Shown piece after piece: positions 1 through 36,125 of a stretch of DNA of 36,125 nucleotides. The DNA comes from Promethearchaeota archaeon. Lineage in GTDB: Archaea; Asgardarchaeota; Lokiarchaeia; Sigyniarchaeales; SOKP01. The translations under genes were made by a program, and so were the position numbers. The first letter of the stretch is position 1. Every line of letters starts with the position of its first letter. The notes beneath the pieces are model-generated. The model did no database searches and was not told the DNA's origin. It saw only the letters and a list, made by a program, of their open reading frames with translations. The stretch is taken from contig SDNY01000029.1 in assembly GCA_004524535.1 (NCBI GenBank), positions 1 through 36,125 on the forward strand, given 5' to 3'.

Positions 1-4
1 AAAA

Positions 5-361
5 ATGAATGAAGCTAAACATTTAGATGACTTGAACAATGATAATTATTATTTTGGAATTCCTTGTGAAGAATGTTTTAAAATAGTCCGTAACATTCAT
101 GGGAAGTTCTCTGATTTAAATCAAATCCAGAATTTTATTTTAAATTATAGAACTTGCCCCATATGTGGCACTAAGAACCATGAGAAATATCTGATTGATT
201 TCTATTATGATAATTCTAAAATAGAATTAAGGAATAATTTGATTCATATTTCCAATTTGAAAAAAAAAGAGAAAAGTCTTAAAGTAAATTTTGGAATTCC
301 CTGCTGTAATTGCTTTAATAGAATCTTTGGGGAAACTCCTAATTTAAATTCCTTTTCTTAG
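5..361 (+). CDS. Hypothetical Cys-rich, probably zinc-binding protein (5' end at window edge)
   Basis: 118-aa ORF with three CxxC motifs (CEEC, CPIC, CCNC). The motif FGIPCxxCF occurs near both termini. Confidence 0.7.
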   Translation: MNEAKHLDDLNNDNYYFGIPCEECFKIVRNIHGKFSDLNQIQNFILNYRTCPICGTKNHEKYLIDFYYDNSKIELRNNLIHISNLKKKEKSLKVNFGIPCCNCFNRIFGETPNLNSFS

Positions 362-364
362 ATT

Positions 365-1711
365 TTATCTTGGATTCTCATTTCGAATAATTGTAGCTGT
401 TGACATTCCAAAACCAACACACATTGAAGAAATAGCGTATTCTTTTCCAGACTTTTCTAATTGATGTAGATTTGTTCCAATTAATCTACAACCTGTCATT
501 CCTGTAGGATGTCCAAGAGCTATTGCTCCACCCCATGGATTAAATCTAGGATCGTTCCAATCTAAACCTAAATCATAGCAACATGCATGAACTACCGGAC
601 TAAAAGCTTCGTTTATTTCGATAAAAGACATATCATCGAATGTCATACTTGCTCGCTTTAAAGCCTCAGGCATTGCCTTAATAGGTCCTGTTAACATTAA
701 AACGATATCCGATCCAATGGAGGCAAAATTGACAATAGTAGCTCTAGGTTTTAATCCTAAATCTTCAGCAAGCTCACGAGTCATCCATATTTGTGCTGCT
801 GCACCATCAGTTGTGGGACAGCTGTTTCCAGCGGTGAGAAATGCTACTTTCTTACGCCCTGTTATAGTCTTTAATTTACTTAATACTTCCATGGAGGTAT
901 TAGGACGAGGTCCTTCGTCACGACTTGTTAAAACAGAAAGACTTTCATCTTGAGCCACATCATTCTTCTCATCTAAGAGAGGCTTTCCGTTTTCGTCAAG
1001 CTTAGGACACCAAATTGGCTCAATTTCCGTCCCACGCTCATCCCAATGGGAGCAAGCTTTTTTATGAGAATGTAAAGATAACTCGTCCATTTCTTGGCGA
1101 TATTCTTCCGTTGTTTGCCCAGTTTTCTTTTGCCATTGTATCCCAATTTGATGAGCAGCATTAATCTGGCCTGTGATAGAAGTGGAATATTCTCTCAATT
1201 TGGCAGCAACTTCAGGATTCGTTATAATCTTTTTATTCGGAGCAACCATAATGGGTTTACCGAGTTCATTATCAAAGACATAAGTATCACTTTGAATTGG
1301 ATAACGATTTTGGACTTCAATTCCACCACAAATAACGGCATCGTGGATCCCAGAGGCAATCATTTGCCATGCTGTAAGTACAGCTTGAGCTCCACTTGCA
1401 CAATGTCGATTAACTGACATGCCTGGAACGCTTTGCGGTAAGTGAGCGCCTAATGCGGCATTCCTACCTATATCTAAGGCGCATTCTCCAATTTGACTGC
1501 AACACGCAACAACAGAATCTCCTAAAAGATTGTGATCAAATTCATTACGTTTAAGAAGAGTTTCATAACAATGAATTATTAAATCATCTCCTCTATGGCG
1601 CCCAACTGTTCCTCGTTTTTTTCCCATAGGCGTTCTTACATAATCAATTAAAACTGGCTCGCGTTTTGGATCTTTATAGTATTTTTCATACATGTTTACT
1701 GGTTCTACCAA
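365..1711 (-). CDS. Thiolase (acetyl-CoA C-acyltransferase)
   Basis: Thiolase motifs: RTP at the N-terminus, NRHCASG (nucleophile Cys), TAGNS..TDGAAA, EINEAF, GGAIALGHPTG, SMCVGFGM. Start is TTG 1711 or ATG 1693. Confidence 0.95.
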   Translation of the reverse strand: MVEPVNMYEKYYKDPKREPVLIDYVRTPMGKKRGTVGRHRGDDLIIHCYETLLKRNEFDHNLLGDSVVACCSQIGECALDIGRNAALGAHLPQSVPGMSVNRHCASGAQAVLTAWQMIASGIHDAVICGGIEVQNRYPIQSDTYVFDNELGKPIMVAPNKKIITNPEVAAKLREYSTSITGQINAAHQIGIQWQKKTGQTTEEYRQEMDELSLHSHKKACSHWDERGTEIEPIWCPKLDENGKPLLDEKNDVAQDESLSVLTSRDEGPRPNTSMEVLSKLKTITGRKKVAFLTAGNSCPTTDGAAAQIWMTRELAEDLGLKPRATIVNFASIGSDIVLMLTGPIKAMPEALKRASMTFDDMSFIEINEAFSPVVHACCYDLGLDWNDPRFNPWGGAIALGHPTGMTGCRLIGTNLHQLEKSGKEYAISSMCVGFGMSTATIIRNENPR

Positions 1712-1989
1712 AAATAAACACCTTTTACTATTTTTTATTAATTTAAATGATTTTATTTAAGATTTTTAAATCTTGGATTAAAAATAATGTTATTGTATTA
1801 CTCCAAAACTAATTGACTTATTTGTATTCAATCATCTTATTATGCAAAATATCTTTTAAATTAAACCAATAATCCAATGATTAAATGTAGTAAAACGATT
1901 ATAGTTAGGAAAAAGTATTAATATCTATAGTTCTACTTAAACAAAGTTTAAGAATAAAATTATTTCGCATAATCAAAATCGAATTAACC

Positions 1990-2631
1990 TTGCCAGTTAA
2001 AAATTCTTCAAAGGGTATAATTCAAAGAATAATCGAGTGGGATCACAAAACATTTTTGAAGCTGTACAGGGAAAAAAGATTTCAGGGAAGAAAGATTAAA
2101 GTAATTGCAAAAATTGTCTCATTCATCGCCGCGGGAGAGTTTTGGGGTCTTATATGGCTTATTTGGACAATTTATGGTTATATCACTAAAGATTATTATC
2201 TTCTTGTCTTATTTACTGGCGGATTTATTCAAAGCATTATACTTCATATTATCATTCGTTATAAAATTGTGCAAAGAAAACGTCCTTATATTACGTTAGA
2301 AGACAAAGGAGTCAAACAGCATGATGAATTAATAAGAGAAGATAAATCATTCCCCTCTGGGCATGTGGCCTTTTTATTGTTGTTTGGGATAATCTTTGCC
2401 TTCTTTTTCCAGAATTGGATAATTTTACTAATTTTCATTTTATTGGATGTAATTGTGGCAATAACTCGATTGATTTTAGGTGTGCATTTTCCGACTGATG
2501 TATTGTGTGGATTTCTTTTTGGAGCACTTTATGCTCTCTTATATCTTGCTCTAACTTATCTTTATTGGGTTGATTTATTCTATTGGTTAGGTGGAATTTT
2601 TTCTCCAATAATTCATTTTTGGAAGAATTAA
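1990..2631 (+). CDS. PAP2-family membrane phosphatase (lipid/polyprenyl-phosphate phosphatase-like)
   Basis: Motifs KxxxxRKRP, SFPSGH and TRLILGVHFPTDV, plus several hydrophobic helices. Confidence 0.92.
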   Translation: MPVKNSSKGIIQRIIEWDHKTFLKLYREKRFQGRKIKVIAKIVSFIAAGEFWGLIWLIWTIYGYITKDYYLLVLFTGGFIQSIILHIIIRYKIVQRKRPYITLEDKGVKQHDELIREDKSFPSGHVAFLLLFGIIFAFFFQNWIILLIFILLDVIVAITRLILGVHFPTDVLCGFLFGALYALLYLALTYLYWVDLFYWLGGIFSPIIHFWKN

Positions 2632-2728
2632 AGAAATTGATCTTATTAAAAAAATCTCTTATTTGAAGAATAGTTATATTTGCCTAAGTTCTTGGAAAAG
2701 GGAGTCCAATTAAGTTAAGTTAATTTTT

Positions 2729-3265
2729 TTAATACCAATCGATAAAATCATCTAATGGTCTTCTTTCTCTCGGTGATTCTCCTTTCAATTTTATGATTTC
2801 TTCATCAATTTCTCCCACAGCGATGACTCCCATGAGTTCATATTTCCCAGTATTTAATCTAAATATTTCATTAACTTGCTCTTTGTTTTTTAGAATTTCA
2901 CCAATCCATACTCCGCCTAAGTTCATAGCATGAATGCCTAAGAGAATATTCTCCATGAATGCTCCTATAGATTGAAGATCCTTGACTCTATCGTATACTT
3001 TTTCTAAATCTAAAAATATAACAAAATTAAGGTAAGCGCTTTCTATTATATTACCGCTCATCGTGAGATCTCCAAGCATTCTTTTAACAGTGGGATGAAT
3101 TACTATATTAACGCGCCATGGTTGATTATTTTTCCCTGAGGGGCTGAATTGTCCACATTCTAAGATTTGTAAGATTGTATCACGCTGAATTTTGCTGTGA
3201 ATAAAATTTCTAATACTTCTTCTTGATTTAATAAATTCTAAATATTTTTTTGATTCGTTTTCCAT
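2729..3265 (-). CDS. Nitroreductase-family flavoprotein
   Basis: Motifs RRSIRNF, SPSGKNNQPW, ENILLGIHAMNLGGVWIG and a C-terminal RRPLDD. Confidence 0.92.
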   Translation of the reverse strand: MENESKKYLEFIKSRRSIRNFIHSKIQRDTILQILECGQFSPSGKNNQPWRVNIVIHPTVKRMLGDLTMSGNIIESAYLNFVIFLDLEKVYDRVKDLQSIGAFMENILLGIHAMNLGGVWIGEILKNKEQVNEIFRLNTGKYELMGVIAVGEIDEEIIKLKGESPRERRPLDDFIDWY

Positions 3266-3561
3266 AATTTTAATTATTTATTTTTAAATTTATAATTTTA
3301 ATTAAATTATTTTTACAGATTAGATAAGGTTTTAGTGTATTATTTAGATGTTATATTTTTTAAAATATTTAAGGAATACATCAATTTATATAAAAAGATT
3401 AAATTTTTGATAAGATCTCAATATTATTCCTATTATCTCCTACATCACATATGTGTATCTTTACAGAACACATCTAGATAACTTTCTTATTTAAGTACTC
3501 TAAAAATTAAATTATCCTTGTAATTAATAAAATTTAAAATATAGGTTATGGTGTGTGAATA

Positions 3562-3921
3562 TTGAAATTTTGGAAAAAAGAATTTGATGATATTTTAGGG
3601 GATGGTTCCCCTCACGAAACGCTTGGTTTCACAAAAGAAAGGAATTACGTTCTTCCAATGATTCAAAAATTCTTAATAAAGAAATATAATTTTAAGTCAA
3701 TTGAGCAAGTTAATGATATAAAACAACAACTTTCCGGCAAATCAATCTTAATAATTAATGCGAGAGACCTTCTTAATAACGACACAATTCCTATTGAAGA
3801 GCTAAAAAACAGTATAAATGAAATTAAATCTTTCTTAAATGAACGTGGCGGCTCTATCGGTCGAATAGGCGATCAATACTTAATTTTAACCCCCAGTCCT
3901 CATATCAAAATGACGATGTAA
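3562..3921 (+). CDS. sepF: Archaeal SepF-like cell-division protein (DUF552 type)
   Basis: 119 aa. The C-terminal pattern ILIIN...ELKNSINEIKSFLNERGGSIGRIGDQYLILTP resembles the archaeal SepF core (GGDI..IG...IL.TP). Confidence 0.7.
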   Translation: MKFWKKEFDDILGDGSPHETLGFTKERNYVLPMIQKFLIKKYNFKSIEQVNDIKQQLSGKSILIINARDLLNNDTIPIEELKNSINEIKSFLNERGGSIGRIGDQYLILTPSPHIKMTM

Positions 3922-4218
3922 TTATTTAAATAATCGGATTAATTCATTTTTTAAAATTTGTGAAACATCCCAATATACATTTAAGAGACCATTATTTAGA
4001 GAATTTATTAGTTCGGATGGCTGGATCATCTTCTGTTGATAATTTTTGTATCTGAAAGATGTTCACAAAAATTCTATTATTAGATTTTTCTCTATTCGTC
4101 AATTAAATTGATTTTATTTTTTATTAGATTATTTTAAGGGTCAATTCATTAATTCCTTTTAAACTAGAGTAGTATCGTTTAAATTTTAAAAGATATTTTT
4201 GTTTTATTTTAAAAGAGC

Positions 4219-4310
4219 AGATAGTCAAAAATCCGTCCTTATGATTTTATAAAGGTGGGTGAGATAGATTTATATACAGATCTGTATTAGATAAATGTAA
4301 TAGACAAAAA
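4219..4310 (+). promoter_or_regulatory. Upstream cassette copy 1 (shared with 12820-12909), including a TATA-like element and a 14-bp perfect palindrome
   Basis: AGATAGTCAAAAATCCGTCCTTATGA (from 4219) and GTAATAGACAAAAA (4297-4310) recur at 12820 and 12896. Palindrome ATACAGATCTGTAT at 4274-4287 abuts TTTATA (4269-4274). Confidence 0.55.
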
Positions 4311-4422
4311 AGTAGTATGAAAGGTTTGAATGAGAATAAATTTCAATATTTGATATTATTAATTAATTTTTCCTAATCAAACAAGACCAATATCTTCAGA
4401 ATTATAAAATACAAGTGTAAAT

Positions 4423-7400
4423 ATGAATATTTACAGAAAAAAAGGTAAAACGGTTTTAGTTTTAATCAGTTTATTTACTATCTTGTATTTTCTAACATTT
4501 ATTTTCAATTCGGTTAATTTTATTCAGTATAACAATGAAAATGAGCAAAAATTTAAAGAGGATATATATGGAAATCCTCTTTCAGACGAAGAAGATAATA
4601 TTATATTAGATGATTTGAATTTTGAAGATAAATTACCACAACTTAGCAGCCCTATATTACAAAATTATACAATGATTGTAGGCAATCCTTATAGTTGGAT
4701 TAGTGCAGCTGGAGGCACTGAATTATTATTATTGGATAATAGCTATGTATCACGATCTTTACCATTTAGTTTTGATTTCTATAATGAGTCCTATTCAACA
4801 ATTTATTTAGGAGTAAATGGATATTTAAGTTTCACTGATTCATCACCTTCTGATTTTTCTAATGATCCGATTCCTTCAACGGATCCTGATAATACTTATC
4901 TAATCGCTCCATTTTGGGATGATTTGCTAACTGCTTGGGGTGGCGGAGGTGGAACGATTTATGTACGCTCATTTGGCACATATTGGGTTGCTGAATGGTT
5001 AAACATAGAACATATTTCTGGTCCTACTGTTGGTACATTTGAAGTTATTTTATATGATAATGGAGATATTGTTTTTAATTATGATTATATTAGTTATGTA
5101 GCTGGTGGGTATACTTGTGGATTAAATTTGGGTTTAGACACTAGTTATTACAATGAATATTCAGGTTTAACTGCATCAACAAATGATTTTTCATTACTTT
5201 TCACTCCTACAAATGATTATGCACCTCAATTATCAGCAGAGTCAGTTATACCTACAACAGGTGGTCAAACCACACAATTCAATTTTAGTGTAGAATATAC
5301 GGATCAAGACAACAATCCTCCCATTTATGTTAATGTAACTATAAATGGTACCTCTTATTCAATGAGTCAAGTAAATCCCTTAGATAATGATTATACTGAT
5401 GGTTGCATTTATCAATATATAACCTATCTACAACCAGCTGCATTTAATTATACTTATTCGTTTGAATGTAGCGATGGAGATAATTTTAATTCAACAATTA
5501 CTTACGACAATTTGGAAGTAATTCATGTAAATGATTATGGACCAGAACTTCTTAATCCACAAGTTACTCCATCAATAGGAGGGAATTCTAAATTATTCAA
5601 TTTTACAGTGAGATATTTTGATGATGATAACAATTTTCCTGTAAATATTAACATTACATTAAATAGCACGACAACATATTTGATGCTACCTGTAAATCCT
5701 CTAGATACCAATGCTATGGATGGTGTTCTTTATTATTTCAATACCACATTAGATTTTGGATATTATAGTTTTCAAATTAATTGTTCGGATGGAGTTTTCA
5801 CGAATTCAACAGGATGGATTATAGGCCCGGAAGTTAATCCTTTTTATGGACAGTGGAGCGATTTTACACTTTTCTATGATGATTTTGAACGAGCATCTCT
5901 AGGTTCAGATTGGACGCATATTGGTGGTGGATCATATGGAATTAATACCGATACTTTTCAATCACCGACTAGATCGGCTTATCATTGTTGGAATACTGGT
6001 GAAATCCAATCAAGAATATTTGACTTGAGTTTCTATCGTTATGTTAATATTTCCTATTGGGTTAGACAAGGAGATACGTCACTAGGGAGTGAACAACCCG
6101 AGACAGGTGAAGATTTCTTTGTTGAATACTATAATAATCTGGGGAGTTGGATTCCCCTTGATCAATTTTTAGGTGCTGATCCTGGTGCCACAATCTATAT
6201 ACGATCACACCAATTACCAGCTGATGCCCTACATTCCAATTTTCAAATAAGATTCAGACAGTTTGGGGGTTCTAATTCTGATTGGGATTGGTGGCATTTT
6301 GATGACGTGCGAATTGATGTTAATTCAGTACTGAATTTGCATTTACCCCTAAATAATAGTATTCACTTTAATGGTTTTATCAACTTCACATGGGACAGCT
6401 TAGATGCTTATATTGGTGCTTGTAATTATACTCTTCAAATCTCGAATCAAATAGACTTTTCAGTAATTAATATTGAAGAATTGAATATTCCAGAAACGCC
6501 TGATAATACCAGTATACTCATAGATGTAAATTTAGCGGCAGATCAATACTATTGGAGAATCCGTCCAACCTATGGTCCATTTTATCATAATTGGTCTGAT
6601 GTTTTTACATTTAACTTAACTATTAATAATTTCACTCCAAATTTATCATCTGTAGAAGTTATTCCATTATATGGTTCACAAATGACAAAATTTAACTTTA
6701 CAGTTATGTATTCTGACCAAGACAACAATCCTCCCATTTATGTTAATGTAAATATAAATGGTACATCTTATTCGATGAGTCAAGTAAATCCCTTAGATAC
6801 TGATTATACGGATGGTTGTATTTTCCAATATTTGTCTAAATTATCTCCAGCAACGTTCAATTATACTTATTCTTTTGAATGCTATGACGGGAAATATGCT
6901 AATTCTACTATCCTCTATGATAATTTAGAAGTAATAGAAATTAACCTAATTGCACCAAACCTTATTAATCCACAACTAAATCCTTCTATTGGAGTTAATT
7001 CTACTCTGTTTAATTTTTCTGTGTGGTACTATGATATAGAGAATAATCAACTCACCTATATCAATATCACAATAAATGATACTGGCACATTTTTAATGGA
7101 AAAAGCAGATCCATTGGATTTTAATGCGACAGATGGAATACTTTACTACTATACTACTACCTTACCTTGGGGTTATTATAAATTTCAAATTAATTGTTCG
7201 GATGGAGTTTTTACGAATTCAACAGGATGGTTGATTGGTCCTGAGGTTAATCCATTTTTAGGTTTGTCAGATTTGTCAACAGATCCTATTAAAATAGTGA
7301 TATTAGATTCAGCAGCGTCTGATGCTCCTCGTAATGGTATTTGGGCAAATTTGAATGCTAACTGGAATTTATATGGAACTTATAATATTTCAATAGATTA

Positions 7401-10400
7401 TACAACCTTAAACTTTAATGGGATAACTTATAATGACTTAGTTAATTCTGGAGCTGACGTAGTTGTTATTGCGGACGCTCATAGTAGTTATGACTACATG
7501 TTGCCAGAGATAAGGGCAATATATCAATATACTCAAGAAGGTCATGGGCTGGTTGGCTCGGGGGTGACTTTTTGGTCTTGTACTAACAATGATCGATTAG
7601 CTCCATTATTTGGAATGTATAGTAATATGACACCAAGTATTCCTCAAAATCCGAACAGTTTAGATATTGATCCCTTAGGGTATGGTTATAGTAGTACAAT
7701 ATTATTCAATAATCTGATTACACCTATGGAAGGATACACTGGTTATGCGCTAAATGGCTGGCAATTGAACTTTTCTGATCCAGCTGAATTTGCGGCGGCT
7801 TATGTTGGGGCGCCTACTGGAAATCTTAAAAGTGTTTTTTATGGCGCCGCAGTTTTAGTTCATGAAGGTGGTTCAGCTGGTTTGGGAAGATCTGTATTTG
7901 CAACACATTTAAGCACTTATAATTATGGTGGAACATGGACGTCTGAAGAAACACAGTTATATTATAATATTCTAATTTATGCTGCTATGAAGAATCTTAA
8001 AATTTCGAGTGCTATTAATTTAAAGTCCCCTGTTAACGAGAGTAGTTTTTTTAACGATGTATATAACTTTACTTGGTCAAGCTTAGATGCATATTTTGGA
8101 CCATGTAATTATACCCTCCAAATTTCGAATCAAATAGACTTTTCAGTAATAAATATTGAAGAATTGAATATTCCAGAAACGCCTGAAAATACGAGCATAC
8201 TTATAGATGTAAATTTAGCGGCAGATCAATACTATTGGAGAGTTCGTCCAACCTATGGTCCATTTTATTATAACTGGTCTGAAGTTTATACATTTAACTT
8301 AATCATTAACAATTACACTCCCAATCTCACATCTGTAGAAGTTATACCTCTTTCTGGTTCACAATTGACAATTTTTAACTTTACAGTTATTTATTCTGAT
8401 CAAGACAACAATCCTCCCATTTATGTTAATGTAATTATAAATGGTACCTCTTATTTGATGAGTCAAGTTAATCCCTTAGATACGGATTATACTGATGGTT
8501 GTATGTTTCAATATAAAACTAAATTATCTCCCGCAGTGTTCAATTATACCTATTCTTTCGAATGCTATGACGGGAAATATGCTAATTCTACTATCCTCTA
8601 TGATAATTTAGAAGTAATAGAAATTAACCTAATTGCACCCAACCTTATTAATCCACAACTAAATCCTTCTATTGGAGTTAATTCTACTCTTTTTAATTTT
8701 TCTGTGTGGTATTATGATATAGAGAATAATCAGCTCACCTATATCAATATCACAATAAATAATACTGGCATATTTTTAATGGAAAAAGCAGATCCTTTGG
8801 ATTTTAATGCAACAGATGGAATACTTTACTACCATACTACTACCTTACCTTGGGGTTATTATAAATTTCAAATTAATTGTTCGGATGGTGTTTTTACGAA
8901 TTCAACAGAATGGTTGATTGGCCCGGAAGTTAATCCTTTTTATGGTGATCCAATTTTACCCCTTTTAACACCATTAAATGAGAGCTTGTGGTTTACAAGT
9001 TTATTTGATTTCACATGGACAAGTTTAGAATTACCAAGTGGTGCCGTAGTAAACTATAGTTTGCAAATTTCGAATTCTACAGATTTTTCTTTTATTATTT
9101 TCGAAAAAGAAAATATAGAAGAGTTATCTGGGGTCTCAAATTTAACCCAATACATAGATTACCAATCCGGGTTATATTATTGGAGAGTTTGTGCCATATA
9201 TGAGGTTTTTACCAGTAACTGGTCAAATTATTATATGTTTAATTTAACCTACAATGAAAATATTCCGAATCTGTTTTCTGGTTCTGTTATACCTCGTACT
9301 GGAAGTCAATTGACTAAATTTAATTTTACTGTGGTATATATAGATCCTGATAATAATTACCCATATTCTATTACCGTTACTATTAATGGAACATCCTATG
9401 AGATGGTAAAAGTCAATTCTGCAGATAATAATTACACAGACGGGTGTGTATATCAATATCTCATATACTTGGCTCCCAGTGACTTTAATTATACCTATTA
9501 TTTCGAATGCTATGATGGTAAATATACCAATTTTACAATAAGTTATAATAATTTAGAGGTCAATGAATCTTTTCTGATTGCCCCACTGCTTATTAATCCA
9601 CATCTAAATCCATCTACTGGAGATACTTCTACACTGTTTAACTTTACAGTGTGGTACTATGATATAGAGAATAATCAGCTCACCTATATCAACATAACAA
9701 TAAAAAATACTGGCACATTTTTAATGGAAAAAATAAATCCTTTAGATTTCAATGCAACAGATGGAATACTTTACTACTATACTACTACATTACCTTGGGG
9801 TTCTTATAAATTTCAAATTAATTGTTCTGATGGTGTTTTAACAAATTCTACAGGATGGATTCATGGTCCCGAGATTAATCCTCCAGAGATTACGATTATA
9901 TCTCCAATACCTTACCAATTATTTGGAAATAAAACGTTTGAATTTGTATTATATATCTCTAATACAGAAAATTTATATTCAACATGGTATTCTTTAAATG
10001 GAGGTTTAAATTATACTTTTTCCGGTACAACTGGAACTATAAATCAATCAGCCTGGGATGCATGTGGAAATGGAACCGTTATTATAAGATTTTATACGAA
10101 TGATACTGTAGGTAATATAAATTTTACTGAGATTACTGTTCGAAAGGAAACAAGTTCTCCAAATATAACTATTAATCTTCCTTACGCCAATGATTTATTT
10201 GGAGCTGGGGCCCCAAAGTATAATGTTACTATAGATGATAATAAATTAAATACAACTTGGTACTCCTTAAATGGCGGATTAAATTATACATTCACCAGTT
10301 CAACGGGATTATTCAATCAGACTGCCTGGGATGCATGTGGAAATGGAACAGTCATTATAACTTTTTATGCGAATAATACCGCAGGAAATTTAAATTCTGA

Positions 10401-12771
10401 ACAATTAATTGTTCGTAAGGATATTATTGCTCCAATTATTACTATTAATTCTCCTTTTTCTAATGATTTGTTCGGATTTTCTGCATGTAGTTTTGATATT
10501 TCTATTATAGAGGCAAATCTAAACCTTACATGGTATACTTTAAATGGAGGCGCAAAATATAATTTCACAGGAACTAATGGTATAATTAATCAAACAGCTT
10601 GGGATGCGTTTGGAAATGAAACTATAATTATTAGATTCTATGCCAATGACACACTTGGAAATGAAGGATATGAGGAGAGATCTGTCCGTAAATATACACA
10701 TATTCCTGATATTACGATTGTTTCACCTACTGACTTACAGACATTAACGACATATATAATAAATTTTAATTTAAATATTGATGAGAAATACATTTTTGAA
10801 TCCAAATATTCATTAAACGGTGGCTCTAATTACACTTTTTCTGGTTCAAGCGGAACTATAAATGAGAATGCTTGGATAGTCTGTGATAATGGCAATGTTA
10901 ATATTACTTTTTATGTAGAAAATGATGTAGGTACGATTGGTTCAGAGAAGGTGACCGTTATTAAAAATACACCCTTATTGGAAAAAGATGCTTATGCTAT
11001 TATAATAGGCATTGAAAACTATCCAGGTACTTTTGATGATTTGTATTATTGTAGAGATGATGCACTTAGTATTAATTCAATGTTAATTAATCGATATCAT
11101 TTTAAATCTGCTAACATAATTTTACTTTTAGACTCTGCAGCTACTAAAAGTGCTATTACAAATGCATTTTCTCAAGTTTCTTCTAATATTGATTCTGAAG
11201 ATATCTTTTTCTTCTATTATGCGGGTCATGGAGGTTCTCAAACCGTTTTTAGACAATATATTTGCCCTTATGATTCTATTCCGGATACTCCAAGTAATCG
11301 TTATTATGATTATGAATTAAGTTCGCGCCTTAGTAGTTTTTCTGCAGCAGAAAAGTATGTTGTAATTGATTCTTGTTATAGTGGAGGGATGATATCGGAG
11401 TCACAATCTTCTCGACGATTTATAATGACTGCGTGTGATGATGATGAATCATCTTATGAATCTAGTTCTTTTGGACATGGTATTTTTACATATTATTTTT
11501 TAAGATCACCAACATATGCTTCAGACTCTAATGGAGATGGAGTTAAATCAATGGAAGAATGCTTTTCATATGCTGATGCTCGAACAGTAATATATACCTC
11601 GGGTGATCAAGATCCCCAAAAATATGACGCAATTAGTGGTCAAGCTGTATTTACACCTTCAATAACCTCATTAACCCTTTCAATTTCTGGAAATCAGTTA
11701 GATTATTCATTTTACATATATGGTACTAGATTAATAGAAACATTACGACTTAGTGTATGTGGTATTAATCCAATTACAGCAACTAAAACTATTAATTTTA
11801 AGGATAAAGCAACAACAAAAAGTGGATTTGGATATTATTCTGGTTCAATTATATTGGAAGGATGTACAAATATAACAGGATATGAATTCTCGGCAGAAAT
11901 TTCTGATAATTTACTTTCGTTTAATCAAAAATATGGTGATACTGATATTGATGACCTTTACGATATCGATGAAATTTTAGAATATGGAACTGATCCGAAT
12001 AACTGGGACACAGATGGTGATAGTTATAGTGATGGATGGGAAGTAGCAAATGGGTATGATCCTTTAGATCCTGATGATCCTCCCGAACCAGATGATGATG
12101 ATGATGATGACGGCGGTGGTGGGGCTGGTGCTGAGGAGGGATTTTTAATTATTATATTAATCCTTGTTGCAATAGGAGTCATTGGTTTTGTAGCAACAAT
12201 TGTAATAGTTAAGAGAAAGAGTAAAAGTACAATTAAAAGTACATATAAACCGACTATTAAGGGAAAGAGCACATATAAACCGAGTATCAAGGAAAAGACA
12301 CTACCCGAAAGTGCTTGGTTTAAGAAACCTACTGAAAAACCACCTATAGAGTCATATAGAAGACCCTATAAAATACCAGAGCCTAAATTGGATATTAATT
12401 ATTGTACGAATTGTGGTTCTAAAGTAAAGAAAGAAGATAGGTTTTGCACAAATTGTGGCACTTCAATAGAAAGCAAATTAGAGCCTAAGTCGCAATTTGA
12501 TAGGGGCGTGCCTTTAGGAGCGGACCGAGCTAAAATGAAATTAATATTGAAAGATTTTATCCTAAATAAAACACCGCCACCAAAATCCCAATTTTCTCTA
12601 GAGGGAAAAAGAGCAATAATGGTAGCTAAGATGGCAAATGATAAAATTATAGAAGGAAAATTGGCCGAAGCACTCAATTTAATGATGGAGTCTTTAAGGT
12701 TAGGCGTGCCTGAACCTTATAATACACGAATTAAAGCTACCCTATTAGATTTGTTAGAACGAGATTTTTAG
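4423..12771 (+). CDS. Giant membrane-anchored surface glycoprotein with NIDO-like, reelin-like and Ig/FN3-like repeats, a C14 caspase-family peptidase, TSP3-like Ca-binding motifs, a TM helix and a cytoplasmic zinc ribbon
   Basis: 2782-aa ORF with an N-terminal signal/TM segment and dense N-x-S/T sequons. C14 motifs AIIIGIENY, YYAGHGG, DSCYSGG, HGIFT and QDPQ. DTDxD motifs, a TM at about 12142-12210, and CTNCG-x9-CTNCG. Confidence 0.9.
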   Translation: MNIYRKKGKTVLVLISLFTILYFLTFIFNSVNFIQYNNENEQKFKEDIYGNPLSDEEDNIILDDLNFEDKLPQLSSPILQNYTMIVGNPYSWISAAGGTELLLLDNSYVSRSLPFSFDFYNESYSTIYLGVNGYLSFTDSSPSDFSNDPIPSTDPDNTYLIAPFWDDLLTAWGGGGGTIYVRSFGTYWVAEWLNIEHISGPTVGTFEVILYDNGDIVFNYDYISYVAGGYTCGLNLGLDTSYYNEYSGLTASTNDFSLLFTPTNDYAPQLSAESVIPTTGGQTTQFNFSVEYTDQDNNPPIYVNVTINGTSYSMSQVNPLDNDYTDGCIYQYITYLQPAAFNYTYSFECSDGDNFNSTITYDNLEVIHVNDYGPELLNPQVTPSIGGNSKLFNFTVRYFDDDNNFPVNINITLNSTTTYLMLPVNPLDTNAMDGVLYYFNTTLDFGYYSFQINCSDGVFTNSTGWIIGPEVNPFYGQWSDFTLFYDDFERASLGSDWTHIGGGSYGINTDTFQSPTRSAYHCWNTGEIQSRIFDLSFYRYVNISYWVRQGDTSLGSEQPETGEDFFVEYYNNLGSWIPLDQFLGADPGATIYIRSHQLPADALHSNFQIRFRQFGGSNSDWDWWHFDDVRIDVNSVLNLHLPLNNSIHFNGFINFTWDSLDAYIGACNYTLQISNQIDFSVINIEELNIPETPDNTSILIDVNLAADQYYWRIRPTYGPFYHNWSDVFTFNLTINNFTPNLSSVEVIPLYGSQMTKFNFTVMYSDQDNNPPIYVNVNINGTSYSMSQVNPLDTDYTDGCIFQYLSKLSPATFNYTYSFECYDGKYANSTILYDNLEVIEINLIAPNLINPQLNPSIGVNSTLFNFSVWYYDIENNQLTYINITINDTGTFLMEKADPLDFNATDGILYYYTTTLPWGYYKFQINCSDGVFTNSTGWLIGPEVNPFLGLSDLSTDPIKIVILDSAASDAPRNGIWANLNANWNLYGTYNISIDYTTLNFNGITYNDLVNSGADVVVIADAHSSYDYMLPEIRAIYQYTQEGHGLVGSGVTFWSCTNNDRLAPLFGMYSNMTPSIPQNPNSLDIDPLGYGYSSTILFNNLITPMEGYTGYALNGWQLNFSDPAEFAAAYVGAPTGNLKSVFYGAAVLVHEGGSAGLGRSVFATHLSTYNYGGTWTSEETQLYYNILIYAAMKNLKISSAINLKSPVNESSFFNDVYNFTWSSLDAYFGPCNYTLQISNQIDFSVINIEELNIPETPENTSILIDVNLAADQYYWRVRPTYGPFYYNWSEVYTFNLIINNYTPNLTSVEVIPLSGSQLTIFNFTVIYSDQDNNPPIYVNVIINGTSYLMSQVNPLDTDYTDGCMFQYKTKLSPAVFNYTYSFECYDGKYANSTILYDNLEVIEINLIAPNLINPQLNPSIGVNSTLFNFSVWYYDIENNQLTYINITINNTGIFLMEKADPLDFNATDGILYYHTTTLPWGYYKFQINCSDGVFTNSTEWLIGPEVNPFYGDPILPLLTPLNESLWFTSLFDFTWTSLELPSGAVVNYSLQISNSTDFSFIIFEKENIEELSGVSNLTQYIDYQSGLYYWRVCAIYEVFTSNWSNYYMFNLTYNENIPNLFSGSVIPRTGSQLTKFNFTVVYIDPDNNYPYSITVTINGTSYEMVKVNSADNNYTDGCVYQYLIYLAPSDFNYTYYFECYDGKYTNFTISYNNLEVNESFLIAPLLINPHLNPSTGDTSTLFNFTVWYYDIENNQLTYINITIKNTGTFLMEKINPLDFNATDGILYYYTTTLPWGSYKFQINCSDGVLTNSTGWIHGPEINPPEITIISPIPYQLFGNKTFEFVLYISNTENLYSTWYSLNGGLNYTFSGTTGTINQSAWDACGNGTVIIRFYTNDTVGNINFTEITVRKETSSPNITINLPYANDLFGAGAPKYNVTIDDNKLNTTWYSLNGGLNYTFTSSTGLFNQTAWDACGNGTVIITFYANNTAGNLNSEQLIVRKDIIAPIITINSPFSNDLFGFSACSFDISIIEANLNLTWYTLNGGAKYNFTGTNGIINQTAWDAFGNETIIIRFYANDTLGNEGYEERSVRKYTHIPDITIVSPTDLQTLTTYIINFNLNIDEKYIFESKYSLNGGSNYTFSGSSGTINENAWIVCDNGNVNITFYVENDVGTIGSEKVTVIKNTPLLEKDAYAIIIGIENYPGTFDDLYYCRDDALSINSMLINRYHFKSANIILLLDSAATKSAITNAFSQVSSNIDSEDIFFFYYAGHGGSQTVFRQYICPYDSIPDTPSNRYYDYELSSRLSSFSAAEKYVVIDSCYSGGMISESQSSRRFIMTACDDDESSYESSSFGHGIFTYYFLRSPTYASDSNGDGVKSMEECFSYADARTVIYTSGDQDPQKYDAISGQAVFTPSITSLTLSISGNQLDYSFYIYGTRLIETLRLSVCGINPITATKTINFKDKATTKSGFGYYSGSIILEGCTNITGYEFSAEISDNLLSFNQKYGDTDIDDLYDIDEILEYGTDPNNWDTDGDSYSDGWEVANGYDPLDPDDPPEPDDDDDDDGGGGAGAEEGFLIIILILVAIGVIGFVATIVIVKRKSKSTIKSTYKPTIKGKSTYKPSIKEKTLPESAWFKKPTEKPPIESYRRPYKIPEPKLDINYCTNCGSKVKKEDRFCTNCGTSIESKLEPKSQFDRGVPLGADRAKMKLILKDFILNKTPPPKSQFSLEGKRAIMVAKMANDKIIEGKLAEALNLMMESLRLGVPEPYNTRIKATLLDLLERDF
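6385..8940 (+). repeat. Recent intragenic duplication: about 870-bp near-identical copies at about 6385-7257 and about 8068-8940 (offset 1683 bp, 561 codons)
   Basis: TGTAATTATAC at 6421 and 8104, and GA(G/A)GTTAATCC at 7243 and 8926. Long stretches are identical at DNA level. Confidence 0.9.
9880..10968 (+). repeat. Four tandem Ig-like repeats of about 91 aa within the giant protein
   Basis: Unit P.ITI.SP...WYSLNGG.NYTF....G.INQ.AWDACGNGTVII.FY.N...G starts near 9880, 10156, 10429 and 10702. Confidence 0.85.
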
Positions 12772-12819
12772 TTCAAACCCTAATTTCTAACTAATTTTAT
12801 TTTTTAAATATTAAATAGA

Positions 12820-12909
12820 AGATAGTTAAAAATCCTCCCTTGTGAATTTTTATATTCACCATTCTAAAGTATTATATATAAATGGATAATAATTAGTAAT
12901 AGACAAAAA
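12820..12909 (+). promoter_or_regulatory. Upstream cassette copy 2
   Basis: AGATAGTTAAAAATCCTCCCTTGTGA (from 12820) and GTAATAGACAAAAA (12896-12909). Inverted repeat GTGAAT-N6-ATTCAC at 12842-12859. Confidence 0.55.
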
Positions 12910-13280
12910 TGAAAAGTAGAACATTCTATTTATTAGTATTTTTTGTGTTTTTAGTGTATTTTAGCATTATAATTCAAGAAAATGTTGATGATAATAATGA
13001 TATAGAGTCTAGTAGTCATAAGAGTGAAAAGAGAGATAAGAATAATAAAACCATAAAAAAAGCAGATTCATGGATACTTTCGCCATTCGTTATAGACGAC
13101 GAGAGGGGAACAGGAGATTATAATTGGTCGGAAGCTGCTGATCAAGATTGGTGTTCTGGTTCAGGTACTATAGGTGATCCATATATAATAGAAAATGTTA
13201 CTATTAATGTTGTAGGGTCAAGAAGTGGGATACATATAAAGGATTCCGATGTATATTTTATAAATATTAAACCGTACTAA
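12909..13280 (+). pseudogene. Truncated secreted NosD/parallel beta-helix-type surface protein (N-terminal fragment only)
   Basis: A signal peptide followed by IDD..G.GDYNWSEAA..WCSGSGT..DPYIIENVTI...GIHIKDSDVYF, which I recognise as the usual lead-in to a beta-helix in much longer Loki proteins. The ORF stops right after it. Confidence 0.65.
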
Positions 13281-13340
13281 TTGAATATTATTTTTTTTTC
13301 CGCTCCCTTAGAATTTCAATAAAACTTTCAATTTTATTTG

Positions 13341-14573
13341 TTATGTAAATTTTAGTATTCCATCATTATAATACAGGTCTCTCCAAGATATTTTTTTTTT
13401 CTTGATTTTAATCCCAGTTTGATTTGTAAATTCTTTAATAATATATTGAAACCTCTCATCTTTTTTTATATGATAAGGAACTACAATTAAATAATAATCC
13501 TTTCTGTTATATTGTTCAAATAATAAAACTTTTTCTTTATCTCTTCTTATTAATTTTCTCCAATCTAAATGTGAACCTTTTCCATGTGTTATTCCTAAAA
13601 ACGCTAGCCAACCATCATTTGAGTTTTCATGCTGGGCACCTTGATATTCAATCGCTAGCCTTATCAAACGATTATTTATTTTTAATATCGCAAAAAGATC
13701 TACATGAACATTGAAATGAGACAGAATCTTTGGTAGTTTTATATCTGCAAATATCTTGTATATGGGATGTTCAGTAATGAAATTTTCCGAGACTATACAA
13801 TCACTGAAAATATATCGGCAGATTTTTTGAGTTATTAACTGATTTTTGAAAATATTACAGTTTGGACAAGCAGAATCTTTATAAGCAATATAGGAATATC
13901 TTTTTAGGAATTTTTCTCCACATCTTTTACATTTCCATCTTAATTCAGCATCAGTATTTTTACCCGATTTTCTTTTTGCATTTTTCTTGGCTTGTTTAAA
14001 TTCATTTTCTGATGATAATAATTTAAGATTTCTAGATTTGCTTAATTCTAAAACGTCATCAAAGTTTATAGCTTCTTTTAAATTATTTAAAGCATTATCT
14101 AATCTACAAATATTGCACCCTCTTTTACCTATATTTTGAATTGATTTTTTATTTTCATGACCACACATATATTTCACCTTAATTTTTAAGTCTTGAATTG
14201 ATTTAGTTTTTCTTAGCTTTAAGATTTCAAACCAATTAGTTGGTGTAGTTTTTAGTTTTAGATCTGCTTTTTTACATTTTCTAACTAGATCATGATATGA
14301 TGTTATTGCTTTACCAAATATCATATCATAGATGACGTTAGCTTTAATAGGTGAGCGAAAAATATTTGTTAAAATATGAATTGAATACTTTTTCATAGTT
14401 GTAGTCGATTTTATACCAGCATTTAATCCTGCCTCGAATGTTTGGTATAATCTTTTCCCAGATCTTGAATATTCCTGTAGTTGTTGATTAATTATCGCCC
14501 TTAATTTTTTTAATTTGGGATATGTAGATTGATATCTCCATTTCTTTTTTACTTCAAAATTTGGTGAAGGCAA
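13341..14573 (-). CDS. Zinc-finger plus Vsr/EDxHD-like PD-(D/E)XK nuclease (homing-endonuclease-like)
   Basis: Lys-rich 410 aa with CGH...GCNIC and WKCKRC...ACPNC zinc fingers, and a C-terminal E...D...LAIEYQGAQH...RD.EK motif. Confidence 0.7.
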   Translation of the reverse strand: MPSPNFEVKKKWRYQSTYPKLKKLRAIINQQLQEYSRSGKRLYQTFEAGLNAGIKSTTTMKKYSIHILTNIFRSPIKANVIYDMIFGKAITSYHDLVRKCKKADLKLKTTPTNWFEILKLRKTKSIQDLKIKVKYMCGHENKKSIQNIGKRGCNICRLDNALNNLKEAINFDDVLELSKSRNLKLLSSENEFKQAKKNAKRKSGKNTDAELRWKCKRCGEKFLKRYSYIAYKDSACPNCNIFKNQLITQKICRYIFSDCIVSENFITEHPIYKIFADIKLPKILSHFNVHVDLFAILKINNRLIRLAIEYQGAQHENSNDGWLAFLGITHGKGSHLDWRKLIRRDKEKVLLFEQYNRKDYYLIVVPYHIKKDERFQYIIKEFTNQTGIKIKKKKISWRDLYYNDGILKFT

Positions 14574-14686
14574 ATAAATAACCTGAATTCATTCTTAAGG
14601 AGAAAAAGATAAATTTATTTATATTTGAAAGAACTCTGCTGGTTTTTTGAACTTGCTAAATAAAAATAGGATTAAAAAAATGATCC

Positions 14687-15949
14687 TTATTTTTTCTTTC
14701 TTTTATGAAGTATTTCAATAAAACTTTCAATCTGATTTGAAACTTGAGTTTCATTCATCTTTCTAGGATCATTCATATCGCTTGTTATGATAAGGCATGG
14801 AATATCATAATCGTCGCTTAATCGTCTTTTCAAGTCGTATAGCCCACACGCATTAGGTCTGCAGGACATGTTATTATGTAAAAGAACGCCATCAATTTTC
14901 CATTCATCAACAGTTTCTTTGAATTTTTGAATGCGCGTTTTCAAGTCGAAGATATACCAGAAACTAAGCATTAATTCCGACATAGCTTCAATTGGCTTGT
15001 TTAATAACATATCTTTAGTAACATTTGGGTTCATAAATTTACTAAATGCATAAGTATAAGGTTCATATACAATTATAGCCCCATATTTTTCAAGCATGGC
15101 AAAATATTTTAAGTTGTACCAGAAGGGGATGCCTTCAAACATAAGTCTGTAGTTTTCCTGTTCCAGAGCACCAATCCCAGCATCTACACGAGCTTTTGCC
15201 TCTCGGTACATCCTTTTATATAATTTAATAGGAGCCTTCAATCCTGGCATTGTAAATAACGGAAATAACCCGCCAAAAGTATCTTTAGTAGATATGGGAC
15301 AAGGTATATTTTTTCTTAACTCATAGATCTCTTGCCAAACCATACTTAAGTCGTACGAATTCTTGGCAACTTCCTTGGATCTCTCCATATTCATTTCATG
15401 CCCCGTTACTTCTTGAATAAAATCTAAAAGTTCCCAGACCTGTTCTGCTACATATTTTTTAAAATAATTATATTGTCTATTATTGGTATTACTTACTACG
15501 TGAGGGACATCAATAGTAAAATGTGGCACATTCATTCTTTCTGCTTGTACTTGAAACCAATTTACGTGTGTATCACAAATAACATCACTGGACAACATAA
15601 AAGTAGGTTTATTTATTCCGCCTATGGTCACGTCCACATTACTTTCCACGGCTCCAATATTAGTCTTAAAATAAGAACATAAATCGTAAGAAAATCCTTG
15701 ATCCTCAGCTAGTTCAATAAATTTTTGCGAGTATTTTCGTGCAGCTGATATTGTAGCTGAATTCTCTGGAAGCATTGGTTGAACATCCATTGCATATAAT
15801 AGCTCAACAGGAGTTCCTGATGTCGCCCAAGCCGTTGGTGTTCCATCTCTAATAGCTTGTTCAATTGCAAGGAAATGTCGTCCCATTATATTTTTTAATC
15901 CTAACGTAGCTTTTAACAATTTAGATTTTTTTACATATGCTTTTGACAT
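14687..15949 (-). CDS. 2-hydroxyacyl-CoA dehydratase alpha subunit (HgdA/FldB/BcrB family)
   Basis: PVELLYAMD...PEN, DLCSY, ICD and IDGV...SCR...SDM.DPR motifs. ATG 15949 follows an AGGTG RBS, so it is preferred to the ORF-track start at 15958. Confidence 0.9.
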   Translation of the reverse strand: MSKAYVKKSKLLKATLGLKNIMGRHFLAIEQAIRDGTPTAWATSGTPVELLYAMDVQPMLPENSATISAARKYSQKFIELAEDQGFSYDLCSYFKTNIGAVESNVDVTIGGINKPTFMLSSDVICDTHVNWFQVQAERMNVPHFTIDVPHVVSNTNNRQYNYFKKYVAEQVWELLDFIQEVTGHEMNMERSKEVAKNSYDLSMVWQEIYELRKNIPCPISTKDTFGGLFPLFTMPGLKAPIKLYKRMYREAKARVDAGIGALEQENYRLMFEGIPFWYNLKYFAMLEKYGAIIVYEPYTYAFSKFMNPNVTKDMLLNKPIEAMSELMLSFWYIFDLKTRIQKFKETVDEWKIDGVLLHNNMSCRPNACGLYDLKRRLSDDYDIPCLIITSDMNDPRKMNETQVSNQIESFIEILHKRKKK

Positions 15950-15961
15950 TCTAAACACCTC

Positions 15962-17005
15962 TTAAATTATTTCAGCAAAAGCTTCAAATCTTGTGGCCAA
16001 TTGTTTATAAGATTCGCGATTATATTCCATCTCAATAAATAAATATGGAATTGGATTTTTAAGTTCCTTAAATTTTTTAGCCATAAAAGGATGGTCGTAT
16101 AATATTGGTTCACAAAACTTTTGAGCTATATTTACAACTCCATCAACGTTATATTTTGCGGCTAACTCTTTAACAAAATCAAACCTTTTTTGAGACGGTA
16201 CTTTTGTAGAATAAATTGGCTTGCTTAAGTGATATTTTGCCAGAGCTTTTATTGGTTTTTCAGTTTCATCAACATTAATCCAGAAATATCTCGTACCAAT
16301 GCATAGGTCATCTTGTACAATCTGATACCCAAGAGATTCTAAAAATTTAATAAATTCAGTATCGTCAATGACAGAGCCAGTTAAAAAGATTTTTTTAAGA
16401 TTTTTATCTGTAAATGGAGTTCTAGTTTTAATTTCCTCTAATTTGTCTTCGAGCATTTTCAAAGCTTCCTTTTTATCTTTTTGTTGCACATTTTTCACGA
16501 TATGGTGAAATTCTGAACCCTTTAATGTCATTTTACTTCGATACTCTGAAATTTCTTTAAGTAGATTCCTTATTTTATTCATCAATTTAATAGCTTCGAT
16601 TATTTTCTCATTTGTAATATTTACGTTGAAATGTTCTTCTAATTGAGTGATTAATTCTTTTATGTCTTTAACAAAAAATTTTAGGGAAGTTTTATCGCGC
16701 TTTAATGGAGCATTAAGGAAAAACATAAAATCAAGATCAACACACTCCAACCAAATATCAAATTCTCTGTTAGTACAATCACAGCCATGGGTTACTATAA
16801 CACCTTTAATATCGCTATCAAGCCCTTCAATTGCTTGCTCAAGGATATTTCTTGCCCAAACGCAATGAGTTGGAGGAATATGCTCATTTGCCTTGTCGAT
16901 CCCAATATTAGGATTGCCTAAAAGTCTAATGGGTACCAAATCAGCAGCAATTAAAATCTCTTCTGGAGTGATAATTCCCGCATCAAAATATGCAATTTTT
17001 TTCAA
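15962..17005 (-). CDS. 2-hydroxyacyl-CoA dehydratase beta subunit (HgdB/FldC/BcrC family)
   Basis: PEEILIAA, HC, HGCDC, DDLCIGTRYF, VDGVV...KFCEP and TRFEAFAE motifs. It lies directly upstream of the alpha subunit. Confidence 0.9.
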   Translation of the reverse strand: MKKIAYFDAGIITPEEILIAADLVPIRLLGNPNIGIDKANEHIPPTHCVWARNILEQAIEGLDSDIKGVIVTHGCDCTNREFDIWLECVDLDFMFFLNAPLKRDKTSLKFFVKDIKELITQLEEHFNVNITNEKIIEAIKLMNKIRNLLKEISEYRSKMTLKGSEFHHIVKNVQQKDKKEALKMLEDKLEEIKTRTPFTDKNLKKIFLTGSVIDDTEFIKFLESLGYQIVQDDLCIGTRYFWINVDETEKPIKALAKYHLSKPIYSTKVPSQKRFDFVKELAAKYNVDGVVNIAQKFCEPILYDHPFMAKKFKELKNPIPYLFIEMEYNRESYKQLATRFEAFAEII

Positions 17006-17130
17006 GATTTTATAGCTCTACAATTTAATATTTATTATTTGATATCTTTAATCAGAGAATATAAAAAAATATTTATATTTTCAATTATAACTAAATATAG
17101 TTAGATTTATTTTCAAGAGATTTATATTCT

Positions 17131-17445
17131 ATGAGTCAACCAACTATATCACGGACTTTAAGCAAAGCAATTCTTCAGCCCGAAGTTAGAATTAAATTAA
17201 AAATTTGGAACACATATCTTACTGGAAAGTTGGTAAAATTTGATAATTATATGAATTTAATTGTCGAAAATGCTAAAGAGATTTATTTTGGTCGAGGAGG
17301 AAAAAGATCTAAGGATTTAGGGACCGTGATGATCCGAGGGGCTTCAATTATTTTCATTGGTCAGGAAAGAGAAAAAATAATTTTTTCTGATACAGAGCTT
17401 AATCATGATAAATTAATGCACACGCATGAATCAGAGGAAGAATAA
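17131..17445 (+). CDS. Sm/Lsm-like RNA-binding protein (SmAP)
   Basis: Sm1 motif GKLVKFDNYMNLIVENAKE and Sm2 motif LGTVMIRGASI. Its position upstream of rpl37e is typical for archaea. Confidence 0.93.
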   Translation: MSQPTISRTLSKAILQPEVRIKLKIWNTYLTGKLVKFDNYMNLIVENAKEIYFGRGGKRSKDLGTVMIRGASIIFIGQEREKIIFSDTELNHDKLMHTHESEEE

Positions 17446-17462
17446 AAAAGTTTGGTGATAAA

Positions 17463-17663
17463 ATGGGTAAAGGTACACCGAGTAAAGGTAAGAAAAATAA
17501 AGCAGCCACTCATAAAACGTGTAGACGATGTGGAAGACATTCTTTTCATAGGAGAAAAAGATATTGTTCGTACTGTGGTTTTGGGAGGACTGCTAAATTG
17601 AGGCAACCTAGTTGGCGAAATCGGTACAGAGCTTTCAACGGGAATAAAGGTTTTTATCGATGA
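17463..17663 (+). CDS. rpl37e: 50S ribosomal protein L37e
   Basis: MGKGTPSKGK..THKTCRRCGRHSFH....CSYCGFG, with a GGTGA RBS upstream. Confidence 0.97.
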   Translation: MGKGTPSKGKKNKAATHKTCRRCGRHSFHRRKRYCSYCGFGRTAKLRQPSWRNRYRAFNGNKGFYR

Positions 17664-17740
17664 TATTCTGAACAATAAGGAAGCTAAAATCTTAGTTTTA
17701 AATCTATTAGATTTTAAAATCACCAAAAGTTTAATTATTA

Positions 17741-18121
17741 ATGAGTTCAGAAGACAGAACTGAAGAACTTCATGAATTATTGATGAATTTAGAAGTAATT
17801 AGCGGAATAATTGGTACTGCAATAGTAAAAAGTAATGGGTTATTAATTACTTCTAGATTACCAAGGGACATTGATGACCGAAAGTTTGGAGCAATGGCAG
17901 CTACTATGTTAGGTGCAGTTGAAACTGCTACAAGTGCTTTAGGGAATACAAATATTAATAATCTAACAGTTGAATTGGGAGACGATTACCAATTGATCGT
18001 GATGAAAGCCACTGATCAGATAATTCTTGTCTCATTATTAGATTTAAATGTTAATTTAGGTTTAATTTTAATAGAAATTGAAGAAACAATTAAAAAAATT
18101 AAAGAAATATTAATTTCATGA
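17741..18121 (+). CDS. Roadblock/LC7 (LAMTOR2-like) domain protein
   Basis: GIIGTAIVKSNGLLITS.LP...GAMAATM.G...LG...NLGLI pattern in 126 aa. Confidence 0.9.
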   Translation: MSSEDRTEELHELLMNLEVISGIIGTAIVKSNGLLITSRLPRDIDDRKFGAMAATMLGAVETATSALGNTNINNLTVELGDDYQLIVMKATDQIILVSLLDLNVNLGLILIEIEETIKKIKEILIS

Positions 18122-18131
18122 GGCGATTTAT

Positions 18132-18872
18132 ATTTTAACAGAAAACCAAAAAGAGAGATACTCTCGACAAATAATATCCCCTCTAATTGGTGAGGAGGGG
18201 CAAGAAAAATTATTAAATATTAGCGTATTACAAATTGGAATGGGGGGATTAGGATCTCCATGTTCTTTATATCTTACTGCAGCAGGAATAAAAGAATTGA
18301 CGATTATAGATAACGATGTTTTAGATCTTTCAAATTTACAAAGACAAATTTTATATAACGAGACACAGGTAGGTAGAGATAAAGCTGAAATAACAAAAGA
18401 GGTATTATCCAATCTCAATTCTGAAATTCAAATTAAGACTTATAAGGATTATATAGACGAAAATTCAATTAAAAAGTACTTAAAAGGTCAAGATTTTATA
18501 GTTGATTGCAGCGATAATTTACAAACTAAATTTCTCGTAAATAAAGTTGCGATTGAAAACAATATGAAATGTGTAATTGCTGGAATAAAAGATTTCTATG
18601 GTCAAATAATTACAATTAATCCTAAAAAGAGTGCTTGTTATCAATGTGTTTTTCCAGATCCCGAAAAAGATTCGATAGATCCAAATGCTGGTCCTTTACC
18701 AGTAATAGGTGTTACTCCAGGGATTTTAGGAACATTAGAAGCCTTAGAAGTTATTAAAACAACATTAGGACTTCCAAATTTATATGACAATCTATTAATG
18801 GTAAACTTATTAGATTTAAGTTTTAATAAAATACAAGTTGTTAAAGATGAGAAATGTATTTGCTCTAAATAA
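18132..18872 (+). CDS. ThiF/MoeB/HesA E1-like adenylyltransferase (probable ATT start at 18132; ORF-track start 18240 is internal)
   Basis: The in-frame extension ILTENQKERYSRQIISPLIGEEGQEKL precedes GMGGLG, DNDVLDLSNLQRQ, DCSDN and CYQC. In-frame TAA at 18111, no ATG/GTG/TTG between it and 18240, and a GAGGCG RBS-like motif at 18120-18125. Confidence 0.9.
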   Translation: MLTENQKERYSRQIISPLIGEEGQEKLLNISVLQIGMGGLGSPCSLYLTAAGIKELTIIDNDVLDLSNLQRQILYNETQVGRDKAEITKEVLSNLNSEIQIKTYKDYIDENSIKKYLKGQDFIVDCSDNLQTKFLVNKVAIENNMKCVIAGIKDFYGQIITINPKKSACYQCVFPDPEKDSIDPNAGPLPVIGVTPGILGTLEALEVIKTTLGLPNLYDNLLMVNLLDLSFNKIQVVKDEKCICSK

Positions 18873-18894
18873 ATAAAAAAATAAAATAGAATAA

Positions 18895-19443
18895 TTAATA
18901 TTTTGTATATTCTGGATTTTTTTCAAAAAATTCCTTAAAAGCCTTTCCATTTTTAACATAACCTCCACTAGTTCTAGCTCCAATTAATTGAGGGCTATCA
19001 GGTAATTGTTTCTTAACATCTGCAGGAGTTCCTACTGCTAAACATTTTGGAGGAATCTCTTTATTCACAAGTGTGGCCCCAGCAGCTAATAGAGAGCCTT
19101 CACCTAATTTGGAATTATTCAATACATTAGATCCTATTCCAACTAAGCAACCATCCTCAATCACACATGGACCATGGATCATTGCATGGTGCCCTATTAT
19201 GCAATCTGCTCCAATAATTACAGATTTACCCACTTCTATATGAATAGTGACATTTTCTTGAACGCTTGTATTTCTTCCAATCTTAATTGTACCCCAATCT
19301 CCTCTCATTACAGCTCCAAACCACACATTAACTCCCTCCTCAATTATAACATCCCCAATGATTGTTGCACTTGGAGCTATATATGCATTCTCATGGATCT
19401 GAGGTTTCTTTCCTGTTTGTGGACTAGGCATTATTATCGGCAT
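18895..19443 (-). CDS. Gamma-carbonic-anhydrase-family (YrdA/PaaY-like) hexapeptide protein
   Basis: IAPSATIIGDV, RGD, QENVTIH and IGHHAMIHG with three His metal ligands. Confidence 0.92.
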   Translation of the reverse strand: MPIIMPSPQTGKKPQIHENAYIAPSATIIGDVIIEEGVNVWFGAVMRGDWGTIKIGRNTSVQENVTIHIEVGKSVIIGADCIIGHHAMIHGPCVIEDGCLVGIGSNVLNNSKLGEGSLLAAGATLVNKEIPPKCLAVGTPADVKKQLPDSPQLIGARTSGGYVKNGKAFKEFFEKNPEYTKY

Positions 19444-19669
19444 ATTATTCCTCTAATATTGTGTCATTTTTTAGTTTTTAATTTTTAATTTTTCTCTTAT
19501 TTCTATATGTTTTTGAAACTAACTCTTTTCTCAGGTAAGATATCATTTATCTCTAGTAAGGATATAATATTCAAATTAAAAGTTTAATTCTTAATAAAAA
19601 ATTGGTTTAATTATTTTTAAGAGGATAATATCAGCTTTTTTTATTCTCAATTATTATTATGAAAAGAAT

Positions 19670-21469
19670 CTAAACTAACCTAATAAATACAAATAACAGA
19701 AAAATAATTAAAGGGAAAAAGAATATCAGCATAGCAGGAAGGATATTCTTATATATTTTCCTTAATTTTATCATTAACATTAGTACAATCCAAAAAACAA
19801 GTCCTATCAAAGAAAAGATCAATATTTGACCGATTTCGCCACTAATAGGTAGCCCCGTAAAAGAGAAAGCAGGAATAGGAATAAATATATAAAATATCAT
19901 GAGAGTTAAAGGTCTTAAAAAGATTAGGATCATTGAGTGTTTAGTTTTTAATCCACGTACCAATAAATAGTCCATAAAAAAGGTGCTAATTCCCATTGAA
20001 AGGTATATCATTGTTGAGGTATTAAAAAATGGAATAGGGGCTTTTATCATTTGATATGCATTGAAATTAAAAATTAGAACAAAAAATAGTATAGGCACTA
20101 TAACTATTATTATGCCATATAGAAGTAATTTAAAATTATTTTGATACCAATAATTCCATTCTGATTTCAAATGGGATTTCCATTTTGATTTCCAATCAGA
20201 ATATTCAAAACGTGGCATTAAAAGAAATAGAATTATCGTAGCTATTGGAATTATTAAGGCATATCCAAATAAATAAGATGGATTAAATACAGCAAAAAAG
20301 GGGGCGCCAATAGCGACTGGAATAATATAAATAATTACACGGGAAAACACCATTTTTTTATAACTTTGAATATCTTTCTCGTTTGATATTTTGCTTTGTA
20401 AATTTGAAGTAATTTCGCTTGAAAGATGCCATACTTTTGTTGTTAATAGTAATAAACTAAATCCTAAAAAGAAAATTATTGAAGAGGTTATAATGAGTAA
20501 TTCTGGAATTGAACTATCAGGATATTCAAAATCTTCGAATTTTATATAGGTAATTTCTAAATCTCTATTAGTTATATCAATAGAACTATCAATATAAAAA
20601 TGTTCGAGCCAAATAATCGCATATTTAAAAGATTCATCATCTAGATCGTTTTCTAAATGATTCAAATCGGGCCGAATTTCCAATCCGATATCATTTCGAT
20701 AAGGTCCACTTACTTGCTCATAGAGTTCTTTGCTATCATCTGGGGATATAAGTTCATCATCTTTTCCGTGAATTAAAAGTAAATTTTTTGTATTTAATGT
20801 TGTGCATTCTTCAAGCCCATCTTCAATATCTTCTAAATGCCCCATTCCATACGTGAAACCAAAAAGGTTTTGGAAAGGCATTAATTCAATTAAATGATCT
20901 ATTGAGACCAAAGGGTGATAAAGTACGGAGGCATAAATTCTATCGTCTTTTGCTTGGAGAATTGCTCCTACACCACCTCCATAAGACAATCCTAACAAAG
21001 CTATGTGTCTTGAGTCAGAAAAATCGTAATGTTTTTCTATATAATCAATTATTTTTTCCATATCGCCCGGTTCTTTTCTCAAAAAACTGCAAAACCCTCC
21101 TGATTCTCCATGTCCACGCTGTTCCACAGAAAAAACGGCAAATCCACGCTTTACAAGTTGAAAAATTTTATATCTTTGATCTTCTTTCCGACCATTAATT
21201 CCATGTAGGAATAAAACTGTAGGCACTGAATTATCCTCTTTTTCTTCTAGATCTTTATCAACATATAGTAATCCCTTAATTTCTACATTATCCTTCATTT
21301 TAACAGAGAATTCTTCGAGATAAATATCCTCTTTTTCGAAAAATGCCATTCGTTGAGAATGTATTGAGAACGCAAAAATGATTGACAAGATTGCTAAAAA
21401 AATACTTGATATTATAAGAAGGAAGCTGATAATTAGAAATAATTTTTTTCTCTCCATTGATTTAATCAT
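19670..21469 (-). CDS. Membrane-anchored alpha/beta hydrolase with a C-terminal multi-TM domain
   Basis: FLHG, RGHGESGG, GLSYGG nucleophile, IHGKDD and a downstream His. One N-terminal TM and about 8 C-terminal hydrophobic helices. Confidence 0.85.
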   Translation of the reverse strand: MIKSMERKKLFLIISFLLIISSIFLAILSIIFAFSIHSQRMAFFEKEDIYLEEFSVKMKDNVEIKGLLYVDKDLEEKEDNSVPTVLFLHGINGRKEDQRYKIFQLVKRGFAVFSVEQRGHGESGGFCSFLRKEPGDMEKIIDYIEKHYDFSDSRHIALLGLSYGGGVGAILQAKDDRIYASVLYHPLVSIDHLIELMPFQNLFGFTYGMGHLEDIEDGLEECTTLNTKNLLLIHGKDDELISPDDSKELYEQVSGPYRNDIGLEIRPDLNHLENDLDDESFKYAIIWLEHFYIDSSIDITNRDLEITYIKFEDFEYPDSSIPELLIITSSIIFFLGFSLLLLTTKVWHLSSEITSNLQSKISNEKDIQSYKKMVFSRVIIYIIPVAIGAPFFAVFNPSYLFGYALIIPIATIILFLLMPRFEYSDWKSKWKSHLKSEWNYWYQNNFKLLLYGIIIVIVPILFFVLIFNFNAYQMIKAPIPFFNTSTMIYLSMGISTFFMDYLLVRGLKTKHSMILIFLRPLTLMIFYIFIPIPAFSFTGLPISGEIGQILIFSLIGLVFWIVLMLMIKLRKIYKNILPAMLIFFFPLIIFLLFVFIRLV

Positions 21470-21569
21470 ATAATTGGTTAAATTTTAAGATATTTTTTTA
21501 AAAGGAGATAATTTAATTTCTTTTGAATCTTTTATTAAGATAAAAAGATTAAAAGTAGATACAATAAAA

Positions 21570-22514
21570 TTGAGAGTGAAACAATTACAAGAGGAAATTT
21601 TAGATTTAAAAAAGAATTGCGATGTTACCATTTTAGCTCATTATTATCAAACAATTCAAATTCAACAAATAGCGGATTATTTAGGTGATTCACTAGGTCT
21701 CTCTCAAATTGCGAGAGATAAAGCGAATACAGAATATATTATATTCGCTGGAGTTGATTTTATGGCTGAAACAGCCTCAATTTTAAATCAAGATAAACAT
21801 GTATTAATTCCTAACTATGAATCATGTTGCCCAATGGCAGCTTTTCTCACTCCTGAAATGGTCAAAGATTTTAAAAAGAAAAATCCAGGGTTGCCAGTTG
21901 TTACATATGTAAATTCTACTGCTGCTGTCAAAGCAGAATCTGATATTTGTTGTACTTCCTCCAACTCTGTGAATATCGTCAAGAATATTAGTAAGGATTT
22001 TCATACTGAAACTGTTTTATTTGGACCAGATGCAAACTTAGCAGATTATACAGAACAACTTTCAAAAATAAAAACAATAAAAATGCCAGAAAATGGTCAT
22101 TGTTATGTCCATTCTCAATTATCTATTGAGGATGTTGAAAAAAGGAAGAGAGAATATCCAAATGCTAAATTAATTGTACATCCTGAATGTATTAGAGCCG
22201 TCAGGGAAATAGCAGATTTTATTGGCTCCACAACAAAAATGTATAATTATGTAAAGGATTATAATTCTGATATTAATGAATTCATCATAGGGACCGAAAA
22301 AGGTTTATTAGAAAGATTAGCGGAAGATTTTCCACATAATAAATATTACTTGGCAAGCGATAAAATGATTTGCTATAATATGAAAAAACACAGTTTAGAA
22401 TTAATAAAATATATCCTTGAAAATTTAGATGATAAAAATTATGAAATCAAAGTCCCAAAACAGATTGCTGAAAGAGCATTAAGTCCTATAAATAAGATGC
22501 TCGATTATTCTTAA
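21570..22514 (+). CDS. nadA: Quinolinate synthase A
   Basis: ILAHYYQ, GDSLGLS, FMAETA, CPMA, YVNS, CTSSN, CYVH, HPEC, GST, GTE and C..MK motifs. Confidence 0.97.
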   Translation: MRVKQLQEEILDLKKNCDVTILAHYYQTIQIQQIADYLGDSLGLSQIARDKANTEYIIFAGVDFMAETASILNQDKHVLIPNYESCCPMAAFLTPEMVKDFKKKNPGLPVVTYVNSTAAVKAESDICCTSSNSVNIVKNISKDFHTETVLFGPDANLADYTEQLSKIKTIKMPENGHCYVHSQLSIEDVEKRKREYPNAKLIVHPECIRAVREIADFIGSTTKMYNYVKDYNSDINEFIIGTEKGLLERLAEDFPHNKYYLASDKMICYNMKKHSLELIKYILENLDDKNYEIKVPKQIAERALSPINKMLDYS

Positions 22515-22668
22515 AATAAATTCTTCTCTTTTTTACATCCCCATTTATAATACATAGTTGACTATCGTGTAATCTGATATAAACTTCATTTTAATAACAT
22601 AAATTTTTAAATAAAAGAAAAAGATAATTATTTAAGCTTAATTTCCAAAAAATAAAAATGATTTAATA

Positions 22669-23721
22669 ATGAAAGTATCAAAAGCAATATTATATGGATT
22701 GTTGATTGTCTCATTACTACTACCTTATATTGCGGTTGGACACGCTGCTCAACCTAATTATCTCGGAGTTAATGAAAACCAAGAGTTTATCTATAATACT
22801 GAATTCGATAATGGGCCATTAGAAGATTATTTTGAAGATTGGGGTGTGACCGATCCAGAAACTAGAGATAGATATGCAGATGCTATTTTCGACCAACTCG
22901 AATTTGATGATGATATCGTTAGTTGGAAAGTTTTTGTAGATGATATCAAAGACGACGATGATACAGATTATGACGGAGCTATAGACGATGAAGATGATGT
23001 CGGTTATGTAAAGACAAAAATAAATATCTATGAAAAAGAAGAAGAAGGAGATTGGGAAGATTTAGATAAAAGCGAATCCTTTAAAATTTGGGAAGGTGAA
23101 GAGATCGTCTATTCCGATTATCTATTAGCAAGCTTTGCGGATCAATTGATTCCGTATACAACACCCTCTGGCACACAAACTTTTATACCCGTTCAACTTG
23201 GTATGGGGCTATATTATTATTCTATTACTAAACAATTTACCCCTACAGGTCCAGTTATGCAAGATCCATTTGATTGGGTTGTTTCACCAGAATGGCCAAT
23301 GTTTTTTGCTCCAAAAAATTTAGACTATGATGATGTAGCTGATGATTGTGATGAATGGATCGAAGATAGAGGATATGTATCGGATTATGGAACCAATCTC
23401 GAAGATCGTGTTAGTGTAGGTGCACCTGATGTTAATTATTTTTTCCGAGATAGAGATGTTGGACTTTGGACCAATGTCGAATTAATCGGTGATTTCGAAG
23501 AATTCGATTCTGAAATCAGATTTAATAATGATGGTATTATGTATTATTATGAGTGGACTTACGATGGAGACATTATTGCGAAGTTTGAATTGACGCAATG
23601 GGGATTTAGTGCAGTATATATTACTGAAAATTGGTGGTGGATTGCTCTTATAGCTGGTGCTGTAATTATCGGATTAATTGTCCTTGTTGTTTATATAATA
23701 ATTAGGAAGAAAAGAAAATAA
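22669..23721 (+). CDS. Acidic secreted protein with a C-terminal membrane anchor (hypothetical surface protein)
   Basis: Signal peptide, a very D/E-rich body, and a C-terminal hydrophobic helix followed by RKKRK. Confidence 0.8.
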   Translation: MKVSKAILYGLLIVSLLLPYIAVGHAAQPNYLGVNENQEFIYNTEFDNGPLEDYFEDWGVTDPETRDRYADAIFDQLEFDDDIVSWKVFVDDIKDDDDTDYDGAIDDEDDVGYVKTKINIYEKEEEGDWEDLDKSESFKIWEGEEIVYSDYLLASFADQLIPYTTPSGTQTFIPVQLGMGLYYYSITKQFTPTGPVMQDPFDWVVSPEWPMFFAPKNLDYDDVADDCDEWIEDRGYVSDYGTNLEDRVSVGAPDVNYFFRDRDVGLWTNVELIGDFEEFDSEIRFNNDGIMYYYEWTYDGDIIAKFELTQWGFSAVYITENWWWIALIAGAVIIGLIVLVVYIIIRKKRK

Positions 23722-23798
23722 TCTACTGAGTAATGTAAGGCTATATCAATAAAAATCAAATTTTTTTTTTTATAAATTTTTAAATCTTATTTTAATAA

Positions 23799-24917
23799 TT
23801 AACTTTCATTCTCTATAATAGTGAGAATATTTAAGTTCTCTTCAATCCTTGAGCCCTCTAAAATACTTTCTTGAAGCTTTCGACCTTCAATCGATTTAGG
23901 CAATTTTTTCGATTGAGAAATTATTTCCATTAATTTTTTCCTATCGGTTTCTAAGAAACCCATGTCAATAGCATTTTTTATTATAAGGTTCAAAATTAAT
24001 AGTTCAAATTGTTCTTGAATTGCATTCCATATTAATCCCATCTCTTTTAAGTGTTCGGCTATTTCTTCTGACATTTTATCTAAATCATAAATTTCAGAAT
24101 GGATCCCGGCATCAATATATATTATTTCCTCAATTAATCGATCTTTTATCAAACGCAAAGTTGTTGTTCCTAACAGATCTTCTTCATGGAAAAAAAAGTC
24201 GTCATTTTTACGTTTAATTAAATAAAAACCAAGCTCATTTGTCATTAGCTTAAGTCTCGCCAAATAATTTATAGCTTCTGGTGCTATTTTATAAATTTCA
24301 CAAAATTGATCTAATTTTAATTTATAACCTGAGAATTCTTCAGGTCTTTTTGTATCATTTAATTCATCAAGTCGCCAATATTTTTTTGCAAAAGCACCTT
24401 GTCCGAGAATTGAGTTATAAAAAACATAAAAAAGGGCAAGATAAAGATCTCTATCTTGTTGAATTTCAAAAAAATTATCGCCGATTTTGGAAATAATTCT
24501 TACTATATGAAAAATAAATGATTCTTCTACGCTTATTTCTTTATAGAATGCGATTAAATTTTCAAGCTTTTTAACATTATTTTTAAGTTCATTAATCATA
24601 AATAATTCTTTCTTCAATCTTAAAGGTTCTTCACCAAGCTTTTCAATGCCCCTTTCCGTAATAACATACCCTTGATATTGTTTATTGGATAATTTATCAG
24701 TAATTATTCTCTGTTCAACATAATTATTTTTTCTATGGAAATTTAAATATTTTGAGACTGTAGATCTACTTAAATTAGAATATTTTATTAAATTGGTAAA
24801 TCTTTGTGGACCAAGATTTCTTAGAATAAACAATATTCTTCTGCTATTATCTTCAATACCACTGGCTTTTGTTAATAACTCCCCTTTTAGCTTTTTAGAA
24901 ATATTCCAGCTTTCCAT
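23799..24917 (-). CDS. Winged-helix (ArsR/MarR-like) transcriptional regulator with an unknown C-terminal domain
   Basis: N-terminal ILFIL...RFTNL...LSRSTVSKYL...Y.ITERG winged-HTH pattern. Confidence 0.75.
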   Translation of the reverse strand: MESWNISKKLKGELLTKASGIEDNSRRILFILRNLGPQRFTNLIKYSNLSRSTVSKYLNFHRKNNYVEQRIITDKLSNKQYQGYVITERGIEKLGEEPLRLKKELFMINELKNNVKKLENLIAFYKEISVEESFIFHIVRIISKIGDNFFEIQQDRDLYLALFYVFYNSILGQGAFAKKYWRLDELNDTKRPEEFSGYKLKLDQFCEIYKIAPEAINYLARLKLMTNELGFYLIKRKNDDFFFHEEDLLGTTTLRLIKDRLIEEIIYIDAGIHSEIYDLDKMSEEIAEHLKEMGLIWNAIQEQFELLILNLIIKNAIDMGFLETDRKKLMEIISQSKKLPKSIEGRKLQESILEGSRIEENLNILTIIENES

Positions 24918-25117
24918 AATAGAAATATAATAATATAAATATAAAAAATTATACTTTTTTTCTGGACTAAAACTCTTTTTTTTCTGAAAAACCTTTATAT
25001 TTAAAAAAGTATAGATCCCGACACAAATGGTTTCTCTAATAAATTTAGATAAAAATATTAAAAATAATTAGGATCATAATTATAAAACTACAAAGAATAA
25101 ATTAAATTAATATAAAT

Positions 25118-25306
25118 ATGTCATTAGAAAACCCGAATTTATTAGAAAGGATTAAAAATATTGAAAAAAAGATAAATGAGATAGAAAAAAGACTTTCATC
25201 GTTAGAAAATTTATTGCAACGCCCTCCATTCAGACCTGGCCCCCCGATTCCTCCTGGTCCCACGCCACCTGGACCCCCACCTCCACCTGAACCATTTCGG
25301 TTTTAA
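25118..25306 (+). CDS. Small coiled-coil plus polyproline protein
   Basis: 62 aa. Heptad pattern LLERIKNIEKKINEIEKRLSSLE, then RPPFRPGPPIPPGPTPPGPPPPPEPF. GC-rich Pro codons in an AT-rich background support coding. Confidence 0.75.
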   Translation: MSLENPNLLERIKNIEKKINEIEKRLSSLENLLQRPPFRPGPPIPPGPTPPGPPPPPEPFRF

Positions 25307-25465
25307 AATATCTAACACCATCTTGAAGATCTAATTGAATCCTATAAAAATATAGCTTTAAACTCAAGTATACCCTTTTAGACTAAAATCTTTAATTATT
25401 TTTATTATCTATATATATTTAATAATATATTTTATATCCGAATTTAAAAAAGGAAGTGATTAAAA

Positions 25466-25720
25466 ATTACACAATACAGATTTAGGCTTACTGGAGTCCC
25501 TCCAGACCAGGCTATAAAATTAATTGAGGTAGATCCTAATCAAAATATTGCTGATATTAAAAAATCCGTTCAGAGAGAATATAAGCTGAATCCGATTTTA
25601 GCGATTCAATTTATTTTTAAAGGGAAGGTTTTACCCGATCAATTAAAATTTGCAAAAATTGGTATCCACCCTAAGAAGGACGTAATCACGGTTATGGCTA
25701 CGCAGGCTGGCGGATTCTGA
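25466..25720 (+). CDS. Ubiquitin-like protein (84 aa, C-terminal GG-F), probable ATT start; absent from the ORF track
   Basis: Manual translation: ITQYRFRLTGVPPDQAIKLIEVDPNQNIADIKKSVQREYKLNPILAIQFIFKGKVLPDQLKFAKIGIHPKKDVITVMATQAGGF*. IFKGKVL.D matches ubiquitin IFAGKQL.D. RBS-like GGAAGTGA at 25452-25459 and a poly-T tract downstream. Confidence 0.88.
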   Translation: MTQYRFRLTGVPPDQAIKLIEVDPNQNIADIKKSVQREYKLNPILAIQFIFKGKVLPDQLKFAKIGIHPKKDVITVMATQAGGF

Positions 25721-25762
25721 ATTCTGATGAAGGAAATCTGCGATTAGGTTTTGAGATTATAC

Positions 25763-25788
25763 ATTTTTTCTTTTTTTTTTATTTTTAT
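25763..25788 (+). terminator. Archaeal poly-T terminator-like tract after the ubiquitin-like gene
   Basis: TTTTTTTCTTTTTTTTTTATTTTT about 45 bp after the stop codon. Confidence 0.5.
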
Positions 25789-25883
25789 TAGATTTGCCGA
25801 TGAAATTATTTTGGGATAAGAAATTAAAAATTAAGGGAAGAGCATATATTTAAAATTGTGAATGGCGTTAGTTATTATAGAGT

Positions 25884-27401
25884 ATGGAGGAAAATAAAAA
25901 AGTGAAGCAAGGTTCGCAAAATATGCGGGAATTTACGGTTAACGAGTATCTTACGCTTAAGTTGGAAAAGGATGAGACGATTATCTATGTTGCCGGAGAG
26001 AAATTTGAGCAGTGTAAATTTTTGTTATTAGAGATACGTGTTACTGAGACGGAATTTTTAGATAAGCTTGAATCGATTGATGAAGCGGCTGAGCGGTTAG
26101 ATGCATCTTTGGAACCCAGAGGAGGTCGCAAGAACATTATTCCTCCCGATGTGGAGTTCTGGGGCCATTGTTCAGATTTACAAGTGTGGTACGAGCAGGA
26201 TTATAATACTCGTTTGCTCCACCGCAATTTAGCATTCCCTCTCTTAAAGGCGTTAGCAGATGCGGGGGATCCAAAAGCCAAGCGTAACTTTAAGGAGGAG
26301 ATTGGGAAGCGTTTTTCGAGTAATTTTGGTTCTGTTATAGAGTATTTATTGGAGGAAAATTATTTATTTTATTTGGAACAGGAAGAGCTAGAAGTGTTGA
26401 GTTCACTTTTAAGTAATGAGACAAAAGCACGAGTAGTAAATTTTATTCAAAGGAGATTAGAAAAAATACAGGGTGATGCGAATCAGCGAAATCAAATTTA
26501 TGATCATTTAAGCATATTGTGTAATGAGGAGGACCTAAAACAAATTGAGTATGTGGAGTATGAGGGCACAAAATATTTTGTAATAAATAAACGTTTAGCT
26601 ATACCAAATGTGAAGAAAATTGGGGATATTAAAGGCCTATCATCACTTGTAAATCTAGAAGGGCTTTATTTGACAGGTAAATCGTATTTCAAAGAACATC
26701 AAATCAATAAAATAGAAGGTCTTGAGCATCTTAAAAATTTAAAAGTTCTTGATCTAAGTGTTAATAAAATTTCAGAAATCAATGGACTTGATAATCTTGG
26801 GAAGTTAGAGATTTTGAAATTAGAATCCAACAATATTTCAGAGATTAAAGGTTTAGAAAATCTGAAAAAATTAAAAAAATTGCATTTAAGCAATAATCTG
26901 ATTATAGAATTAAAAGGACTTGAGAATTTAAAGCACTTAGAAAAATTATATTTGGATTCTAACAAAATTACGGAGATTAAAGGTCTTGAAGAACTATCAA
27001 ATCTAAATATGCTTTCTCTTAGCTATAACAATATCAGTGAAATTAAAGGTTTAGAAAATTTGTGCGAATTGGAGCAACTTTATTTGGACAATAATCAAAT
27101 TGAGGAAATTAAAGGCCTCGATTCACTCAAAGATCTAAAACTGTTTTATTTATATAAGAATAAGATAAAAAAAATAGAATGCTTAGAAAATTTAGAGAAT
27201 TTGGAAGATCTTAATCTTGGGTATAATATGATTAGTAAAATCGAGGGCCTGAGCAAACTTAAGAAATTGAAAGGAATAGAATTAGAGTATAATAATATCC
27301 TTGAGATTGAGGGTCTTGAGGGCTTATATAACTTAGAATATCTTGGATTAACAGATGAAGAATACGATGAGGCGGAATTAGGTAGGTTTATATTGAATTA
27401 A
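25884..27401 (+). CDS. Leucine-rich-repeat protein (SDS22-like 22-aa LRRs) with a Loki-type conserved N-terminal domain
   Basis: About 10-11 repeats of LxxLxLxxNxIxxIxGLxxL. N-terminal block QCKFLLL..SIDEAA..EFWGHCS.LQ.W..LLH.NLAFPLLK.L..GD. Confidence 0.92.
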   Translation: MEENKKVKQGSQNMREFTVNEYLTLKLEKDETIIYVAGEKFEQCKFLLLEIRVTETEFLDKLESIDEAAERLDASLEPRGGRKNIIPPDVEFWGHCSDLQVWYEQDYNTRLLHRNLAFPLLKALADAGDPKAKRNFKEEIGKRFSSNFGSVIEYLLEENYLFYLEQEELEVLSSLLSNETKARVVNFIQRRLEKIQGDANQRNQIYDHLSILCNEEDLKQIEYVEYEGTKYFVINKRLAIPNVKKIGDIKGLSSLVNLEGLYLTGKSYFKEHQINKIEGLEHLKNLKVLDLSVNKISEINGLDNLGKLEILKLESNNISEIKGLENLKKLKKLHLSNNLIIELKGLENLKHLEKLYLDSNKITEIKGLEELSNLNMLSLSYNNISEIKGLENLCELEQLYLDNNQIEEIKGLDSLKDLKLFYLYKNKIKKIECLENLENLEDLNLGYNMISKIEGLSKLKKLKGIELEYNNILEIEGLEGLYNLEYLGLTDEEYDEAELGRFILN

Positions 27402-27435
27402 TCTAATTCTCAAACCAATGATTTATGAATGGCAG

Positions 27436-29187
27436 TCATATCCATAAATCGTTAGCTGTTCCATATTTATTTAAAAATTTTCGCGTGTTAATTGGCATAA
27501 AGTAATTGTTTTGAGACCACTCTTCGTTCGGATTGGAGCCACTAGGTTCCACATGAAAATTTCCGATTGTGCTCTCAGAACCAGAAATTTGAGTAAATTT
27601 ATATCCTTGGGCACTTGGGGCATTTGGTTCCGAATAGCATCCGAAAAACCTGAAAATTTTGTGATGTGTAAACGCACAGATGCTCGGGTCAGACGGGCTT
27701 GCGCCATATTCTTTCATTACAAGCATCAAGTTTGTTTTTATTTTTTGCGTGTCGTAGGTGACATAAATCATCGAAAGCGCGGTAATATAGAGGAGTTTTT
27801 CTCTTTCGGCAGGATCATTCGAGGTAAGATCCACATCATAATGCACAATCTGGTAATCTTTAGTTGAAGGTCTCAGGAAATATTCTGGAGGTTGATAACT
27901 TAATTGAGTCCCGGCAACTTCGATATATTGATATCCATATTCGGGGCCTCGATTCATCGCAAGATAAAAGGTTGCTTTTTTGTCATTGCTCATGATAAGA
28001 TTATAGAGAATGTTATATCTATTGCTAAGAACCATATCATAATGCTGATCAAGAGAATCGCCCAGTTCTTGGATTTTATGTCTCGTATCTCTATATATTT
28101 TAATATCTTTTCCAATAAAATCATCCTTATCTAAATTAATTTCTAATGTATCTTTTATAGGAGTTCCAAATCGATCTCGGATAACTGTTCCATAAGCATT
28201 ACGTCTATTATATAAGAAATTATGGAAAATAATGGTTCTGGTATAAGAATTCGTTGCTGTGGAGTGTATAGTGTCGGAATGTTTATATCCGATAAGCAAG
28301 TTCTCAATTTGAGTTCTTATAATATAATTTCCATGAGTTTCCATGCGTTTATTTAGAATCTCCCATTTTAATTGTAATAGTAATTGATCGTATATGGCGT
28401 TTCTTTTATTACCCTCATCCCTAATTTGAGTTATAGCATACCATAACTTTTTATTCACACTGTCAAATATATTTTTTCCAGATTCTAAATATTCACTAAT
28501 TTCTCTTTTATTTTTTTTATAAGCTTCATATCCCGTTAAAAAGGATTTTTGCAGGATTTTATTAAATTCATACTGTTTATTTGCAGAGAAGGGCGTATTT
28601 AAAAATGGTATAGGAGAATAATCGAAATATACTTTATTAGTTTCAGATAATAAATTATCTTTTACAGGTAAATACATAAAAGAATTACCGAATAATAGAG
28701 AGAATAAGTGTTGCGGGATACTTTCTAAACTTAAAAATTCATTGTAATCGTGGGTAACTGTTTGACTTGAGGATCGGATATCATAGTGTTCAACCAATTT
28801 TTTTAATTCTCGAGATGTTGGTATAATTGTATGGAAATCGAGTTTAAATCCAGATTTATGCATTGAAACAAATTGGTCTTTATAATAGATATAATCCCCC
28901 TTATAATAGTCCAGTAAATGTAAAAACAAACACATTAAATTAACATGTCCGAATAAATCTCTTATTTCATAAAAGATAAGCTTTCCATATTCAAGTTCAG
29001 ATATTTCACCAGTTTCTGAGAAAATTACTCTCTCGTTGTCTATATCTAATGGATTAATATAGTTTCCATATTGATCAATTCCAGGGGAGATTTTTCTGAG
29101 GGCTTCTCTTGCCTCTTTAATTAATTGACTTGCTCGATCAACACTTAATTCTGAGTCAGGAAAGTTAGTAATCTTATCAAATAACAT
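27436..29187 (-). CDS. Hypothetical protein (possibly a 5'-truncated fragment of a larger gene)
   Basis: 583-aa ORF with no recognised motif. The frame stays open for 29 codons upstream of the ATG, and no clear RBS is visible. Confidence 0.65.
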   Translation of the reverse strand: MLFDKITNFPDSELSVDRASQLIKEAREALRKISPGIDQYGNYINPLDIDNERVIFSETGEISELEYGKLIFYEIRDLFGHVNLMCLFLHLLDYYKGDYIYYKDQFVSMHKSGFKLDFHTIIPTSRELKKLVEHYDIRSSSQTVTHDYNEFLSLESIPQHLFSLLFGNSFMYLPVKDNLLSETNKVYFDYSPIPFLNTPFSANKQYEFNKILQKSFLTGYEAYKKNKREISEYLESGKNIFDSVNKKLWYAITQIRDEGNKRNAIYDQLLLQLKWEILNKRMETHGNYIIRTQIENLLIGYKHSDTIHSTATNSYTRTIIFHNFLYNRRNAYGTVIRDRFGTPIKDTLEINLDKDDFIGKDIKIYRDTRHKIQELGDSLDQHYDMVLSNRYNILYNLIMSNDKKATFYLAMNRGPEYGYQYIEVAGTQLSYQPPEYFLRPSTKDYQIVHYDVDLTSNDPAEREKLLYITALSMIYVTYDTQKIKTNLMLVMKEYGASPSDPSICAFTHHKIFRFFGCYSEPNAPSAQGYKFTQISGSESTIGNFHVEPSGSNPNEEWSQNNYFMPINTRKFLNKYGTANDLWI

Positions 29188-29396
29188 AGCAAGCCATTGT
29201 TTTTTAGAATAGATGGATTTAGAAATTGGATTTTTAATGGTTTGGTTAAAATATATACAATTGTTATTTAAATATCAATATATATGATGATTTTAAGTTT
29301 CACCTGAAATGAATAATTCATACCAATGGATAAGAAAACAATAGGTGAGAAAATAAATGGAACAAATAGGTGTGATTTCCTCCTCGTTATCAAGAA

Positions 29397-29524
29397 TATG
29401 CTCTGGGGGCATAGCGGCAGTGGCAATAATCTATTTTAAGAAAATAAGACTCTATTTTAAGAAAATAAGACTATGCTCTGGGGGCATAGCGGCAGTGGCA
29501 ATAATCTATTTTAAGAAAATAAGA
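29397..29524 (+). repeat. Compound direct repeat: 53-bp unit x2 (29397-29449, 29472-29524) with a 21-bp subunit in tandem (29430-29450, 29451-29471)
   Basis: TATGCTCTGGGGGCATAGCGGCAGTGGCAATAATCTATTTTAAGAAAATAAGA occurs twice exactly, and TCTATTTTAAGAAAATAAGA three times. Confidence 0.95.
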
Positions 29525-29665
29525 AAGCCTTATTATAAATATTAATTATAGGACAGTAAAAAATTCTTTAAGCTTAAGAACTTCTTGTTCATTAACTATG
29601 TCCATGAAGACAAAAAAAATCTAAAAAATAATTTATATTTTTTATTCTATTTTTTTAACAGATTT

Positions 29666-30235
29666 TTATATTTTTTCAGTAATTTTTTTTATTATATCTA
29701 TTAGCTTATCTGCTACATTTTTAATAGTGTCTGATAAATTAAAATTAAAAAAAGGTAAATCGATATTCTCAGAGTAATCATCAAGGGTTAATTCTTTCTC
29801 CTTATAGAGTGTTAATTCGGTAAATCCATTTAAATCTTCTGGAACTAATCCAATCATGAAAATCACCACATTTGGCAATTGTTCTACTAATAAATCAATT
29901 ACAACAGAGAGCGGAATAGTATGAGTTGAAATAGGTATATAATCACCCATATTTTCACGTTTTAATATCGCAACAGTTCCAGGGGGACCATTATATGTAC
30001 AAGTGTCTATAAATACTATATGTGAAGGGTTAAAATCTACGATTTCATCAATTCTATCTATTGGATCGGTACTTGCATTAATAAAAAGGAACTTTTCATT
30101 ATTGTATGATAAAAGTTCACTTATAATATATGGTCCTACTCCATCATCGTTTAATTTAGCTTCTCCAATCCCAACGAAAATGATTTTTGAAGCACCATTT
30201 AATTTATTTAAAATGGTTTCGAGCAAATTCTTCAT
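29666..30235 (-). CDS. hycI: Hydrogenase maturation protease (HycI-like)
   Basis: GIG...DDGVG, IVFID, PGTV and ISTHTIPL motifs. Confidence 0.85.
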   Translation of the reverse strand: MKNLLETILNKLNGASKIIFVGIGEAKLNDDGVGPYIISELLSYNNEKFLFINASTDPIDRIDEIVDFNPSHIVFIDTCTYNGPPGTVAILKRENMGDYIPISTHTIPLSVVIDLLVEQLPNVVIFMIGLVPEDLNGFTELTLYKEKELTLDDYSENIDLPFFNFNLSDTIKNVADKLIDIIKKITEKI

Positions 30236-30332
30236 AATTAAATTCCATAATATTCTACACTAATTTAATTTTCTTAAAAACCCTTAGAATGGTTAAATTC
30301 ATTAATTAGAAAATATAATTATAAACTAGGAT

Positions 30333-30938
30333 ATGACAGAAAAATCTGATGAGAAGATTCAAATAGAAGCTGCTATAGAACAAGATAAAGTTATAATTTC
30401 GGATCTTGAAGGAATTGAAGAATTTTACAAAAATTCATACATAGGTAATGTTGAAAAAACAAAAGAAGAAAACGAAATATTAATATTAGCCCCGGTCGAA
30501 ACGCTACTTCTTTGTGAAAGGAATAGAATACTATTATGGAAAGATAATGATAAAACTAAAAAGCAACTTGATTTTGAAGATTTATTAACTTATTTTACTC
30601 AATTTGACGATAGATTATGGCATAAGTATATCATTTATATGGACTTAAGAAAGAGAGGGTATATAGTTCGCACGGGATATGGCAATGGAATTGAATTTCG
30701 AGTATATAATCGAGGAGCAGATTACGAAAAAGATTCTGCAAAATATTTGATTTTTCCCGTTTTTGAAGGAAATCCAATTGAATTAAGAGATTTAGATAAA
30801 ATGTCTAAAGTTGCTCTGAGTTCTCGCAAGGAACTAATTGTTGCAACTGTGGATAGATTAAGTAAGCCTATTTATTATAGTGTTAAGAAATTTCAGATTA
30901 TGAATAAGGATGTAGATTCTGATTTTAATGCCAGATAA
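30333..30938 (+). CDS. endA: tRNA-intron endonuclease subunit (probably the structural subunit)
   Basis: L.PVE.LLL, Y.IY.DLRKRGYIVRTG, FRVY and SRKELIVA.VD....YY motifs. The catalytic His is not evident. Confidence 0.85.
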   Translation: MTEKSDEKIQIEAAIEQDKVIISDLEGIEEFYKNSYIGNVEKTKEENEILILAPVETLLLCERNRILLWKDNDKTKKQLDFEDLLTYFTQFDDRLWHKYIIYMDLRKRGYIVRTGYGNGIEFRVYNRGADYEKDSAKYLIFPVFEGNPIELRDLDKMSKVALSSRKELIVATVDRLSKPIYYSVKKFQIMNKDVDSDFNAR

Positions 30939-32577
30939 GTTTGCATGCGATACATCAGTAATATTCAATGGTCAAATTCTCGCTCTAATTGAAGATGGAG
31001 AATTAGGGGAATATCCTGAAATTATTATAGCAAATATTGTTGTAGCCGAAGTAGAATATAGAACAAATATTCAAAAAGAGATTGGCTTTTTTGGATTGAA
31101 TGTGCTAAAACAATTGAGACGATTACACGACGAAAACAAAATAAAATTGCGTATTGTAGGGGAACGTCCAACCAGAGAAGAAATAAAAATGGCCCCGGGT
31201 GGAGAATTAGATGCGTTAATACGAGAGTCAGCTCAACAAAATGATGCTGCCCTTATAACAGCAGACCGTATCCAAGGGGATATAGCAATTTTTGAAGGTT
31301 TAGAAGTTTTATTTGCATGGGAAAAAAAACCTCAAAAAACTAAAGAACCACTTTCACTAAAGTTACTTGAATATTTTGATGAAAATACAATGAGTATCCA
31401 TCTTAAAAGGAATTTAGCTCCCTATGCTAAGAAGGGCGCCCCTGGAAATTGGCTTTTAGTGAAAATATCAGATGAAATTATTGAGAATCAACAAATTGAA
31501 GATTTAGCATTAGAAATTATAGAAAATGTTCGAGAAGATGAACACTCTTTTATAGAAATAGAAAGGGAGGGAGCAGTAGTTGCCCAAATGAGAGAGTTTA
31601 GAATTGTAATTACAAGACCGCCTTTTTCTAATGATGTAGAAATAACCGCCACTCGTCCTCTTGTAAATTTAACTCTTTCTGATTATAATATTGATGCCAG
31701 ACTACAAAAGAGATTGCAAACCGCAGAGGGAATATTAGTTTGCGGATCTCCAGGAGCAGGTAAATCGACTTTTTCTGCAGCATTAGCTAATTATTATTTA
31801 GGTCAGAATAAAGTAGTTAAAACTTTAGAAAGTGTGAGAGATCTACAAGTTGAACCAGAAATTACTCAATATACTAAATTAGAGGGAAATCTTGAAAATT
31901 CTGCAGATATTCTCCTATTAGTAAGACCTGATTTCACTATTTTTGATGAAGTAAGAACCACAAAAGATTTTGAGATATACTCAGATTTTCGGTTATCTGG
32001 TGTTGGTATGGTTGGAGTGGTCCACTCTTCCTCGGCAATAGATGCAATCCAAAGATTTATTGGCCGCATCGAACTTGGAATGCTTCCTTCTATTATAGAT
32101 ACAATTATATTTATAGAGGGGGGCGACATTTCAACAGTTTTAATAATAAAAATGACAGTAAAAGTACCTCATGGTTTTAGAGATAAAGATCTTGCCAGAC
32201 CTGTTGTAGAAGTTAGAGATTTCAATTCAAGACAACTTGCCTTCGAGATTTATAGCTTCGGGCAAGACGTAGTTATATCAAAACTTTCAAAAGCTCTCTC
32301 GCGTGATTTTAAAAAAACATCATCCGCTTTTAAGCGAACAACTTCAAACAAGGAAAGAATTGAGCTTGATGTAATAATAAAAAAAGATAAAATTATATTA
32401 AAAGCAGCTCCAAGATTTGCCAGTCAAAATATTAAAGTTTTCGCCGACCAAAAGGAAATATTTACTGGTTCTTTGAGCAGAAATAGTGAAATTAACTTAT
32501 CATTATCTAATAAAGAAGGAAGAAGAATTCTCAAAGAACGTGATAGAAATAAAAAGATTTATGCAAAGATCAAATAA
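30928..32577 (+). CDS. PIN-domain plus VirB11/PilT-like ATPase (archaeal PINA family)
   Basis: PIN motifs DTSV, ELDALIR and ITAD; Walker A GSPGAGKST; ESVRDLQ; LLVRPDFTIFDEVR; GVGMVGVVH. Confidence 0.92.
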   Translation: MPDKFACDTSVIFNGQILALIEDGELGEYPEIIIANIVVAEVEYRTNIQKEIGFFGLNVLKQLRRLHDENKIKLRIVGERPTREEIKMAPGGELDALIRESAQQNDAALITADRIQGDIAIFEGLEVLFAWEKKPQKTKEPLSLKLLEYFDENTMSIHLKRNLAPYAKKGAPGNWLLVKISDEIIENQQIEDLALEIIENVREDEHSFIEIEREGAVVAQMREFRIVITRPPFSNDVEITATRPLVNLTLSDYNIDARLQKRLQTAEGILVCGSPGAGKSTFSAALANYYLGQNKVVKTLESVRDLQVEPEITQYTKLEGNLENSADILLLVRPDFTIFDEVRTTKDFEIYSDFRLSGVGMVGVVHSSSAIDAIQRFIGRIELGMLPSIIDTIIFIEGGDISTVLIIKMTVKVPHGFRDKDLARPVVEVRDFNSRQLAFEIYSFGQDVVISKLSKALSRDFKKTSSAFKRTTSNKERIELDVIIKKDKIILKAAPRFASQNIKVFADQKEIFTGSLSRNSEINLSLSNKEGRRILKERDRNKKIYAKIK

Positions 32578-32621
32578 ACAATAGAAAAAAAAAAGATTAG
32601 ATTTAGATATTTTTTGTTTGT

Positions 32622-33917
32622 TTAAGACTCAACTGCTGTTAAATCTGTTCCTTTAGTCTCTTGAATATACTTATATGTTAGAGGTATGTTTATTAGTAGG
32701 GGTAGAGTGAATACTATGAAGGCAATACCCAGCCCAAAAAATAAGATCACGATACTGCTCAAAAGTAACCCGACCGTTGTACCTGTTGCTGTAAGTAGAG
32801 ATCTAAGACCCGCACTCGTACCTCTTTTTTCTGTTGGAACAATTTCAACTGAAATTATTCTTACAGCACCTAGTGATCCCCATATTGCCGAAACTCCTAA
32901 GCCAGCAAATATCCATGTAATGATACTAGAAGCTAGACCTATACTAACTAAAACAACTGTGGTTATTACGAAGATTGGCATTGCTATTGACCAGAAATAT
33001 AATAAAAATTTTCTTCCAATTTTATCCCCCGTCAATGCTGAAAATGTATATCCTGCTAGAATCATGAAAAAAGTGAATATTAATACCAGATTCAGTTGTG
33101 GTTCTGATAAGCCTCCTTGATCTGCAAAATATGCCATTGCCATAGCCTGGAATAGAAAACTGAGCCCTCCAATAAAGGTTATTAGTAAAAGTACAAGCAT
33201 CTGAGTACGACTGGAAGATTTAAAAATATCGACCACATTTTCTTTAAAACCAGGTTTAAGATCTTCTCCCTTCTTTTCTTTATTTTCTATGAAAATTGAG
33301 GTTTCTTTAACTGCAAAGATAGAAAGAATTCCCAATCCAAATCCCAATACTGCTGCAAATAAAGCAAGACCACGCCAGCCAATTTCACCAGGTTGTCCTG
33401 TAATAAAGATTCCTCGCAGAATTGTAGCAAGTAATAATCCGAAAACACCGCCGGCAACAATAATATTTGCCCAAACTACTCTTTTCTCAGAGGGACATTC
33501 TTCATTAATATATATCATCCATATATCTGAGCTGAAAAACATATATAGCAAAAAGAGAAATATAACATACATAATGAAGCTTGTCGATAATGCAATCATT
33601 AGTGAGGCAAATCCCATACCCAAACATGTAAAAACTAACATAATTTTTCTACCAAATCTATCTGCAAAGTATTGGCTCACAATGACAAAATACATACCAA
33701 TCATTGCAATCCCAGAACCTAACGCAAAAATAGCTTGAGCTGTATTGGTCTTATAATCATTTAAAAATTCAGCTATAATATTACTTGGTATAATTCCCGG
33801 TAATCCGGTAGTATATGCATCTAAGATTTCTATTAGGATTAGAATAACGACTAAAAGACGAAAATAAGCCTTACTGACTCTTATTGAGCTCTTGTTAGTT
33901 TCAGTCATAATATTCAA
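32622..33917 (-). CDS. Major facilitator superfamily transporter
   Basis: About 12 TM helices, with motifs ADRFGRK, GDKIGRK, E..P.EKRG and ETKG. Confidence 0.92.
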   Translation of the reverse strand: MNIMTETNKSSIRVSKAYFRLLVVILILIEILDAYTTGLPGIIPSNIIAEFLNDYKTNTAQAIFALGSGIAMIGMYFVIVSQYFADRFGRKIMLVFTCLGMGFASLMIALSTSFIMYVIFLFLLYMFFSSDIWMIYINEECPSEKRVVWANIIVAGGVFGLLLATILRGIFITGQPGEIGWRGLALFAAVLGFGLGILSIFAVKETSIFIENKEKKGEDLKPGFKENVVDIFKSSSRTQMLVLLLITFIGGLSFLFQAMAMAYFADQGGLSEPQLNLVLIFTFFMILAGYTFSALTGDKIGRKFLLYFWSIAMPIFVITTVVLVSIGLASSIITWIFAGLGVSAIWGSLGAVRIISVEIVPTEKRGTSAGLRSLLTATGTTVGLLLSSIVILFFGLGIAFIVFTLPLLINIPLTYKYIQETKGTDLTAVES

Positions 33918-34037
33918 TTTGTTGTCAAAACATATAAAGTTAGTCTTCCTTATTTTGTCTATTTTAAGTAAAAAAGTAGGAAAAATAATGAAACAATAGG
34001 TAAAAATAATGAAAAATCTGCAAAGTTGAATAATAAT

Positions 34038-34796
34038 TTAACTATAATTTAAAGTTGCTTTTACTTTTTCAAAGATTGGAGGAAGTACGTCTTCTATTTT
34101 ATTGGAAAACCTTAAGTCTACCACGCTATCATAAGGGGTTTCTCCCATATTTAAGATAATTAATTTTGCACCACTTCTTCTTGCGTACTCTGGCATATTT
34201 GCTGCTGGCGTAACAACTAATGAGGAACCTATCACAAAAAATAAATCAGATTGCTGAGATCTTTTTATTGATTCATATAATTCGTCTTCTGGTAAAGGAT
34301 CCCCAAAATTAACTATGCTTGAAATTAGCCTTCCCCCACAGTTCGGGCATGTAGGCTGACCATTGCGAACACGATTTGTACGATATCCTTTACCCCATTT
34401 TTTTTTATCCCATCCAGCATCTTCAAAAGTCATTTTTTTTCCACAATCACCTAAACACTTCATAAAGTAGAGATTTCCGTGGAGCTCAGCAAGTTTTTCA
34501 AAAGGAACTCCTGATTTCGCATGAAGTCCATCAACGTTTTGAGAAATAATAAAATCTACTTTTCCCATTTTTAATAATTCTACAATGATGTAATGGCTCT
34601 GATTAGGTTTTACTTGATCCCACGGAGGCGATTTTGGGGGAGGGAGGCCTGCATCTTTTCTGGTCCATACGCCATCTGGACCCCTATAATCCGGTAATCC
34701 ACTCCCAGTCGAAATTCCCGCACCTGTAAAAATTACTAATTTATTTGACTCAGCTATCCATTTTGCAGCTAATTCAATTTTTTCTTCTAATTCCAT
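34038..34796 (-). CDS. cobB: NAD-dependent sirtuin deacylase (Sir2/CobB)
   Basis: FTGAGIST.SG.PDYRG, SQNVDGLH, ELHG, two Cys pairs, GSSLVV.PA and ILN. The likely start is ATG 34796 (MELEEK) rather than 34871. Confidence 0.93.
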   Translation of the reverse strand: MELEEKIELAAKWIAESNKLVIFTGAGISTGSGLPDYRGPDGVWTRKDAGLPPPKSPPWDQVKPNQSHYIIVELLKMGKVDFIISQNVDGLHAKSGVPFEKLAELHGNLYFMKCLGDCGKKMTFEDAGWDKKKWGKGYRTNRVRNGQPTCPNCGGRLISSIVNFGDPLPEDELYESIKRSQQSDLFFVIGSSLVVTPAANMPEYARRSGAKLIILNMGETPYDSVVDLRFSNKIEDVLPPIFEKVKATLNYS

Positions 34797-34951
34797 AATA
34801 TAAACTAAAAAAATGCGATTATAAAAAGATAATGAATATTTCAATTTTATACTTGATAACGATATTAACACATCGCAAAATCTTTATAAGTAATAAATCT
34901 AAAGTTTTTGTAAGCAATTATTTAATTAAGTAATAATTTTGAGGTAAAAAA

Positions 34952-35491
34952 ATGGCAAAACAAGATGAAGTAAATGTAAAGGATTGGATAGTCCTCTCTA
35001 CCACATTGATAGGCGCTCTTTTAACGATACTTGCTTTAATTTGGCAGTTCAAACCTAAACATGGGATAATCACTGTAACTTTTTTGTTAATGATGGCTTT
35101 TATTTTATTTATTAATTCAGTAACCGCAAATTCAAGAGCACATTATGAATCTCAATTTGAAGAAATATCTGCAAAGAAAATTAAGAGATTTATTAACTTT
35201 GCGGAATATACCTTTGGGCTTGGATTTACGTTTGTTATAATTGGATTTGTTATTCTTGGTTATAAATATTTAATAGATTTCACTAATGGACACATTATGG
35301 CATTGATCCTTCCGGTTGTAATTCTTTTATTAGCTTGGATATTGATGTTTATTTACAATATAATCAGTTATAGTGGTGGTAAGGGATTAAAAGTAGTAAG
35401 GAATTTGAAACGGAATCTCTGGCTCTTAATAGAAATAGGATTTTTAGTTTTAATAATTCTCGATTATTATCAAGTTTTTAAAATTATATAA
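34952..35491 (+). CDS. Hypothetical integral membrane protein (about 5 TM)
   Basis: 179-aa hydrophobic ORF with a GAGGT RBS upstream and a poly-T tract downstream. Confidence 0.8.
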   Translation: MAKQDEVNVKDWIVLSTTLIGALLTILALIWQFKPKHGIITVTFLLMMAFILFINSVTANSRAHYESQFEEISAKKIKRFINFAEYTFGLGFTFVIIGFVILGYKYLIDFTNGHIMALILPVVILLLAWILMFIYNIISYSGGKGLKVVRNLKRNLWLLIEIGFLVLIILDYYQVFKII

Positions 35492-35575
35492 TTCATATTC
35501 ATTTTTTTTTTTCTGAGAACTAATATTTAAAAAAAAACATATATATCATTAAATATTTCCAAGAGAACTATTACT

Positions 35576-35992
35576 ATGGCAGAAAATAACATATCAAAAG
35601 CAGAAGAACTTAACAGACAGTTAAAAAAAAATGTAGAAGAAATAGGATTTTATGAATTTAAACCAGATGATAAAGAGATAACAAAATTCTGTGATTTGAT
35701 AGGGGATGATAATTTAATTTATCTTGATAGTATTGCGGCAGAAAAAGCAGGATTTGAGGGTAAAGTTATCCCCCCAAGTTATATGACGACCTTAACGAAT
35801 CCTTTAGTTCAACTTATTCTTATTAAAGGTGGACCCCATATATTCTCAAAATTAGTTAAGGCATTTATACATGTAGGTTCAGAAATTGAATTCCTTAAGC
35901 CAATGACAATGAATAAAAAATATAAAATCAAAACGGAATTATCAGAGCCGATTAAAAAATCTGGTAGAAAGTTAATTAGAGTTTATTTTTAG
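35576..35992 (+). CDS. MaoC/FAS1-like hotdog-fold dehydratase N-terminal domain protein (C-terminus possibly truncated)
   Basis: ITKFC..IGD.N.IY.D...A..AGF....PPSY and IH.GSEIEF.KP motifs. Confidence 0.75.
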   Translation: MAENNISKAEELNRQLKKNVEEIGFYEFKPDDKEITKFCDLIGDDNLIYLDSIAAEKAGFEGKVIPPSYMTTLTNPLVQLILIKGGPHIFSKLVKAFIHVGSEIEFLKPMTMNKKYKIKTELSEPIKKSGRKLIRVYF

Positions 35993-36125
35993 ATCTATAA
36001 ATAAACCTTATTTTTAAAAATTATAAATCTTATTCCGACTAAATTTCTGATTATCCTATTTTAAATTTTGTCGCAAAAATCGAGTAAGGAGCTAGGTCCT
36101 AATAAGAAATCAAATAATATATCAG

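Follow-up and report, generated by a model that had tools for sequence, protein, structure and literature searches.

A strongly conserved ubiquitin-like gene with an ATT start codon in a Lokiarchaeial genome

The locus

The window (the whole stretch of DNA analysed, 36,125 nt from a Promethearchaeota archaeon) contains a real and strongly conserved gene for a ubiquitin-like protein, hereafter Ubl, at positions 25466–25720. The features referred to in the text are listed below.

18132–18872, forward strand: gene for a MoeB/UbaA-type E1-like adenylyltransferase, the second ATT-start gene of the window (ThiF profile match from 18159)
23799–24917, reverse strand: gene for a 372-amino-acid winged-helix protein, the divergent neighbour of Ubl (HTH_45 and HTH_5 at residues 26–93)
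25451–25460, forward strand: Shine–Dalgarno motif AGGAAGTGAT, a 9/10 match to the complement of the 16S rRNA 3′ end of relatives, containing an in-frame TGA (25457–25459)
25466–25468, forward strand: predicted ATT start codon (homologous codon across 30 loci, read depth, independent contig)
25466–25720, forward strand: coding sequence of an 84-residue ubiquitin-like protein precursor (PF00240 at 36.6 bits, AF2 model, Foldseek, dN/dS)
25709–25717, forward strand: codons of the invariant G82–G83 and of the one-residue tail F84 (alignment, tail comparison at 30 loci)
25764–25789, forward strand: T-rich tract 44 nt past the stop codon, a possible archaeal oligo-T terminator judged from sequence only

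The frame comprises 84 sense codons (25466–25717) followed by the stop codon TGA (25718–25720), and its translation runs from ITQYRF to ATQAGGF. Codon 77 is the only ATG, GTG or TTG in frame, and the gene is absent from the list of open reading frames made with the common start codons. These points had been made in an earlier note on this DNA (for codon 77 with regard to ATG), as had the in-frame TGA at 25457–25459, a Shine–Dalgarno-like sequence 6 nt before the ATT (GGAAGTGA at 25452–25459) and a Gly-Gly followed by one last residue (F84), and all were found as described. Nothing in the note's interpretation was contradicted. Frame length by itself lies within chance expectation, as an 86-codon open frame has an estimated p of ~8e-4 per frame at this base composition (30% G+C), which amounts to hundreds genome-wide. 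The frame is significant because of its homology (PF00240 E = 3.9e-9; orthologues in 35 of 40 related genomes) and not its length. Two RNA libraries, each from a different study, yielded contigs spanning 25451–25669 and 25559–25711; these weakly suggest that the gene is expressed, but could stem from DNA carry-over, and they end at assembly breaks. Flanks lacking cover in X2, X20 and X24 were given no weight.

The ATT start codon

Across 30 orthologous loci the codon homologous to ATT 25466 was ATG in 19, ATT in eight, TTG in two and ATA in one. Within the genus, six species share ATT and a seventh has ATA (eight species have ATT overall), and a canonical in-frame start is wholly absent from six of the nine ATT/ATA loci. 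Given that 19 of the 30 loci have ATG here and that several species of the genus retain the ATT, ATT 25466 is supported as the predicted start codon. This agrees with the earlier note, which had proposed initiation at this or another non-canonical codon and a comparison of start codons among relatives, where non-ATG starts indeed recur across the genus.

The 16S rRNA 3′ ends of G037 and G031 read ...GGATCACCTCC and served as anti-Shine–Dalgarno sequence, both being relatives of another family (the assembly of the genome itself lacks this part of the 16S gene). The Shine–Dalgarno motif is retained in the ATT/ATA orthologues, where the mean duplex energy was −8.0 kcal/mol (n = 9) vs −5.3 kcal/mol (n = 19) in the comparison set (one-sided Mann–Whitney p = 0.0096, the loci being kin and not independent). 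An AT-rich, TATA-like run lies very near, and the transcript might begin within or past the motif.

It is highly improbable that ATT is not the start, translation beginning instead at the GTG within GGAAGTGA with a frameshift in the A-run, or the gene being a recently broken pseudogene, or the ATT a sequencing error. G004, G007 and G021 have the motif's GTG in frame (EVIKITQ...), and database entry P0005 (MIKITQ...) is called from it, but in the window and in G008, G002, G005 and G001 it is out of frame, and G022 also has no canonical in-frame start. In ATG-starting orthologues the GGTGA part of the motif is found 6–7 nt before the ATG, and is therefore taken as a Shine–Dalgarno sequence rather than a start. 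A pseudogene is contradicted by dN/dS values of 0, 0.01 and 0.01 (dS 0.41–1.15) against the three species of the genus with unsaturated dS (G008, G002 and G005), and ATT or ATA codons also follow Shine–Dalgarno motifs at other genes, with family profiles that match from residue 1–2 onwards. Sequencing error was rejected: run X1, a possible source of the assembly, had no variant at the ATT at a depth of 51, record 12 of X2 (an independent study; 25451–25635) differs at one position only, 25567, and is identical at the ATT, and ATT recurs in the eight species given above. Reads with ATG at 25466, named in the earlier note as evidence against the start, were not found in run X1 at this depth. Read-through of the upstream TGA was also considered and rejected, as there is no in-frame conservation upstream of it and orthologues begin at the ATT position.

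Non-canonical starts across the genome

We scanned for frames of at least 100 codons behind Shine–Dalgarno cores with an in-frame stop no more than six codons upstream, and ran a comparative Shine–Dalgarno spacer scan on samples of 0.4–0.8 Mb. A spacer of 5 nt was seen for 12 of 18 ATA and seven of 20 ATT codons, which is the spacer at which ATG peaks (35/139), with the control codons AAA, AAT and TTT giving 0, 0 and 2 at this distance. The share of ATT, ATA, ATC and CTG among strong Shine–Dalgarno-led starts was 32/190 in G000, 7/33 in G001 and 2/36 in G037. Genes with non-canonical starts (32 further long ones) include those for FtsZ, TFB, HisA and small GTPases; Pfam profiles begin at or near residue 1 of such ATT- or ATA-started genes, and for the MoeB, HisA, C100 and C78 genes the corresponding codon in relatives is ATG or GTG. 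The ATT start of Ubl is one case of a genome-wide habit and not special to this gene.

The MoeB-like gene is the example within the window. No ATG, GTG or TTG occurs between the stop at 18111–18113 and position 18240, the sequence GAGGCGAT precedes ATT 18132 with a spacer of 4 nt, and the G001 orthologue has ATG at exactly this position, all of which supports ATT as a start codon. The infC gene of Escherichia coli starts at the near-cognate AUU, with which the starts described here share the departure from AUG at the third position, the initiator tRNA and a Shine–Dalgarno sequence ahead; infC is, however, one regulatory exception, whereas here 32/190 Shine–Dalgarno-led starts in G000 are involved. 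No literature on ATT or ATA starts in Asgard archaea was found within the limited collection searched. A survey with aragorn for an unusual initiator tRNA returned 9 tRNAs (20 with introns allowed), a set too incomplete to use.

To our knowledge, gene callers of the Prodigal type consider ATG, GTG and TTG only, and genes started by ATT, ATA or CTG are for this reason omitted or shortened. Short ones such as Ubl are omitted, while longer ones are truncated beyond functional motifs, namely the nucleotide-binding loops of FtsZ and the small GTPases, the zinc ribbon of TFB and the Rossmann loop of MoeB.

Family, fold and likeness to ubiquitin

Ubl is the genome's top PF00240 match (36.6 bits against a gathering cut-off of 25.4, vs 32.7 and 24.2 bits for two others), with residues 17–80 aligned to profile positions 11–71 of 72, and a precomputed PF00240 match is present in 116 of 120 homologues among the matches listed. 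The SAMP/MoaD/ThiS profile PF02597 was absent among its profile matches at E up to 10, and the SUMO-like PF11976 (Rad60-SLD) scored 19.0 bits, under its cut-off of 23.8. An AF2 model (pLDDT 91.0, pTM 0.79) shows strands and helices in beta-grasp order (E2-8, H13-16, E17-22, H28-38, E45-51, H62-65, E73-80). Searched with Foldseek against the PDB, it gave 460 matches at E ≤ 0.001, the best being SUMO2/3, ubiquitin, Caldiarchaeum ubiquitin and NEDD8, with TM of 0.62–0.84 to ubiquitin, SUMO, NEDD8 and Caldiarchaeum ubiquitin and a probability of 1.00 for the ubiquitin, SUMO and NEDD8 chains. Profile and model together support Ubl as a predicted beta-grasp protein of the ubiquitin family; the earlier note had proposed both checks, and its preference, reached by eye, for ubiquitin over SAMP/MoaD is borne out.

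In the phmmer alignment with ubiquitin chains, I50, G53 and K54 pair with I44, G47 and K48 of ubiquitin, as the earlier note had it for the first and last of these, and L8, I50 and M77 are the ubiquitin-like hydrophobic patch of the 84-residue product. The patch positions and the K48 equivalent vary little or not at all across the aligned orthologues. Fold, the I44/G47/K48 equivalents, a terminal GG and precursor forms with a tail or fusion are thus shared with eukaryotic ubiquitin, NEDD8 and SUMO (PF00240, PF11976), but identity to these is just 14–25% among the matches listed. Eukaryotic ubiquitin is nearly invariant among eukaryotes, and at 20–23% identity, with a tail (ATQAGG) that is uncharged ahead of the GG and has no arginines, Ubl is not ubiquitin proper. 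In the model the loop past strand 1 is also longer than that of ubiquitin and would contain a short helix.

Orthologues, selection and annotation

Orthologues of Ubl share 73–99% identity and were found in 16 of 17 near-complete genomes among the 40 related ones. Synonymous sites were saturated in 23 of 28 comparisons, with protein identity still at 76–96% over the 78 core codons compared. G026 has a 30-nt insertion, which might be a bulge–helix–bulge mRNA intron, and some database entries are truncated. Homologues under purifying selection, on which the earlier note had made its reading depend, therefore exist, given the within-genus dN/dS of 0–0.01.

The earlier note had also described the gene as hidden and missed by gene callers. 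This holds for lineages with non-ATG starts but not for the family, which is already filed in databases via ATG-starting orthologues: 194 database proteins match Ubl, and the named ones are a 'hypothetical protein', 'ubiquitin-like protein' or 'ubiquitin-like domain-containing protein'. Unstudied Lokiarchaeota/Promethearchaeota entries, e.g. Ca. Lokiarchaeum ossiferum NEF87_002374 (P0075), belong to the same orthologous family and share with Ubl a length of 83–84 amino acids, 71–96% identity, an RFRLTGVPPD start, a ...VMATQAGG end and a short tail; they are mostly ATG-started and hence called, whereas the window copy is ATT-started. No database representative more than 96% identical to the window copy was present among the matches listed, where clusters at 90% could hide members, and from this and the way callers work we take the window copy to be unannotated. 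The limited literature collection searched held no experimental work on this family, and the main-text passages of PMC9192718 on Asgard ubiquitin homologues name no such protein; the catalogue of these homologues in its supplementary figures may already include the family.

The C-terminus

All 25 aligned sequences have the GG, either at the direct end or before a tail, a conserved C-terminal Gly-Gly being what conjugatable modifiers carry. It forms the very end of the protein in six of 30 loci and is followed by one to three variable residues in the other 24 (tails across the 30 loci: none, F, Y, I, N, C, K, EQ or FLI). Relatives also encode a tandem di-Ubl protein and Ubl-GG fusions in which a C-terminal extension follows directly after the GG. 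The variable tail after an invariant GG, together with these natural fusions, leads us to infer that Ubl is processed at its tail, probably by a JAMM protease, and conjugated by a cognate E1 and E2. The enzyme cannot be assigned by analogy because the ATQAGG tail is without the arginines of ubiquitin. The last K or R ahead of the GG is K71, so that a tryptic diGly remnant, which the earlier note had suggested looking for, cannot arise from Ubl; trypsin would leave a remnant of 12 residues (D72–G83).

Neighbourhood and candidate enzymes

The neighbours of Ubl in the window are the winged-helix (wHTH) protein, an LRR protein, NadA and a hydrolase. The winged-helix gene adjoins Ubl in 14 of 29 loci (tblastn; loci with 1.5-kb flanks only) and is conserved within the family, and its look-alikes in the atlas are generic MarR/ArsR/WhiP-type regulators, all at ≤0.90. 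A functional tie of Ubl to its neighbours was considered and rejected, as the winged-helix protein looks like a generic regulator, and LRR, NadA and the others are unrelated. Neighbours differ between families (RIO kinase, MutL, methylase, AsnC); none of the ten genes flanking Ubl in five relatives from other families encodes an E1, E2 or JAB protein, and no E1, E2 or protease was a conserved neighbour in the loci examined. Ubl is accordingly not an operon-type modifier adjoining E1, E2, RING and JAB genes.

The genome's Ubl-E1-E2-JAB cluster is found on another contig (C123), in agreement with the earlier note, which had placed the gene outside such an operon; the modifier encoded there is a weaker PF00240 match (24.2 bits) and ends AG-I. 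Genome-wide, five ThiF-family matches (four above the Pfam cut-off, two of ~400 amino acids), E2 domains at three places, five JAB matches (four above cut-off) and, elsewhere than Ubl, five ThiS/MoaD-family (PF02597) matches were detected, with no match to Peptidase_C48. The candidate enzymes are four of the ThiF family (the MoeB of the window and those on C123, C11 and C181), E2s on C24, C123 and C181, and JAB proteins on C123, C181, C160 and C161. Related ubiquitin-like domains inside large proteins of the same genome end ...QQRG or ...QQK, not GG.

In Caldiarchaeum, ubiquitin is made as a pro-form, which a JAB/Rpn11 homologue trims. Both this protein and Ubl have an archaeal ubiquitin fold and similar size (TM 0.75 to the Ubl model; PDB 6FNN), but in Caldiarchaeum subterraneum the gene lies in an operon with E1, E2, RING and Rpn11 (PMC5654768), whereas Ubl stands alone in all loci examined.

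Proposed function and alternatives

We consider it likely, with a probability of roughly 0.7, that this is a functional gene for the precursor of a small ubiquitin-family modifier, initiated at ATT and subsequently processed and conjugated. The mRNA sequence AGGAAGTGAT would pair with the 3′ end of 16S rRNA, so that ATT 25466 would come to lie in the P site and be read by initiator Met-tRNA as a near-cognate start, as at many other genes of the genus. One of the genome's four JAB/MPN proteases would then most probably remove the residue after G83, exposing the C-terminal Gly-Gly. An E1-like enzyme would activate Ubl, and an E1 and E2 encoded elsewhere in the genome would attach it to targets.

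Two other functions were weighed, both of them unlikely. One is that Ubl is never conjugated and serves for binding while unattached, as do the ubiquitin-like domains of Get5/Mdy2, Rad23 and ubiquilin. The domains of Mdy2/Get5 are in fact its best single-domain PDB sequence matches (phmmer, E = 2e-4), with Rad23 and ubiquilin next, NCBIfam yields nothing beyond a weak match to Rad23, and the absence of a linked enzyme gene and the ...QQRG and ...QQK endings of its relatives in large proteins point the same way. Binding-only ubiquitin-like domains are, however, normally parts of larger proteins without a conserved terminal GG, while in Ubl the GG is terminal and invariant, followed by 0–3 hypervariable residues in a protein otherwise at dN/dS ~0.01, and the natural fusions run on directly after it. 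It is similarly doubtful that Ubl is SAMP- or Urm1-like, served by a MoeB/UbaA-type E1 with no E2 and used in sulfur transfer and/or E2-independent modification. Haloferax SAMPs end in GG and need UbaA only; the window encodes a MoeB/UbaA-type adenylyltransferase 6.6 kb upstream of Ubl, which scored 190.8 bits against the model of SAMP-activating E1 (under the cut-off of 450), and G001 of the same genus retains this neighbourhood. Synteny in one genus is nevertheless weak evidence, Ubl matches PF00240 and not ThiS/MoaD, the five separate ThiS/MoaD-family matches would serve MoeB, the genome has eukaryote-type E1 and E2 genes, and the patch and K48-equivalent positions scarcely vary.

Beyond the conjugated-modifier reading of this gene, two linked claims may be made, which taken jointly we regard as an even bet. 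One is relaxed start-codon selection in this Lokiarchaeial lineage (the genus, perhaps the family), with AUU, AUA and sometimes CUG or AUC as ordinary starts behind strong Shine–Dalgarno sequences, in ~1 in 6 such genes under the criteria of the scan, core genes (FtsZ, TFB, HisA, small GTPases and MoeB) and Ubl among them. The other is that the stand-alone Ubl, rather than the operon-encoded protein, would be the main modifier of Lokiarchaeia, conserved at 73–99% identity in all four families of the order that were searched; some lineages, like eukaryotes, would make it as a precursor with a tail or a fusion partner. If the first holds, Asgard inventories derived from callers limited to ATG, GTG and TTG would lack or truncate a systematic set of proteins, including some eukaryotic signature proteins, which matters for how many of these are counted in Asgard genomes. 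Conservation throughout an order is reminiscent of ubiquitin in eukaryotes, although the gene for Ubl lies outside the known Asgard ubiquitin operon, and Ubl is a good candidate for biochemical study of ubiquitin-type tagging before eukaryotes. The starts themselves bear on the evolution of start-codon fidelity in archaea and eukaryotes (aIF1/eIF1). A gene for aIF1 is present in the genome.

The ubiquitin-like frame and its conservation

The frame encoding an 84-residue ubiquitin-like protein (Ubl; ITQYRFRLTGVPPDQ...VITVMATQAGGF, 84 sense codons) is absent from the ORF listing of the window made with the usual start codons. Its sequence features are:

25452-25459, +, Shine-Dalgarno-like GGAAGTGA, 6 bases upstream of the ATT
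25457-25459, +, in-frame TGA upstream of Ubl
25466-25468, +, ATT start codon of Ubl
25718-25720, +, TGA stop of Ubl

A script found codon 77 to be the sole in-frame ATG, GTG or TTG, and every detail of the frame described in an earlier note on this DNA matches the sequence. The genome has 30.4% G+C and, by our estimate from base composition, chance open frames of this length are not rare, so the case for a gene rests on homology.

Ubl matched the Pfam ubiquitin model PF00240 at 36.6 bits (cut-off 25.4; E = 3.9e-9), while a SUMO-like model scored below its own cut-off and a ThiS/MoaD profile gave no match in the Pfam scan even at E up to 10, in line with the earlier alignment by eye to ubiquitin rather than SAMP/MoaD. 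Among PDB sequences, phmmer matched Ubl to polyubiquitin, the ubiquitin-like domains of Mdy2/Get5 and ubiquitin, aligning I50, G53 and K54 with ubiquitin I44, G47 and K48; the pairing of I44 and K48 is the one previously made by eye. An AlphaFold2 model built from an alignment of 25 homologues (mean pLDDT 91.0; pTM 0.79) has the beta-grasp order of strands and helices, with an additional short helix within the first loop. Foldseek returned 460 PDB matches at E ≤ 0.001, led by SUMO2/3, ubiquitin, Caldiarchaeum subterraneum ubiquitin and NEDD8 (TM 0.62-0.84), with which the model shares its fold at just 14-25% identity.

Searching 40 related genomes, one per species, in all six frames located Ubl in 35 (16 of the 17 that are at least 90% complete), with 73-99% identity across four families of the order. 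Selection was estimated over 78 core codons from 28 orthologous loci compared with the window, excluding one locus that carries an insertion (L046). Within the genus dN/dS was 0, 0.01 and 0.01 against three species (dS 0.41-1.15), indicating purifying selection, and it was 0.03 and 0.08 for two more distant species; the remaining 23 comparisons were saturated at synonymous sites, with protein identity of 76-96%. The 25-sequence alignment has 27 invariant columns, including L8, T9, G10, I50, G53, M77 and the terminal G82 and G83, and K54 is conserved in at least 90% of sequences. Ubl is a real ubiquitin-family gene under strong constraint, which confirms the earlier observation and supports its interpretation as a eukaryote-like pro-ubiquitin.

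The gene is not of a new kind, since its family is already in public databases. We found 194 matching database proteins (a precomputed PF00240 hit in 116 of 120 among the matches listed). Those that carry a name come from Lokiarchaeota or Promethearchaeota genomes and are labelled 'hypothetical protein', 'ubiquitin-like protein' or 'ubiquitin-like domain-containing protein'; NEF87_002374 of Ca. Lokiarchaeum ossiferum is one member (77% identity). No cluster representative among the matches listed was >96% identical to Ubl, although 90%-identity clusters could hide closer members. In non-ATG lineages, several entries (P0001, P0003, P0004, P0043 and P0076) either begin at an arbitrary GTG or TTG codon further upstream or are truncated, which fits the view that gene callers mishandle the non-ATG start. 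The gene was thus hidden in the sense that non-ATG copies are missed or mis-called, but not as a family. The literature searched yielded no experimental study of the family and no report of ATT or ATA starts in Asgard archaea.

At L046 (G026:C61), from a relative in another family, 30 nt containing an in-frame TAA are inserted in the orthologue (L046:1703-1732), and their removal restores exactly the IHPKKDV reading of a sister genome. RNAfold predicts an exon-exon helix, a 3-bp helix with staggered bulges on either side and an inner 9-bp hairpin, i.e. a relaxed bulge-helix-bulge. The segment may represent either an mRNA mini-intron or a short inserted palindrome. Protein entries P0011, P0012 and P0048 follow the family sequence and then pass into unrelated residues and a stop at differing points, after ...VMATQ and after ...KKDVI, which looks like the caller reading into further insertions.

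The ATT start codon

Across 30 orthologous loci including the window, the codon at the homologous position (or at most two codons away) was ATG in 19, ATT in eight, TTG in two and ATA in one. Seven of the nine genomes of the window's genus contain Ubl (the remaining two assemblies, at 71-72% completeness, gave no match), starting with ATT in six and ATA in one. Non-ATG starts occur at 11 of 17 loci in the window's family vs none of 13 in the other three families. These data uphold the earlier reading of ATT as the start.

At six of the nine ATT/ATA loci, the stretch from the upstream stop to codon 77 is free of canonical in-frame starts. In G004, G007 and G021 a GTG within the upstream motif is by chance in frame, and database entry P0005 is called from it. 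We rejected this GTG as the start because AGGAAGTGAT, upstream of Ubl, matches at 9 of 10 bases the complement of the 16S rRNA 3' end (...GGATCACCTCC in two relatives, G037 and G031) and because its GGTGA part lies 6-7 nt upstream of the ATG in ATG-starting orthologues; the motif is a Shine-Dalgarno sequence. The predicted duplex with the 16S end averages -8.0 kcal/mol at ATT/ATA loci (n = 9) vs -5.3 at ATG loci (n = 19), a difference (one-sided Mann-Whitney p = 0.0096) that is a trend and not a test, since the loci are related by descent.

Reads with ATG at 25466, which would have pointed to a sequencing error, were not found: run X1, the likely source, shows no variant at the ATT site at depth 51, and record 12 of X2, a contig of a different study spanning 25451-25635, differs only at 25567, so that the TGA, motif and ATT are identical. 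A contig from set X20 differs from the window by four letters, one of them not itemised. Contigs from RNA libraries (two libraries, two studies) span 25451-25669 and 25559-25711, a weak hint of expression given possible DNA carry-over and contig ends that are assembly breaks.

Putative precursor features and candidate enzymes

What follows the diglycine varies among the 30 loci (nothing, 6; I, 7; N, 4; C, 4; F, 3; Y, 3; K, 1; EQ, 1; FLI, 1) while dN/dS of the body is near zero. A profile search of 1.84 billion representatives gave 376 relatives at E ≤ 0.001 (12 at ≤ 1e-30). Among these relatives, the metagenomic proteins P0127, P0084 and P0132 are natural fusions with a different polypeptide directly after the GG (60-110 residues beyond it, some cysteine-rich) and P0121 is a tandem of two Ubl domains. 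The fusions and the tandem follow the logic of eukaryotic ubiquitin precursors, and we infer that Ubl is a precursor, trimmed and then conjugated. It is a stand-alone, strongly conserved ubiquitin-type protein of Lokiarchaeia that can probably be conjugated.

Six large repeated proteins of the same genome (C32:1-2109, C43:3-1871, C48:10757-12628, C70:1437-4751, C155:1-4485 and C153:1-4626; five at contig ends) have an internal domain that shares 29-44% identity with Ubl residues 3-60. In those on C32, C43 and C48 the frame continues to ...ITIMAQQRG, ...ITVMAQQR or ...ITVMVQQK, without a terminal GG.

The genome's operon-type ubiquitin cluster lies on another contig (C123:14153-19440). It encodes a ubiquitin-family protein, a 407-aa E1, a JAB protease and an E2 whose sequence is divided between two frames (17038-17295 and 16739-17023). 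This ubiquitin-family protein (frame 19072-19440) scores 24.2 bits with PF00240, below the cut-off, and ends ...PASTAGI (AG-I). A second cluster on C181 encodes an E2-like protein, a ThiF protein and a JAB protease; outside these clusters, C11 encodes an isolated E1 of 399 aa and C24 an isolated E2. Five JAB matches were detected genome-wide, four above the Pfam cut-off, and a profile search found no Ulp/SENP-type protease. No E1, E2 or JAB gene is linked to Ubl, the neighbours in the window and in five relatives of other families being unrelated genes, so Ubl does lie outside the usual operon, as had been proposed; that the unlinked C11 E1 and C24 E2 serve it is speculation.

Only one neighbour is conserved, a winged-helix protein transcribed divergently from Ubl. 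It adjoins Ubl in 14 of the 29 short-flanked loci and also in G001, where synteny is conserved at genus level, and it resembles an ordinary transcription regulator. Elsewhere in the window, 4423-12771 (+) encodes a 2782-residue protein with a caspase-type Peptidase_C14 domain (residues 2191-2367) and a C-terminal zinc ribbon.

Non-canonical starts across the genome

The window holds a second ATT start:

18132-18872, +, MoeB/UbaA-type E1-like adenylyltransferase, start ATT 18132

This gene has no canonical start from the stop at 18111-18113 to ATG 18240, which is the M inside the G-M-G-G-L-G loop, and starting there would cut the nucleotide-binding loop. The ATT lies 4 nt downstream of GAGGCGAT, a motif that shares bases with the stop codon of the preceding Roadblock/LC7 gene, and the orthologue in G001 has ATG at exactly the homologous codon.

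We scanned the whole genome (3.66 Mb) behind Shine-Dalgarno cores, thus covering Shine-Dalgarno-led genes only, for frames open for at least 100 codons with an in-frame stop at most 6 codons upstream and no canonical start between or in the next 15 codons; AT-only triplets served as controls.

Candidate start codons by spacer
ATG: total 139; spacer 5, 35
TTG: total 38; spacer 5, 8
GTG: total 10; spacer 5, 5
ATT: total 20; spacer 5, 7; spacer 6, 4
ATA: total 18; spacer 5, 12
AAA (control): total 15; spacer 5, 0
AAT (control): total 11; spacer 5, 0
TTT (control): total 11; spacer 5, 2

At spacers 3-8 there were 32 non-canonical starts (16 ATT, 12 ATA, 3 CTG, 1 ATC) vs 158 canonical, with the same spacer distribution as ATG. 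Examples lie at C174:33123-34241(+), C153:11405-12130(-), C147:6067-6723(-), C22:1241-2191(-), C183:5134-6099(+), C180:260-814(-) and C44:6020-7675(-). Nine of ten scanned with Pfam had a family match, and in seven the profile begins close enough to the proposed start for initiation at the next canonical codon to truncate the domain.

Domain and start positions (start; profile position 1; next canonical start)
HisA-type: ATA; residue 2; residue 17
Ras/Arf-type GTPase: ATA; residue 2; residue 25
Gtr1/RagA-type GTPase: ATT; residue 7; residue 23
Metallo-beta-lactamase fold: CTG; residue 2; residue 57
FtsZ: ATA; residue 25; residue 43
TFB: ATT; zinc ribbon at 23-62; residue 39
Oxoacid:ferredoxin oxidoreductase: ATA; residue 14; residue 39

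In the stretches of relatives compared, the homologous codon was ATG for HisA (G001) and a C100 gene (G037), GTG for a C78 gene (G001) and again ATT for a C61 gene (G001); six other matches were paralogues or began too far into the query to be judged.

The same scan in relatives
G001 (same genus), 793 kb: ATT/ATA/ATC/CTG 7; canonical 26
G037 (another family), 800 kb: ATT/ATA/ATC/CTG 2; canonical 34
G031 (another family), 400 kb: ATT/ATA/ATC/CTG 2, both doubtful; canonical 15

These numbers are small and point the same way as the Ubl tally, towards a habit strongest in the window's family. The ATT start is not peculiar to Ubl: ATT, ATA and CTG are used genome-wide behind Shine-Dalgarno sequences, which explains why the gene was hidden. 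This is a more surprising result than the moderately interesting gene itself and has practical consequences for annotating Asgard genomes. On the minus strand of C65, three similar 70-codon frames ~2 kb apart each start with ATC five bases after TGAGGTGAT; they may be part of a repeated element, or antisense to something.
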